Of a stretch of DNA of 64,000 bases, positions 1 through 64,000 are shown piece after piece. The translations under genes were made by a program, and so were the position numbers. Origin of the DNA: Vulcanimicrobiota bacterium (lineage in GTDB: Bacteria; Vulcanimicrobiota; Vulcanimicrobiia; Vulcanimicrobiales; Vulcanimicrobiaceae); contig OY970223.1 in the NCBI GenBank assembly GCA_963714015.1, forward strand, positions 2,368,001 to 2,432,000. Reading direction: 5' to 3'. How positions within the stretch are numbered: position 1 is the stretch's first letter; each line of letters begins with the position of its first letter. A model generated the notes under the pieces. That model saw nothing but the letters and a program-made list of their open reading frames with translations. It searched no databases and had not been told where the DNA came from.

Positions 1-125
1 TCGCGACTTCTGCGCGCGAACGCGGATACCAACCGCTTGGCCTTGCCGGATTGCGCCGTGTTCTTGGCGGAGAAACCACGTTTGAAGAGCTGCGCCGCGT
101 GCTGGTCATGGATTCCGCCGAATGA
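1..125 (+). CDS. pilB: C-terminal end of a PilB/GspE-type pilus assembly ATPase (partial)
   Basis: Frame starting at nt 3 reads ...RGYQPLGLAGLRRVLGGETTFEELRRVL.., the typical GxTTxEExxRV end of PilB/GspE; stop overlaps the pilT ATG. Confidence 0.75.
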   Translation, partial: ATSARERGYQPLGLAGLRRVLGGETTFEELRRVLVMDSAE

Positions 126-1204
126 GCGCCGCTCTTGCATCCGTACGGCTTGAAGAAGTGCTCAGGCTTGCCCGCGAGCGAGGCGCATCGGACGTGCACC
201 TCTGCGCCGGAATGACGCCGGTTATGCGCGTCGACGGTGCGCTCCAGGATCAGGACACCGTAACCCTCTCCTCGGCCGAAATCTCCGAGATCGTTCAGAC
301 GGTTCTGACCCCCGAGGAGCACCTAAGACTCGTCGAGACCGGCGACCTCACGGCGAGTCTGAGAAACGATTCGAACGGCACGCTTCGGATACACGTTTAC
401 CTCACGGCTTGCGGCCCTACGGTTGCCATCCGGCTGCTGCCGCATCACGTTCCGGCGCTCGAAACGCTCGCGCTGCCGCGTTCGTTTTGCTCGTTCGCAA
501 GCCGCGCGAACGGAATCGTATTGGTTACCGGACCGACCGGCAGCGGAAAATCCACAGCGGTAGCGGCGCTGATCGATCGCATCAATCGCACGCAGGCCAA
601 GCACATCGTTACCATCGAGGATCCGATAGAGTACGAGCACCGGTCCGACAGATCGTTCGTGACGCAACGTCAGGTGACGCGTGACGTCCGGTCTTTCGGC
701 GAGGCATTGTCCGGAGCACTTCGCAGCGATCCCGACGTCATTGTGCTGGGAGAGCTTAGGGAATCTGCAACGATGCTGGCAGCCCTGAACGCCGCAGAGA
801 CCGGACATTTGGTCTTTGCGACTCTGCATACGGGAGATGCTCCGCAAACGATCGATCGAATCGTCGGATCGTTCGGCGGGGACGCGCAAGAACAGGTCCG
901 CATTCAGCTTGCTCAGACGCTTATCGGCATCGCCTGCCTGCGTCTCATTCCGCGCGCGGCCGCGCCGGGACGCGTCTGTGCCGCCGAATTGCTGATCGCC
1001 AACGACGCCGTCCGCAGCCTCATTCGGGACGGGAAGACGCACCAACTGCGGAACGTTATCTCAGCCGGCCGTCAAATGGGGATGCAAACACTCGAAGCAC
1101 ACATCTCCGAGTTGCTGGCTCGTCGAGAGATTACTTTTGAAGCGGCACAGGCGTCCACGGAACGTCCCGACGAGGTACGTTCCGTAGCGGCAGGTCTGCG
1201 CTGA
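122..1204 (+). CDS. pilT: Type IV pilus retraction ATPase
   Basis: ASDVHL, Walker A GPTGSGKST, TIEDPIEY, LRSDPDVIVLGELR, AETGHLVFATLHT, AIRNLIRE-like AVRSLIRDGK, GMQTL. Confidence 0.95.
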   Translation: MSAALASVRLEEVLRLARERGASDVHLCAGMTPVMRVDGALQDQDTVTLSSAEISEIVQTVLTPEEHLRLVETGDLTASLRNDSNGTLRIHVYLTACGPTVAIRLLPHHVPALETLALPRSFCSFASRANGIVLVTGPTGSGKSTAVAALIDRINRTQAKHIVTIEDPIEYEHRSDRSFVTQRQVTRDVRSFGEALSGALRSDPDVIVLGELRESATMLAALNAAETGHLVFATLHTGDAPQTIDRIVGSFGGDAQEQVRIQLAQTLIGIACLRLIPRAAAPGRVCAAELLIANDAVRSLIRDGKTHQLRNVISAGRQMGMQTLEAHISELLARREITFEAAQASTERPDEVRSVAAGLR

Positions 1205-2415
1205 TGCTCTACTACTACACGGCTAGAACCGCCGCGGGGCGGTTCGTAAAGGGTTCACTCGAATCGCAGACCGCTGCATCGGCGGTCGCCGCGCTTCGAT
1301 CTCGGACGCTGTTCGTCACGTCACTGCACGGCACAGGCTCGCTCGGTGGCTCGCTGTCCGCTCTGCTGCAGTTGGCTCCGGTCCGGCACGGAAGCCTCGT
1401 AACGTTCTTCCGATCCTTTGCGACGCTCGTGGGCGCCGGAGTCTCAATCAAGAAGTCGTTGGACGTAACGATCGCGCAATGCGCGGACGCGCGCCTGCGC
1501 GAGGCGCTTTGCGCGGTTGCGGCCGACATCGAATCCGGTATCGCGCTGAGCGATGCGCTGGCGCGTCATCCGAACGAATTTTCAAAACTTCACGTCGCTT
1601 CCGTCCGGGCGGGCGAGCTCGGCGGCGCGCTCGACGAAGTCTTGGAACGGCTGGCCGCCGTTCTCGAGCGGGACCGAACCGCTCGCAAACGCGTGGGTTC
1701 GGCTCTGGCGTATCCCGCCGTGGTGTGCATCGCGGCCGTCGGCTTGATTCTGTTCTTGCTGACCACGATCGTTCCGGTGTTTAGTGCGATGTACGGGCAG
1801 ATGCGTGTGCCGCTGCCGCCTGCAACCTCTGCGTTGATAAACGTCGGCGAGTGGATTCATAACAGCTGGATGCTCGGGGCTTTGATAGTCGTCCCTGCAG
1901 CAGCCGGAGGCGCGGTGTGCCTGCGTTCTTCGCCAACACTCGTTTCAGCTTTGGAACGCTTGCTGTTCCATGTTCCTTACGTCGGAGCGATACGCAGAAA
2001 AGCGTCGGCGAGCCGTTTCGCCCGTCTGCTTGGGACGCTGCTGCGCTCGGGCGTGGGGATCGTGGAAGCGCTCGAAGTGGTGGCGCAAAGCGTCGCCAGC
2101 TCGCCGCATGCCGATGATTTGCAAAAAGTGCGGCAGGCACTTCATGAAGGGTCGAGCCTGAGCAAGCCGTTGGAAGACTCGCATTTGTTCGAGCCGATAC
2201 TCGTTCAAATGATCGCCGTAGGCGAAGAAACCGGCGCGCTCGACGGCATGCTGCTGAAAATCGCGGATTACTACGACGTCGACGTAGAGACCGCGCTCAG
2301 CACGCTGGGGGCCGTCTTGGAGCCGGCCATGATACTGCTGCTGGGAGGCGCCGTGGCGTTCATCGTCTCCGCGATTTTCATCCCGCTCTACACGCTCATA
2401 GGCAACATCAAATGA
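1204..2415 (+). CDS. pilC: Type IV pilus platform protein (PilC/GspF)
   Basis: Two T2SSF repeats: GELGGALDEVLERLA..ALAYP and MIAVGEETGALDGML..EP. Confidence 0.95.
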   Translation: MLYYYTARTAAGRFVKGSLESQTAASAVAALRSRTLFVTSLHGTGSLGGSLSALLQLAPVRHGSLVTFFRSFATLVGAGVSIKKSLDVTIAQCADARLREALCAVAADIESGIALSDALARHPNEFSKLHVASVRAGELGGALDEVLERLAAVLERDRTARKRVGSALAYPAVVCIAAVGLILFLLTTIVPVFSAMYGQMRVPLPPATSALINVGEWIHNSWMLGALIVVPAAAGGAVCLRSSPTLVSALERLLFHVPYVGAIRRKASASRFARLLGTLLRSGVGIVEALEVVAQSVASSPHADDLQKVRQALHEGSSLSKPLEDSHLFEPILVQMIAVGEETGALDGMLLKIADYYDVDVETALSTLGAVLEPAMILLLGGAVAFIVSAIFIPLYTLIGNIK

Positions 2416-3101
2416 TTCAATTGAACGATCGCACTCCCTACGCCGAGCGGGACGGCTTGATCGCGCAATACCGTTACCTATGCAAACGCGGCGCTCGAAA
2501 ATTTCATCGCGCCGGCTTGGACCGGGCGGATTTGGAGCAGGTCGCGGCAATAGGGCTCATCAAGGCCTGCGACCGGTATAATGCCGATCTGCAGACGCCG
2601 TTCGAAGCGTTTGCCTGGCTGTTCGTCGTCGGCGAACTCATGCACTATGTGCGCGATCACGAGCGAATCGTGCGCCCGCCTAGGCGGCTGCGCGACCTGG
2701 ACCGGCGCTTCCAAACGGCGCACGATGCTTTAGTGCTGGAGCTGGGACGTGAACCTTCGCCGGAAGACCTGCAAAGGCGCCTGGAAATCGGGCGGAGCGA
2801 GCTCGAAGAGGTTTACCGGTATCGAGAACAAGCGGTAGCTCAGTCCATCGACGTTTTGCGCCCGAACGATCTCGCCTCGCACAGCTATACGATCGAGAAC
2901 CGCGAAGACCGCCTGATGATTGACGATGCGCTGCGTTGCCTTACGAAGATGGAACGGATCGTCATTCTGGGTCTCTATCACAGCGGATTCACGCAAGTCG
3001 AGATCGCCGATCGTCTCGGCTACTCGCGCCGCCACGTGTCGCGCCTGCACCGGACGGCACTAAAGAAAATGCGTCCGCTCTCCGTCTTCAATACGCGCTG
3101 A
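2412..3101 (+). CDS. SigB/SigF/SigG-family RNA polymerase sigma factor
   Basis: Region 2 DLEQVAAIGLIKACDRY..GELMHYVRD, region 3 ELGREPS, region 4 HTH TQVEIADRLGYSRRHVSRL; ATGA overlap with pilC. Confidence 0.9.
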   Translation: MIQLNDRTPYAERDGLIAQYRYLCKRGARKFHRAGLDRADLEQVAAIGLIKACDRYNADLQTPFEAFAWLFVVGELMHYVRDHERIVRPPRRLRDLDRRFQTAHDALVLELGREPSPEDLQRRLEIGRSELEEVYRYREQAVAQSIDVLRPNDLASHSYTIENREDRLMIDDALRCLTKMERIVILGLYHSGFTQVEIADRLGYSRRHVSRLHRTALKKMRPLSVFNTR

Positions 3102-3142
3102 AGGGGCACTAATATCTCTGCGAACGGCTCGCAGGAGAAAAA

Positions 3143-3607
3143 ATGAAAAGTCAGCGCGGATTTACGCTCTTGGAGATGATGGTCGTGGTTGCGATCATCG
3201 CCATCCTTGCGGCAATATTGATACCGAACTTTACGCGCGCTCGCGCTCAGGCAATGACCTCTGCATGCATGGGCAACATCAAGATGATCGCAACGGCGCT
3301 CGAGCTTTATTACACGGACAATCAGGCGTATCCGGCGGCCAGCAACAAGCCGGTTCAGTCCCTGGGTTTGACCGGATATCTCAACCAGGTACCGGCCGAT
3401 CCCGCTGCGCCCGCCGGCGCTTCGTACACGGTGTCTACCAACAACGCGCCGGGCAACGGCGGCATAGCGGGATACCAGATCTGGTGTCCCGGCACGCACG
3501 ATCCCGCTACGCTCACGAAGCTCAACAATGGTGTAACCACCACGAACACGACGTTGAAATACGACAACCAGAGCGGCTTCAGCGTCGTCTCGGGACCGGG
3601 AAGTTGA
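3143..3607 (+). CDS. Type IV major pilin / pseudopilin
   Basis: Class III signal MKSQRG|FTLLEMMVVVAIIAILAAILIP; RBS AGGAG; two Cys in globular domain. Confidence 0.92.
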   Translation: MKSQRGFTLLEMMVVVAIIAILAAILIPNFTRARAQAMTSACMGNIKMIATALELYYTDNQAYPAASNKPVQSLGLTGYLNQVPADPAAPAGASYTVSTNNAPGNGGIAGYQIWCPGTHDPATLTKLNNGVTTTNTTLKYDNQSGFSVVSGPGS

Positions 3608-3609
3608 CA

Positions 3610-4266
3610 GTGGACCTCTTTTCACAGAGCCTGCATGCCGCGGCAACGCACGACGCGGCGGCTCCGGCATTGATCTTCGCAGCGGGCGCGGTTACGAGTA
3701 TCGGCCCTTGCGTTGCTCCGCGCTTCATCGCGATTGCGGCCATTTCGGCGGGGGAAGAGCGCGCTGCGGCAATCCGTCTCGCGGTTGCGTTTTGCGCCGG
3801 GCTGACCGCCACGTTTTCGACGCTGGGAGCGGCGGCCACGCTGCTCGCGCAGGCGCTGCGGCATTCCGCTTTCATTTATGCGTTCCTCGCTGCGGCGCTC
3901 GCGGCGGCGGGCATAATTACGCTTTGGCGCGAGACGCCTGAATGCCGGCCGTCCCATGCCCGATCCCGCGCGAGTCTGGGAAGTGTGTTCTTGCTCGGAG
4001 CGTCCTCTGCTTTAGTCCTCTCGCCGTGCTGCAGCCCCGTTGTAGCCGGTGTCGTCGCTTACAGCGCCGCCGCGGGTGACCCGCTTTACGGAGCGGCGAT
4101 GCTTTCGGTATTTTCCCTCGGCCATATGCTTCCGGTAATTGCAGCGGCAGTAAGCGCAAACAAAGCCGTGACGATCCTCAAGCGCCTGACAGTCGTGCGC
4201 GCCGGAGCCGTGCTCAGCGGTTCCTTGATGCTCGGGCTGGCTGCTTACTATGCGGTACTTGCATGA
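3610..4266 (+). CDS. CcdA/DsbD-type thiol-disulfide membrane transporter
   Basis: Hydrophobic protein with AGAVTSIGPCVAP and LSPCCSP Cys motifs and FSLGH..P; start taken at GTG 3610 (or TTG 3604). Confidence 0.8.
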   Translation: MDLFSQSLHAAATHDAAAPALIFAAGAVTSIGPCVAPRFIAIAAISAGEERAAAIRLAVAFCAGLTATFSTLGAAATLLAQALRHSAFIYAFLAAALAAAGIITLWRETPECRPSHARSRASLGSVFLLGASSALVLSPCCSPVVAGVVAYSAAAGDPLYGAAMLSVFSLGHMLPVIAAAVSANKAVTILKRLTVVRAGAVLSGSLMLGLAAYYAVLA

Positions 4267-4802
4267 CGCCGTTCTCGCGCACGCGACGTTTTGCCGTTGC
4301 CGGTGCGGCTCTGGGGATTGCCGCCATCCTGATGCGTTCGCAGATAGCCGAAGCCTTGACTGTTCGCGGCGACGAGTATCTCTATAGTGCAAAACCGGCT
4401 GCAGCTCTGGAGCGGTATCGGCGTGCACTTGCAATAACTCCCGATACGGAAAGCGCAGCCGATCGGTTCACGTTCGTGTCGATGGAGCAGCACTCGATTC
4501 CGGCGCTGCACGCCGGGATTGCCGTAGCGGGCCGGTATCTTTCACGGCATCCGAAGGACGCGCTGTTGCTTTCGGACCGGGCGCTGTGCTTTTTGATCGA
4601 GCGGCGTTACGCAAAAGCGCAGGATGACTTCGAGCAGGCCGCGCGCATTGACAAGGATTCTCAGATGTTCGTATTTGCCGGCTGGTCGGCCTGGCACCGA
4701 GGGCTTCACGTAACGGCGAGGTCCTTGTGGCGTGATGCACTCCAAATCGACCCGCGTGACGGCGCTGCGGTCTTAGCCCTTCGGCGCAGCGCAAACGGTT
4801 AA
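4263..4802 (+). CDS. Membrane-anchored tetratricopeptide-repeat protein
   Basis: N-terminal hydrophobic anchor; TPR-like ALERYRRALAITP, AQDDFEQAARIDK, ARSLWRDALQIDP. Confidence 0.7.
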   Translation: MTPFSRTRRFAVAGAALGIAAILMRSQIAEALTVRGDEYLYSAKPAAALERYRRALAITPDTESAADRFTFVSMEQHSIPALHAGIAVAGRYLSRHPKDALLLSDRALCFLIERRYAKAQDDFEQAARIDKDSQMFVFAGWSAWHRGLHVTARSLWRDALQIDPRDGAAVLALRRSANG

Positions 4803-4808
4803 TTCTTT

Positions 4809-5420
4809 ATGACGTTTCTTGAAACCGCGGCATCCATGGCCATGACTGCGTTATTTGCGATGCTGGCGGAGCGCATCGCATCGTCTCACGACATTCGGGT
4901 GCGGCTGTTCTCCGGAACCGGCGGCTTGGTCTTGCTGCTCGGAGCGGCCGGTCAGGCGCTCTGTCTCAGGTTGATGCACGGGGAATTTTCGAGCGCGGCG
5001 CTGGCATTGACGCTGCCGAGCATCGTCGTTTCCGCCGCCACCGACGCCGTGAGCGGTTATGTTTTCGACGTCGTAACCGTTCCGGCAATCGCTGCTTCAT
5101 TCATTCTCGCATGTTGCGATCGCGAACTGATGCCCGCTGCGGCCGGCGCCGTCGCCGGTGCGCTTCCTTTGGCGATCATGTACGCGATCACGCGAGGCCG
5201 CGGTTTAGGACTCGGTGACGTCAAGCTGGCCTGCTGCATGGGTGCCGGGTTAGGGGTTTTCTCCGTCTTTGCGGCGCTCGGCGTCGCATTCGTGACGGGC
5301 GGTGTATATGCAGCGTACCTTCTGATTACGAAACGCGCGCGGCGCGGGAGTGCGCTCTATTTTGCACCGTATCTTGCCGGAAGCACGCTGCTCGTCGCTT
5401 GTTTGCGAGCGGCCGGATGA
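4809..5420 (+). CDS. Prepilin peptidase, A24 family (peptidase domain only)
   Basis: Catalytic Asp motifs SAATD and GLGLGDVKL; C-terminal FAPYL. Confidence 0.85.
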   Translation: MTFLETAASMAMTALFAMLAERIASSHDIRVRLFSGTGGLVLLLGAAGQALCLRLMHGEFSSAALALTLPSIVVSAATDAVSGYVFDVVTVPAIAASFILACCDRELMPAAAGAVAGALPLAIMYAITRGRGLGLGDVKLACCMGAGLGVFSVFAALGVAFVTGGVYAAYLLITKRARRGSALYFAPYLAGSTLLVACLRAAG

Positions 5421-6376
5421 AGCATCGCAATCTACCACTGGGCGTCGACATCGGCACCACGCGCGTTCGCGTGCTGCATGCCGTCGCTACGCCCGAGGGA
5501 CCTCGCGTTCAGGCCGTGGCGGTCCGAAACACTTTGCCCGGAACGGCAGACTCCGGCCGCATCAACGATCCTGATTCCGTCGCGGGCCTGCTGGCTGCAG
5601 CGGTCGCCGAACTGCGCACGACCGAGCGCCGCTGCGTCGCGTGCATCGGCGAACCGGATGCCATGCTTAGGCCCTTTCACATACCGAAAATGACTGCCGC
5701 GGAACGGGAGCGCGCTGCGGGATTCGAGGCCCAGCGCTTTATTGAGTTTCCAGCCTCCGAAGCCGTCGTTCGGGTTCATAGAGGAACCACGGCCGGTGAT
5801 TGGATTTTGGGAATCGCGAATGCGAGGGTGATCGAAACGCGCCTTGCAACGCTGCGCCGTGCCGGTCTGCGGCCCTTGGCGCTCGATCACGAGGCTTGCG
5901 CGCTAACGCGCGCGTTGCCCGAATTCGATGCCGTCGTCGACGTCGGCCATCACCGGGCCAGCATCCACGTAGCCGGGGCGGTTAGTCCTAGCACGTTTCA
6001 CGTTTACAGCGGCGGAGCCGACATTACGAGCGGAATAGTCCGCGAACTCTCGATCGATCAGCACACCGCTGAGAAGCGTAAACGCATTCTCGGTACGTCC
6101 GGGGCCGGCGAGCGTGCCCGCGTCACGCTCACCTCCGATATCGCCTCGCTTATAACGGCGGGTCGCAGAACCCGCGCAATTTCGCGTCTCGCGCTTCTGG
6201 GCAATGCTTCCCGTCTTCACGGTTTGTCTTCGGAACTTCAATCCGCGACCGGCGCCATCTGTGAAACGGCGGTCCCGAGCGTACTTCGGGCCGGCGTTTA
6301 TCCCGATGACGTGGTACGTTCCGGCGCCGCCGACTGGTCGCTCGCGGCCGGTTTGGCACTGTGGGTTCGTCGATGA
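5417..6376 (+). CDS. pilM: Type IV pilus alignment protein PilM
   Basis: Actin-like LGVDIGTT, VVDVGH, GGADIT..AEKRK, LAAGLAL end; operon position. Confidence 0.8.
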   Translation: MKHRNLPLGVDIGTTRVRVLHAVATPEGPRVQAVAVRNTLPGTADSGRINDPDSVAGLLAAAVAELRTTERRCVACIGEPDAMLRPFHIPKMTAAERERAAGFEAQRFIEFPASEAVVRVHRGTTAGDWILGIANARVIETRLATLRRAGLRPLALDHEACALTRALPEFDAVVDVGHHRASIHVAGAVSPSTFHVYSGGADITSGIVRELSIDQHTAEKRKRILGTSGAGERARVTLTSDIASLITAGRRTRAISRLALLGNASRLHGLSSELQSATGAICETAVPSVLRAGVYPDDVVRSGAADWSLAAGLALWVRR

Positions 6377-6933
6377 TTTCCTTCGATTATTTGCGTTCGG
6401 CGCGGCCCGATCTGCTGGTCAGGATAATGGAATTCCGGATTCCTTCAAGGCTGCAATCCGGAGTAGCTGCGGTGATCGTCGCTACGGCATTCGTCGGCGG
6501 CGCTTGGGGAATCGAGTCGTGCCGGCTGGCTGCCGCGCTCAACGTCGAAGCCGAATACCGGCAAAACTTCGAGCGCAGCCGCGCAGATGTGGCAAGGGCC
6601 GACGTCTACTTCGATCGCGTAAAAAACCTCGTTGCTCTGGACAAACGCCTGCGCGACGTCGTCCTTTCCGGAAATGTGACCGCGCGCCGTCTCGCGCAAA
6701 TCGGCAATGCGTTGCCCTCCACTGTTTGGCTCTCTTCGATTTCGCACGACGGCCAGGGATTATCGATCGAAGGAACCGCCCCCGACATGGCTACAGTAGG
6801 CCGCGTGCTCTCCGATTTGAACGAGATTCGCGGCGTGCGCGATCCCAAGCTGCTCGACGCATCCGCAGAAGCGGACCCAAAGAGCGCTCGTGAAGTGAAA
6901 TTTACGGTTCGGGCCGAGGGCGCACTGCCGTGA
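6373..6933 (+). CDS. pilN: PilN-like protein
   Basis: TM helix, coiled coil, LPSTVWLSSI..LSIEG motif; follows pilM. Confidence 0.75.
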   Translation: MISFDYLRSARPDLLVRIMEFRIPSRLQSGVAAVIVATAFVGGAWGIESCRLAAALNVEAEYRQNFERSRADVARADVYFDRVKNLVALDKRLRDVVLSGNVTARRLAQIGNALPSTVWLSSISHDGQGLSIEGTAPDMATVGRVLSDLNEIRGVRDPKLLDASAEADPKSAREVKFTVRAEGALP

Positions 6934-7547
6934 AAAGTGCGGTGCCGAGATTCTCCGATGCGGGCGCTTTATGGCTGACCGCCTTCATCATTTTCCTGGG
7001 CGGCTCGTACGTCGTCGAGACGCAGTGCCGGGAGGCGATCGGTCAATCCGCCGCCCGCAGCCAAGCACTCTACGAACGCACCGTCTCTAACGAACGAACG
7101 ATCGCCGAAGCACCGTCGCTGCGGCGACTGCAAGCGACAGTCGAGGGCGATGTGCGGCACCTTTCACGTGACGTATCGCTCTCGATCACCACGGCACAAC
7201 TGTTGGCAATGCTTCAGAGCACGGCGTCGATCCATCACGTTGAAGTGATCGCCGTAGAGCCCGAGCAAAGCCGGCTGCCCGCAATTTCTCCGGCGCCGCA
7301 AACCGATGAGACCCCTTGGCTCGAGCCGGAACCGGTGACGGTACGAGTTCGAGGCGGTTTCCGCGACCTTTTGTACTTCATCGAGGCGATTTCACGACAG
7401 CGCACGCTGCTCGAAATCGACGACGCGCAAGTGCAAATGGATCCGGCACAATCCGAAGCCGGCAGCCTCGATGCCGACGTTCATACGACGCTGTATCGCT
7501 TGACCTTACCGACCGAAGAGGAGCACCGCATTGAAACCGCTCGATGA
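6930..7547 (+). CDS. pilO: PilO-like protein
   Basis: TM, coiled coil, PVTVRVRGGFRDLLYFIEAI motif. Confidence 0.75.
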   Translation: MKSAVPRFSDAGALWLTAFIIFLGGSYVVETQCREAIGQSAARSQALYERTVSNERTIAEAPSLRRLQATVEGDVRHLSRDVSLSITTAQLLAMLQSTASIHHVEVIAVEPEQSRLPAISPAPQTDETPWLEPEPVTVRVRGGFRDLLYFIEAISRQRTLLEIDDAQVQMDPAQSEAGSLDADVHTTLYRLTLPTEEEHRIETAR

Positions 7548-8028
7548 TCGCCGCCGCGCGCAACTCGCACTTCTTTCGGCCGCGCTGTGTTCCGTTTCTG
7601 CTCTGCTGTTGCCCGTGGCGGCCAGATCGTCGATGGAGGCCGCGGACGAACGGATGACGCTCGAGCAGCGTTTGCCGCTCCCGGTCCTTCCGCCGCGTGC
7701 TGCTGCGCCTGAATTGATCGTAATGCGAGACCCGTTTGGTTCGGCATCCCCACCCGTGCCGGACGATTCTGCGGATCCGCTCGTGCTGCCGCTTCCGGCA
7801 AATCGCGGCGCCGCGAATGTACCGCAAGCGGTTTTCGGCGACGAGCCTATGGTGCGAGCCCTCATCACCGGCGGTGCGGCGCCGCGCGCGCTTCTGGACG
7901 AGAACGGTCAGGTTCGAATCGTCGAGATCGGCGACGCCGTCCAGGGCTCGGCCATAACGGCCATCGATTCAGCCGGCATTCTCTTGAAAAACGGCACGCG
8001 CTACGCTTTATCGCAGGAGAACCAATGA
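7531..8028 (+). CDS. PilP-like protein
   Basis: RDPF motif, ALL..GQVRIVEIGDAV; sits between pilO and the secretin. Confidence 0.55.
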   Translation: MKPLDDRRRAQLALLSAALCSVSALLLPVAARSSMEAADERMTLEQRLPLPVLPPRAAAPELIVMRDPFGSASPPVPDDSADPLVLPLPANRGAANVPQAVFGDEPMVRALITGGAAPRALLDENGQVRIVEIGDAVQGSAITAIDSAGILLKNGTRYALSQENQ

Positions 8029-9404
8029 AATCGCTGCTGTTGTCGTTTGTCCTGGCCTTCGGCACCTTGGGCCTAGCCTCGGCCGGCCAACACCTCGTAA
8101 CACTCGACGTCCATAACGCCGATTTGGGCGACGTTCTCGCGCTGCTTGCGGCTGAAAGCGGCACGAACATCGTTGCCGACTCGTCGGTAAAGCCGCAGAA
8201 AATTACGCTCCATCTGCATAACGTCAGTTTTGAGGATGCCCTCTCCGTGCTCGTGCAGTCGCATGACCTTGAGGTTCGCAGACAAGACGGCATCATTATC
8301 GTCGGCAGCAACGACTCCATGAACCGGCGCTACGGCGATTCGAACGACGCGCGCAGCGCGCGAACCATCGTTCTTTCGCTGGCGCACGGCGATCCCGAGG
8401 AGATCGCCAAAGAACTCACGGCGAGCTTACCCGACGGCACAGTTATCGTACCCGACAAAAGGACCAATACGATCGTCCTTACCGGAAATACCGATACGGT
8501 AAACAGAGCGCGGGATTTGGTGCAGACCTTCGACTCAGGACGCTATACCGGAGATACGGCCGTCGCTCGCGTCTATCCGCTGCGATACCACAAGCCTTCG
8601 GACTTGGTAAGCGATCTGAAGGGCCTGATTCCGGACGGCTCGTACGTCGCAGACGACGCGCAGAACGCCGTCGTCGTGACCGGCAGTGAGGCGGTTCAGC
8701 ACATTGCCGCGCAGTTCGTGCGAAGCACCGATGTTCCAAGTTCGCAGGTATTGTTCGAGGTTCGCGTTGCAGACCTAACGCCCGTGAACGACAACACGAA
8801 CGTCGGCGTTACCTTCGGCGGCATCGATTTCCAAGGGCAAACCATTCCCGGCGCTACGACCTGGGCGTTCGCTCGCGATGCGATCGCGGTAAATGCGACG
8901 CTCAATGCCCTCGTTAGCCAGGGGCACGCGGAGATACTGGCCACGCCGCGCATCGTAACGCTAAACAATAAAGAAGCCAACCTGCTTATCGGTCAAACGT
9001 ATCCCGTCGTGTACTACGATTCGCAGTTCGGCGGACAACAAGTACAGTTCGTCGACATCGGCGTCAAGCTTCGGCTCACTCCGACGATCGGTCCGGACGG
9101 AAGCGTCACGGCGGAGCTGCATCCGGAATACAGCGCCATAGAAGGTTTCGCCGGCGGCTATCCGATCATCGCCAACCGGAAAATCGACTCGACGTTGCGC
9201 GTAGGGGATGGACAAACTATCGTTCTGGGCGGTTTGCTGCGGGACGAAGATTCGCAGACGCTTACAAAAATGCCCGGCCTCGCTGATATCCCAATCGTCG
9301 GAAAAATCTTTCAAAACAAACAGCGCACGCACGAGCGTGACGAGGTGGTGTTTCTGATAACTCCGCACGTAATCAGGCCGAATTCGCCGCTTCCTACGAA
9401 GTAA
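8025..9404 (+). CDS. pilQ: Secretin (PilQ/GspD family)
   Basis: Signal peptide, STN-like domain, DKRTNTIVL N-domains, QVLFEVRV, ILATPRIVTLNNKEA, VLGGLL..PGLADIPIVGKIF..FLITPHVI. Confidence 0.9.
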   Translation: MKSLLLSFVLAFGTLGLASAGQHLVTLDVHNADLGDVLALLAAESGTNIVADSSVKPQKITLHLHNVSFEDALSVLVQSHDLEVRRQDGIIIVGSNDSMNRRYGDSNDARSARTIVLSLAHGDPEEIAKELTASLPDGTVIVPDKRTNTIVLTGNTDTVNRARDLVQTFDSGRYTGDTAVARVYPLRYHKPSDLVSDLKGLIPDGSYVADDAQNAVVVTGSEAVQHIAAQFVRSTDVPSSQVLFEVRVADLTPVNDNTNVGVTFGGIDFQGQTIPGATTWAFARDAIAVNATLNALVSQGHAEILATPRIVTLNNKEANLLIGQTYPVVYYDSQFGGQQVQFVDIGVKLRLTPTIGPDGSVTAELHPEYSAIEGFAGGYPIIANRKIDSTLRVGDGQTIVLGGLLRDEDSQTLTKMPGLADIPIVGKIFQNKQRTHERDEVVFLITPHVIRPNSPLPTK

Positions 9405-9528
9405 GCTCGATCGTTACTAGAGCACTAGTCTTTGTTGACTATCGCGAGTCTTCGAGACAGGATGGGCTTACATACACACGAAGCGGTGAGCGGTTTCTTG
9501 CCGTCTTTTAGTGGGAGCAAATTTCGTA

Positions 9529-10005
9529 ATGAACTTACCGCGTTTTCTCGCGTCCGTTTCCGTGGTTTCTACACTCGCCCTCGCCGCATGCGCCGGCGGC
9601 GGCACTTTAGCGCCGGGTTCCGGCGGCTTCATCCCGTCGGCCGTCATGCGCGCGCCGGCCTCCGAATCCGTACAGTCGACATTCCCGAACGTTTCGGGTT
9701 GGTACGCCGGGCGAATCGTCGAGTCAGTGGACGGACACAGCCTGGCCAGCGGCCTGACGATCCGCATAAAGCAGACCGGTACGACGTTCGTCGGGATTAT
9801 GAATCCCTATTACCAGCATCACACGATTACTCTGCGATGCTCCGGTACCGTCTTCAAAAAGCCGAAAGGCGCATGGCTGAAGTTCACGATCAACCTTCCG
9901 GGCGGCCCCACCGTCCCGGGCAGCGGTGAAGTTACCGGCAAGGACTTCAACGGCAAAGCCGACGTTCCGCAGATCAGCATCGCGTTCACGTCGGTTAAGT
10001 CTTAG
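9529..10005 (+). CDS. Hypothetical lipoprotein
   Basis: Signal with lipobox LAAC-AGGG; RBS GGGAG. Confidence 0.65.
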   Translation: MNLPRFLASVSVVSTLALAACAGGGTLAPGSGGFIPSAVMRAPASESVQSTFPNVSGWYAGRIVESVDGHSLASGLTIRIKQTGTTFVGIMNPYYQHHTITLRCSGTVFKKPKGAWLKFTINLPGGPTVPGSGEVTGKDFNGKADVPQISIAFTSVKS

Positions 10006-10010
10006 CCGCC

Positions 10011-10059
10011 AAGCGGGGTCCGCGGCGAAGGGTAGTGGGTAGGGCGGGCCCCGCTTTTT
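10011..10059 (+). terminator. Putative intrinsic terminator
   Basis: AAGCGGGGTCCGC...GCGGGCCCCGCTTTTT inverted repeat with T-run between convergent genes. Confidence 0.5.
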
Positions 10060-10084
10060 CGTGGAGGGTTTCCTGCGCTGGAGA

Positions 10085-10670
10085 TTACACTTGTGCGTGC
10101 TGCCGCAATTCGCCGCGCGTGCGCGACTCTTCAAACAGGTGCAGCATGGCCTCGTTGAACTTTGGAATATCGTCCGGTTTGCGGCTGGTGGTGAGGTTGC
10201 CGTCCGTGACGTTCACTTCATCCACCCAGTCGCCGCCCGCATTGCGAATATCCGTTTGAAGCGACGGCCATGACGTCAACCGTTTGCCGCGCACGGCGTC
10301 GACTTCAACCAGCGACCACGGGCCGTGGCAAATTGCGGCAATCGGTTTTGCTGCGTCGACGAAAGACTTCACGAATTGCATCGCCTGTTTGTTCATCCGC
10401 AGGCGATCCGGATTAGCGACGCCGCCGGGCAAAAGCAGCGCGTCGAACTCTTCAGGCCTGGCCTGATCGAGTTGCAGATCGACTTTGAACTTGTCGCCGG
10501 GCTCGTCGTGGTTCATCCCCTGGACCTGATCTTTGCCGGGCGAAATCAGCACTGTCGCAGCACCCGCTTGATCGAGCGCTTTGCGCGGCTCCGTCAATTC
10601 GACTTGCTCGAAACCGGTCGTCGACCAGGATGGCGACCTTCATTGCTTCCAGTCGATTTGATGTTGTCAT
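10085..10670 (-). CDS. PfpI/DJ-1 family general stress protein (frameshift ~10615, probably a sequencing error)
   Basis: KVAILVDD[G]FEQVEL, ALLLPGG..PDRLR, AICHGP, TSRKPDD. Confidence 0.9.
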
Positions 10671-10680
10671 GACCAAGGAC

Positions 10681-10704
10681 TACCCGAGGCCATTCGCACT
10701 AAAC
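10681..10704 (-). promoter_or_regulatory. SigB/SigF-type promoter of the pfpI-like gene
   Basis: Minus strand GTTT-N15-GGGTA, 10 nt upstream of the ATG. Confidence 0.55.
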
Positions 10705-11109
10705 AGCGTCGGCTGCGGGGCTGTCGGCGTCGCGGCTGCTTGATTTCGAGAATCGCGCCTGTGCGGCGCGCACTTCGTCCATATGTTCCCGGGACCACTG
10801 CGCCAGAGCGCTGAGCGGCTGCTGCAGCGTGCGTCCGAGCGGCGTAAGCCGGTACTCGACGCGCGGCGGAATCTGCGCATAGACCGTGCGCTCGACCAGA
10901 CCATCGCGCTCCATCTGGCGCAGCGTCTGGGTGAGCATTTTTTGAGAGATGCCGCCGATCGCGCGGCGCAGTTCGGTAAATCGGCTGGGCTCGGCGCCGG
11001 CAAGCGTGCCGATGATCAGCGTCGTCCACTTGTCCGCGATCCGGTCAAGCAACGCCCGAGCGGGGCAATTCTCGGCGTACGGGTCTTGCGGTCGAGTCTC
11101 GGTTTCCAT
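10699..11109 (-). CDS. HxlR-family winged-helix regulator
   Basis: CPARALLDRIADKW, RFTELRRAIGGISQKMLTQTLR, PPRVEYRLTPLG; divergent from yceI. Confidence 0.92.
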   Translation of the reverse strand: METETRPQDPYAENCPARALLDRIADKWTTLIIGTLAGAEPSRFTELRRAIGGISQKMLTQTLRQMERDGLVERTVYAQIPPRVEYRLTPLGRTLQQPLSALAQWSREHMDEVRAAQARFSKSSSRDADSPAADAV

Positions 11110-11224
11110 TAGGTAATTACGGCACCTTTGGGTTCGTACTTGTATATCGTTGGTTACTATGCAATAGTCGGTTTGACTATAACACGCTTGGGCGGTGCGA
11201 GCAACCCAAGCACTGGAGGAGAGC

Positions 11225-11776
11225 ATGACTACCGTTAGTACTTCCGAGCGCGTCCAAGAGTTCACCGTCGACCCGGTCCATTCGAATGTTGAGTTCGTGG
11301 TACGCCACTTGATGATCAGCAAGGTCCGGGGGCGCTTTGGCGGCGTCACGGGCTCGATCCGTATGGACCCGGGCAATGACGTGCCGGCGGCGGTCCACGT
11401 CAAGATCGACGCTTCCTCTATCGACACGCGCGAGTCTGCCCGCGACACACACCTGCGCTCGGCCGACTTCTTCGACGTCGAGAAGTTTTCGTTTCTCGAG
11501 TACCGCAGCACCAAAATCGTGGGAACACCCGAATCGTTCGAGATCCACGGCGACCTCACCATGCACGGCGTCACGCGTCCGGTGGTGTTGCAAGCCGAGT
11601 TCGAAGGATCCGGCAAAGATCCGTGGGGCGGAACGCGCCGCGGATACAGCGCACACGCCAAACTGAGCCGCAAGGACTTCGGGCTGGTGTGGAATCAAGC
11701 ACTGGAGGCCGGCGGAGTTGCCGTAGGCGACGAGATCCGGATCGAGATTAACGTGGAGGCCGTGCACGCGGCGTGA
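11225..11776 (+). CDS. YceI-family protein
   Basis: VDPVHSNVEF.VRHLMISKVRGRF, RDTHLRSADFFD, GDLTMHGVT, DPWG, RKDFGL. Confidence 0.93.
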   Translation: MTTVSTSERVQEFTVDPVHSNVEFVVRHLMISKVRGRFGGVTGSIRMDPGNDVPAAVHVKIDASSIDTRESARDTHLRSADFFDVEKFSFLEYRSTKIVGTPESFEIHGDLTMHGVTRPVVLQAEFEGSGKDPWGGTRRGYSAHAKLSRKDFGLVWNQALEAGGVAVGDEIRIEINVEAVHAA

Positions 11777-11777
11777 T

Positions 11778-12569
11778 ATGGTGAACGGCGACGGAACGAT
11801 GCCCGCAATCTTTTTTGGGCACGGCAATCCGATGAACGCCCTGGAACGAAACGCCTACACTCGCAAGTGGAACGAGGTCGGACGCGCCCTTCCCGCGCCC
11901 AAAGCGATCCTCGCCATCTCCGCGCATTGGTACGTCGAGCAGTCGGCCGTAACGATATCGACGCAGCCGCGCACGATTCACGATTTCGGCGGCTTTCCGC
12001 GAGAGCTGTACGAAGTTCAATACGGGGCGCCCGGCGATCCGCAGCTGGCCATGCGCGTGCAGTCTTTGCTTGCGCCGGTGGTCCAGGTGGCGCTCGACGA
12101 TCGCTGGGGTCTCGATCACGGCACCTGGTCGGTGCTGCGCCACGTCTTTCCCCAAGCCGATGTTCCGGTCGTCCAACTCAGCATCGACGAGACCAAGCCT
12201 CCCAGCTTTCATTACGAGATCGGACGACGTCTTGCGCCGTTGCGGGACGAGCGCGTTCTGATCCTCGGGAGCGGCAACGTCGTACACAATCTGCATGCGT
12301 TTGCCTGGGGTCGCCATCCCGTGCAGCCGTTCGAATGGGCGTCGCGCTTTGAAGGTCGCGTGCGCGACCACATCCTGAACGGTGAAATCGAGCCGCTCAT
12401 CGAGTACGAGTCGCTCGGCAGCGACGCATTGTTGTCCGTTCCGACACCCGATCACTATCTGCCGCTGCTCTACGTCTTGGGTACACGACGCAAGAGCGAC
12501 ACGATCGCGTTCCCCGTCGAGGGCGTGGACGGCGGCTCGGTCTCTATGCTTGCGGTGGACATCCGCTAA
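11778..12569 (+). CDS. DODA-type extradiol ring-cleavage dioxygenase (YgiD-like)
   Basis: [46 protein letters not shown]. Confidence 0.92.
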
Positions 12570-12618
12570 CAGCCGCTCCTCCAAGGCCGCAGAGCCTCCC
12601 GGCGCCAACCAAGGGCGC

Positions 12619-13780
12619 ATGTTCCGCTATCTGACCGCCGGAGAGTCCCACGGTCCGGCGCTCGTGGGTATTTTGGACGGCATTCCGGCGCAGCTGCGCA
12701 TCGACGTCGAAAACATCGACGCGCAGTCTGAGCAAGCGTCAAGGCGGATACGGCCGCGGCGCGCGCATGAAGATCGAACGCGATCGGGTGGAGTTCTTGG
12801 CCGGCGTGCGCGGATCGTACACGCTCGGTTCGCCGATCGCCGCGATCGTGCGCAATCGTGACTTCGAGAACGTGCGAGAGCTCATGGACCCCGTTACCGG
12901 TCACGGCAAACCCTTGACCAACCCGCGGCCGGGGCATGCCGACTACGCCGGCGCACTCAAATACCGTCATCGCGATCTGCGCAACGTGCTCGAGCGCGCG
13001 AGTGCCCGCGAGACCACGATGCGCGTCTGCCTGGGGGCCATCTGTGCGGAATTTCTCGGTTCGCTCGGCATTACGACGCAGTCGTACGTGCATCGCATCG
13101 GTACGGTGGAAGCGCCCGAGCCCGAACGCGTGGTCCCCGGCGACGTTGAAAGCAGCGAGGTGCGCTGTCCCGAACCGGAAACCTCGGCGGCGATGATTGC
13201 GGCAATCGACGAAGCAAAGAAAGCCGGTGATACGCTCGGCGGACAATACGTCGTTCGCATCGACGGACTTCCTCCGGGAATCGGCAGCAATCGCCAGCCG
13301 GACACGCGGTTGGACGGCGTTCTCGCGGGCGCGCTGATGGGGATGCAGACCGTAAAAGCCGTCGAGGTTGGACTGGGCGCCGGCGTCGCGGAAAGACCGG
13401 GTTCGAGCGCGCACGACGTTTTTGCATTCGAAGGCGACGAAGTCGTGCGCCGGAGCAATCGTGCCGGCGGCATTGAAGGCGGAATGAGCAACGGCCAGGC
13501 GATCGTTCTGCGCGTCAGCGTGAAGCCGATTCCGACGCTGATGAAAGCGCTGCCGTCAGTGAATCTGCACGAGGGGACCGATGCGCCTGCGTCGATCGTG
13601 CGCAGCGACGTCTGCGTCGTTCCGGCAGCAGCGGTCGTCGGCGAGGCGATGGTGCGCCTGGCGCTGATGGCGCCGGTTCTTGAGAAATACGGCGGCGATT
13701 CGATGGAGGAAACGATCGACAATCTGCGCCGCAGCAATGCGGCGGCCGCAAGTTTGTTCGAAGTTCAAAAGCAGCCGTGA
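12619..13780 (+). CDS. aroC: Chorismate synthase (frameshift ~12730, probably an error)
   Basis: [50 protein letters not shown]. Confidence 0.95.
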
Positions 13781-14301
13781 AGAATCACGTGGCGCTCACC
13801 GGTTTCATGGCGGCGGGCAAATCCACGATCGGCAGAAAATTGTCCCGCAAGCTCGGCATGACTTTTTACGACCTGGACGACTGCATCGTTCGCGAATACG
13901 GCGGCATCGCCGACATTTTTTACACGCAAGGCGAGGAGCAGTTCCGGATATACGAATGTGAAACGCTATCGCGTCTGCTCGACCAGACGAATCCGGGAAT
14001 CATCGCGCTGGGCGGCGGCGCCGTTACCTACGATCGCACCTTGAAGCTGTTAAAGAAGCGTACCTACCGGATCTTCGTGAAAGTGCCGCCCGAGCAGATC
14101 GTTGGCCGGCTGCGCAAGAGCCGCAACATTCGTCCGTTGATCGGCCCCTCGCCCTCTCTGTCACGCGTGCGGGAACTATACGAACAACGCATGCCGCGCT
14201 ACGCGCACGCCGATCTCGTGGTCGAAGCGGCCGACCTGACCACGACCCAAATCGTCGATCGAATCGCGGAATGGCTGCACAAGAACAAGATCCCGCGGTA
14301 A
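13777..14301 (+). CDS. aroK: Shikimate kinase
   Basis: GFMAAGKSTIG, GEEQFR, ALGGG, RPL. Confidence 0.93.
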   Translation: MKNHVALTGFMAAGKSTIGRKLSRKLGMTFYDLDDCIVREYGGIADIFYTQGEEQFRIYECETLSRLLDQTNPGIIALGGGAVTYDRTLKLLKKRTYRIFVKVPPEQIVGRLRKSRNIRPLIGPSPSLSRVRELYEQRMPRYAHADLVVEAADLTTTQIVDRIAEWLHKNKIPR

Positions 14302-15356
14302 TCGACCTCGGTTACCCCGTCGTTGTTGCGGACTCCGGGTACGATCAGTTGCGCGCGTTCTTGCGCGGCCGCGCAGCACCGTTCGTAGTGCTCTGCGACG
14401 CGAACGTGGCCGATATGGCCGACCAGCTGACCCGCCGGATGCCGCAGCGGCGAGCGTTTCGAGCGTTCGCGCTGGGCGAGCGTCGGAAGCGGATGGTAAC
14501 GGTGGAGCGCGTGCTTGGCGAACTGATTGCGGCGGGCGCCGACCGCGGTACGGTCGCCGTCGGCGTCGGCGGCGGTGTTGCCGGCGACCTCTTCGGCTTT
14601 GCCGCCTCGATCTACATGCGCGGCATCCCGTACGTGCACGTCGCAACGAGCTTGGTGGCTATGGTCGATGCGGCCATCGGCGGCAAGAACGGTGTGGACC
14701 TGGCCGCCGGCAAGAACCTGGCCGGAACGTTCCGCGATCCCATCGCGGTCTTCGCTTGCACCGCCGCGCTGCGCACGCTCCCGTACCGTCATCTGCGCGA
14801 GGGTCTAGCGGAGATGATAAAGCACGGCATCATCGAGGGCGGAGAGGTCTTTCAGTCTTTGGAGACGCTTGCGCCTCATCCGTTTTGGCGCTGGCCTTGG
14901 GAGAGCATCGTGAGCGATTCGATCTCGGTGAAGGCGACAATCGTCCGTGAAGATCCGCACGAGCGCGGCGCGCGCGAAAGGCTGAATTTAGGACATACTT
15001 TCGCGCACGGCCTGGAAGGCGCGTCCGATTATCGCGTCTCGCACGGCGCCGCGGTTTCGGTCGGTTTGCGCGCCGCGGGACTCCTCGCACTGCAGAGCGG
15101 CACGTACTCTCGCGAGGATCATTTGCGCGTGCTGACGCTTCTGACGCTGCTTCGAATGCCGTTGCGTACCGCCCAGGCGCCCGCACGAGTCTTCCGGACA
15201 ATGCAAGCCGACAAGAAGAAGCGAAACAATACGCTGCGCTTTGTGCTGCCGCGCCGGATCGGCGAGGTGGAGTTCGGAATCAAGGTGCCCGAGTCCGCGG
15301 TTTTACACGTTCTGGAACGTATCACGCAGGTGCCGGGAGGCGGCGAATTCCGCTAG
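14271..15356 (+). CDS. aroB: 3-dehydroquinate synthase
   Basis: GGGVAGDL.GF, MVDAAIGGKNG, GLAEMIKHG, LNLGHTFAH, HGAAV..G, DKK. Confidence 0.95.
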   Translation: MAAQEQDPAVIDLGYPVVVADSGYDQLRAFLRGRAAPFVVLCDANVADMADQLTRRMPQRRAFRAFALGERRKRMVTVERVLGELIAAGADRGTVAVGVGGGVAGDLFGFAASIYMRGIPYVHVATSLVAMVDAAIGGKNGVDLAAGKNLAGTFRDPIAVFACTAALRTLPYRHLREGLAEMIKHGIIEGGEVFQSLETLAPHPFWRWPWESIVSDSISVKATIVREDPHERGARERLNLGHTFAHGLEGASDYRVSHGAAVSVGLRAAGLLALQSGTYSREDHLRVLTLLTLLRMPLRTAQAPARVFRTMQADKKKRNNTLRFVLPRRIGEVEFGIKVPESAVLHVLERITQVPGGGEFR

Positions 15357-17741
15357 ATCGCGCCGTCGACGTTTTAGCGGCCATTCGTTCGTCGCGCTTC
15401 GATCTGCCGCTCACCTATGACGCCGGAAACCTTGAACTGCGGATCGGCGACGTCGTCCGCATTCCAATCGGATCGCGCGAACACGTCGGCTACGTCATCT
15501 GCGAACCGCGTGCGATCGAGCGCGATCGGCCGCTGCGAGCGGTGCATCCGATGGCCGGCGTGCCGCGCGCTTTCGACGATGCCGGCCTTGCCCTGGCGCG
15601 GTTTGTCGCCAAGCGCTATCTTTGCACGCTCGGTGAGGCTCTCGGCGCGGTGGTCTTGAGCGGCGCCGTTCCGCGCATGGTGGACGCGTTCGTCGTTACC
15701 GTTGCTCAGCCGACTCGCAGTCGTTACCCATCGGTTCCGCAGCGGTTGGTTTCGCTTATTTGGGAAGACCTGCGCGAAGGTTTTACGTTGGAGCAGCTGC
15801 TTCGTCATCCGGCGGCTCGCCGCGCCGGAGATCGCAGGACGCTGCTTCGCTACGTCAACACCCTGGTGCGCAGCGGCGAACTGCGGCGCGAACGCCGGTT
15901 CGTAACCGCCGCGACGCAACCGTATCGCATCCGCGTTCTGCATCCCGGCGGGGGAGCGATTCGCGGGCCGAAGGCGCAAGCGCTGCTGGCGTTCGTGAGC
16001 GAACACCCGGGCGTCCCGCGCGCCGACGCGTTGCTTGCAGGTTTTTCGACCGCGCTCATTGCGCGCGCGACGAAAGCCGGTGCAATCGCCGAACGCTACA
16101 TCGCTCCCGCGCGCCGGCATACGGCGCCGATTTCGCGCGCCTCCACGTTGGTGCCCACACCGGAGCAAGGCGGCGCTATCGCCGCCATTGGACAGGCGCT
16201 CGAGCGTGCAAGTTTTTCCGAGCTGCTGCTCCACGGCGTCACCGGAAGCGGTAAGACGCTGGTCTACGTCCGCGCGATCGAACAAGTGCTGCGCACCGGC
16301 GGACGCGCAATCGTCCTGGTACCGGAAATATCGCTCACACCGCAAACGGCGCGGCGCTTCGAAGAAGCCTTCGGCGATCGCGTGTCCGTGCTGCATTCAG
16401 CCCTCTCCGAACGGGAGCGATACGAGGCTTGGCAGGCTTGTGCCAAAGGCGAGGTCGACGTCGTCGTCGGCGCGCGCAGCGCCGTATTCGCGCCCTTGCG
16501 CGGCGTGCGCCTCATCGTCGTGGACGAAGCGCACGAATCTTCCTATAAACAGGATACCGTACCGCGTTACCATGCCGTCGCGGTAGCGCGCGAGCGAATG
16601 CGTATAGAAGAAGGGACCCTCGTATTAGGCAGTGCGACGCCTTCGATCGAGAGCTATGCGCAAGCGATTGAAGGACGGATCTCGCTCCTCGAAATTCATC
16701 GGCGCGCGAGCGGTCTGCCCATGCCCGCAGTCCACGTCGTGGACATGGCCGAGGAATTCGAAAGCGGAAACCGCCGGATATTCAGCACGCGTCTGACGCA
16801 AGCGCTGGGCGAGCGCTTCGCCCGCGCTGAGAAGTCCGTGCTCTTCGTGAATCGCCGCGGAAGCGCAGGTTTTTTACTTTGCCGCACGTGCGGTTTCGTT
16901 CCGCGGTGCGCGCGCTGCAGCGTTTCGCTGACGGTGCACCGCTCCGAAGGACTGCTGCGCTGCCATTACTGCGATGCGCAGACTGTCCATTCCACGCGCA
17001 TGTCCGTCTTGCAAAGGGCAAAGCATCCGCGAGTTCGGCGTCGGAACCGAGCGCGTCGCGGAAGAGGTTTCACGCCTGTATCCGCAGGCGCGGGTCATTC
17101 GCATGGACAGCGACACGACGACCCGCATCGGAGATCACGCGCGGCTCCTCAGTGAGTTCGGCGATAACGCCGACGTGCTCGTCGGCACGCAGATGGTGGC
17201 CAAAGGCCTGGATTTTCCGACGGTGACGCTCGCCGGCGTGATCGCGGCAGACATCGGCTTGCATGCGCCGGATTTTCGCGCTGCGGAGCGCACCTTCGGG
17301 CTGATAGCGCAAGTGTGCGGGCGTAGCGGACGCGCGCGTCCCGGAGAGGCTATCGTTCAAACGTATTCGCCCGATCATCCCGCGATTGTGCTCGCGGCGC
17401 GGCATGACTATCACGGCTTCGCCGCCGGCGAACTCCAGGAACGCCGAATCTCGAACTATCCTCCGGCGTGCGAGTTGATTTACGTCGGCGTCATCGGCAG
17501 AAATCGCTCGAAGACGCACGCGCAGGCGCAGCGTTATGCGGCCGTTCTCAGTCAAGAGGCCGGCCCCGAAGTGCTCGGTCCGGCGCCGTATCCGATAGCC
17601 AGAATGAACGACGAATGGCGTTATCGCATCGCGCTCAAAGGCGTCTCGCGGGAACCGATGCGGCTCGCACTTCAGGATCGTGTTCTCCCGCTTGCGCGCG
17701 CCGAACGCGAGACTCGCTTGGTCGTAAATGTAGATCCGTAA
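15347..17741 (+). CDS. priA: Primosomal helicase PriA (non-canonical start; frameshift ~16985)
   Basis: N-terminal LTY..GDVVRIP, GVTGSGKT, LVPEISLT, DEAHE, SATPS, NRRG, Cys clusters, GTQMVAKGLDF, GRSGR, VNVDP end. Confidence 0.92.
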
Positions 17742-17753
17742 CCGGCGGGGTAT

Positions 17754-18836
17754 ATGGGGGCGATGCTTGCCGCCTCCGCGCCGACAGCGGCGCCGCTGCC
17801 CTCGGCTCTGCAAATTCCACCCATTCACGTAACGACCACCGCGCAGCTCTGGCCGCTGGTTTGGGTGGCGGGCGGACTCGCGGTCGGGGCCCTCGTCTAT
17901 GCCGTTCTGCTGCAGCCGCTGCGCCGCGCGAGCCGCGAGCACGGATGGCACGTCCTGAACGAAGTCACGTCGATCATCGGAGGCGTCGTCGTTCTTTGGG
18001 GCGGTCTTGCCGGCGTGTACCTCAGTCTCGATCACACGCACGTTTCGCCGCGAACCGAAACGTTCGTCGACCGCGCAACGGCTGCGCTTTTCGTGTTCTC
18101 ACTGACCTGGATCGCAGCGCGGTTCGCGTCGGCATGGATCGCGGCGTTCGGACGCCGGACCGAGAATCGGCTTTTTCCAGTCTCGCTCTACTCGACCATC
18201 GTTCAAGTCGTCATTCTCATCCTCGGCCTACTCACCGCACTCAGTTCGCTCGGCATTGCAATTGCGCCCATCCTCACGACGTTGGGACTGGGTGGTCTAG
18301 CCGTAGCGCTCGCCCTCAACGACACGCTCTCAAACTTGTTCGCCGGCGTGCAGATGGTGGCCGCGCGCCAAATTCGCGTCGGCGACTACGTGAAATTCGA
18401 CTTCGCCGAGGGCGAAGTCACCGACATTCAATGGCACAACACCACGATACGCAATCTTCAGAACAATCTGGTCGTCATTCCGAATTCGAAAATCAACACG
18501 TCGCCCTTTACCAACTACTCGATGTGCGTCTCGGATCTCATCATCAACGTCGACGCTATAGTTTCGTGGAAGCCCTCAGCCGAGGCTCTTGAAAAGATCG
18601 CCCTCAAAGCCGCGTGCGACTCCGTCGCCCAGGCCGCGGGAAAGGTCGAGAGCGAGCGCTGCCGCGTAGCGATTACCGCAATCAACGAAACGAACATTCA
18701 GATTACGGCCTACTTGTACGTCGGCCACATCGACAACCGGGCCCGCGCAGTCAGCGGCTATCTCCATCGCCTTCACGATGCGACTAGGGAGTCCCCTAAC
18801 GAAGCGCTACGCGAAGGGGCGCCCCCGGCACGATGA
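17754..18836 (+). CDS. MscS-family mechanosensitive channel
   Basis: GLGGLAVALALNDTLSNLFAG, VGDYV, GEVTDI, IPNS. Confidence 0.9.
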   Translation: MGAMLAASAPTAAPLPSALQIPPIHVTTTAQLWPLVWVAGGLAVGALVYAVLLQPLRRASREHGWHVLNEVTSIIGGVVVLWGGLAGVYLSLDHTHVSPRTETFVDRATAALFVFSLTWIAARFASAWIAAFGRRTENRLFPVSLYSTIVQVVILILGLLTALSSLGIAIAPILTTLGLGGLAVALALNDTLSNLFAGVQMVAARQIRVGDYVKFDFAEGEVTDIQWHNTTIRNLQNNLVVIPNSKINTSPFTNYSMCVSDLIINVDAIVSWKPSAEALEKIALKAACDSVAQAAGKVESERCRVAITAINETNIQITAYLYVGHIDNRARAVSGYLHRLHDATRESPNEALREGAPPAR

Positions 18837-20032
18837 GCTGCGAGAGGAGCAGTCCGGCCACGATCAGTACCGCGGCGATGATCGCGTTAGCGGCCAGCGT
18901 AGCGGCATCAGTATAGTTGTGCGCTTGCACGACCCAGAGTATGCTTTGGTAACTCAGCGCCCCCGGCACCAGCACGTGAAGCGCGGGAACGAGCAGCACG
19001 GGCTGCGGCACGCGCAGATAACGGGCGCCCCCGTTAGCGACCAATCCGCAGACGAGCGCGGAAACAAACGGCGCAACTTGGTGCGCCGGCATGTCCCGAA
19101 AATAAAATGACGTTCCCAGGCCGACGAGGCTCGAAAGAAAGACCCAGTTGAAATCGCGCAAGCGCGCATCGAGGTCGATCGACAATCCGATCGAAAGAAG
19201 AATTGCGGCGGCAGCCCAATACAGCGGCCCCACCGGATGCGGGCGAACGTCCGCCGTGCCCGCAAAGGCGGTCCCGACCAGAGCTGAATCCTAGAAATGC
19301 GCCGCAACCCAACGTGAGCAGAATCGCAAACACCCGTCCCAGGCGCGCGGTTCCTGCAATGAGGTCTTGATTCGCCAATTCATTCAACGCCAAAGTCAAT
19401 GAGTATCCCGGCAGCAACACCACGACGCCGGCCACGATCGAGATGTACAGATTTACCGGAGCGATCCAATGTGAGTATGCGGCGACGATCAGCGTCGCGA
19501 CGAACGCCGCGATGACCTCGAACAGGCGATACATGACCTGATTGCGCTGTGTGAAGAAGGATAAAATCCCCGTCGCCGCGCCAATCAGACCGGCGACGGC
19601 CAGTTCGTTCACACCGCCGCCCAGCAAAACCGCGACGCCCAAAGCGACGCAGGCCAGCGCAAAAATGGACCGCAGGGCCGGCGGCGACGGGCAGAGCTTG
19701 TCGATCTGGCGCAGCTGAGCGATTGCGCGATCGAGATCGATGCGGTTGGTCTGTAATTCGTCGAAGAGCTCGTTCAGAAAGGCGAGCTTGCGCAGATTTA
19801 CCCGTCCGGGATCCAGGCGCAGCATCACGATCCGTTGAGCGTACCGCGGACCGACGGCAATAGTGACGTTCGTAGGCAGAGCGAATATCTCGATCTCCAA
19901 CCCGAGAACCCGCGCTGTTGCGCTAATCGTCTTTTCGAGTTGATCGGAATCGACGCCGGCGCGGTGCAGCTCATGCGCCAACTGGGCGATGAAGATCGCT
20001 TTCGGATCGTCTTGAATGAGCGAAGCCGCCAT
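18796..20032 (-). CDS. ThrE-family threonine/serine exporter (frameshift ~19285)
   Basis: Soluble N-terminus FALPT..NLRKL followed by multiple TMs with LLPG and LVPG motifs. Confidence 0.8.
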
Positions 20033-20049
20033 CGCGGGCGGCTTCCTCG

Positions 20050-20352
20050 TTACTTGCCGGCTTTCTTTTTGCTGCCGGAACTCCTCACGGCACTTGCCGG
20101 GGCGGGAGCGGAACCCGCTTTTGCGGCGGCCTTGGCCAGCCGCGACTTCTTGCGTGACGCTTTGTTTGGGTGAATGATGCCCTTTTGCGCGGCTTTGTCG
20201 AACTGCGCTTCGACGCCCTTCACCGCGCCGGCGTCGCCTGAACCGGCAGCCTTCTTATAAATCGTCTTCAGACGCGTTTTGACGTCCAGATTTCGCTGGG
20301 TACGTTTTTGGGACTGCCGCACCCATTTTTCGGCGGCCTTGATGTTTGGCAC
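20050..20352 (-). CDS. rpsT: 30S ribosomal protein S20
   Basis: MPNIKAAEK..RN, DKAAQKGIIHPNKASRKKSRL; upstream extended -10 TGGTATACT (20388-20396). Confidence 0.95.
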   Translation of the reverse strand: MPNIKAAEKWVRQSQKRTQRNLDVKTRLKTIYKKAAGSGDAGAVKGVEAQFDKAAQKGIIHPNKASRKKSRLAKAAAKAGSAPAPASAVRSSGSKKKAGK

Positions 20353-20436
20353 GAATCTTTACTCCTTGCACTTCGGGCACGAGGCGGAGTATACCATAGC
20401 CGGACCAGACCGGTCCAGCAAGGAAAGCGTCCGCGG

Positions 20437-21339
20437 TCAGACGTTTGTCACGGGGCGCAGCTGCCGGGGATTGAGGATTCGGCGGTAGCTGGCGTAGCGG
20501 CTCTCGGCAATGCTGCCGCTCTCGACGGCGTTCTTCACCGCGCACCCGGGCTCGTGGAGGTGGGTGCAGTCCTTAAAGCGGCAAAGTTGCGCCGGTCCCC
20601 GCATCTCACGAAAGGCTTCGACGAGCTCCTGCGGCCCGATGGCGCCCAGGCCGAACTCGGCCACGCCGGGGCTGTCTATAAGGAAGCCGTCCGCGAGGCG
20701 GTACAGCCGGGCCGCGCTCGTGGTCTGCCGTCCGAGGCCGCGGCGCGAGGTTTCGCCGACGACGGCCTCGCCGCCGAGCGCTCGAAAGATCGAGCTCTTA
20801 CCGACTCCTGAGATGCCGGACAGCATCGCATGGCGGCCGGTGAGCGCGCCCCTCAAGGCCTCGATGTTCTGCCCGGACTTCGGATTCACGATTAGAACCT
20901 GATAGCCTAATCCGGAATACAGAGACCGCAGCTGCTCCGCGAAGGCCGCTTCAGCCAGATCGGACTTCGTGAAGACCACCTGCGCGTCGAGCGATTCGAG
21001 TTCGGCAAATGCCAACAACTGATCGAGTGTAACCAGGCGTGGGGGCGGCTCGGCGAGGGACGTGACCGTGGCCAGCGTGTCGACGTTCGCCGCCATAATC
21101 TTGGACCGCCCTTCGGCCGAACGGCGTTGCAGTGTAAACGTGCGGTCGTGAACCCGGTCGATCAGCACGCGCCCGTCCTCGAGCATTCGCACGTCCACCG
21201 TATCGCCCGGCACGGGCATTGCGCGCCGGCCGGCGGCGCGCTTCAAGTCGGCGACGCGCGGTGCGGTTTCCGCGTTCAAAACGATCCATGCGGCGTTTTT
21301 ACCGACCGAGACGACGCGCGCCGGGAACGTTTCGCTCAC
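20437..21339 (-). CDS. rsgA: Ribosome small subunit-dependent GTPase A
   Basis: AANVD, TKSDL, GISGVGKSS, GRQTT, DSPG, CRFKDCTHLHEPGCAV. Confidence 0.95.
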   Translation of the reverse strand: MSETFPARVVSVGKNAAWIVLNAETAPRVADLKRAAGRRAMPVPGDTVDVRMLEDGRVLIDRVHDRTFTLQRRSAEGRSKIMAANVDTLATVTSLAEPPPRLVTLDQLLAFAELESLDAQVVFTKSDLAEAAFAEQLRSLYSGLGYQVLIVNPKSGQNIEALRGALTGRHAMLSGISGVGKSSIFRALGGEAVVGETSRRGLGRQTTSAARLYRLADGFLIDSPGVAEFGLGAIGPQELVEAFREMRGPAQLCRFKDCTHLHEPGCAVKNAVESGSIAESRYASYRRILNPRQLRPVTNV

Positions 21340-21360
21340 GCGCCTAACGAGTAATCCACT

Positions 21361-21909
21361 GTGGATTGGGCCCGAACCCTGCGCGTGGACGAGCCGACGT
21401 CGGATTCGCTAAAGGAACAGATCGCCGCGTCGGTGCTTCGCGAGGGCGTGCGGATTGAGTTTGGAGCTCCATCTGCAATCGGCCGCACATACGCCTTGCT
21501 GCAAGGGCCGGCGAGCGTAGATCCCGCGGAACTCGAGGTCTGCGTGCCGTCCGCTCGATGGTACCCTGATGCGATCATTGCTTTGGCAATTGAACCCGCG
21601 CCGCCGGATGCCTTGCCGGTGCTCGCTCAAGCGCTGGGCGGGCTCGGGGCACCGGCGGGTGTCTGCGGCTGCGCCGCAATCGAAAACGAGCTCGTAGTCG
21701 AAGTGTCGCCTTCAGTCACCCCTGCGCGCTTGGTGCTTACCGTTGTCGACGTGGAGCTGCGCCGCTTCTCGGGTTTCCGTCGCACGCGACTGCTTACGCC
21801 GTTAACCGGCGGGGCACTCGCCGGCATCGCGGCCGCCGGATTGCAGGCGCCCGAGATTCAACCGGATCGCATCTTGGAATTGCTGCTGGAACGCGTCGAT
21901 GTTGAATAA
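21361..21909 (+). CDS. Hypothetical protein overlapping the cdaA start
   Basis: 182-aa ORF filling the gap between rsgA and cdaA; no motif recognised. Confidence 0.6.
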   Translation: MDWARTLRVDEPTSDSLKEQIAASVLREGVRIEFGAPSAIGRTYALLQGPASVDPAELEVCVPSARWYPDAIIALAIEPAPPDALPVLAQALGGLGAPAGVCGCAAIENELVVEVSPSVTPARLVLTVVDVELRRFSGFRRTRLLTPLTGGALAGIAAAGLQAPEIQPDRILELLLERVDVE

Positions 21910-22780
21910 CGTCCTGCAATACATCGGTCCGGCGGACGTGGTCGACATTCTGGCCACAAGTGTCTTGGCGTATTACCTGCTGCTGCTCATTCGCGGCACG
22001 CGCGCCGTCCAGATCCTCACCGGCGTACTGGTACTCGTGGCGCTTCTGGGCATAGCCAATCTCTTTCATCTGCTGCTGCTGGGCACGATTCTTTATTTGA
22101 TCGCGATCGGCGCGGCAGTCTCGCTGCCGATCATCTTTCAGCCCGAACTGCGGCGGGCACTCGAACAGATCGGGCGCGGCGGTTTTTTTCACTTCGGTGA
22201 AGGCGAAGAACGCGCAACCCGCACGGACGATAAGGTGATGGCGATAATTGCACAAGCCGCCTTCCTACTCTCGCGCAACAAGTACGGCGCACTGATCGTC
22301 ATCGAGCAGCAGACGGGGCTGAAGGAGTTCGTCGAGAGCGGCACCACGCTCAACGCGCTGCTTTCCGCAGAGCTGCTGCTGGCGATCTTTCTTCCGCGCT
22401 CGCCGCTGCACGACGGCGCAGTGATCGTCAAGGAAGAGATCGTCGAGGGTGCCGGCTGCTTTCTGCCGCTCGCGGAGCAGTCGCTGGCCGAACGACGGCT
22501 CGGAACGCGCCACCGCGCCGCCATAGGCGTAACCGAGCAAACCGATGCGGTGGTCGTGGTCGTTTCGGAAGAGAGCGGCGCGATCTCGCTGGCGCGCGAA
22601 GGCAAGCTCTCCCGTCCGATCGAGGACGAGTCGCGCCTTTTCCGCCTCCTGCTCGCGACGACGCGGCCCCGCCGCGAGCGGCGTGCGATTCGCGGCGACT
22701 TCGTAACGCAGCTGCGCGCACGGTTGACGCCGCCGCAGCGCGCCAAGAGCCACAACGAACCCAAGGCGGAGCACATGTAG
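21899..22780 (+). CDS. cdaA: Diadenylate cyclase CdaA
   Basis: Three TMs, FQPELRRALEQIG, GALIVIE, PLHDGA, GTRHRAA, VSEE. Confidence 0.95.
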   Translation: MLNNVLQYIGPADVVDILATSVLAYYLLLLIRGTRAVQILTGVLVLVALLGIANLFHLLLLGTILYLIAIGAAVSLPIIFQPELRRALEQIGRGGFFHFGEGEERATRTDDKVMAIIAQAAFLLSRNKYGALIVIEQQTGLKEFVESGTTLNALLSAELLLAIFLPRSPLHDGAVIVKEEIVEGAGCFLPLAEQSLAERRLGTRHRAAIGVTEQTDAVVVVVSEESGAISLAREGKLSRPIEDESRLFRLLLATTRPRRERRAIRGDFVTQLRARLTPPQRAKSHNEPKAEHM

Positions 22781-22783
22781 GCC

Positions 22784-23452
22784 GTGGTCACGGCGATTCG
22801 CAGAAACTTCGGGCTCAAACTACTCTCGCTCGCGCTTGCCATCATCGGCTGGGCGTATTTCCGTTTCGGTCCGCCGAACCCGGTGGTCGCCGCGCGCTTC
22901 AATCAGCAGTTCAGCGTTCCAATCGTCGCGGTTAATCTGCCGCCGGACGACATCGCCAAATTTTCGGACAAGGTGGCCGAAGTAACGGTCGCGCCGAAAC
23001 GCGGCGAGCCGCCGATCAAGCCGGAGGAGATCAAAGCCGTGATCGATCTGTCGAATAGGGCGCCCGGCGTATACAACGTTCCCGTTCAGCTCGTCGCTCC
23101 CAGCATTGCCGTGCAGTCACTGAGCCCGGCGTCCACCACGATCACCATTGAAAAGATCGATCAAAAAACGTTCTCCGTGGCGATGCATTACAGCGGGCAG
23201 GCAAACGTGGTGGTAAGCCGCTTCACCGTAACGCCCGCGTCGGTGAGTGCTCGTGGTCCGACGGATGAGCTCTCGCAAGTCGCGACCGTTCGAGTGGATC
23301 TGCCGCTCGTTTCCTCTCAGCCTTCGATCGACGAGATGATCCGTCCGGTTGCCGTCAATTCGCAAGGCGAAGAGATCGGCGACGTACAGGTCGTCCCGAA
23401 TCTGGTCCGCGTTCAAGCGCATTACCTGCCGGCCACCGGCCCGAAGCGATAG
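22784..23452 (+). CDS. cdaR: CdaR/YbbR-family regulator
   Basis: NFGLKLLSLALAI.W anchor plus YbbR-like repeats; between cdaA and glmM. Confidence 0.85.
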   Translation: MVTAIRRNFGLKLLSLALAIIGWAYFRFGPPNPVVAARFNQQFSVPIVAVNLPPDDIAKFSDKVAEVTVAPKRGEPPIKPEEIKAVIDLSNRAPGVYNVPVQLVAPSIAVQSLSPASTTITIEKIDQKTFSVAMHYSGQANVVVSRFTVTPASVSARGPTDELSQVATVRVDLPLVSSQPSIDEMIRPVAVNSQGEEIGDVQVVPNLVRVQAHYLPATGPKR

Positions 23453-23460
23453 GGAAGTAC

Positions 23461-24813
23461 ATGGGAAAATACTTTGGAACCGACGGCGTACGAGGCGTCG
23501 CAAACACCGAGCTCACGGCGGAGCTGGCATTTGCGGTCGGACGTGCCGGCGCCACGGTTCTCGGACACAGCAGCGACCGGCATAAGCCCGTAATCGTGGG
23601 ACGCGATACGCGGCTCTCCGGTACGATGCTCGAGTCGGCCATCGTGGCCGGCATAACGTCGGTCGGAAGGGACACACTTTCCCTCGGAATCGTGCCGACG
23701 CCGGCGGTCGCCGCTATAACGGTGCGTACCGGCGCTGCAGCGGGCGTGATGATCAGCGCCTCGCACAACCCCATTGCCGACAACGGCATCAAATTCTTCG
23801 GACCTGACGGCTTCAAACTTTCCGATGCGGTAGAAGAAGAGATCGAATCGCTGATCGCCGCTGACGATTTGCCTCGTCCGACGGGAACGGGAATCGGCAT
23901 CGCCGCCGTCGCGCAGAATCTCGGAAAGCACTACTACGAGGAGCTCTACGCGCATGCCGCCGCTTTGAGCGGGCTCACCGTCGTCGTGGACGGCGCGTTC
24001 GGCGCCGCGTACGCTTATGCGCCGTACGCACTGCGCAAACTGGGCGCGACGGTGCACGAACTGAACTGCGAGAACGACGGGTCCCGCATCAACGTGCAGT
24101 GCGGCGCGACGGATTTGCGGCCGCTCCAGTCCCGCGTGCGCGAACTGGTCGATTCGGGCGAACGGCACGTCATCGGCGTGGCCTTCGACGGCGATGCGGA
24201 TCGCGCAATGTTCGTCGACGAAACGGGAACGGCGCTCAACGGCGATCACGTGATGCTGATCCTCGCAAGCGCGTTGCACGCTGCCGAGGAGCTCGCTGGG
24301 CAATACGGTTGTCGCCACGGTGATGAGCAATTTGGGTCTCGAGAAGGCTCTGCGCGTTCGAGGCATCGCGCTGCTGCGCGCGCCGGTCGGCGATCGCTAC
24401 GTGCTCGAGCAGATGCGCGCAGGCGGATTCGTTCTAGGCGGCGAGCAGTCCGGACATATCATCAATCTGCTGAACAACACGACGGGCGATGGACCGATGA
24501 CGGCAATATCGCTGCTTTCGACGATCGTGCGCAGCGGCAAGACCCTGCACGAACTTGCGGGCGAGCTACGGTTTATCCGCAGGTGCTCGTGAATATTCAG
24601 ACGCCTTTAAAGAGTGTGTTGGATACTCCCGAGGTGCGCGAAGCGGTGCGCGAGGCCGAGCAAATCTTAACCGGAAATGGACGATTGCTGATACGTCCGT
24701 CGGGAACCGAGCCGCTCATACGTGTTATGGTCGAAGGCGACGATCAGCAGCGGATTGAGGCTCTTGCCAACGACCTTGCTGACCGCATTAGGCAAGCGGC
24801 TATGGTTTCTTGA
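23461..24813 (+). CDS. glmM: Phosphoglucosamine mutase (two compensating frameshifts ~24300 and ~24570)
   Basis: [41 protein letters not shown] in the alternate frame, RPSGTEP. Confidence 0.95.
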
Positions 24814-24934
24814 CCGGCCGCCGATAATTCTGGAATACGCGGCGCAGCCCCGGGGAGGGAATTGCCCATTGGGGCAAAACATCGCCGCCTAGCGTTTCCG
24901 GCTACCCAGCCGGTCGCTAACCAGCCTGCCATGG

Positions 24935-25062
24935 AATCACTGAGTCCGGGACAACCCGGAGCGGGGGATATGCCGGTAGGGGTGAATGGGCCGGTCCGGC
25001 CCTAGGGCGACTTTCAACGTCCGAACCCGTCAACTAACCCCGCAAGTGTTTTGAAAGAGGAG
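24935..25062 (+). ncRNA. Cyclic di-AMP (ydaO/yuaA) riboswitch
   Basis: CTGAGTCC..GGAGCGGGGGA..GGGGTGAAT..TAGGG..CCGAACCCGTCAACTAACCCCGCAAG..GAAAGAGGAG matches the ydaO consensus; precedes an NlpC/P60 gene. Confidence 0.88.
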
Positions 25063-25068
25063 CAGTCT

Positions 25069-25761
25069 TTGCGTTATCTTTTAACCACTGGGGTTTTGGC
25101 GTTTTGTATCGCAGCGTCCAATGCTTTGGCATTGGCCGATCCGGCCTCAAACGCCGCCCAGCCCGCCGCCGTCACCGTGCCGGCGGCATCCGCGCCCACA
25201 GCAGTGTCTCCAAACGCTGCAGCGGCCACGGATTCAGAGGCCCCCGGCGTTCCGGTTCAGAGTCCGGACGTCGCCGAGTGGACCGCCCAGTTGATTCACG
25301 AGCAGCAGGTTCAGGCCGGCCATAAAGCCGCTGCGGCACAGCCGCATGCTTTAGGCCGATTCGCAAGTCGCATCATCTCGCGCACGAGCCGAATCGCCAA
25401 GAATCTAACCCGCGACGCTCTGCGGTTCCTGGGAACTCCGTATGTGTTCGGAGGCACGACCTCGTCCGGGTTCGATTGCTCGGGATTCGTCCAGCACGTT
25501 TTCGCCATGCTTGGCGTCAGCGTGCCGCGTACAGCTGATGCGCAGTACTACGCAGGTCACCGTGCCAGAGGGGGAGTAAAGGCCGGTGACCTCGTGTTCT
25601 TCCAAACCTATGCTCCGGGCCCGTCCCACGTCGGTATCTACATCGGCAACGGGAAATTCGTTCATGCCAGCTCGCACGGCGTAATGGTGAGCAGCCTCTC
25701 CGACTCGTACTGGTCGGAGCGGTATCTGGGCGCCAAGCGCGTCATCGCGCAAACTCGATAG
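25069..25761 (+). CDS. NlpC/P60 (C40) cell-wall peptidase
   Basis: Signal peptide; LGTPYVFGG, FDCSGF, GDLVFF, HVGIYIGNGKFVHAS; TTG start after RBS GAGGAG. Confidence 0.93.
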   Translation: MRYLLTTGVLAFCIAASNALALADPASNAAQPAAVTVPAASAPTAVSPNAAAATDSEAPGVPVQSPDVAEWTAQLIHEQQVQAGHKAAAAQPHALGRFASRIISRTSRIAKNLTRDALRFLGTPYVFGGTTSSGFDCSGFVQHVFAMLGVSVPRTADAQYYAGHRARGGVKAGDLVFFQTYAPGPSHVGIYIGNGKFVHASSHGVMVSSLSDSYWSERYLGAKRVIAQTR

Positions 25762-26123
25762 TTACGGCAGAAGACACCCGCGCGACGGACGAGCACCGGC
25801 GCGCGTCACTCGCGTATTTCTTATGGCCGGCCGCGCTCTACGAATATTTCGCAGACCGTGAGCCGGCTTCGCATTGGTACCGGCAGCAGATCCGTCAAGC
25901 GCTCCGCTTCGGGCTAGTCTGGATGGCGATCGGCTTTGCCGCGCTCGTCTGGCCACTACTCCTGTCGCTGCTGACCGGCAACCTTACCGCAACGGTCGTC
26001 ATTTACGCGATCGCTTTCGCCGTGGACATCGCCGTCTTTGTCATTTGGCTGCGCCGCGCCCTGAACTACAGCAAGCGCGCGGCCCGCGGCGACACGTTCA
26101 GCGTCGGCCAATACGCCCCCTAA
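25758..26123 (+). CDS. Small membrane protein (DUF4870-like), probable non-canonical ATA start
   Basis: Open frame from ATA 25758: ..RASLAYFLWP..WYRQQIRQAL.. followed by two further TMs. Confidence 0.55.
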   Translation: MVTAEDTRATDEHRRASLAYFLWPAALYEYFADREPASHWYRQQIRQALRFGLVWMAIGFAALVWPLLLSLLTGNLTATVVIYAIAFAVDIAVFVIWLRRALNYSKRAARGDTFSVGQYAP

Positions 26124-26193
26124 ACTGAAGGACGCGCTCGCGCCGCGGCTAATTGTGGGTCCGCCAAGCGGTCTGCCGCGACGTGAAAATCGA

Positions 26194-26268
26194 TGGGGTG
26201 TAGCCAAGCGGTAAGGCAGCGGACTTTGACTCCGCCATGCGTTGGTTCGAATCCAGCCACCCCAGCCA
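26194..26268 (+). tRNA. tRNA-Gln(TTG)
   Basis: Acceptor TGGGGTG/CACCCCA, anticodon arm GCGGA-CTTTGAC-TCCGC, T-loop GGTTCGAATCC, encoded CCA. Confidence 0.97.
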
Positions 26269-26275
26269 AATTGAG

Positions 26276-26305
26276 AAGGCTCGCTCAGCGGGTCTTTTCT
26301 TTTTT
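26276..26305 (+). terminator. Intrinsic terminator after the tRNA
   Basis: GGCTCGC-TCA-GCGGGTC hairpin followed by TTTTCTTTTTT. Confidence 0.7.
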
Positions 26306-26549
26306 GCTCGATGCTTGAGGTTCGATCTTGCTCGCGCACTCGTGTGACGCCGTATGTCTTTGACGTCTGGCTATGTATCCTTCATGTCAGACGTTTTGCG
26401 AACGCCCGAACGAGAATCTGACCTTGCATCTTCGATTCGAAAGCTACGACACGACGACTTTTCTGAAATGCCCGACGCGGACGAAGCACGAACGACCGAT
26501 CCCGGCAGCATACTAGGGGATAGTAAGCTGGCGGACTAACTCATTCGCC

Positions 26550-27509
26550 GTGAGCGTCAATACCCTGCACATCACCAACGGCGAGTCGGTGATTTACACG
26601 TGGAAGAAGGCGGGGCTCCTGGGCACTCACTTGTCGTGGGCAGACAACCTGCACGAGGGTCCTGTGCCGGCCGGATTGGCGCTCGAAGAAATGAGCCGCC
26701 TTCGGGCTTCGTATTTAGCGTCTAGAGGCTACGGCAACGGCATAAAGATCCAGCGCGATTTCGAGAAACGCGACGCCGCCATCCGGCGCGCCGCCGAATT
26801 CGACGAGATCGTGCTCTGGTTCGAACACGACCTCTACGATCAGCTGCACATCTTGCAGATTCTGGAAGTGCTGCGCGAGCTGGGATTCGGCGCCGGCAGC
26901 GTGCAGATCGTTCAGTCCGATCACTATCTCGGCATGCTCGACGCGGACGAACTCATGGCGCTGTATCCCAAACGCCGTTTCATTACGAATGCGAGTGCGG
27001 AAGGCGCGCGGCGCGCGTGGGAAGCTTTCACAAGCGAGTCGCCGCAGCGCTTGTGGAGCGCGGCCGGGGAGAAATACGTCGGTTTACCATACATGAGCGA
27101 CGCATTACATCGTTTGTGCGAAGAGTATCCCGGCGCGCAAACCGGACTCTCGCGGACGCAAAAGCAGCTCCTCGAGGCGTGCGCTCAAGGGGCGCGCCAC
27201 AAAGAAGAAATCTTCCGCCGCGCGCAAGCGCGTGAGGAGGCCTCATTTCTCGGCGACACTTGCGCATACGGCTCGCTCGACGATCTCTGCGCGCAGCCGG
27301 CTCCGCTCCTTTGCTTGCTGGACACGGGTTACGATTTGACGGTGCTCGGCCGCAGGGTGCTCGCCGGGGACGCGAGCTGGCTCGATTACCAGCCGCTGGA
27401 TCGATGGATAGGAGGTGCGCATCTGACCGACCAATCCCGCTGGCGCTGGAATGATCTCGAAGAGACGCTCGTCGAACTGCCCGGCAACGGCCGCGCTATC
27501 GAGCGCTAA
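26550..27509 (+). CDS. DUF1835-domain protein
   Basis: LHITNGES, W.DNLHEGPVP, LWFEHDLYDQL, GLSRT, FLGD, DRWIGG. Confidence 0.8.
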   Translation: MSVNTLHITNGESVIYTWKKAGLLGTHLSWADNLHEGPVPAGLALEEMSRLRASYLASRGYGNGIKIQRDFEKRDAAIRRAAEFDEIVLWFEHDLYDQLHILQILEVLRELGFGAGSVQIVQSDHYLGMLDADELMALYPKRRFITNASAEGARRAWEAFTSESPQRLWSAAGEKYVGLPYMSDALHRLCEEYPGAQTGLSRTQKQLLEACAQGARHKEEIFRRAQAREEASFLGDTCAYGSLDDLCAQPAPLLCLLDTGYDLTVLGRRVLAGDASWLDYQPLDRWIGGAHLTDQSRWRWNDLEETLVELPGNGRAIER

Positions 27510-27521
27510 AAGGGGAAGTCA

Positions 27522-27896
27522 ATGTCGCACGATGCACTCTCGGTAGACATCAAGTCGGAACACGACGGCAATGCCATCATCTACCGCCTGCGCGGAAGTC
27601 TCGATCTGGCTACGTCGCCCTCGCTAAGAGCGGCGTTGATCGAAGCCGCCGACGAAGGCAAGCACGATATCGTCGTCGACCTCTCACAACTGGAATTTCT
27701 CGACTCCACGGGCTTGGGCGCGATCATCGGCGCGCACCGCCGAGCGCTGGAACACGGCGGGTGCGTTCGTCTTATCGTCAACGAAGGGCCGATTCAACGC
27801 CTGTTGACGATAACCGGACTGATGAGCATTTTGTCGGTCTATGCGTCCCTGGACGCAGCGCTGAACGACCGCGACCGCCTGGTTGCTTCAATTTAG
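27522..27896 (+). CDS. STAS-domain anti-sigma factor antagonist
   Basis: LRGSLDLATSP, VDLSQLEFLDSTGLG (phosphorylatable Ser), LTITGL. Confidence 0.92.
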   Translation: MSHDALSVDIKSEHDGNAIIYRLRGSLDLATSPSLRAALIEAADEGKHDIVVDLSQLEFLDSTGLGAIIGAHRRALEHGGCVRLIVNEGPIQRLLTITGLMSILSVYASLDAALNDRDRLVASI

Positions 27897-29159
27897 CGTT
27901 GGCTTGGCGTAAGATTCGTCAAGCAACTCGACGACGTGCCTGACGCGGATCGAGCTTTGCTTCTGCTGCAGCCCGGCGGCGATCTGCATCGCACACCCCG
28001 GGTTTGCGGTGGCAACGATCTCGGCACCGGCATCCAGAACGTTTGAGACTTTCCGGTCGCGCAGACGCTGTGACATGGCTGGCTGCGTCAGGTTGTAGAT
28101 CCCGGCGCTGCCGCAGCAAAGTGCGCTCTCGGACAGTTCCAAGAGGCGCAGTTCGGGAATCTGCCTCAACAGGCGCCGCGGCGCCGCGGCGATGCGCTGA
28201 GCATGCACCAAATGACATGCATCCTGGTACGTCACGGACGCGCGGAGCGGCTGCAGTCCGGCCGCTAATCCGACGTCATCCAGAAACTCGAGCACGTCTC
28301 GAACGCGCTCGGCAAAAGCAGCCGCACGATCCGCCCAAGCGGCATCGTCTTTGAGCAGCTCGCCGTATTCTTTGAGCGCCGAGCCGCAACCCGCTGCATT
28401 GACGATATAGAACTGCGCTCCCGAACGTTCGAATGCGGCGATGTTGCGTTTTGCCATCTCGCGCGCCGCCTTCGGTTCGCCCGCGTGTACCGCGATAGCG
28501 CCGCAGCAGCCCTGAGCTGCAGGCACGACGACAGCGCAGCCGTTACGCTGAAGAACGCGCACCGTCGCCGCGTTAACGCCGGCAAAAGCGACGTGCATAA
28601 TGCAGCCGGCGTGCAGCATCACTTTTGCGCGCTCGTCGATTGCTTTGAACTGCTGTCCTCGCGGAACAAAAAATTCGGCCGAGATCGGCGGCGCGAGCGA
28701 CTCAGCTTGCTCGAGCCCTAAACGTTTCAGAATTCCGGAAGCGCGCGCGAATCGCTGTAGACCCGAACGCTGGTAAAAGCGTAAAGCACGAGCCGCTCCC
28801 CGCATCATCCAAAGGTGCGCGAATGGAGCGATGAGCACAATCCGCCGCGCGAGAGCTTTGATAGGCGAACGCCGCTCGGCGACCGCGGCTTCGACTCGGG
28901 CGCGTGCACCCTCAATGAGCTTACCGTACTCCACCCCGCTCGGACAGGCGGCGGCGCATGCGCGGCAGTCCAGACACTCCCCCATTTGATGGACGAAGCC
29001 GGGCGAAAGCACGTCCATCCGGCCCTCGTCGACGGCTTTGATGAGGCTAATCCGGCCGCGAGGACCGGATGTTTCCGTCATCGTCTCCAGATATGTGGGA
29101 CAGCTAGGCAAGCACAGTCCGCATCGGACGCACTTGTTGTATACTGAGGCGTCGAGCAT
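27888..29159 (-). CDS. GlcF-like Fe-S oxidoreductase subunit
   Basis: CVRCGLCLPSCPT, CLDCRACAAACPSG, two CCG domains, NAAGCG, TYQDACHL, ANPGC. Confidence 0.9.
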   Translation of the reverse strand: MLDASVYNKCVRCGLCLPSCPTYLETMTETSGPRGRISLIKAVDEGRMDVLSPGFVHQMGECLDCRACAAACPSGVEYGKLIEGARARVEAAVAERRSPIKALARRIVLIAPFAHLWMMRGAARALRFYQRSGLQRFARASGILKRLGLEQAESLAPPISAEFFVPRGQQFKAIDERAKVMLHAGCIMHVAFAGVNAATVRVLQRNGCAVVVPAAQGCCGAIAVHAGEPKAAREMAKRNIAAFERSGAQFYIVNAAGCGSALKEYGELLKDDAAWADRAAAFAERVRDVLEFLDDVGLAAGLQPLRASVTYQDACHLVHAQRIAAAPRRLLRQIPELRLLELSESALCCGSAGIYNLTQPAMSQRLRDRKVSNVLDAGAEIVATANPGCAMQIAAGLQQKQSSIRVRHVVELLDESYAKPTLN

Positions 29160-29220
29160 TGAGACTGGAGATTCGGCCCGCGGGTGAATTCGGCATTCCG
29201 TTCGAAGTAAGCGAACAAAC

Positions 29221-29676
29221 ATGAACTTCATGCGAGGCGAGCCGGCGCACCCTCCCGTCCATATCAGCGTAGCTTCGCCGGCTGGAGCTTACACCGTCGG
29301 AAACACGTCGTTTTTCCGCTATATCCTTAGATTGGCGGAAGCAGGCTTGCCTTTGCATGCGGACGATCGGGAAGCGTTGGAAATGCTCGCTGCAATTCCG
29401 CATGCCTTTTTTGACGACGAAGAGACGTCGTGGGGACGCGGCTGGAGAGTCGTGCCCGCCGCCACACTCGACGACTGGCCGGTGTTGGAATCGACGCCGC
29501 AACGCGTGCGCGCAGCGCTCGAGACCGCGCGCCGCGTATTATGGGAAAACGCCGCCCCCGTCGGCGTCAGCGCTCGTGAAATCGTTGCGATCGAAGACGA
29601 GCTCGGCGAGGTGTACAACGTTCTCGAGCGCGCTGAAAAAGCCGGCGTTCCCGTAAACATCAGTTACATCAGCTGA
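29221..29676 (+). CDS. Hypothetical protein
   Basis: 151-aa ORF followed by a terminator; no motif recognised. Confidence 0.6.
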   Translation: MNFMRGEPAHPPVHISVASPAGAYTVGNTSFFRYILRLAEAGLPLHADDREALEMLAAIPHAFFDDEETSWGRGWRVVPAATLDDWPVLESTPQRVRAALETARRVLWENAAPVGVSAREIVAIEDELGEVYNVLERAEKAGVPVNISYIS

Positions 29677-29694
29677 GGGCATCAACGAGTGAAA

Positions 29695-29731
29695 GAAAAA
29701 GGCCGGCTTCTTTCGAAGCCGGCCCCTTTTT
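29695..29731. terminator. Bidirectional intrinsic terminator
   Basis: AAAAA-GGCCGGCTTC-TTTC-GAAGCCGGCC-CCTTTTT between convergent genes. Confidence 0.8.
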
Positions 29732-29748
29732 GCAGTACTCGAAAGTAC

Positions 29749-30835
29749 TTACGGAAGCGTCGCCTGGACGACCGCGGTGCCGATCAGCTCGCCCGGCGTG
29801 GTGGGGACGAGTGAACCGAACATCTGCGAGGGGGGCCAGTAGCCGATCTTTCCTACGCCGCTGCCGTCGAAGGCGTGCGACGCGAAGAGACGGGCATTCG
29901 CCGTTCCCAGCGCAACCGAGACGATGTCGTCGCCGTCGGTCTGAATCGTGATGTGGCGGCTAGCCGGCGGTTTTCCGCCCGGGATGATGTCGACGCGGGA
30001 TCCACCGGTGTTCGGGTCACCCAGCTCGATCGTCGAGAATCATGTTGCCGTAGCCGTCGAACTGGATCGAGCCCGGGAAGTTCAGCTTGATGTTCGCGAC
30101 GTTGAAGCTGCCCTTGCCGCCGGTCCACCAGCCGATGACGGGATTGCCGGAGCTGTCCTCACCGTCCGCCCAAACGTTGCCGCTGGCGTCGGTCGTGACG
30201 AAGTACGCGCGGTACGGTCCGCCGTTCAGAGCGGTGCCCGTGCTGGAGCCGTACTTGTAGTACATTACGTTGCCGCCGCTCGAGCATCCGTTCGAGCAGA
30301 TGTTGGCGACCCACAGCGTGAGCTTCTTGTCGACATGCAGTCCGACCGGATACTCACCGCCGTTGATGCCGGCTTCGGAGATATTGGTCGGATTGTTGAT
30401 CGAGTACGGAGCGTAGATGTTGATCGATTGCGTATTGGTGTCGGATTCGTACAGATTGCCGTTGGTGTCGGTCGCAAGTCCTTGCGGGCCGTTCAAACCG
30501 GCGATTTGACCGATCTGCTGACCGGTGTTGAAGTTGAAGATGTCGATCAAGCCGTTTTCATAGTCGGACGTAAACACCATCGTCGTGATGTTGCGGCGCA
30601 GCATGTAGCTCTGCGACGGCCGGTTCTGAGCGATTTGAAGCGGTTTGATTGCAACGGTGTTATTCAGCGTACCCGCAGTTTTCAGGTAGTTGCCGAATGC
30701 AGGACGTTGCGAGACTGAGGATTGGGATGCACCCTGTGTTGCGGGAACAGTTCCGCTGCCGCCGGAGCATCCTGCTACCAGCGCCAAGGAGGCTGCCACG
30801 CCTGCCAAGGACCCGAGTCGCGCGTTTAAACGCAT
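29749..30835 (-). CDS. Secreted lipoprotein with NHL/beta-propeller-like repeats (frameshifts near the 3' end)
   Basis: MRLNARLGSLA..LVAGC-SGG lipobox; GLNGPQGLATDTNGNLYESD repeats. Confidence 0.75.
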
Positions 30836-30993
30836 AGTTTTCTTTTCTCCAATTGGAAGAGTAACGATGGGTCGGTTCCAATAAGTTTTGCGCCGGCGTC
30901 CTAATGAAACGACGACGCAGCCGGATACTTGACGAAATTATAACACGAAGATTGCGCACCCCTTCGGAACTTCAAGAATATAGTACAAAAGTC

Positions 30994-32229
30994 TCATCGA
31001 ACGAAAAGCAGCGATAGGAATAACGCCGGGATTGCAGCGGCGGCTCCTAACCGGAAAAATTGCCCTAGGCTAATTTTTACTCGTTCCCGGCGCAATATCG
31101 CAAGCCAAAGCAGCGTCGCGAGTGAACCGGTAACGCTCAGATTCGGGCCAAGATCCACGCCGATTAGCGTTGCATGTACGATGTGCGCCGTTACGCCGTT
31201 GGCGCCGGCGGCGTACCGTGCAACGACGCCCACCGGCAAATTATTGAAGATTGTGTCGCCCGCAGTTACGGCAAAACCAGTGAGGAAGTCTCCGAAGATC
31301 GCCGGCGTGCGGCTCGTAAATATGAGAAAAGTGCGGGCTGCGTTCAGTACTCCCGTTGCATCCAGGGCTTGGACGATAACGAATAACCCCGCCACGAGCG
31401 CGACGATCGACCATTGCGCGTGCCGAACTGCGCTCGGAATGCTGCGCGAGTCCCAAATACCGACGGTAGCAAGCGAAACTACGCCGCCGACGAAGGCGCA
31501 CAAACCCACCGGCCAATGCAAAGCGGACGCGGTTAATACGAACAACGCCGACAACGGAACGAGGACCGCCGCGGCTTTCGCACCTTTGCCCAAAGCGGGG
31601 GACTCTTGGGTAAGCGAGCACGGCTGCGCGAGTGTATTGCGAAAAAGCAACGCTAGGACTTCGTACGTTACAACGATTGCAACGAGGGCGGGGACGCCGA
31701 ACGACTGGAACCAGATCGCCGGCCCAGGCAACGTGCGAAAGACGAGGAGGTTCGCGGGGTTCCCGATCGGCAGCAAAAAGCTGGCCGCATTGGCGACGAA
31801 AGCGCAGGCAAAGACGTACGGCAAAGGATTCGCACCGGCTTGCCTCACGGCCGCAAGAACGGCCGGCGTGAGCAGCACGATTGTGGCATCATTGGAGAGC
31901 AGCGCCGTAACGCCGACTCCCGCGACATAGGTTCCGGCAAAGAGCCGCCGCTGGGAACCGCGCGCAGCCGGAGTCACGCGCTTGGCCAGCCATTCAAACA
32001 GCCCTTGCGTACGTGCGGTCTCAGCCAGCGCGAGCATTCCGGTTAAGAAGAGATACACGTCCAGGCCGCTTTGCAATGCCAGCGCAGCCTGATGGACGGG
32101 AAGCAATCCGGAGATGACGAGCGCAGCGGCGCCGAGCAGCGACCAGCACCATTCCGGAATTCGAAACGGCCGTGCGGCGACTGCGGCCAACGTCAAACCG
32201 CACAGTGTCCAAATCCAGACGGCGCTCAT
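30994..32229 (-). CDS. ArsB/NhaD-family transporter
   Basis: LLSNDATIVLLTP, ANAASFLLPIGNPANL, NNLP, GVDLGPNLSVTGSLATLLW. Confidence 0.88.
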   Translation of the reverse strand: MSAVWIWTLCGLTLAAVAARPFRIPEWCWSLLGAAALVISGLLPVHQAALALQSGLDVYLFLTGMLALAETARTQGLFEWLAKRVTPAARGSQRRLFAGTYVAGVGVTALLSNDATIVLLTPAVLAAVRQAGANPLPYVFACAFVANAASFLLPIGNPANLLVFRTLPGPAIWFQSFGVPALVAIVVTYEVLALLFRNTLAQPCSLTQESPALGKGAKAAAVLVPLSALFVLTASALHWPVGLCAFVGGVVSLATVGIWDSRSIPSAVRHAQWSIVALVAGLFVIVQALDATGVLNAARTFLIFTSRTPAIFGDFLTGFAVTAGDTIFNNLPVGVVARYAAGANGVTAHIVHATLIGVDLGPNLSVTGSLATLLWLAILRRERVKISLGQFFRLGAAAAIPALFLSLLFVR

Positions 32230-32244
32230 CTGCGCGGCTTACCC

Positions 32245-32277
32245 AAAAAGAAGAAGGGGCGCCGAAACGCCCCTTCT
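32245..32277 (-). terminator. Intrinsic terminator of the second lipoprotein gene
   Basis: AGAAGGGGCG/CGCCCCTTCT stem with a T-run on the minus strand. Confidence 0.7.
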
Positions 32278-32303
32278 ACGGTTACGCCGAAGCGTAGATT
32301 GGT

Positions 32304-33319
32304 TTAGAGGTTCGCGTTGTACGAGGCGCCGATCAGCGTACCGCCGCTGATTCCCGGAGCCAGCTTGCGCGCGACCTTGCCCGCAAGCGTGTACGCCACG
32401 CCTTCGTCCAGACCGGCATCGGCCGTCAGGATCTGCGTGTAGGCCTTGTTGACACTGAAGGTCACCGGATCGCTCGCGCCGCTCAGCGTGATCGTGCTGC
32501 TGCTCGTCGTGAACGGTGAGGGCCAAACGGAGATGTCGTGGCCGTTTTGGTCGTCAATCCACATGTTCTTGTGGATAATTTGCAGTCCGCCGGGGAACGA
32601 GACGGCGGCGGCAACTTTGGGAACTCAATGACTTTGCCTTTGCCGAGCGCCCACTCGTTGACGATGGTGGCACCGCTGCTGTTGCGGCCGTCGGTGAAGA
32701 GGTTACCGCTGGGGTCGCAGCCGTCGAAGTATTCTTCGAGCGCACTCGAATCTTTCAGGTGCGAGACCTTGCCGTTGCGAACGATCGCAACGTTGCCGGC
32801 GCCGCCGCTCGTCGATTCGATGTTCGTCACTGCGATGTAGCCTTTGCACAGCGCAACGTCAGTCGGGTAGAAGTTGGGATCCGCGATCGTCTTGATCGGG
32901 GAGCCCGTGTACGGAGGCGCATATTCCAGGACATTTGACGCGCCCGTATTGGCAACGTAGAGATCGCCCTTGGCGTCGACCGTCAATCCTTGCGGATTGC
33001 TAAGGCCCGTGATCGATCCGCACATCTTTCCGGCGGAGTAAATGTAGACTTCGTTTTCGGTAAAGTCGGAAATGAACATGAGCGAGCTGCCGCAAGCGCC
33101 GTCGATCTTTGTCGCCGGCGTGAAGTATGCGGGCGCCGCCGCCTCAGATACACGATAGCTCATTTGCCGGTGCGTCGACATCATGTTGACCGGTTGAGAG
33201 ATCGTGTGTTGCAGCAATCCTGATCCCGTTGTCGGAATCTGCGATCCGCCGCCCGAGCACGCTGCGAGTGCGAGCGAGGCGACGATGGCGAGTGAACCCA
33301 ATCGCGTGGTTAAACGCAT
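32304..33319 (-). CDS. Secreted lipoprotein with NHL-like repeats, paralog of 29749-30835 (frameshift ~32617)
   Basis: MRLTTRLGSLA..LAAC-SGGG lipobox; GLSNPQGLTVDAKGDLYVANT. Confidence 0.75.
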
Positions 33320-33580
33320 GTAAATGTTCTCCAATAGAAGAGTAACAGTAATCGGTTCCAAGTGAATACGCCGGTGCCCGAACGGCAGCGACGGTTGCCG
33401 GATGCTACCAAAGTATGACGTCCTCGTACGCTTACCTTTTGCGCGGTTTAGGAATTTTGTACTTTCAAAAAGGCGTTCATGCGTCAACGAATGACGCTAT
33501 TCGAACTTTGCTGCGAGCTGACTAATGCGGCATAGTCCGCTTGCCGTTTGGGAGTAGTACAAAAGGCACAAATTGGACCC

Positions 33581-34480
33581 TCAATCCTTCATGCGGTCGC
33601 GGGGATGAGCCGCGTCGTACTGACGCTGTTTGTGCGTCATCGAGATTTTCAGATAGACGCCGGTCGTGGCGAGACTCTCGTGCCCGAGCAGTTCCCGCAC
33701 GGTTTCGAGGTCGACCCCGTTCTCCACCAAGTGCGTCGCAAAGGAATGGCGCAGGGTGTGGGGGCTGGCATGATACGTAATGCCGCTCACGTTATATATG
33801 TCGCGAAAGATCCGCCACACGTGCTTTGGCGTCAAACGCTTTTTCCCGCGTCCCAAAAACAGCGCCGCATCCGTCGTCGCGGGGCGGATGCGCAGATACG
33901 CTTCGATCGCGCGCGCCGCGCTGGTATTGATCAAAACGATCCGCTCTTTGCTGCCCTTGCCGTGCACGTGAATGGTGCGCCGGCGCAGGTTCACGTCTTT
34001 GAGGTCGATGCGCGCGACCTCGGCACGGCGCACACCGCTGGCGTACAGCAGTTCCATGATCGCAGTATCGCGCAGGCGCTGCCATGCGGGTCTGCCGGCA
34101 AGTGACGTCGAGAGCAACTTCCCGACGTCGGGAACGTCCAGATGCTCGGGCGTTTTCTTTTCGATTCGCGGTCCGGGGACGCCGGACGCCGGATCGTCCG
34201 CCCGCTGTCCGTAAAGACGCAAATACTTGTAGAGCGCTTTGATCGACGAAAGCTTTCGCCGCACGGTGCGGCTATCGTAACCGCGATCACCCGCCAGATG
34301 CATGATGTACCGGCGGACGTCCGACGTAGTCGCATCGCGCAGCGGCGCCTTATTCAGGAAGGCAGCGAACTCACGGAGATCCTGCGCGTAGGCCTCGACC
34401 GTCAGCTGGCTGCGGTTGCGCTCCAGGCGGAGGTAGGCCGTGAGCTCCTGGATGAGCGGGTCGACCGGCGGTCTCTCCAC
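33581..34480 (-). CDS. XerC/XerD-family tyrosine recombinase
   Basis: SAM-like N-domain TVEAYAQDL; catalytic R (SGVRRAE), K (GKGSKER), HTLRHSFATH, LLGH, Y (TTGVY), HPR end. Confidence 0.93.
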   Translation of the reverse strand: MERPPVDPLIQELTAYLRLERNRSQLTVEAYAQDLREFAAFLNKAPLRDATTSDVRRYIMHLAGDRGYDSRTVRRKLSSIKALYKYLRLYGQRADDPASGVPGPRIEKKTPEHLDVPDVGKLLSTSLAGRPAWQRLRDTAIMELLYASGVRRAEVARIDLKDVNLRRRTIHVHGKGSKERIVLINTSAARAIEAYLRIRPATTDAALFLGRGKKRLTPKHVWRIFRDIYNVSGITYHASPHTLRHSFATHLVENGVDLETVRELLGHESLATTGVYLKISMTHKQRQYDAAHPRDRMKD

Positions 34481-34505
34481 AGAGTTCTCCTCACGCCTCG
34501 GCTGA

Positions 34506-34533
34506 ATGCGACATAATAACAGTTTTATCGCAT
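34506..34533. other. dif-like Xer recombination site (11-6-11)
   Basis: ATGCGACATAA-TAACAG-TTTTATCGCAT; arms match 9/11 as an inverted repeat; the minus strand contains TTATGT, as in known dif XerD arms. Confidence 0.65.
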
Positions 34534-34620
34534 TCGAGAAGAGGCCGCTCGGCCCTTTGTGGGCAGGCGGTGGGTGGGAATCGGGGCTTCCGCCGGAATC
34601 TATTGTGTGGGGTGCAAGCT

Positions 34621-34734
34621 GTGCCGAGGACCGTCGTTCGAACCGTATTGATCGGCGTTTTCACGCTGATCGCGATGTTATCCGGATGCGACTTCGCGAC
34701 GCCGCGGCAGTTCGTCGAGTTTTGCTTGGCCTGA
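34621..34734 (+). CDS. Tiny or truncated lipoprotein
   Basis: MPRTVVRTVLIGVFTLIAMLSGC-DFATPRQFVEFCLA*, with a canonical LSGC lipobox. Confidence 0.4.
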   Translation: MPRTVVRTVLIGVFTLIAMLSGCDFATPRQFVEFCLA

Positions 34735-34808
34735 GATTCCGGTTTGGGTGGCAGTCGAAACCAACCGAGACACGTTGACCTCGCCGAGATCATCCGGTAT
34801 CTGTGGAT

Positions 34809-36300
34809 TCACGGAACGGGAGATGGCCCGGGAACTGTCGCCTTCGGCAAATGCGGAGCAACTGACGCGGCTCCCGGTTCGACTATGTGAGGGGTGATTA
34901 TGATATAAAGGTTCCTTTGCGTTTCAGTGTCGTGACGCGCGCGAAACAGACCTCCGATGATAGACAAAATCACCAAGGCGGGGTACCTTTGAGAAGTTTC
35001 GAATTTCTTCGTCTTCCAATAAGCCGCCCACGACGAAAGGCTGACCCTCCGCGACAGTAGCGCTCGTGCTGACCTGTCGGAGGCTAATCTGAGGAACATT
35101 CCCTTGCTGCGTCGGAACGAACGCCGTCACACTTGAAACCTCCGCAAATAGGTGCGAGGTGACAAAGCGGTCATTCGTAACTCGAGGCTCTATTTGCAAG
35201 TTCAGACCAACCGCAATGTAGTTCACGTTTTGCTGCGTAATTGTAAGGGATCCAGAATAGATTGTAGTTGACGCAATTGGTATTGCGTCGCCGGTCAAAA
35301 TCTGCGCGGATATGCCGTTTTGTGCGACAATTCTTGGGTTCGCCAAGATTCGCCCGCCGCCTCGAGCGATTGTCGCAAAAAGGCTTCCCTGAAAATGGGC
35401 TCGGGATGCGGCACCGAGCCCGTTGTTAATGTTGGAGATCCAGCGGCAACCGGAGTTCCCGCCCCACTAGTTAGATCCAGCCCTAAGTCGCGTGCAGTCT
35501 GTCTGACTAAGTTCGACGACTTCGCACTCCAGCATGACATTTGGTAATGGCTGATCGATCGCTTCAATTTCAGACTTACGGCGCCCGATCTGCTCTGGCA
35601 GTTCCAGAAAGAATCATCGCATTGAGTCTCCGATCCACCGCATGGTGGCGTTGGTGCGTCGCCCGACGCTCTCGATTCTGCTTGAGGCAGCGGCGCAGGT
35701 TGGTAAGGCTGTACTTGGCTCACGCCGGGCGACGTCGGAAGAATAAAACTTGACCGCTGAAACGTGTCGTTGGGAGCGATGCTGTGTCCCTCCACGCGGA
35801 CGCCAACCACTTCACTGATGTCAGCATATTTCAGGTACACTACATCATACGCCGGCGGCGCAGTAGACCGAACACCTTGCCCTAGAGAAAGCGACCGTGT
35901 TGCGCTTGATGCGACGGCGCGGCAACTTCAACGGAAAGAATGTTTGACGATTCGGCCGTGAAGATCGGCGTTGGACTTAACAATTTCATGAGCAGTTGCA
36001 CTTCGCCCGGTACGAGGTTAATGCGAAGAAATTGCAGTAGGCTCATTCCGCTGTACGACAACTGCCGTATGCTTGGAGAAAGCGTCGTCAAGGGAAGCAC
36101 TACGGTAGCATTTTCAGATCCCATCCCATCAACCCGCCAGCCCGCCGGGACGCCACCCGAAAAGGTTAGTGTTAGCACAGCGTTACCGTCTAGCGCCGAC
36201 TGGATGCGAACACGTGTTAGTTGCGAAGTTGCGTGCGCACTTGCAAGGGACATTTTTCTGATGGCACGAAGCAATCCAAAGAAAGCACGCGGCGATCGCC
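34809..36300 (-). pseudogene. Fragmented second secretin (GspD/PilQ-like) with an AMIN-like N-terminus
   Basis: Fragments in several frames: YLKYADISEVVG, TARDLGLD, ANPRIVAQNG..ILTGDAIP, VGLNLQIEPRV, VVGGLL..KVP, LYIIITPHIV. Confidence 0.75.
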
Positions 36301-36347
36301 CCCGGGGCAGCGTTGCTGCATGACTGGGAGAGTCACATCTGGCAGCG

Positions 36348-36995
36348 ATGCAGAAGGTAAAAAACATAGGCCGGCTTCGCGTTCTCGTAATGCTTTTGGG
36401 CACGACTTCCCTTATTGCGATGAACTACTGGCGTTTGGGATGGTTAGAATCGACTACGTACTCGGTTTTGTTCACTTTCTTGTCATACGTTGGGTTGCGT
36501 TGGCCCAGCATAAGAACGGTCTTAGCGGGAAACGCGCCCGACGACCATCTGTCATGGAGCGGTGCCTTCACGGGATCGGTCGTCTCGTGCACCCTAATCT
36601 TTATCTTCAGCCGATCCGCGGCCGGGGCACTTTTCATCCGCGATGCTCTCCTTGTGTTGGCTGGATATTACGCTATTGGAAGGTTGACGTGTGCATCTCT
36701 TGGGTGTTGCAATTTTAAGGACGAGCGTACCAAAAGCATCGTACCGCTTCCGCTCCCGCTCATAGAAGCCGCTTTACTAATAGTGCTTATGAGCTCTGTG
36801 ATGGTTACGCCATTTGCGCCAGGCGTTACGACCGGGTTTGCTTTCGCAGGCTTCGCTGCAGTGAGAGTAATGTCACGACTTTGTCGAGGCCAGGTCATTG
36901 GCTCGGAGTGGACAACATTGTGCTGCCCTGATGCGCTACCAAGCTTCTTCGGAGGCATAGCCTTTGCGTTTGTAGTCCAAGCGTCGGTTCGATAA
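36348..36995 (+). CDS. Divergent prolipoprotein diacylglyceryl transferase (Lgt)-like membrane protein
   Basis: Multi-TM; LSWSGAFTG, IGRLTCASLGCC, PLPLIEA and VRVMSRLCR occur in the order of the Lgt SxxGG / GRxGC..GCC / PxQLYE / RFxxExxR motifs. Confidence 0.55.
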   Translation: MQKVKNIGRLRVLVMLLGTTSLIAMNYWRLGWLESTTYSVLFTFLSYVGLRWPSIRTVLAGNAPDDHLSWSGAFTGSVVSCTLIFIFSRSAAGALFIRDALLVLAGYYAIGRLTCASLGCCNFKDERTKSIVPLPLPLIEAALLIVLMSSVMVTPFAPGVTTGFAFAGFAAVRVMSRLCRGQVIGSEWTTLCCPDALPSFFGGIAFAFVVQASVR

Positions 36996-38477
36996 GGCAC
37001 TAAATAGGAACAGCACCAGGAGCGATCCCGTGAGCAGTGAACTTCCAAAGCGGCCATAAGGCGTTTCAATGGATACCGGTACATCGACGGTCGCCTCTCC
37101 GATATTCCCAATGCTAAGAACGGGATGCCAGAAGCCTCGACTGTCTATTATACCTGAAGGGCCGGTCGTTCCATCCACGACGATTGGATGTCCCGTCTCG
37201 GCCGCTCGCATCCGCATTCCATCGATTTGTTGAAGGGGCCCCGAGACATCGTGAAACCAACTGTCGTCGGTAGACACTACAACGATTTCATTGCGCTGAA
37301 GCGATTTAACGAACGTTGGGAACATCCCCTCATAGCAAAGCAATGGTCTTATTGTCAACGGCGAGCCCGCTACGGTAAAATCGCGGGTAGCCTGCCCGCG
37401 TTGTAGGTCATGAAGCTGAGTCAGAATAGGGAAAATGCGCTCAAAAGCAGCACGATATGGCACGAACTCTGCGAATGGTACGAGCTGCTGCTTCACATAA
37501 ATGTCATTTGAACCGTCGGGATGTACCTCAACGAGCCTGTTTGAAAAAGTCAGTCCAGTACTCGGCGAGGAAACACCGATCAACAAGGTGAGATTCTCGC
37601 GATGTGCCAGGACGCGCGCCCGTTGCAAACTAACCTCGGCCACTGAAGGGTCGTGGGTGTAGATCGCGTCTTCAGGCCACACGATTAGCGCTGGCTTATG
37701 AAGCGCCGCGCTTTCGGTCAGATGTAGGAGCGTCTTCGTCACGCGAGCTTGTACCAGAGCCACTCGCATAGCACGACCGCCGCTTTGCCGAGTGACCGGA
37801 ACGTGGATCGCAGTCGGGGCGATTAGGAGCGATACGGCAGCCGCCGCTATTACCCAGCGGCGATTTGTAATCGAGAGGTTAAGCATGCAACTTATGCCAA
37901 CCGTGAACGCCGATAGGCCGAGGCTGCCGAATATCGGGAGAAGCAGCTGGGCCATCAGACCATCAACCTGTGACAAGGAGACGGCTCCAAAAGGGAAACC
38001 GTTTGGTCCTGCCATTTGCACCCATTCGGCGCATGCAAACAGTCCAGCTGTGGCAGTCGGCCAAGTTCGAGGAAAGCGGGCCCAAACGACGCACGAAAGC
38101 CCTCCCGCTATGGCGTACGGTGACGCTTTCATGCAAGCCGAAACCAGTGCGATTGCGTAATATGACAGCCCCATGATGCCAGCCGCCGACGCGTATATCC
38201 AATGGCACGAGCTGAGTATGACCGTTACAAAGAATACGTACGCGCAAATGGAGGCCCCCACAGGTGTCAACCGCCGAATTGCTAACAGCGGCGCTTGGAG
38301 CGCGAGTGGCATGAGAAACGAAACGCTAGAAGGAGCGAAGGAAAGCCCGGCAACAGCTCCTGCGCAAATGCTCAGCGCGACGGCCGATCGTGCATCAGAA
38401 GCGAATTTCACGAGACTCGTCTCTACGCGGTGAATTTGCGATGCCGCAATATTGACGGATATCCGTGCGTGTACCAA
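36936..38477 (-). CDS. lnt: Apolipoprotein N-acyltransferase
   Basis: N-terminal TMs, EW..GFPFG; nitrilase triad WPE, YVKQQLVPFAE, LLCYE; TDDSWF; RAAETG..TTGPSGIID; exact start uncertain. Confidence 0.9.
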   Translation of the reverse strand: MVHARISVNIAASQIHRVETSLVKFASDARSAVALSICAGAVAGLSFAPSSVSFLMPLALQAPLLAIRRLTPVGASICAYVFFVTVILSSCHWIYASAAGIMGLSYYAIALVSACMKASPYAIAGGLSCVVWARFPRTWPTATAGLFACAEWVQMAGPNGFPFGAVSLSQVDGLMAQLLLPIFGSLGLSAFTVGISCMLNLSITNRRWVIAAAAVSLLIAPTAIHVPVTRQSGGRAMRVALVQARVTKTLLHLTESAALHKPALIVWPEDAIYTHDPSVAEVSLQRARVLAHRENLTLLIGVSSPSTGLTFSNRLVEVHPDGSNDIYVKQQLVPFAEFVPYRAAFERIFPILTQLHDLQRGQATRDFTVAGSPLTIRPLLCYEGMFPTFVKSLQRNEIVVVSTDDSWFHDVSGPLQQIDGMRMRAAETGHPIVVDGTTGPSGIIDSRGFWHPVLSIGNIGEATVDVPVSIETPYGRFGSSLLTGSLLVLFLFSALSNRRLDYKRKGYASEEAW

Positions 38478-39079
38478 TTGCGTCCATTAAACGGCCAGTG
38501 GATCGCTTTTGCATTAATTCCGGTGACTGGGCCAGCCCAAACGGGAATCCTTCGATCATCGGTTGCCGAGACCGGGGCCATGGCAGTGCCGCTGAGCTTT
38601 ACGGGAATACGTGTCTGAAAAGGCTGCGCCCATTGATCGAACATTATTTTGTAGCGGAACGAAACTATTGAAACGCCCCCATAGCCGGCATTGTGCGTTG
38701 CCACAACAGCTGTCGGTTCGATACTCCCATAGCAAACGTAACCTGCGGAAGGTACGTCGCGTAAATAGCGAAGCACGTCTCTATGTTTGGGATTAACATT
38801 GTATGTAAACAGTACGCTATGGTCCCGAACGGTCCGCCCGACTCGTTGGAAGATACCCAGCGAGACCAATGCGTCCTCGAAGTTTTTCCGCGCGTCGTCT
38901 TCGCGGACTGTGTCGGGTAGGGCGATCACATCCGTACAAAGCCGGCCGTGCCACAGCGACTGGTTTTGGATTGCGCTTAGGGTTGGCGAACCGGCCGAGC
39001 AGCCGGTAAGCACTGCCCAAACAAGCAATAATACCGAACCGCGTGAGTCCGAGGGCCAGCCACCACGTCTAATCGTCAC
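38423..39079 (-). CDS. Hypothetical lipoprotein
   Basis: VLLLVWAVLTGC lipobox; overlaps the matrixin stop and the lnt start. Confidence 0.65.
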   Translation of the reverse strand: MTIRRGGWPSDSRGSVLLLVWAVLTGCSAGSPTLSAIQNQSLWHGRLCTDVIALPDTVREDDARKNFEDALVSLGIFQRVGRTVRDHSVLFTYNVNPKHRDVLRYLRDVPSAGYVCYGSIEPTAVVATHNAGYGGVSIVSFRYKIMFDQWAQPFQTRIPVKLSGTAMAPVSATDDRRIPVWAGPVTGINAKAIHWPFNGRNWYTHGYPSILRHRKFTA

Positions 39080-40743
39080 TTGTGATTTTGCGGCCGCGCA
39101 TCAAATGAAAGCGCCCACCGCGCAATAGTATTCGGTGCGACCTGCATTTGAGCTCGGTACTGGCTGATTTGGGAAAATTGCGAGACGCCTCGACTGCGCA
39201 GCAAGGCTTGCAGCAAAGATGATTCGCTGCGTTGGAAGGCCGGCAATCTCGCCACATCAAGAGGCACCGTGTTACCTAGCACGTGCCGCTCGAATTCTGC
39301 AACCGAATGCGCGTTTAACTCAGCCGCAATGCGTGAATTGGTCGAACCGGCCACGTACATCCGGCCGGCGGCGTCGATTCCGATTTTGCTCACATGGGGC
39401 AACACGGGAACATGAAGATTACCAAATGCTGCGAGTTTGCCACGGCCCTGCATGCGGGTAAGGAACACGATGAGATTACTGCCCTCATCGAGCGGTGGAT
39501 CGTCGAGAAATACCCCCGTATCGGCCGGCTGTTGATCTACAACCTGTATTACGTCGCCGGGTTTGCACAGTGAGTCGGGACCAAAGAGATGACGGTAAAT
39601 ATGTAGCACCCGCGCTCTACGAATCGCTGTTCTGAAGGGTCCCTCTCGCACATAGGTTGACCCGGGCAATATCTCCACCCGAGCTACGAGGCTCGACATG
39701 AGATACATCGATTGAATACTGGCGTATGCTGAACCACTATGATCGTCAAGGTGGACCGAGCCGCTTCCGTTGCGTGAATCGCGCCCAAGCCGTGTGGGCG
39801 TACCGAAGGCATCGCCTGTTCCCTGGTAACCTTGTGCGAACGCCCAAGAGGCTGGATAGCGCTTTGGCGCCAGAGGCGGAACAGGGTGCGCAAACTCGGG
39901 CGGTGGACAGTGCGCGTTTCCAGGACACTTGAACGGAGGAGGCGTGAACTTGACAAAATAGGGATCGTATAGGGACTCGAGGTAGGGAGTGTCCCATGAT
40001 GGCAACGGCTGCGCCTCCGTTGTAATGCAGACCGGTACCTTGGGAAACATGATTGAACTCTCGTACTGGTTATGGCTCAAGCCTAGGCTGTGTCCGACCT
40101 CGTGCGCCATCACAGCGTAGACGGTATCAGCACTCTGAAGCGCACTCGCGGAATCAAAAACGATTTTAGCACTCTGGAGAAAGGTTTGATTTAGAGGCTT
40201 GTTAAGCGGGATGTTGCCGAAAGTCTCAACCCCTAAAGTACCATCTTCATTTCCGCCGCCGGTTAAGTCCTCGTCGTAGATCTGTACTTGGCTACCGGTG
40301 GGGTTATTTGTATATGTAAGCCCCAGTTCGAGCGTGCCCGTGGCATTTTGAGCAAGGTCCTTGTCCCAGGCTTCTATTGCGTCCTCTACCGGCGTATAGT
40401 AGCCACTCGCGCTGCTATCAATATAGTAAACGATGGTATAGTTCTCATCCTCCGCTCCCTTTGGCCAATAGATCCCCTGGCTTAGCGTGGAACCATCGCT
40501 CATGTGGATTGTCCATCCGTCCTGCAACGGGCTTGTAGATGGCGCTGTAGAGCATCCGTTGTAATACAACGTCGAGCTCGCTTGGATGGGGTCCGGGTTT
40601 TGTGTCGCAGAGTTTACCGTCGCCGGACCCGCGTTGTAGCCGTTGTTGTTCCCAATTGTACAGCCGTTCGCGTTGCAATCACATGAGTTGCCCATGCAAA
40701 GCAGAACGGGAAGCAAGGCCCCGAGTCGTTTTAAGAACAGCAT
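39076..40743 (-). CDS. Secreted matrixin (M10-like metzincin) metalloprotease with an additional C-terminal domain
   Basis: HEVGHSLGLSH zinc motif, SIMFP Met-turn, AIEAW; hydrophobic Cys-rich N-terminus; Pro-rich linker. Confidence 0.85.
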   Translation of the reverse strand: MLFLKRLGALLPVLLCMGNSCDCNANGCTIGNNNGYNAGPATVNSATQNPDPIQASSTLYYNGCSTAPSTSPLQDGWTIHMSDGSTLSQGIYWPKGAEDENYTIVYYIDSSASGYYTPVEDAIEAWDKDLAQNATGTLELGLTYTNNPTGSQVQIYDEDLTGGGNEDGTLGVETFGNIPLNKPLNQTFLQSAKIVFDSASALQSADTVYAVMAHEVGHSLGLSHNQYESSIMFPKVPVCITTEAQPLPSWDTPYLESLYDPYFVKFTPPPFKCPGNAHCPPPEFAHPVPPLAPKRYPASWAFAQGYQGTGDAFGTPTRLGRDSRNGSGSVHLDDHSGSAYASIQSMYLMSSLVARVEILPGSTYVREGPFRTAIRRARVLHIYRHLFGPDSLCKPGDVIQVVDQQPADTGVFLDDPPLDEGSNLIVFLTRMQGRGKLAAFGNLHVPVLPHVSKIGIDAAGRMYVAGSTNSRIAAELNAHSVAEFERHVLGNTVPLDVARLPAFQRSESSLLQALLRSRGVSQFSQISQYRAQMQVAPNTIARWALSFDARPQNHK

Positions 40744-40922
40744 ACTTACCCCCGCTATGAAGCTGGCTCGTTCTCAAGCCATACTAACGACCAAGCTCTC
40801 CCTCCGTCAACTCTCAGAGGTGACAGGAATGAGGCCAGGGCCCTGGGTCGGTATCGACGGGGCAGACCGCGCGGGAAAACGCTCACGTTCAAGCGCAGCC
40901 GTCGCCGAGGTTCAGCGGCGAA

Positions 40923-41140
40923 TTGACGCCGACCGGAAAAAGCGCAAGTCGCTCGGCGTTGTACTCGCCAGGCGTTGGTGGCATATCTTCGAAAGAGTGC
41001 GATTCTGCTGCCGTAGCCTTCCGGTGGGGGCTGGACCCCTTTGCGCAGGCCATTAGTCGACTAAGACAAACGTATCTACTAGGCGATGACCGTATTACTG
41101 AAGCAACGGCAATTCGGGTTTGAGCAAAATGGTCGAATCG
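40923..41140 (+). pseudogene. Possible DUF2235 (Tle1-like hydrolase) remnant
   Basis: LYSPGVGG..AFRWGLD..LRQTYLLGDDRI then FGF in another frame, resembling YxxGVG..GxGL..YxxGDxI..FGFSRGA. Confidence 0.35.
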
Positions 41141-41623
41141 TGTTCGAGCATCAGCTACGCGAAACTGTCGTGGCCGCAGCCTCGCACCCCGCGATGAGAG
41201 GCACTCCGCGCCCTCGCCGATTTTTAACACGCAGTTCATCCATCTGTTCACCGTTCACGGTGCGACGGCACAAACGCGAAGCCCAAATGCGGAAACGGCC
41301 CAGACAAGCCCTTTTATACGCATGTGTCAGACCGGTAAACCTACTTTCATACCAAAGTTATCAATGTTGGAGTTAGTGATCGGAGGTACACGCGCTGGAC
41401 GGCTTGCTCTATCCCGAATCGGATCCGCGCGTTGAAGAGCACTATACGGATATCGCCCCCGGTTTACCGACCAACTCTTCTCGCTATAATGATTCTGCTC
41501 GACTTCCGCTTTGCACGGCGCACACGTGACCTCACTCAGAGCCATCTTTACACCACCATCCTCGATATTAATATATTGAATTTCCACAGGTATCACGGCG
41601 TCAAGTATCTTAAGGTCGAGGTT

Positions 41624-42112
41624 GTGGACCAGATCGAATCTCAAGCAATGGGCGCGCGAACGGCCGGACGTCGACACGGAGGCTACGGCCTTGGTCGGCC
41701 GTATTCGGCGCATCGCGCAGATTCTTCGACCGCGGCTGGATGCCATTCACGAACGGTTCGTCTTTTAGGTGAATCGTTCGACGTGCGCGCCTCGCTGCGG
41801 CGTTCGGGTACGCCGGACGCATTGACGCCAACTGATCTCTATATCGTGAAATGATGCTATCGTCGGGCGCGATGACCAACCGGAATCGACCGGCTGGAAC
41901 AGCAAGAACTGGTGGAGCGCCAGCCCGAACCGGCGGACAGCCGCGGAACGCTCGTCAAGTTGACGGTGAAGGGAAAGCATGTCATCGACAAAGCGCGCCT
42001 GGAGCATCTGGCAAACGGAAGGCGCCTGCCGAAAACGCTCTCCGAAACCAGCCACGCACGCCTCTGCGCCCTGTTGCGTAAGTTGCTCCTGAGCCTCGAG
42101 ACTCCACGGTGA
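41624..42112 (+). pseudogene. UrtR/PecS/TamR-type MarR regulator, multiply frameshifted
   Basis: QWARERPD..GRI.R, FDV.ASLRRSG, LTPTDL, SSGAMTNR.DRLE, VER.P.PADSRG..V.LT.KG spread over several frames. Confidence 0.75.
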
Positions 42113-42810
42113 AGCGCGCTCTTCTGCTTCTCCTGCTGGCCTTGACGGCGTGCGCACCGGCCCTCCCCGATCGGGACATCCACGGATTCATGCCCTTGGG
42201 AGGAACGATCGTCGTTCGGAACCTCAAAGGCGATGTCAATGCATACGCGCCGGCCCGCAATCAGCCGTCGGACGAGTACACCGTCGACGTCTACGGCGAC
42301 GCCGCAAAGCGCGCGCTCATTCGCGTCCGCCCGTTGCTCGTAACGGCGCGGGCGAGTGCTCCCGGCGTCCGTTTTCTGATTCGCGCGCCGAAAGGCGGCT
42401 CGCTCGATCTCAGTACGGGGACCGGTTCCATCAACGTTGCGGACTTCGAAGGCGTCGTCAACGCGCATACCGATCGCGGAGACGTCAAAATGCTGATCCC
42501 GCAGTACGGCAGTGCCTCAGTCGGAACCGGGAACGTCAGCGTCATTTTCGCCTCAACCGATTGGCCGGGAACGCTGCACTTTTCGGTTCGAGACGGGAAC
42601 GTGGAGTTATACGTGAACGAACATGCAAAAGCGCACGTACGGATGCACACGGATAAGGGAACCATTTACAGTGACTTTCCATTGAAGGGTACGTCCGTAG
42701 GATGGAACGAGACGATAGACAGCACGATCAACGGAGGCGGCCCAAGATCGATCGACGTCGAGGTTCGCAGCGGTTCCATCCGCATGATGCAGCTCAAACC
42801 GCAAATCTAG
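42109..42810 (+). CDS. DUF4097 beta-strand-repeat lipoprotein
   Basis: LALTAC lipobox; repeats STGTGSI, TDRGDV, TDKGTI, VRSGSI. Confidence 0.75.
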   Translation: MKRALLLLLLALTACAPALPDRDIHGFMPLGGTIVVRNLKGDVNAYAPARNQPSDEYTVDVYGDAAKRALIRVRPLLVTARASAPGVRFLIRAPKGGSLDLSTGTGSINVADFEGVVNAHTDRGDVKMLIPQYGSASVGTGNVSVIFASTDWPGTLHFSVRDGNVELYVNEHAKAHVRMHTDKGTIYSDFPLKGTSVGWNETIDSTINGGGPRSIDVEVRSGSIRMMQLKPQI

Positions 42811-42880
42811 TCGGTGGGGGAGCACTGCCTCTTTAAGATTGCTGCGAAATCCGGTTCTGCGGTTTTCGCTGCGCCTGGGT

Positions 42881-43324
42881 CTAAGGGCCCTCACACTGCT
42901 GAGGAGATAGGGTCATATTTTCGCCGCCTCGTGAGTCGGACACCGATACCGTCGTTATGCCGGCGTTGTAGGCATGCGGATGGAGTCGCAGGAACGTTTT
43001 CGCGTAAGCGTCACGGAGTTGATCCGTCAGTTCGCCCGCACGCTCATCACCCTTTGAAAGACTGTCAGTCCGATCAACAATGGTTATTTCGTGACCGTGC
43101 ACCGCGACAATTCGGAATTCCCTTAGGTCCGGATTCGCTGAAAGTACGCGCTGAAAAGCAGCGATATCCGCTTTCCCCTCGCCCGGCTCGTCCTTAGTCG
43201 GTCCGCACCCATACGCGCATCCGGTGAGCCCGAATACGACCGCGACTGCAACTCCAAGAAGTCCAGAGCGCCTGGAACTACGTTCAGGATTGTATGAAGC
43301 ATGCTGCGATCGTGCCAATTTCAT
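42881..43324 (-). CDS. Hypothetical lipoprotein
   Basis: VAVVFGLTGC lipobox; lower GC than its neighbours. Confidence 0.55.
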   Translation of the reverse strand: MKLARSQHASYNPERSSRRSGLLGVAVAVVFGLTGCAYGCGPTKDEPGEGKADIAAFQRVLSANPDLREFRIVAVHGHEITIVDRTDSLSKGDERAGELTDQLRDAYAKTFLRLHPHAYNAGITTVSVSDSRGGENMTLSPQQCEGP

Positions 43325-43471
43325 CTACCGATATTCCGAGCTGCGTGAGCCGTCGGATGGCCGAGTTTTCTGCTTCGCACGATTGCGTCCAAGGTCACTG
43401 CAAATCAGGTTGGAAGGAAAGGCTCTCCCCCTTGCGGCCTACTGCGACAAGCGTACGTTATAATCCGTTCT

Positions 43472-44026
43472 ATGAGGCGACCCTTTACTACGATCGGACA
43501 TGGTACGGCGAGCGCCGATGAATTAGCCGCACTTCTGCGCAGCGCCGGAGTTGCTTCGCTGGTCGACGTGCGGACGGTTCCCAAGAGCCGCCGGCACCCG
43601 CACTTCTGGCGTGAAGAACTCGAAGTGTGGATACCGCAGCTCGCGGGCTGCTCGTATACGTGGGCGCCCGCACTAGGCGGATTCCGCAAAGCGCACCCCG
43701 ACAGTCGGAACTTCGCGCTGCGCCATCCGGCTTTCCGCGGTTACGCCGACTATATGGAGACTCCGCCGTTTCGTGAAGCCTTGCGTGACGTGCTCGAGCA
43801 GGCCGCCGGCGTTCAAACCGCGGTCATGTGCTCGGAGAGCCTCTGGTGGCGCTGTCACCGCCGCCTGATCGCGGACGCGGCGCAGTTGCTTCACGGTGTC
43901 GAGGTCTTGCATTTGATGCACGACGGTAAACTGCGTCCGCACGTCCCGACGCCGGGTGCACGCGTCGATGCATCCGGCGTTCTGCGGTACGACGACCTTA
44001 CTGCCGCGGATTCAGGAAAGAGTTGA
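43472..44026 (+). CDS. DUF488-family protein
   Basis: TIGHG, LVDVRTVPKSRRHPHF, LGG.R, FRGYADYM, MCSE..WWRCHRRLIAD; TATAAT 7 nt upstream suggests a leaderless mRNA. Confidence 0.9.
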   Translation: MRRPFTTIGHGTASADELAALLRSAGVASLVDVRTVPKSRRHPHFWREELEVWIPQLAGCSYTWAPALGGFRKAHPDSRNFALRHPAFRGYADYMETPPFREALRDVLEQAAGVQTAVMCSESLWWRCHRRLIADAAQLLHGVEVLHLMHDGKLRPHVPTPGARVDASGVLRYDDLTAADSGKS

Positions 44027-44892
44027 CGATGTTTCCGATGTTGCTCGATCCGCCGGCCTGCTGCGCGCCTTCGGCCGCCGGCTCGTGGTACGTCATCGAC
44101 TGTATGCCGACGCGCCCGGGTCCGTAAAAGCGGTTCAGCATGAGCGCAGCGCCGCCCACGAAGGCGCCGAGCGCGCCCATCAATCCGCCGCCGCCTCCGG
44201 ACTTCAAAACCGAGACCGTGTCCATGCGCACGTTCGCGTCTTTCCAAAGCCAGCCGCCGGGTTCGACGTCGAGCATCTCACCGGGCGCGAGCGTCTTTTC
44301 GAACACGTTGCCGTAACCGTGAATCAGCACGAATCCTTCGGACGGCCCTGCCGTGAAACGATCGATGAATAATCCCGTGCGCGAGAATAGCACGTTTGCC
44401 AAGCCTTGCTGCCAATAGAAGTTGTAGTCCACGCTGCTGGTAGCGAGGAGGAACTGGTGCTCGCGCACGTCGACCGACTGTCCGGGCCCAAGCCGCAGCG
44501 CGACGATTTGTCCGGGCGCCTCACGTGAAAATGCAATGTTCCCGGGACCCTGCGCCGTTGAAATGAAGATCTGCAAGCCGGAGAAAAAACGCTTCGCGGC
44601 GTTTTGAATACTCATGAACCCAAGCGTGACGTTGGGCTGCTTCCAAAGCAAGATATGGTGTTCGAAGTACACCGTCTGCTGCCGTCCCAACTCGACGTCG
44701 ACCACCGGAACCAGCTCGCCTTCGACGCGAATGGTCATGTCGCCGAGCGAGATCGGCGTCTTCGGGTTGTCCATCTCGGGCTGCGGCTCGGAGTACGAAC
44801 CGACGGTGGTCGTCTGTGGAATGGGCGCGCCGCAATTGGGGCAGAAACTTGGAACTATCGGGAACCGCTGCTTGGCACGACGGACAATTCAT
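43998..44892 (-). CDS. AIM24-family protein with N-terminal zinc ribbon (frameshift ~44847)
   Basis: CPSC...KF[C]PNCG; AIM24-like GPGNIAF, GLFIDRF, HGYGN, GPGRVGIQS. Confidence 0.8.
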
Positions 44893-44959
44893 GATGCGTC
44901 CCTCTCCGCCGGCAGAACGTGCGCTCGGCCTGCGTTGCTTCTGCCCGCCGGGCGCGCGA

Positions 44960-45893
44960 TCATGCGCGCGTCCTCGCCAGCCCTTCCTTTGCCTTGATGA
45001 GCCGCAGCATTGCGTCGTTGTACGGAGTGCCCACTCCAGTGCGCCGTCCCGCCGCGCAGACGGCGCCGTTGATGTGATCGATCTCGCTCGGATGTCCCGT
45101 CTCCAGATCGAACGCCATCGAGCTCTTGCTGTCGGCGCCCACGGCGATCACTTCGGTCACGTAGGTCCATGGATTCGCAAACGGCAGATTGATCTTCAGC
45201 GCCGCTGCTACGGCCGCCGCCTCTTCGGCAAGCGCTTCGGCAAGGCGGGCGGCATTCGGCTCGCGCAAGATCTCGCCGGCGTCGCAATCGAGCAACGCGC
45301 TGAGCGCATTGATTGCCGCGTTAGCGACGAGCTTTCCCCAGAGGTGCGGACGGATGTCGTAAACTACGGACGCGCGCATTCCGCTCACTGTAAGAAGTTC
45401 GGCGACGCTCCGTGAGGTTGCAGGGGACGCGCCGCCCGATCCGACGATGGTGTTGCCTTCCTCCGAACTGCGGACGCGTCCCGGAGAGACCGTCAGCTGA
45501 GGATTCGGTCGTGATTCCGAGCACGACCGGCACCGCCCCGCCGAGCGCGGTTTTGATCGCATCTTCGTTTCCGACGCCGTTTTGCAGCGAGACGATCGGC
45601 GTCGATGGACTGAGCTCGCCCGCAAACGGACGCAACGCGCGCAGCGTGTCCACAGCCTTGACGAACAAGAACACGACGTTCGAACCGAAGAGATCGCGCC
45701 AGTGCCGGCCGATCCGCACCGGACGGACGGACTCTTCGTTGACGCTCAGACCGCCGGCTCGCTCGATCTCGCCGAGTACGGCCGGATTGCTGTCGAGCAT
45801 CGTCACTTCGCAGCGCGAGGCCAAGTGGAATCCGAAAAGCGTTCCCATCGCTCCCGATCCGATGATGCCGACGCGCTGGCGGTTCTGCTCCAT
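44960..45893 (-). CDS. panE: 2-dehydropantoate 2-reductase (frameshift ~45490)
   Basis: IIGSGAMG, FVKA, LQNGVG, WGKLVANAAIN, SSMAFD, SEIDHING, TPYN. Confidence 0.9.
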
Positions 45894-46602
45894 CAGCGGC
45901 GACTTCGCGGCCGCGAATCGCGGCTCCCGTTTTCCGAAGAGATTGCGCAAAGCCCTGAACGATTGCGCCGCACGTGAAACCGCCGATGTGCGCGAAGTAC
46001 GCAACGCCGCCTTGGTTGGCACTCGGGTCGAACGTGTCGAAGCCTAAAAAGAATTGCAACGCCGCCCAAATTCCGATTACCGCGACGGCGGGCAAGCGCA
46101 GGAATAGCGGAAAGCAGCCGATCGGGGTAACGGTGTCGATCGTCGAGCGCGGAAAGGTCACGATGTACGCGCCCATGACTCCGGCGATCGCACCCGACGC
46201 ACCAATCTCCGGAACGTGGCTGTCCAGGCGCCACCAGCGTCTGGGCTACTCCTCCGGCGATGCCGCACAGCAGATAGAATCCCACAAACGCCAAGTGGCC
46301 TTGAAAGCGCTCGATTCGGGGGCCGAAGACCACGAGAAAGAGCATGTTGAAGAAAATGTGCGGATATACCGCCGTGCAGGAACATTGAGGTGACGATCGT
46401 CAGCACATAGGGATGCGGCGAGGGCGGCGGGCAGCTGGATATGATGCGTGACGTCGTACGGAACGAGCGCGAACTCGTTGATGACGCGCGGCGGGTACGC
46501 GGCCGTAAGTTCGCGATAGAAAAAGTACACGTTCGCCGCGACGACGGCCCACACGGCGATCGCGAAGATCTGCGGACTCCGCTCGTCGCGGTACGGAATC
46601 AC
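45893..46602 (-). CDS. Rhomboid intramembrane serine protease (several frameshifts)
   Basis: MIPYRD, TSMFLHGG..H..NMLFL..FG, GASGAIAGVMGAY, GGVAYFAHIGGF. Confidence 0.85.
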
Positions 46603-46615
46603 GGTAGCGACGCTT

Positions 46616-48170
46616 TTAGAAGTTCAACTGCAAGCCGTAGACCGTGCGGCGATCCGATCGGGTCGTGTCTCGTTCGCCGAAGAACACCTGCGCCCACTGC
46701 GCCAGATTCAAATTACCGTATATGTCGAACGTGGGATGGCGCAGATCGTAGATCCGGGTTTCCGCGCCGAGGCGCGTGCCGTTGCAGGATGCCAGCACGC
46801 CGATTTGCGAGTACAGGACGCCGCCGCCCGCGCGCAGGCAGCCCATGTTCTTCAACCCGGCGAGGTTCCAAGTCGTCTTGCCGCCGACATCATTGGCGCC
46901 GATCATCCGCTCGTGCTGTCCGTGCGGCAAGACGATCGCGTTGACGTCGGCTTGCGGTCCGCGATCGGAGGTAAGCAGCGGACTGGGACCGTTCACCGAC
47001 TGCGCGCTCAAGTAGCCGAACCGCGCCTGAACTTCAAAGAGATTGCTCGCGATGTGCGAGAGCGCGGTTTTGCAGATTCGCGGCGCCGGCGCCATTGGGC
47101 GGCGGCGTCTCGGTGCCCGGCGGCGGCAAGCTGTTCGGGCCGTGCGGGATAGGATACGGCGTGGCGCCCGCATCGATGCCGTAGACGCGGCTTCGGCCGC
47201 CGAGCGATCCCAAGAAGTGAGTCCGCCTTCTGCATCGTGGCATCCAGATTCGCGACGGTGTCGCGCAGCTGCGCCTGCGTCTGCGGATTACCGGAGATCG
47301 TCCGCAGATCGTTCGTCATGCCGGCGATGTTCGCGGTCAAATCGCGGATATTGGCGGTCGTGTCGATAAGGTTGCCTTTGAGCCGCGGATCCTGCGCAAG
47401 TGACTGCAGCTGATCCATCGATTTATTCAAAGCCACCGCCGTAGCGTCCAGCGACGTGAGGAGAGAGTCGACATGGTACTGGTTGCGCGACAACGTCGAG
47501 TTCATCGTCGAAGTCATGCCGACGATGTTGCCTCCGGCCGTACGCATCGTCGTTTCCATCGTGCCCGACAGGTCGGCGACGGTGCCTTTGAACTCCGTCG
47601 TTATCGCATCCATGTTCGTAAGGGCGGTATCGAGCGTGCCGAGCAGTTTGGGCTCTCGCTCCTCAGCAGCGAGAGCATCTCGTCGAGCCGCCGCACTTCA
47701 CCCTGACCCTGCTGCATCAGATCGGCGATGGACGCAACCGGCGTTCCGACCGGTTGTTGATCGACGGGCAGAATCTCCTTCGGCAGCGTTTGCACTTCGG
47801 GCGGCGGCGTCGACGGATATCCCGGCGGCGCTTTGTGGGGGACAGGGGGCAGAATGACCATGTTCGGCGTGCCCGTCAACGGCGCTTGAATCATGAAACG
47901 CGAGTCTCGCGGAATGTTTATTCCGTTCTGAATCGCCAGGATGACGTCGACCGTATTGTCTGCCAGCAGTTCCACTTGGTCGACGGTGCCGACCGTGACG
48001 CCGCTGAAGAAAACCTGCGCTCCCGTCGGCAAGCCGGCGGCATTAGCGAAGTGCACGCCGATGCGGTATCCGCTGTGGCGGGTTCCGAAATCGGTGATCA
48101 CGTAAAAGATCCCGAACAGCAGGGCCAGTGCGATCACCGCGAAGAGTCCCAGTTGCGCTTGTCTGGACAT
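46616..48170 (-). CDS. mlaD: Long MlaD/MCE protein (frameshifts ~47650 and ~47210)
   Basis: N-terminal TM, MCE motif F.NAAGL..GAQV..SGVTVG.V, long helical region, beta-rich C-terminus ending LQLNF. Confidence 0.85.
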
Positions 48171-48239
48171 CAGCTTGCCATATTTCCTGAGTGCATCCCT
48201 TTGGTTTTCCTGCCGCGCCGGCAGAACTCGTGAACGCGG

Positions 48240-48998
48240 TCATAGCGGTATCGGCCCCACTTCGGACCCCTGAAGGAACTGCTGGACGATGGGGTTCATC
48301 GAGTTGCGCACGTCCTCGACCGTTCCGTATTCAATGATCGCGCCTTCGAAGAGCATCGCCACGTAGTCGGCCATCATGTAGATCGATTCCAAGTCGTGAG
48401 AGATCACCACGGCCGTCGCGGAGAGCTGCTGCCGAAGCCGTTTGATGGTGTCCGTAAGCAGATGGGTCACGATGGGATCTAAACCCGTAGTGGGCTCGTC
48501 GTACAACACCAAGTCGGGATTCGTTACGACCGCGCGCGCAAAACCGGCGCGTTTGAGCATCCCGCCGGAAAGTTCGCTCGGCATATTATCCATGGTATGC
48601 GCCAGTCCCACACTATCGAGCGTGTGGACGACGATGTCCTGAATCTCCTTCTCGCTGAGCGCCGTGTGCTCGCGCAGCGGCAATGCGATGTTGTCGCCCA
48701 CCGTCATACTGTCGAAGAGTGCGGCGAATTGAAACGAGAAGCCGATCTTCGTCCGCATCTCGATCAGTTCGCTCTCGCGCATGTGGCAGATGTCGTGGCC
48801 GCGGACGTAGACGTGCCCGTCATCGGGCTTGCGCAGTCCGTCGAGCAGCCGCAGGATCGTCGACTTGCCTGCGCCCGACATGCCGATGATGCACGTAATT
48901 GCCCCTTCCGCAATATCCAGGCTGCAGTTCTGGAGCACGACGCGTTCGCCGTATCGCAGGGTCACGTCATCCAGCCTCGCGATGACCCTCGAGCTCAC
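48240..48998 (-). CDS. mlaF: MlaF-type ABC ATPase
   Basis: GMSGAGKS, FQFAALFDSMTV, PSELSGGM.KR, YDEPTTGLDP, SHD. Confidence 0.92.
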   Translation of the reverse strand: MSSRVIARLDDVTLRYGERVVLQNCSLDIAEGAITCIIGMSGAGKSTILRLLDGLRKPDDGHVYVRGHDICHMRESELIEMRTKIGFSFQFAALFDSMTVGDNIALPLREHTALSEKEIQDIVVHTLDSVGLAHTMDNMPSELSGGMLKRAGFARAVVTNPDLVLYDEPTTGLDPIVTHLLTDTIKRLRQQLSATAVVISHDLESIYMMADYVAMLFEGAIIEYGTVEDVRNSMNPIVQQFLQGSEVGPIPL

Positions 48999-49007
48999 GT
49001 CTGACCA

Positions 49008-49845
49008 TCAGCCTCCACCGTAGAGGAAATACGACATGCCGAAGTTCATGATGAAGATCAAAATGATGCAGATGACGACCGCGCTGGTCGTCGATTTGCC
49101 GACGCCTGCGGCGCCGCCCGTTGTCGTCAAGCCCTGATACGAGCCGACCAGCGCGATGATGATGCCGAAGATCACCGATTTGAAAAGGCCTTTAACGACG
49201 TCTTCGAAGCCTATCGTTTGGCGGGCCGACGACATGAAATCGTTGTACGCGATGTGCGCCTGAGCGTTGGCGATCCACTCTCCGCCCAGCACGCCGATGA
49301 CGTCCGCGAAGACGGTGAGCAAGCGGCAGCATGATCATCAGCGCTATCACGCGCGGCACGACTAAAAAACGCACCGGCGCCAGCCCCAGGGACTGCAGCG
49401 CCTCGATTTGCTCGGTAACGACCATCGAGCCCAGTTCGGCGGCAATCGCGGCGCAGACGCGGCCCGCGACGACGACGGCCGTGAGCATCGGCCCGAGTTC
49501 GCGCACGTTCGTGTACGAAACGATGCCGCCGACGAAGCTGCCGAATCCGTACTGTACCGCTTGAACCGCGGATTCCAGCGAGAACACCATACCGGTGAAC
49601 AGCGAGGTCAGCAGCACGATGATCAGCGACTGATAGCCCAGCAAAAAGCACTGGTTCACCGTTTCGGAGAAACGAATACGCAGCCGGAATATCGTGACGG
49701 CCGCCTCGGTGCCGAGCGCCGTAACGCCGCCGATATACTCGAAAAACGAATTGATCTGCCCGCCGACACCCTCCAGAGCGCCGACGCCGGCTCGCTCGAC
49801 CAACTCGGCGGTCGACTCGGAATCATCGAGCGTCTGCGACACCAT
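49008..49845 (-). CDS. mlaE: MlaE-type ABC permease (frameshift ~49320)
   Basis: RELGPMLTA..AGR..AAELGSM.VTEQIEAL..PR; GGAAGVGKSTT.AVV. Confidence 0.92.
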
Positions 49846-50161
49846 CCAACTCCTGCAGCACCGCTTGCGTCGCCTCTATCCGCCGGACGGCGACGCCGCG
49901 CTCGGCCGTCAAATTGAAGTGCACTTGGTTCACGTGCTCCAACCGCTTGTCCACGTCGCGCAGATGCGAGCGCGCTTCGCGCTCGAATCCGGTGAAATAC
50001 CGGCGCACCGCTGCAAGGTACTCATCGCGTTCCCTCGTGGTCGCTTCTCCCGCCGCAAGCGCGGCTTCCATCTTCCGTTGGGCCTGCTTCATCGCTTTGT
50101 CCGTGAGGTAGAACTCCCCCACGCGCGCGACCAGCGAAGGAAGGTCGAAGGTTTCAGGCAT
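49823..50161 (-). CDS. Hypothetical coiled-coil protein
   Basis: 112-aa helical ORF overlapping both rph and mlaE. Confidence 0.6.
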
Positions 50162-50879
50162 AGACCTCGAGCGCCGAATGCTGCGCCGTCAGCAATTGAC
50201 GGATGCCGCTCTCCGCCAGCTCCAGGAGCGTTCCCAGCTCCTCGCGGCTGAAAGGCGTCGCTTCGGCAGTTCCCTGGAGTTCGGTAAAGCGGCCGTTACC
50301 CGTCATGAACACGTTCATATCTACCTCTGCGCGGCTATCCTCATCGTAAGCAAGGTCCAGGAGCGGCGAGCCCGCGACTATGCCGACGCTGGTGGCCGCA
50401 ATCTGCTGTTCCAAAGGCCATTTCGTTTTGTTCTTGGCGTCGAACGCCGTCGAAAGCGCCAGTGCCAAGGCGACCCACGCACCCGTCACGGCCGCAGTGC
50501 GCGTACCGCCGTCGGCCTGGAGCACGTCGCAATCGAGCCAGACCGTTCGTTCGCCGAGCTTCGCAAGGTCGGTGACGGCGCGCAGCGCTCGTCCGATGAT
50601 GCGCTGAATCTCGTGCGTGCGGCCGCCGAGTCTGCCCTTGGCCGCTTCGCGCTGCGTGCGCTCTTGCGTTGCGCGCGGCAGCATCGAATACTCGGCAGTG
50701 ACCCACCCCGTGCCCCGCCCTTTCATCCAGTGCGGGACGCGATCTTCCAGCGTGGCGGCGCAGACCACGCGCGTGTGCCCAACCGAGATCAGCACGCTGC
50801 CCTCGGCGAATTTCAGGTAGTTCGGCTCGATCTTTACCGGCCGCAGCTCGTTGGCTTTGCGACCGTCGCTTCTGGTCAT
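50154..50879 (-). CDS. rph: Ribonuclease PH
   Basis: [57 protein letters not shown]. Confidence 0.97.
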
Positions 50880-50940
50880 CGTTGGGCGAGTTAGCCAGGT
50901 GCGTTACACCGCCCTGTGGTAGCCCACGGCAATCGCGTCT

Positions 50941-51517
50941 TTGGAGGTTGTACGAACGCGCGTTTTCGTTGTTTCGCTTCTGGCCTCGTTTTTCGTCCTA
51001 TCCGCGGCGGCTCTGGCCGATCCCACAAGCGATTTGGTCGCCATGCAGCAGTCCTTTTAATGCAGTCAAATCAGTGCACGCCGATATGACGACCGCCAAA
51101 GGCCAGCACGTCGGCTTAGACATGGTGCCGCCCGACAAATTCCGGGAGACCCTGCCCGGAGGGATGCAGGCAGTGATCATCGGCCCGGACGCTTGGATGT
51201 ACTTGAATGGAGGTTGGATGAAAATGCCGGGCGCGATGCCGGCGAACCGCATGGCGGCGATGAACAGCGTCCGTACCGCCGGCTTCGGCGCAACCCAGCC
51301 GAAGGATTACACGATCACCGACGCCGGAGCCGCTGTCCTCGGCTCGACGCCCGCCGAAAAATATCACCTCGTCAACACGAAGACCAACGACACCATCGAT
51401 CTTTGGGTCGGTAAGGATTACCTTCCGCTGCAGGCGTCTGTCCCAACAAAAGACGGAACGACGACGATCGTCTATTCGCAGTACAACAGTGTTCCGGACA
51501 TAACGCCGCCGCAATAA
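50941..51517 (+). CDS. Secreted LolA/LppX-like protein (frameshift ~51057)
   Basis: Signal ..SAAALA-DP in one frame joining VKSVH..PDK..IIG..W..LWVGKD.LP..YSQYN..ITPP. Confidence 0.5.
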
Positions 51518-51526
51518 GAAAGATCC

Positions 51527-51829
51527 TTAGTCCTCCGCTTTGCGGATCGGACCGTACTCCGCTTCGTAGTACGTATCGCGCAGATTGCCGAGCTGCATGT
51601 CGCGCGCGACCGGCGAACCGTCGCCGCGCAGCACGGTGACGCCTTTGAGCAGCAGGCGATAGGGCTCCAAGCGCGCGTTTTTCCATTCCGAGATATGCCA
51701 GCGCTGCGGCGCCATCACTTTCCAGTCGTATGCCGGAAGCGCCGGCCGTTTGCCTTCGAACGGTTCCAGCGCGACCCGGAACCCTTCGCGTTCGAAAATG
51801 CGCTCTTCGATCTGCTTTAGACTTGCCAC
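51527..51829 (-). CDS. Hypothetical protein
   Basis: 100-aa ORF directly downstream of glmS. Confidence 0.55.
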   Translation of the reverse strand: MASLKQIEERIFEREGFRVALEPFEGKRPALPAYDWKVMAPQRWHISEWKNARLEPYRLLLKGVTVLRGDGSPVARDMQLGNLRDTYYEAEYGPIRKAED

Positions 51830-51841
51830 GGCAACGGCGAA

Positions 51842-53680
<1,839 letters not shown>

Positions 53681-53713
53681 GGTTGAGACTCCCCTACAGA
53701 AACGACTGCCCGG

Positions 53714-53932
53714 TTACTTTATTCCTTCCCGCGTCCGGTGATATTGAATCTTGCCACCGGCGACCTCGTTGAACGCGGTCGAGACGGGCTTGTTTGGGTT
53801 GACCCGTTCGGTAAGCGGGGGGGCGCCGTTGTTGAGTTGCTTGGCTCGTTTCGTAACGACGTTTACCAAGCTGAATTTCGAATCCACGTGGTCGAGCAAT
53901 CTGTCCAGATCGCCGAAAACCGAGTCGCTCAT
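53714..53932 (-). CDS. rpoZ: RNA polymerase omega subunit
   Basis: SKFSLV..KRAKQL..KPVSTA..E..GKI; follows gmk. Confidence 0.92.
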   Translation of the reverse strand: MSDSVFGDLDRLLDHVDSKFSLVNVVTKRAKQLNNGAPPLTERVNPNKPVSTAFNEVAGGKIQYHRTREGIK

Positions 53933-54549
53933 TATGAATGTTCCAGTTCCTTTATCGAATCGTCGCCATATCTATGGATCCGGAAGTGTTCGGCCTGCAC
54001 GATGGCCTGCAAATCCAGAACCGCTTCGTCCGAGCGCGACTCCTCGTTGATGACGATGTAATCGAAGTCGCGAACGAATTTGAATTCCTGATGCGCGATC
54101 TCCAAGCGGCGCGCGATCTCTTCGTTCGTCTCGGTGCGCCTGGCCAAGAGCCGGGCGCGCAGATGCGAGAATTTATCGGGCGCCAAGAAGATCAGAACCG
54201 CATCCGGAAAGGCCTTCTTGATTGCCAGCGCCCCGTTGACCTCGGGCTTCATTACCAAGTCGTAGCCCTGCAGCAGCGTACGCTCCACGAAATCCCTCGG
54301 CGTTCCGTAGAGATTGTCGTTGTACTCGTAGCACTCCAAGAATCCGCCGGCTTCGCGCCGCCGTTCGAATTCTTCCCGCGTCAGGAAAAAATAATGTTCG
54401 CCCTCGATTTCACCCGGCCGCGGCGCGCGAGTCGTCGCGGAAACCGAGTAGCGTAGACGCTGCAAACGCGCCCGAAGCGCGTCCACCAAGGTATCTTTTC
54501 CGGCTCCGGAAGGCCCGGATACGACAAAAAGCAGGCCCGGTCCGAACAT
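53932..54549 (-). CDS. gmk: Guanylate kinase
   Basis: SGPSGAGKDT, SATTRAPRPGE..G.HYFF, YGTP, FDYIVIN. Confidence 0.95.
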   Translation of the reverse strand: MFGPGLLFVVSGPSGAGKDTLVDALRARLQRLRYSVSATTRAPRPGEIEGEHYFFLTREEFERRREAGGFLECYEYNDNLYGTPRDFVERTLLQGYDLVMKPEVNGALAIKKAFPDAVLIFLAPDKFSHLRARLLARRTETNEEIARRLEIAHQEFKFVRDFDYIVINEESRSDEAVLDLQAIVQAEHFRIHRYGDDSIKELEHS

Positions 54550-54633
54550 CTTCCCCTATTTAGGCAAAGCCCGATATGTTCACACCCGGCGGCTTGCAGC
54601 CCTTTGTTTCGCCCGGAGCGAAATCGAGGCGCG

Positions 54634-56127
54634 ATGTACACGGATTGGCTGCTCATCCGGCGGTTGGCTATCGAGATCGAGGAGCGTTTTCGCACCGCCC
54701 GCGTCCGTGACGCCGGCCGCCTAGAGGACGGGCGCTTCGCCTTGGCTTTGTGGCTGCGCGGGAGCACCTCGCTCCTTTGTATCGACATTTTCGCGCCAAC
54801 GCCCACAATCACGGCCGAAGCGGGCGAACTCCCGATTGCCGAAGAGCCTGGTTTTGTCCGTTCCGCCGGCGCTGCGCTGCGCGGCATGACTCTGCTAGCG
54901 GTAAAATCCCGCCGCGGCGACCGGCTTATCCGGCTCGACTTCGGCACGCGGTCGCGGTTCGGAGTCCAAGACGGCTACTCGCTGATCTGCGAATTGGTCC
55001 CGCGTTTCGGCAACATCGTGCTGCTCAAAGGTGAGACCGTCGTTGCCGCGGCTAAGGAGTTCGCGCCCGCGCAGAATGCCGCGCGCACGACGCAGGCCGG
55101 CGATCTGTACGAGCCGCCCCCGCTCAGGCCGGGAGCGATTACGCCGCTCTTACCAGACGAGGCGGCCGCTCCACTGGCCGAACGCATACCCTTGGACGAC
55201 CTCTACGTCTACCGGCGCGAGGGCGCACTGATCGGGGCACATCTCGTGCCGATTCCCAAATACGAGGAAATCCGCCCGGAACGGGCCCCCTCGCTGCTCG
55301 ATCTGCTTGTGGAACTGCGCGCCGGCAATGCTCACGCCGCCCAGAGCGACCGCGTGCAAAAGCGGCGTCGCAGCCTCGCCAGAACGCTGCGCGAGCGGGA
55401 ACGCCGGGTCCGGGCCGAGCTCGACGGCGTCGAGGCGCGCATCGCCAAGGCGCAAAATCGCGAGCAGATGCGCGCAGAGGGCGATAATATCTACGCACGT
55501 TTGCATGAGTTGCCGCCCGAAGAACGCGACGAAGCCAAAGAACGCGCCGCGAAACTTTTCGCCTCCTACAAGAAAGCCGCGGCAGCCATGGAGCATCTCG
55601 CGCGGCGGCGCAGCGAGCTCGCGGGTTCGCTTGAGGATTTGGCGCAGTTGCAATGGGATCTGGAGCGCGCGGGTGATGACGAGCTCGACGACGTTGCGCA
55701 AGCGATCGAAGCGCTGGAGCGGCGACCAGCAGAGAACCGGCGCGCGACGGCGCGGAAACGCAAGCCGCTGCAGTACGCGCTTCCGAGCGGATCGCGCATT
55801 TTCGTGGGACGCACACCGCTGGAGAATGCGGAGCTGACTTTTCGCACGGCGCGCCCGGGCGATCTGTGGTTTCACGTGCAAAACCAGCCCGGTGCGCACG
55901 TCATTCTGCAGCGCGACGATCGCGCGGAGCCGCCCGAGAGCGACGTGCTCGCCGCCGCTTCACTTGCCGCGTTGCACTCCAAAGCAAAAAACAGCCCCAA
56001 AGTCACCGTCGACTACACTCAGCGCAAGTATGTGCGCAAGCGGCCTTCGGCGGCTCCGGGGCTGGTTTTTTACACCAACCCGAAGTCGCTTTACGTTAGC
56101 CCGGCTGAACCGACGGAACGGCCGTGA
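54634..56127 (+). CDS. rqcH: RqcH/FbpA (NFACT) ribosome quality-control protein
   Basis: DRLI, ELV.RFGNIVL, coiled coil, VGR..EN..LT, DLWFHV..PGAHV, VDYTQRKYVRK..PGLV.Y. Confidence 0.88.
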   Translation: MYTDWLLIRRLAIEIEERFRTARVRDAGRLEDGRFALALWLRGSTSLLCIDIFAPTPTITAEAGELPIAEEPGFVRSAGAALRGMTLLAVKSRRGDRLIRLDFGTRSRFGVQDGYSLICELVPRFGNIVLLKGETVVAAAKEFAPAQNAARTTQAGDLYEPPPLRPGAITPLLPDEAAAPLAERIPLDDLYVYRREGALIGAHLVPIPKYEEIRPERAPSLLDLLVELRAGNAHAAQSDRVQKRRRSLARTLRERERRVRAELDGVEARIAKAQNREQMRAEGDNIYARLHELPPEERDEAKERAAKLFASYKKAAAAMEHLARRRSELAGSLEDLAQLQWDLERAGDDELDDVAQAIEALERRPAENRRATARKRKPLQYALPSGSRIFVGRTPLENAELTFRTARPGDLWFHVQNQPGAHVILQRDDRAEPPESDVLAAASLAALHSKAKNSPKVTVDYTQRKYVRKRPSAAPGLVFYTNPKSLYVSPAEPTERP

Positions 56128-56518
56128 AGCGGTATTGCGCGCCCGTTTGATCCGAGGCGTATCCCACGATCCGGCCGCCCTGGAGCGTCCCGGTGACGTG
56201 CGTGGTGCGGTGCCCGTTCCCGATGTCGAACCACACGCTTGCACCGTTGCGTCCGCCGATCACGTCGACGAACGCGACCGTGCCCGGCGGCGTGTAGTAG
56301 CCGTTTACGTATCCGTCTTTGGTGAGGGTCAGCCGAAGCGTCCCGCCGGTAAACGGAACCGAAGGGCCGTAGTCCTTGACGAACGTCGTTTGATACGTTC
56401 GAGTAATCGTTTGCTGCAGCTGCGCAGTCGCTGCGGGAGCCGCAGCGGGCAGCACGAGCGGCACGAGCGCCGCGCCGATTACCGCTGCCCGCAAAAAATT
56501 GACGAAAAACTGTTTCAC
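56096..56518 (-). CDS. Secreted hypothetical protein
   Basis: Signal peptide ..LPAAAPA; upstream ECF-like GAACC-N16-GCGTT (56528-56553). Confidence 0.6.
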   Translation of the reverse strand: MKQFFVNFLRAAVIGAALVPLVLPAAAPAATAQLQQTITRTYQTTFVKDYGPSVPFTGGTLRLTLTKDGYVNGYYTPPGTVAFVDVIGGRNGASVWFDIGNGHRTTHVTGTLQGGRIVGYASDQTGAQYRFTAVPSVQPG

Positions 56519-56576
56519 ATACTCTATAACGCAGTTTCCCGGTACAAGGGTTCGCTACGCGACGTATCCAGAGACA

Positions 56577-57200
56577 TTAACGATTGCTGAGAGCGGGCTC
56601 CGCGCGGCGTGCTTGGGCCAGGCGGCTTTCGCATACTTTCCAGTCAAGGTTGGAAAAGAAAGCTTCAATGTACTTGGAGCGCTCGGCCGGCTTGTAGTCT
56701 TTGATGAACGCATGCTCCCAGCAATCCATCACGACGATGGGAATGAACCCGGCGATATTGCCGTTCTGATGCTGTTCGATCCAGTGATTGCTGACGTGTC
56801 CGGCAGCCGGGTCGAAAAACGCGATGGCCCAGCCGACGCCGCGCATCCCTCCTACGGCGAAAAAATCCTTACGCCACGTCTCGAAATCGCCGTAGCTCTC
56901 CCCCAAGAGATCGTAAAGCGATCCGGACGAAAGATCTGCGGCGTTTTTCGTTAGATTGTCGAAGTAATATTCGTGCAGCCGCATGCCGTTGAACTCCCAG
57001 CCCATGCGCCGGACGAGCTCGGCATAACGCGGATCGCTTCCGGCAGCGTTTCCGGAGCGGCGTGCTTCGGTCGTGAGATCGATCAACTTGTTGGTGTTCG
57101 TGACGTAGCCTTCGTATAAGCCGAAATGCATCTCCAGCGTTGCGTCCGATATGCCTTGCAGGCCGGAAAGATCCCATTTCTTCGGCGAGTACGTCTTCAT
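56577..57200 (-). CDS. Fe/Mn superoxide dismutase (ChrC-like)
   Basis: Metal ligands HFGLYEGYV, LHEYYF, DCWEHAF. Confidence 0.9.
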   Translation of the reverse strand: MKTYSPKKWDLSGLQGISDATLEMHFGLYEGYVTNTNKLIDLTTEARRSGNAAGSDPRYAELVRRMGWEFNGMRLHEYYFDNLTKNAADLSSGSLYDLLGESYGDFETWRKDFFAVGGMRGVGWAIAFFDPAAGHVSNHWIEQHQNGNIAGFIPIVVMDCWEHAFIKDYKPAERSKYIEAFFSNLDWKVCESRLAQARRAEPALSNR

Positions 57201-57348
57201 GAAATATCCTTGGCTCCTCAAATCTGAATAGATGATATTCGGGTTTTACCCGAACGGGCCAAAACCCGCGCGCCGGGTTCGCAGCCCAGAGGAAGGGACC
57301 TCCGCAGGCCTAAACAACCCTGCAACAGCTTACTCGAGGAGGACAGTC

Positions 57349-57468
57349 GTGAAGAACCCGTTGGACTCCCTTTTGGGGACGGTGATCTCGGGTTTGGTGA
57401 TTACCGTCATTCTTTATTTCATTGCGAACTTGCTCATGGCGCACACGATGGCCGGAGGAGCAACCTAA
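57349..57468 (+). CDS. Small single-TM protein coupled to the PuuD-like gene
   Basis: RBS GAGGAGG, GTG start, MKNPLDSLLGTVISGLVITVILYFIANLL.., TAATG overlap. Confidence 0.65.
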   Translation: MKNPLDSLLGTVISGLVITVILYFIANLLMAHTMAGGAT

Positions 57469-57995
57469 TGGGCTGGAGCGATGCAATTCTGCGCTGGCTG
57501 CATTTCTTTGCCGGCATCATGTGGATCGGCATGCTGTACTACTTCAATTTCGTCAACGTCGAGGCGGTGAAGCAAGCCGCGGCGGCGGGCGAAGGTGCGC
57601 CGATTTCCAAGTACGTCGTCCCGCGCGCGCTTCTCTACTTCCGCTGGGGCGCCGTTTTCACGTGGATCTTCGGCGCCGGTCTGCTGAGCACGCTGCCCAC
57701 TTCAGGCAGCGGAGGCGGTTTCGTCGGCGCTTTTCTTCTACAGGGAAATCTCGTTCCGATTGGTTTTGGCGCGTGGCTCGGAACGATAATGCTTTTCAAC
57801 GTTTGGGTGTTGATTTGGCCCAATCAAAAGAAACTCTTGGGCATGGTTCCCGCCACGGACGAAGAGAAGGCCAAGGTGCGCCGCGTCGCGTTTCTCGCAT
57901 CGCGCGTCAACACGATGCTCTCGATTCCGATGCTCTTTTTCATGGCGACCGGTTTTCATCACCAGGACGGAATCTACAACCTATTTTCCCACTGA
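57468..57995 (+). CDS. Urate_ox_N (PuuD-like) membrane protein lacking the cytochrome c domain
   Basis: RWLHFFAGIMWIG.LYYFNF, FRW.A..TWIFG, GTIMLFNVW..IWPNQKK, SRVNT.LSIPML..M. Confidence 0.85.
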   Translation: MGWSDAILRWLHFFAGIMWIGMLYYFNFVNVEAVKQAAAAGEGAPISKYVVPRALLYFRWGAVFTWIFGAGLLSTLPTSGSGGGFVGAFLLQGNLVPIGFGAWLGTIMLFNVWVLIWPNQKKLLGMVPATDEEKAKVRRVAFLASRVNTMLSIPMLFFMATGFHHQDGIYNLFSH

Positions 57996-60629
57996 CGGCC
58001 GTTCGCGGGCAATGAAGGCGGCAAGCTCGGAGCGGTTGCGCACCCCGAGCTTGCCGAAAATCGACGTCAAATGCTTTTCTACCGTTCGCTGATTGACCGC
58101 TAGCGATTCGGCTATTTTGCGGTTGGCGGCGCCGGTCGCGACGAGCGATGCGATCTCACGTTCGCGCTGCGAGAGCACCGGCGCCGCGCTCGAACGCACC
58201 GTGCCGCCGGCGCGCAATCGGCGAAATTCGGCCGCGGCACGGCGCGAATCGCCCGAGAGTTCCAAGCACTTGGCTTCGTGCGTGACCCACCCCATGTCGA
58301 GGTAGAGCGCTACGGCTTCACGCGCATGCTGCGCGGCGGCGTTGCGCTCGTTCTCGTTCTTCGCTCGCAGAGCGCGCAGGTGATGAGCGGTCGCGGCATA
58401 GAGCTGCACCTGCGGCGTTGCCTCGAGCCGATCGATAAAGCCGAACGCCGCGCGGCTCGCTGCGGGACCGCCCAGCTCGGCCGCAGTCAGAATGGTTTCG
58501 GTTGCGCCGAAAGGCGCGGCAAGTTGCTTCATTGCGCGCTCCAAAATCGCTTGCGCGCCGCTCGTATCACCGTTCGCATGCAGCCAGCGAGCATACGGCC
58601 CTGCCAGCCGCCCCAGCGTGGAGTTGATGCGGCTGGAAAACGCGGCTTCGACAATTGCATCCGAACAGAGGCGCGCAATCAGTTCTTCGTCCCAAAGATC
58701 GAAGCCGACGGTCAGTGCCGCCGCCGCAAGCGCGATCGGACCGGTCGTCGTGGATTCAGGTGCCGAAGCGGCGCGTTCTACCAGCTCTCTGGCGTGCAGC
58801 GATTGGCCGTTACGGGCGCATATCAAAGCGGCATTAGCGTACGCCAAGACCTCGAGCGAGGCCAGACGCAGCTCCTGAAGCTTCGGCAGCATTTCGCCGA
58901 ATCGCGCAAGCGCTTCTCGATCGAAGCCCAGAATCGTCAATCCAAAGAACTCGTTGAACTTGGCGCGCTGCATTGCGTACTCGCCGAGCTGCGCGGAAAG
59001 CTCCTTGCCGCCGTCGAGCTGCGATCGAAAGGCGCGCACGTCGCCGCGAACCAGAGCACTGTACTGCAGGACGTTGTGATACGAATACGTATCGGCGCCG
59101 CGCGCTTGCGCGATCAGATCGCCGGCCTCTTCGACCTCGCAGCGGTCGAGGCGCATGTACGCAAGGTTCAGAAGGAGCGCCGCGCGATCCGCCGTCTGAG
59201 AGTCCGGCACGACTTCAAGCGCCTGCTCCAGTATGCGCATCCCGCGTTCGTTGTCGCCGGCTATGCGAGCTTGCGCACTCATCGCCTGGTAAATACCGGC
59301 GAGCTCTGCGGAGCAACCGGCGGATTCATAAGCAGCGGCCGCATCGGCGAAAATCTCTACTGCCTGCGCCGCTCTGCCGTCTTTACCGCAACAGGCGGCG
59401 GCTTTGGCTAAAAGCCGTCCGCGCTCGGCGGCTTGGGTTGCACCCTCCAAAGCGCGCATGTAACAGCGAATCGCCTCGGCATAAGCGTGCATCTTATCCG
59501 ACTCGTCCGCGGCCTGCTCGTTATACCGCAGACATTTCCCCGCGTCGTGCGACGCCCATGCGTGGTAACCCATGTCCTCGGCGTTCGAACCCGGGTGCTG
59601 CTCGAGCGCCCGCAAAATCTGCGCATGCAGCGGGCGGGCCTGCGCCGCCAAAAGCTGTTCGTAGACCGCTTCTCGGGTCAGCGCGTGCCGGAACGTGTAT
59701 CCGGAAGTCTCGCCCGCAATTTCGTCGACCAGCTGAAGGCGGCGCAATTCTCCCAAATGCGCCAGCACTTCCGGCGTCTCCATGCCGCAGATTTCCGCAA
59801 TGAATTCGGCCGTAAAGCGCCGTCCGACCACAGAAGCGTGCGTGAGCACTTCCCGCGCGCGATCGTCCATTCCGCGGACGCGCTCCAGCAGCGCGCCCCG
59901 GACAGTCAGCGGAAGCTGGCGCGCGCCCTCGAGCGCATTTTTCAACAGTTCTTCAGCGAAAAACGGATTGCCGTCGGAGCGTTCGACGATCTCTTCCAAC
60001 TGCGCCTGAGCAAGGCGCCGGCTTTGACCGGCTGCGAGTTTGACTAACCGCCGCAGCTCGGACGGCGATAAGGGCCCAAGAAGGATGCGATGCGTTGCGC
60101 GATCGCGCACGAGCCGAGCTAAATGCGGCTCCAACTGCTGCAGGCGGCATGCTTCGTCCGCCCGGTACGTCGCCACGATCAGCAAGCGCAGCGAGGTAAT
60201 CGACGAGAGAATGTGCTGAAGAAAATGCAGCGTTCCGTCGTCGGCCCACTGCAGATCTTCGATTAACAGCACCACGCACCGGCGCCGGCAAACTGCAGCC
60301 GTTTGTTCCGCAAACTCGGCCAGTTGCTCCGGGCGCGTCGCGGCGGTCGAGAACGGTCCGGAGACACCGGCGCCGCGCAATGCTTCGATAAGCGGGCCGT
60401 ACGGCGAATTTCCGTACTCCCGGCAAAGGCCGACGCCCAGAGAAGCGCGCCCTCCGCGCAGAGTCTTGCGGAACGAAACGAGGAGACGGCTTTTTCCGAT
60501 GCCCGCATCGCCCGAGATCAGCATGAGCGCGCCGTGAGCGCGTGCTGAAGCCAGCCGGCGTTCTACCAGCTGCTGCAGTTCGTTGTCCCGGCCCACCAAG
60601 GTCGGGCAGACCAAGGCGCGCGTCAGCAT
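57981..60629 (-). CDS. LuxR-family regulator with AAA ATPase and TPR-like regions
   Basis: LVGRDNEL, GDAGIGKSRL, EDLQWAD, GNPFF.EE, FRHAL.RE, C-terminal LSQRERE..N..IA..TVEKH..KLGV..R. Confidence 0.92.
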   Translation of the reverse strand: MLTRALVCPTLVGRDNELQQLVERRLASARAHGALMLISGDAGIGKSRLLVSFRKTLRGGRASLGVGLCREYGNSPYGPLIEALRGAGVSGPFSTAATRPEQLAEFAEQTAAVCRRRCVVLLIEDLQWADDGTLHFLQHILSSITSLRLLIVATYRADEACRLQQLEPHLARLVRDRATHRILLGPLSPSELRRLVKLAAGQSRRLAQAQLEEIVERSDGNPFFAEELLKNALEGARQLPLTVRGALLERVRGMDDRAREVLTHASVVGRRFTAEFIAEICGMETPEVLAHLGELRRLQLVDEIAGETSGYTFRHALTREAVYEQLLAAQARPLHAQILRALEQHPGSNAEDMGYHAWASHDAGKCLRYNEQAADESDKMHAYAEAIRCYMRALEGATQAAERGRLLAKAAACCGKDGRAAQAVEIFADAAAAYESAGCSAELAGIYQAMSAQARIAGDNERGMRILEQALEVVPDSQTADRAALLLNLAYMRLDRCEVEEAGDLIAQARGADTYSYHNVLQYSALVRGDVRAFRSQLDGGKELSAQLGEYAMQRAKFNEFFGLTILGFDREALARFGEMLPKLQELRLASLEVLAYANAALICARNGQSLHARELVERAASAPESTTTGPIALAAAALTVGFDLWDEELIARLCSDAIVEAAFSSRINSTLGRLAGPYARWLHANGDTSGAQAILERAMKQLAAPFGATETILTAAELGGPAASRAAFGFIDRLEATPQVQLYAATAHHLRALRAKNENERNAAAQHAREAVALYLDMGWVTHEAKCLELSGDSRRAAAEFRRLRAGGTVRSSAAPVLSQREREIASLVATGAANRKIAESLAVNQRTVEKHLTSIFGKLGVRNRSELAAFIARERPSVGK

Positions 60630-60665
60630 ACGGAAACGTTCGCCGCCCAGACCCGCCCACCCGGG

Positions 60666-61649
60666 TCAAAAGGTTAGGACGATTTTGCCTATATGCTGCG
60701 AGGACTCCATGCGCCGGTGCGCCTGCGCGGCCTCTTCGATCGGAAAAGTTGAATCGATCGCGGGGCGGATCGTATTCCGTGCCGGCAGCAGCGGCCAAAC
60801 GTGCTCGCGCAGCAAGTCTCGAATTACCGTTTTTTGCTCCACCGTCCGAGCCCTGAGCGATGAAGCCAGGATGCTCGCGCGCTTATAGAGCATCCGGCCC
60901 AGGTCCAACTGCACGGCGGAGCCCCGCGCCGTAGCCAGGCACACGACTCGCCCGTCGAAGGAGAGCGCGTCGACGTCGCGCGCAATATAATCGCCGCCCA
61001 CGACGTCCAGAACGACGTTCACGCCGGCATTCTTCGTCGCGCGAAGTACTTCGGCCACGAAATCTTCGTTCTTATAGTTGACGGCCAGCTCTGCTCCAAG
61101 GTCGCGGCACGCCGCGCATTTCTCATCGCTTCCGGCCGTGCACGCGACAAAGCGCGCGCCGAACGCTTTTGCCAGCATGATCGCAGTCGTTCCGATGCCG
61201 CTCGTTCCGCCGTGCACCAAAACGCTTTCACCCGCGCGCAGCCGCCCGCGGATAAAGAGGTTGTCGTAGACGGTGAACATGTTCTCCGGCAGGGATGCGC
61301 CTTCAACGAAATTCCAGTTGGCCGGCAGACGTAAGACTTGCCCGGCCGGTACCGCGACGTATTCCGCGTAGCCGCCGCCCGTGAGCAATGCGCAGACCTC
61401 ATCGCCCGATCTGAGCTCCGCCTGGCCGTCGCCGATCTCCTCAACGATTCCGGAAACCTCCAACCCCAGGATGTCCGAAGCACCGGGCGGCGGCGGATAC
61501 TTGCCTTCGCGCTGCATCACGTCGGCGCGCGAGACTCCCGCCGCTTTGACTGCGATCAAAACTTCGCCGGCGCCGGCGCGCGGTTTGGGCCGCTCGCCGA
61601 TGCGCAGGACCTGCGGGCCGCCCGGCTGGGTGACCTCTACGAACCGCAC
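60666..61649 (-). CDS. NAD(P)H-quinone oxidoreductase (PIG3 family)
   Basis: GGPQVL, QREGKYPPPPGASDILGLE, GGGYAEY, VHGGTSGIG, HIGKIVL. Confidence 0.92.
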   Translation of the reverse strand: MRFVEVTQPGGPQVLRIGERPKPRAGAGEVLIAVKAAGVSRADVMQREGKYPPPPGASDILGLEVSGIVEEIGDGQAELRSGDEVCALLTGGGYAEYVAVPAGQVLRLPANWNFVEGASLPENMFTVYDNLFIRGRLRAGESVLVHGGTSGIGTTAIMLAKAFGARFVACTAGSDEKCAACRDLGAELAVNYKNEDFVAEVLRATKNAGVNVVLDVVGGDYIARDVDALSFDGRVVCLATARGSAVQLDLGRMLYKRASILASSLRARTVEQKTVIRDLLREHVWPLLPARNTIRPAIDSTFPIEEAAQAHRRMESSQHIGKIVLTF

Positions 61650-62072
61650 GCGTTCATCAAGGCGTCGTCGGCTTCTATCAAGTCGAAGATGAACTTGTAG
61701 CGCTCGCGCAATTCCTGCGGGTACGCGGACTCGAACGCCGCCTGCCACGCTTCCGGTATACGCGCGGTAACCATGCCTTCCAGCTTGGTGTTGATCCGTT
61801 CTTTATCGAGGCCGGCGGTGCGATCGGCGATCCATGACGCGACCTCGTCCTCGGACTGCGCCGACTCGACGACCGAGCGCAGCTGCGCGAGGTCGATGTT
61901 CGTGTAGCGCGCCCAGGCGGCGCTCATTCCGATGTCGGTGAAATAGCCGTTCAGGACTCCGCCCGGCAAAGACGCCCGAAGCTTATCGACCACGCGCGCC
62001 GAGAAGACGATACCCGCCAGATGCTCGTGCGGCGATCGGGGCCGCTGCTACGCGAAGGTCCAAAGGTTCCAT
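61637..62072 (-). CDS. DUF5069-family protein (frameshift ~62050)
   Basis: MEPLDLR..PRSP.EHLAG...RVVDKLRA..G..Y; FDLIEADD. Confidence 0.7.
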
Positions 62073-62074
62073 AC

Positions 62075-63124
62075 CTAATTCCCTTTCGCCGGTTCGATGA
62101 ACATCGCATCTCCGAACGAAAAAAACCGGTACCGGCGATCGATGGCTTCACGGTACGCCGCCAAGATTTGTTCCCGACCGGCAAATGCACAAACGAGCAC
62201 CAAGAGCGTCGAGCGGGGCAAATGAAAGTTCGTGATCAGTGCGTCGACAATTTTGAATCGAAAGCCGGGCTTGATGAACAAGTCGGTGGACTCTTCCGCG
62301 GCGATCACTTTACCGTGCGCTGCCGCGCATCCCTCCAGCGCGCGCATCACGGTCGTTCCGGCTGCAACGATCCGGCGCCCGTCGTTTTTCGCGCGCGCTA
62401 TCGCCGCGGCGGCTTGCTCGGGTATAGCATACGTTTCCGAATGCATGACGTGTTGTTCGACACGCTCCGTCTGCATGGGGCGGAACGTTCCTAAGCCCAC
62501 GTCCAGCACGATCTTCGCTATCTCCACGCCCTTCGCGGCGACTTCGTCGAGCACGCGCTGCGTAAAGTGCAGCGACGCAGTGGGCGCGGCGACACTGCCG
62601 GGTTCCCGCGCAAATATCGTCTGATACGCTTGCTGCGACCGCACGGAGTCCTCGTGAATGTAAGGCGGCAGCGGCAATTTGCCGGCGCGCTCCAAAAAAG
62701 ACTCGAACGGTACGCGCAGGTTGAAAGCAATCTCGCGCACGCCCCCGTCGAGCACCTCCGCTACGGTTGCCTCACCAAGGTCTCCGAAGATGATCCGGCT
62801 GCCCGCCGTCAACCGGCGTGCGGGTTTTACCAGTGCCTGCCAGCGGTTTGCGCGCGGATCGTAACGGGGGACATGCGCCGGCCGCAGCAGCAGCACTTCC
62901 ACCCGGCCTCCGGACGGCCGTGCGCCGAAGATTCGCGCGGCAATGACGCGGGTCTCGTTCAAAACGAGCAGATCGCCGGACCGCAAGAACTCCGGCAGAT
63001 CGGCAAAGACGCGGTGTTCGATCGATCCCGCCGCCAGCACCAAAAGACGCGACGAGTCGCGCGGAGAAGCTGCCGACTGCGCGATCAGCTCTTTCGGCAG
63101 CTCGTAGTCGTAAGCGGCGGCTAA
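62075..63124 (-). CDS. queA: S-adenosylmethionine:tRNA ribosyltransferase-isomerase
   Basis: YDYELPKELIAQ..RDSSRLLV (upstream of the first canonical start), NETRVI.AR, PLPPYI, GSVAAPTASLHF, GTT, TNFHLP, YRFFSFGDAM. Confidence 0.95.
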   Translation of the reverse strand, partial: LAAAYDYELPKELIAQSAASPRDSSRLLVLAAGSIEHRVFADLPEFLRSGDLLVLNETRVIAARIFGARPSGGRVEVLLLRPAHVPRYDPRANRWQALVKPARRLTAGSRIIFGDLGEATVAEVLDGGVREIAFNLRVPFESFLERAGKLPLPPYIHEDSVRSQQAYQTIFAREPGSVAAPTASLHFTQRVLDEVAAKGVEIAKIVLDVGLGTFRPMQTERVEQHVMHSETYAIPEQAAAAIARAKNDGRRIVAAGTTVMRALEGCAAAHGKVIAAEESTDLFIKPGFRFKIVDALITNFHLPRSTLLVLVCAFAGREQILAAYREAIDRRYRFFSFGDAMFIEPAKGN

Positions 63125-63489
63125 CCGGGGGTCGAGAGCCGGCTGCGTTCCATCGCCAGGAAGCTGCTGAGCCGTTTTTGATCCTCTTCGGTCACGTCGA
63201 TGAAAAGCACGCCGGTTTGGAAACTCTCACGCTCCCACTGACGAATCCACCGGACTTCGGCGCGCAGGACCAGATTCGGCGGCCGCTTCATCGTGAAGAT
63301 GTACTTCGTTCCTTTGGGCAGATATTGATCGACGATCACGCGCATCCCCATTTCGGAGATGTCCGCGATGGCACCGCGAAAAAGCATCGACGAAAGGCGG
63401 TCCTCGACGACGACGTCGATATATTTGCGCAGGCGTACGCCGGTGGTCCGTTTTTCGTCGCGATCGCCGCTGGAAGGTGCGTCAGTCAT
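63121..63489 (-). CDS. PilZ-domain protein
   Basis: EKRTTGVR (RxxxR-like) and DISEMG (DxSxxG) motifs, AEVRW, GVLF. Confidence 0.8.
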   Translation of the reverse strand: MTDAPSSGDRDEKRTTGVRLRKYIDVVVEDRLSSMLFRGAIADISEMGMRVIVDQYLPKGTKYIFTMKRPPNLVLRAEVRWIRQWERESFQTGVLFIDVTEEDQKRLSSFLAMERSRLSTPG

Positions 63490-64000
63490 TCCCCGTTCCG
63501 GTGCCGGGATAGTAGTAAGACAGAATTGCTCGAACGGAGGCCCCGGTGAGCGCCATTCCGCGCGCGCCCCATTGACAGAGTCCCACTCCGTGGCCGAGGC
63601 CTCCCCCTTCGATGGTCAGCGCCGTTGACGCCTGCGCAGCATCAGCGCGCACGATCACGCGCCGTACCAAAAGACTGGGAAGCGTTCGCGTTCCGAGCAG
63701 CCGGCGCACGTCTTTGGCTTTGATCTGAACGGCCCCGCCGGTTCCCACGAAGGTCCACGTCAATGGTCTTCCGCTCGAGTCCGGTGCGTCCAGCGTTACG
63801 GATTGGAGATTGCCGGCTGCGTCGATTTCCCGGAGCTGTGCCGAGGCCTGAGTGAGCGCTACAGTCTTGGTCCACGAGTACCACGGCGATTGCGTGCAGT
63901 ATGTGCATGTGACTCCGGAGAGATACTCGAGCAGTTTGCCGCCCCATGCATTCGCATTCGACTCCGTATGTCCGCCGCAACACGAAGAATACAGAACCTC
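63482..64000 (-). CDS. SpoIID/LytB-domain protein, C-terminal part (partial, frameshifted)
   Basis: YSSCCGGHTE..W..YL.GV.C; GGGLGHGVGLCQWGA.GMA..ILSYYYPG. Confidence 0.85.
   Translation of the reverse strand, partial: EVLYSSCCGGHTESNANAWGGKLLEYLSGVTCTYCTQSPWYSWTKTVALTQASAQLREIDAAGNLQSVTLDAPDSSGRPLTWTFVGTGGAVQIKAKDVRRLLGTRTLPSLLVRRVIVRADAAQASTALTIEGGGLGHGVGLCQWGARGMALTGASVRAILSYYYPGTGTGND

Follow-up and report, generated by a model that had tools for sequence, protein, structure and literature searches.

A probable one-enzyme dif/Xer system in Eremiobacterota, read from a terminus site beside its recombinase gene

In the window considered here (the whole analysed stretch of 64,000 nt, positions 2,368,001 to 2,432,000 of contig OY970223.1, assembly GCA_963714015.1, from a soil bacterium), an AT-rich palindrome stands directly upstream of a gene for a Xer-type tyrosine recombinase. 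This arrangement raises the question of whether the palindrome is the place where chromosome dimers are resolved and, if so, whether one recombinase serves both of its arms. From sequence comparison, we consider it highly probable that the site is the chromosomal dif at the terminus, resolved by a single XerC-like enzyme binding both arms; the locus very likely represents a one-enzyme form of the known dif/Xer system that recurs across Eremiobacterota.

The site and its recombinase in the source genome

The features needed for the argument are as follows (window coordinates).

33581..34480, minus strand: xer gene (ORF with GTG start) for a 299-aa XerC-like tyrosine recombinase, the only full-length Xer in the genome
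34487..34492, minus strand: candidate ribosome-binding site GAGGAG, with 6 nt between it and the xer start (GTG)
34506..34533, no strand assigned: dif-type site of 11-6-11 form, 5.7 kb from the GC-skew maximum

The non-coding letters of the site read ATGCGACATAA-TAACAG-TTTTATCGCAT, or ATGCGATAAAA-CTGTTA-TTATGTCGCAT on the xer strand. A sequence-only reading had described an AT-rich 11-6-11 site with arms forming a 9/11 inverted repeat, extended by GA/TC, at 25 bp from xer, and the window bears this out: 9 of the 28 bases are G or C (versus 60.9% GC for the genome, a single contig of 3.56 Mb), 9 of the 11 arm positions pair, the GA/TC extension is present and the ORF coordinates confirm a gap of 25 bp to the xer start. 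Symmetry alone is weak evidence, since the genome has 1242 places of 11-6-11 form with at least 9 pairs; an AA/TT inner core is found in 30 of them, and 2 are also AT-rich. The 18 palindromic bases of the 28 lie inside the range of proteobacterial two-enzyme dif sites, for which PMC2731167 gives 16.3 +/- 3.0.

Position and copy number were more telling. The 28-mer has no other match in the genome up to 7 mismatches and 2 further matches at 8. It is located at chromosome coordinate 2,402,506, near the maximum of the cumulative GC skew (2,408,216; the minimum is at 695,897 and dnaA at 712 kb), the plateau around the maximum being broad (about 2.33-2.41 Mb). The proposed check of uniqueness and of a place at the skew switch thus came out in favour of the site, which combines the AT-rich, partly palindromic 28-bp form, the single copy and the position seen in chromosomal dif/Xer systems. 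Mismatch, profile and palindrome searches of the genome found no better dif candidate elsewhere. One of the 8-mismatch look-alikes, at 1,274,188, was set aside as a chance match; it is far from the terminus and absent among the best profile matches.

Between positions 34000 and 42000 of the window the GC content falls to 54-57%, and secretin fragments, an lnt gene and a metallopeptidase gene are found there; this low-GC stretch may be DNA acquired beside dif.

The recombinase has both Pfam recombinase domains, and its catalytic residues (R151, K175, H241, R244, H267 and Y276), invariant in aligned relatives, make up an intact active site. Family models gave 278.5 bits for XerC, 256.5 for XerD, 229.2 for XerA and 119 for XerS; these scores are below the cut-offs of TIGR02224 (278.5 versus 335.15), TIGR02225 (256.5 versus 329.6) and the XerS model (119 versus 267), and the XerC cut-off was passed in 0/201 phylum genomes. 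The cut-off of the XerA model NF040815 was exceeded by a narrow margin (229 versus 220 bits), and Chloroflexota XerD and Omnitrophota XerC score higher on this model than the source protein does. Among PDB matches were XerD (E 1.5e-41) and, weakly, XerH (E 1.8e-14). Named close homologues come from Ca. Tumulicola, Baltobacteraceae and Eremiobacteraeota (Ca. Eremiobacterota), with one named row labelled Dormibacteraeota.

A quick tree built from 22 phylum and 46 outgroup proteins (outgroup labels by HMM; XerA, XerS, XerH and XerL not included) unites the phylum proteins in a single clade (support 99). This clade lies outside the XerD group (85), and its base among XerC-type proteins is unresolved. 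The arm word TTATGT had been taken as the mark of a XerD arm; this identification had to be given up, as the word is confined to the subclade of the source genome and the protein is XerC-like. Other clades have TTCTGT, TTTGGT, TTATCG or TTTGGG instead.

Xer genes and sites across the phylum

Six-frame searches of the source genome by tblastn and phmmer found no second full-length Xer homologue; the five other PF00589 matches each cover part of the domain and represent partial integrase pieces. The count of xerC and xerD homologues that had been suggested as a check thus gave one Xer, not the two paralogous genes of a XerC/XerD pair. The genome is rated 89.6% complete and its rpoB is split by a frameshift (contig positions 2036108-2038733), which suggests assembly indels; because a gene could therefore have been lost or broken, relatives matter here.

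In the phylum sample of 201 genomes we saw one Xer match in 167, two or more in 29 and none in 5. The identical search returned 2 matches in E. coli and 2, 4, 1, 2 and 2 in five outgroup genomes (two or more in 4/5). We looked at 11 of the 29 multi-match genomes and placed 10 extra copies in the tree, leaving out three matches of genome G079; 9 of the 10 fall outside the phylum clade, at 23-30% identity, and the second copy of G201 falls within it, on a long branch.

Some individual loci deserve mention. A tandem xer pair with one small gene between its members was seen in genome G030 (L065, G030:C14:4685-7202); a perfect 11/11 site precedes the upstream xer; in the downstream copy the catalytic motif is altered and the C-terminus short. 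In the outgroup genome with a single Xer match (Nitrospiraceae, G270, L110) the gene is preceded, at a distance of 146 bp, by an AT-rich 9/11 palindrome. At L093 (G142:C4) a second tyrosine recombinase, an integrase of 30% identity outside the clade, has a 10/11 palindromic 11-6-11 site of its own about 88 bp upstream; this pair looks like a mobile resolvase module.

The palindrome was also expected to be conserved beside orthologous xer genes, and it is: in 60 of 61 genomes of the class a site lies upstream of xer on the same strand, within about 200 bp in 41/61 and displaced by 0.45-12.7 kb in 19. The lone genome without a site, G023, has its xer on a 4-kb contig. Seed sites were chosen by eye and then profile-extended, and kin in the sample are non-independent. 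Unpublished genomes enter the tallies (G010 among the 41, G023 as the miss, G021, G036 and G175 in some counts), with no claim depending on them. Under a family-neutral site rule, sites appeared in 42/61 upstream versus 6/61 downstream windows of the class; the same rule gave 19/79 upstream versus 15/81 downstream for outgroup xerC/xerD genes. Of 192 genomes, 27 had a single match to one core pattern and 34 a single match to the other; reversed-pattern controls had 0. The spacer of the site is conserved across genera. Profile matches L044, L080 and L051 at -1351 were rejected as false, being inside coding or AT-rich DNA.

In other classes of the phylum an adjacent site with 8-11 pairs was present in 8/26 genomes; five of the remaining 18, searched whole, had one exact match each to a palindromic pattern, on another contig and with 10-11 pairs. 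Of 22 metagenome matches of the site, 21 have xer downstream on the same strand, and the remaining one has only 317 bp of flank. The distance from xer to dnaA amounts to 44-50% of the chromosome in 10/10 single-contig genomes (four chromosome sizes are rounded).

The surroundings of the site vary. In genome G019 (L064) a copy of the left arm is found 46 bp upstream of xer and the full site 4565 bp upstream; the left-arm copy is perhaps the scar of an insertion at dif. At L243 and L244 part of the left half recurs in inverted orientation about 25 bp upstream of the core. Displaced sites are separated from xer by other genes; in the case of G140 a 786-aa GGDEF-EAL protein, with homologues in seven more genomes, is encoded between site and xer; a GGDEF-EAL gene of about 780 aa has this place in eight genomes of one clade (L069, L063, L188-L192 and L194).

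Gene and site appear to have moved together. The Xer and RpoB trees were compared for 21 genomes from 30 RpoB loci (8 without a usable Xer locus and the two-copy G030 were left out). The RpoB tree recovered three families; the Xer tree instead joins the clade of the source genome with family f3 (support 99). Three RpoB clades are incompatible with the Xer data (p-AU 0.0003, 4e-11 and 0.006); these values flatter the result because the groups were named after the first Xer tree had been seen. Site type tracks the Xer tree; for instance G001, of the same genus as the source genome, has a Xer 48-50% identical and a different site type. Joint replacement of xer and site is the likely explanation of these patterns, and hidden paralogy may be an alternative cause of the conflict.

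One could then suppose that gene and site are the integrase/att module of a mobile element residing at the terminus rather than a means of host dimer resolution. The tree conflict would fit this, as would the low GC over 34-42 kb of the window, the left-arm copy near xer in G019 and the inverted half-site at two metagenome loci. However, a Xer match is present in 196/201 phylum genomes, mostly as a single one; xer is opposite dnaA wherever testable, and dimer resolution would have no other Xer to rely on. In addition, we found no second site bounding an island at the low-GC stretch of the source genome, and four site patterns, searched in viral contigs as possible phage att mimics, had 0 matches. 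We therefore judge the mobile-element explanation very improbable and keep to a dif used by the host.

Arm symmetry, the internal promoter and known systems

If one enzyme binds both arms, their bases should change together. In a set of 50 distinct sites, complementary bases occupy the outer pairs 1-6 in 42, 32, 43, 38, 41 and 29, each with 3-4 pair types; the inner pairs 7/22, 8/21 and 9/20 are complementary in only 13, 25 and 21. Pairs 10-11 are fixed by site selection. Over the outer eight pairs of the 50 sites a mean of 5.26 are paired, versus 2.94 with arms swapped (0/2000 as high) and 1.5-2.7 when the arms are slid; 16 clade representatives gave 5.9 versus 3.1. Symmetry is incomplete, with some sites having only 4-6 of 11. 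In proteobacterial XerCD sites the pattern is the opposite, positions 5, 6, 23 and 24 being rarely palindromic according to PMC2731167. The simplest cause of covariation in the outer arms would be one protein reading both of them. The idea of a single enzyme had originally been drawn from the near-symmetric arms; its real basis is the gene count together with the covariation of the outer arms, and the 9/11 symmetry does not serve as such.

A conventional two-enzyme system, in which a divergent partner missed by our searches binds one arm, would account for the asymmetric inner arms and for a total symmetry inside the XerCD range, and some genomes do carry other tyrosine recombinases that might play such a part. 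Yet the partner would have to have escaped both tblastn and phmmer in the source genome; the extra copies of relatives are patchy and nearly all outside the clade, and the outer arms covary in a way that the proteobacterial positions named above, as described, do not. This explanation we find very improbable. With a single enzyme, and by analogy with XerCD, XerS and XerH, two Xer monomers would occupy each site, two sites would synapse and strands would be exchanged across the 6-bp spacer; the direction of the reaction may be set by the asymmetric spacer together with the inner arms.

The site also contains promoter-like elements, found by sequence match.

34513..34521, minus strand: candidate extended -10, TG-T-TATTAT, inside the site and facing xer
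34535..34540, minus strand: weak candidate -35, TTCTCG (3/6), in the conserved pyrimidine-rich flank

The TGnTATTAT element had been noted before, and we find it in place (hexamer 34513-34518); a sigma-70 scan called no promoter at the source-genome site. In the ATGCGA, ATCATG and GCAC types the site overlaps with a -10-like hexamer that faces xer and whose position differs between types, and some genomes of family f3 have good promoters at the site (TTGACG-18-TATCAT and TTGAAA-17-TATCAT). A strict -10 is present in other site types in 12/18, 7/14 and 4/8 only. AT-rich sites readily yield -10-like hexamers. The 30/30 count of the ATGCGA type was discarded as circular for the most part: the pattern by which 21 of these loci were found contains the hexamer.

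Could the palindrome, then, be a mere operator for Xer self-repression, with the true dif elsewhere? The hexamers facing xer in three site types and the good f3 promoters speak for it. However, strict -10 elements are irregular outside these cases, the spacer is conserved across genera, and the source genome offers no better dif candidate. Moreover, the site is kept at a distance of up to 12.7 kb in the 19/60 displaced cases of the class, and in 5/5 other-class genomes tested a single exact match stands on a contig other than that of xer, which argues that it is more than an operator. We see hardly any chance that the operator explanation holds. The claim that Xer represses its own promoter cannot be general either, being contradicted by the displaced sites. 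For the source subclade alone we would suggest, with more doubt than conviction, that Xer represses a promoter within the site, the bound protein dampening transcription from it. Autoregulation of this kind has already been suggested for difSL-xerS (PMC1914069).

Several known systems invite comparison. XerS/difSL of Streptococcus and Lactococcus likewise has one recombinase, a site just upstream of its gene and FtsK; XerS, however, is a protein of 356 aa, and difSL has 31 bp with an 11-bp centre (PMC1914069, PMC5357621 and PMC2965235), so that the source genome, with 299 aa and 11-6-11, resembles it in the single enzyme with a site directly upstream (25 bp) and differs in protein size and site. 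XerH/difH of Helicobacter and Campylobacter also has one recombinase, usually linked to a site near the skew peak; its enzyme of 354-362 aa and its difSL-like site (PMC5357621, PMC2731167) have no counterpart in the source genome. Archaeal XerA/dif shares one enzyme of XerCD size, the 11-6-11 form, a site near the gene in Sulfolobales and conserved flanks (PMC5357621, PMC2958812); it is archaeal and FtsK-independent, whereas the source genome is bacterial and encodes FtsK-gamma, and its Xer scores higher with the XerC model.

The XerC/XerD-dif system of E. coli has the same geometry, terminus position, protein size and catalytic residues (PMC3025954, PMC5052618), with 13/28 bases of the source site identical to E. 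coli dif; it differs in having two genes versus one, and in the source genome the gene is at the terminus and the outer arms are symmetric. XerL/dif of Legionellales, which we could compare by description only, combines one recombinase with long symmetric arms, like the unlinked 10-11/11 sites of other classes; XerL is described as a divergent clade that homology searches for Xer overlook, and its gene is >400 kb from dif (PMC9765430). In operation, then, the present system is like XerS/difSL and XerH/difH; in build it is closest to XerA/dif and XerCD. The available portions of PMC3020120 and PMC7858055 added nothing to this comparison.

That such a module was undescribed for the lineage agrees with our literature search, which found no published dif or Xer for Eremiobacterota; most subscription journals, as well as the supplements of PMC3025954 and PMC9765430 with predicted sites, lay outside its coverage. 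The accessible text of PMC9418001 mentions Eremiobacter, xer and recombinase and is unrelated to a dif or Xer of the phylum. The present data place a terminus recombination site in a little-studied phylum for which we found none described, and they would add a bacterial one-enzyme system in which, unlike XerS and XerH, the protein has the usual XerCD size and the site the usual 11-6-11 form. Natural sites range from 4/11 to 11/11 in symmetry and come with matched enzymes, a series in which the directionality of one recombinase can be tested.

Flanking boxes, FtsK and polar motifs

On both sides of the core there are nonamers that we call DnaA-box-like by what we take to be the DnaA-box consensus. 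In the source genome they are the following.

34473..34481, plus strand: DnaA-box-like CTCTCCACA with 2 mismatches, at 24 bp from the core; it overlaps the start codon of xer and is a weak case, relatives having clearer ones
34558..34566, minus strand: degenerate mirror box CTGCCCACA with 3 mismatches, on the opposite side at 24 bp from the core; it falls short of the counting rule

With 2-3 mismatches and the start-codon overlap, the case for DnaA boxes is weak in this genome. It is clearer for the ATATCCAC type, where inverted boxes are found 8-10 bp from the core in 15/18 upstream and 15/18 downstream flanks, against a background of 2% per 60 bp and 2 matches in the wrong orientation. Boxes are present on both flanks in 24/34 genomes with the ATATCCAC core, with variable bases in between. 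These nonamer variants also adjoin dnaA in the source genome, G008, G011 and G140. In the site type of the source genome, boxes are 23-25 and 34-35 bp out and occur in 5/30 upstream and 7/30 downstream flanks; they are nearly absent in the GCAC type, the miscellaneous group and the other classes. A reading of the flanks as RNA hairpins was dropped, the core-to-box bases being unpaired in most loci as judged by eye. Titles and abstract openings covered by the literature search had no description of DnaA boxes flanking dif.

If the flanking boxes bind DnaA, they would make this a chromosomal dif with accessory sites tied to replication control. One could go further and speculate that the whole phylum has its own single-XerC-like lineage, exchanged as a cassette at the terminus, with helically spaced DnaA boxes bracketing the dif core in several lineages and the initiator acting as an accessory factor. 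We think this broader scheme unlikely, if worth stating: it would link initiation status to dimer resolution, either at the site or at the overlapping promoter. Within the source genome, DnaA-box-like nonamers are packed most closely at contig positions 1816600-1817000 (8 in 400 bp), far from both dnaA and the terminus.

FtsK with a gamma domain is encoded in one copy in 5/5 genomes. The C-terminus of the source Xer is XerC-like, and the positions of XerD E183/E184, important for activation by FtsK-gamma (PMC5052618), are not kept; activation by FtsK would thus probably not proceed via the XerD-type contact, and an enzyme without these contact residues lets the mode of activation be tested. 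AGAAGAA-type words are replichore-skewed in the source genome, even within crudely predicted lagging-strand genes, which makes them candidates for FtsK-orienting motifs. Steered by such polar words, FtsK would join the two sites and activate the reaction. Polar octamers of the E. coli and Bacillus types, in what are presumably their proper forms, were rare or weakly skewed in the same genome. The peak of polar motifs 2.3 kb from the site was rejected as proof; it is partly circular, the motifs having been picked with the site as split point.

We also observed a polarity of GAAG-type words in the 30-bp flanks of the site (window 34480-34545 and relatives), where 65 point away from the site and 15 toward it. 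Their direction opposes the replichore polarity of the source genome, and the downstream ones may be ribosome-binding sites.
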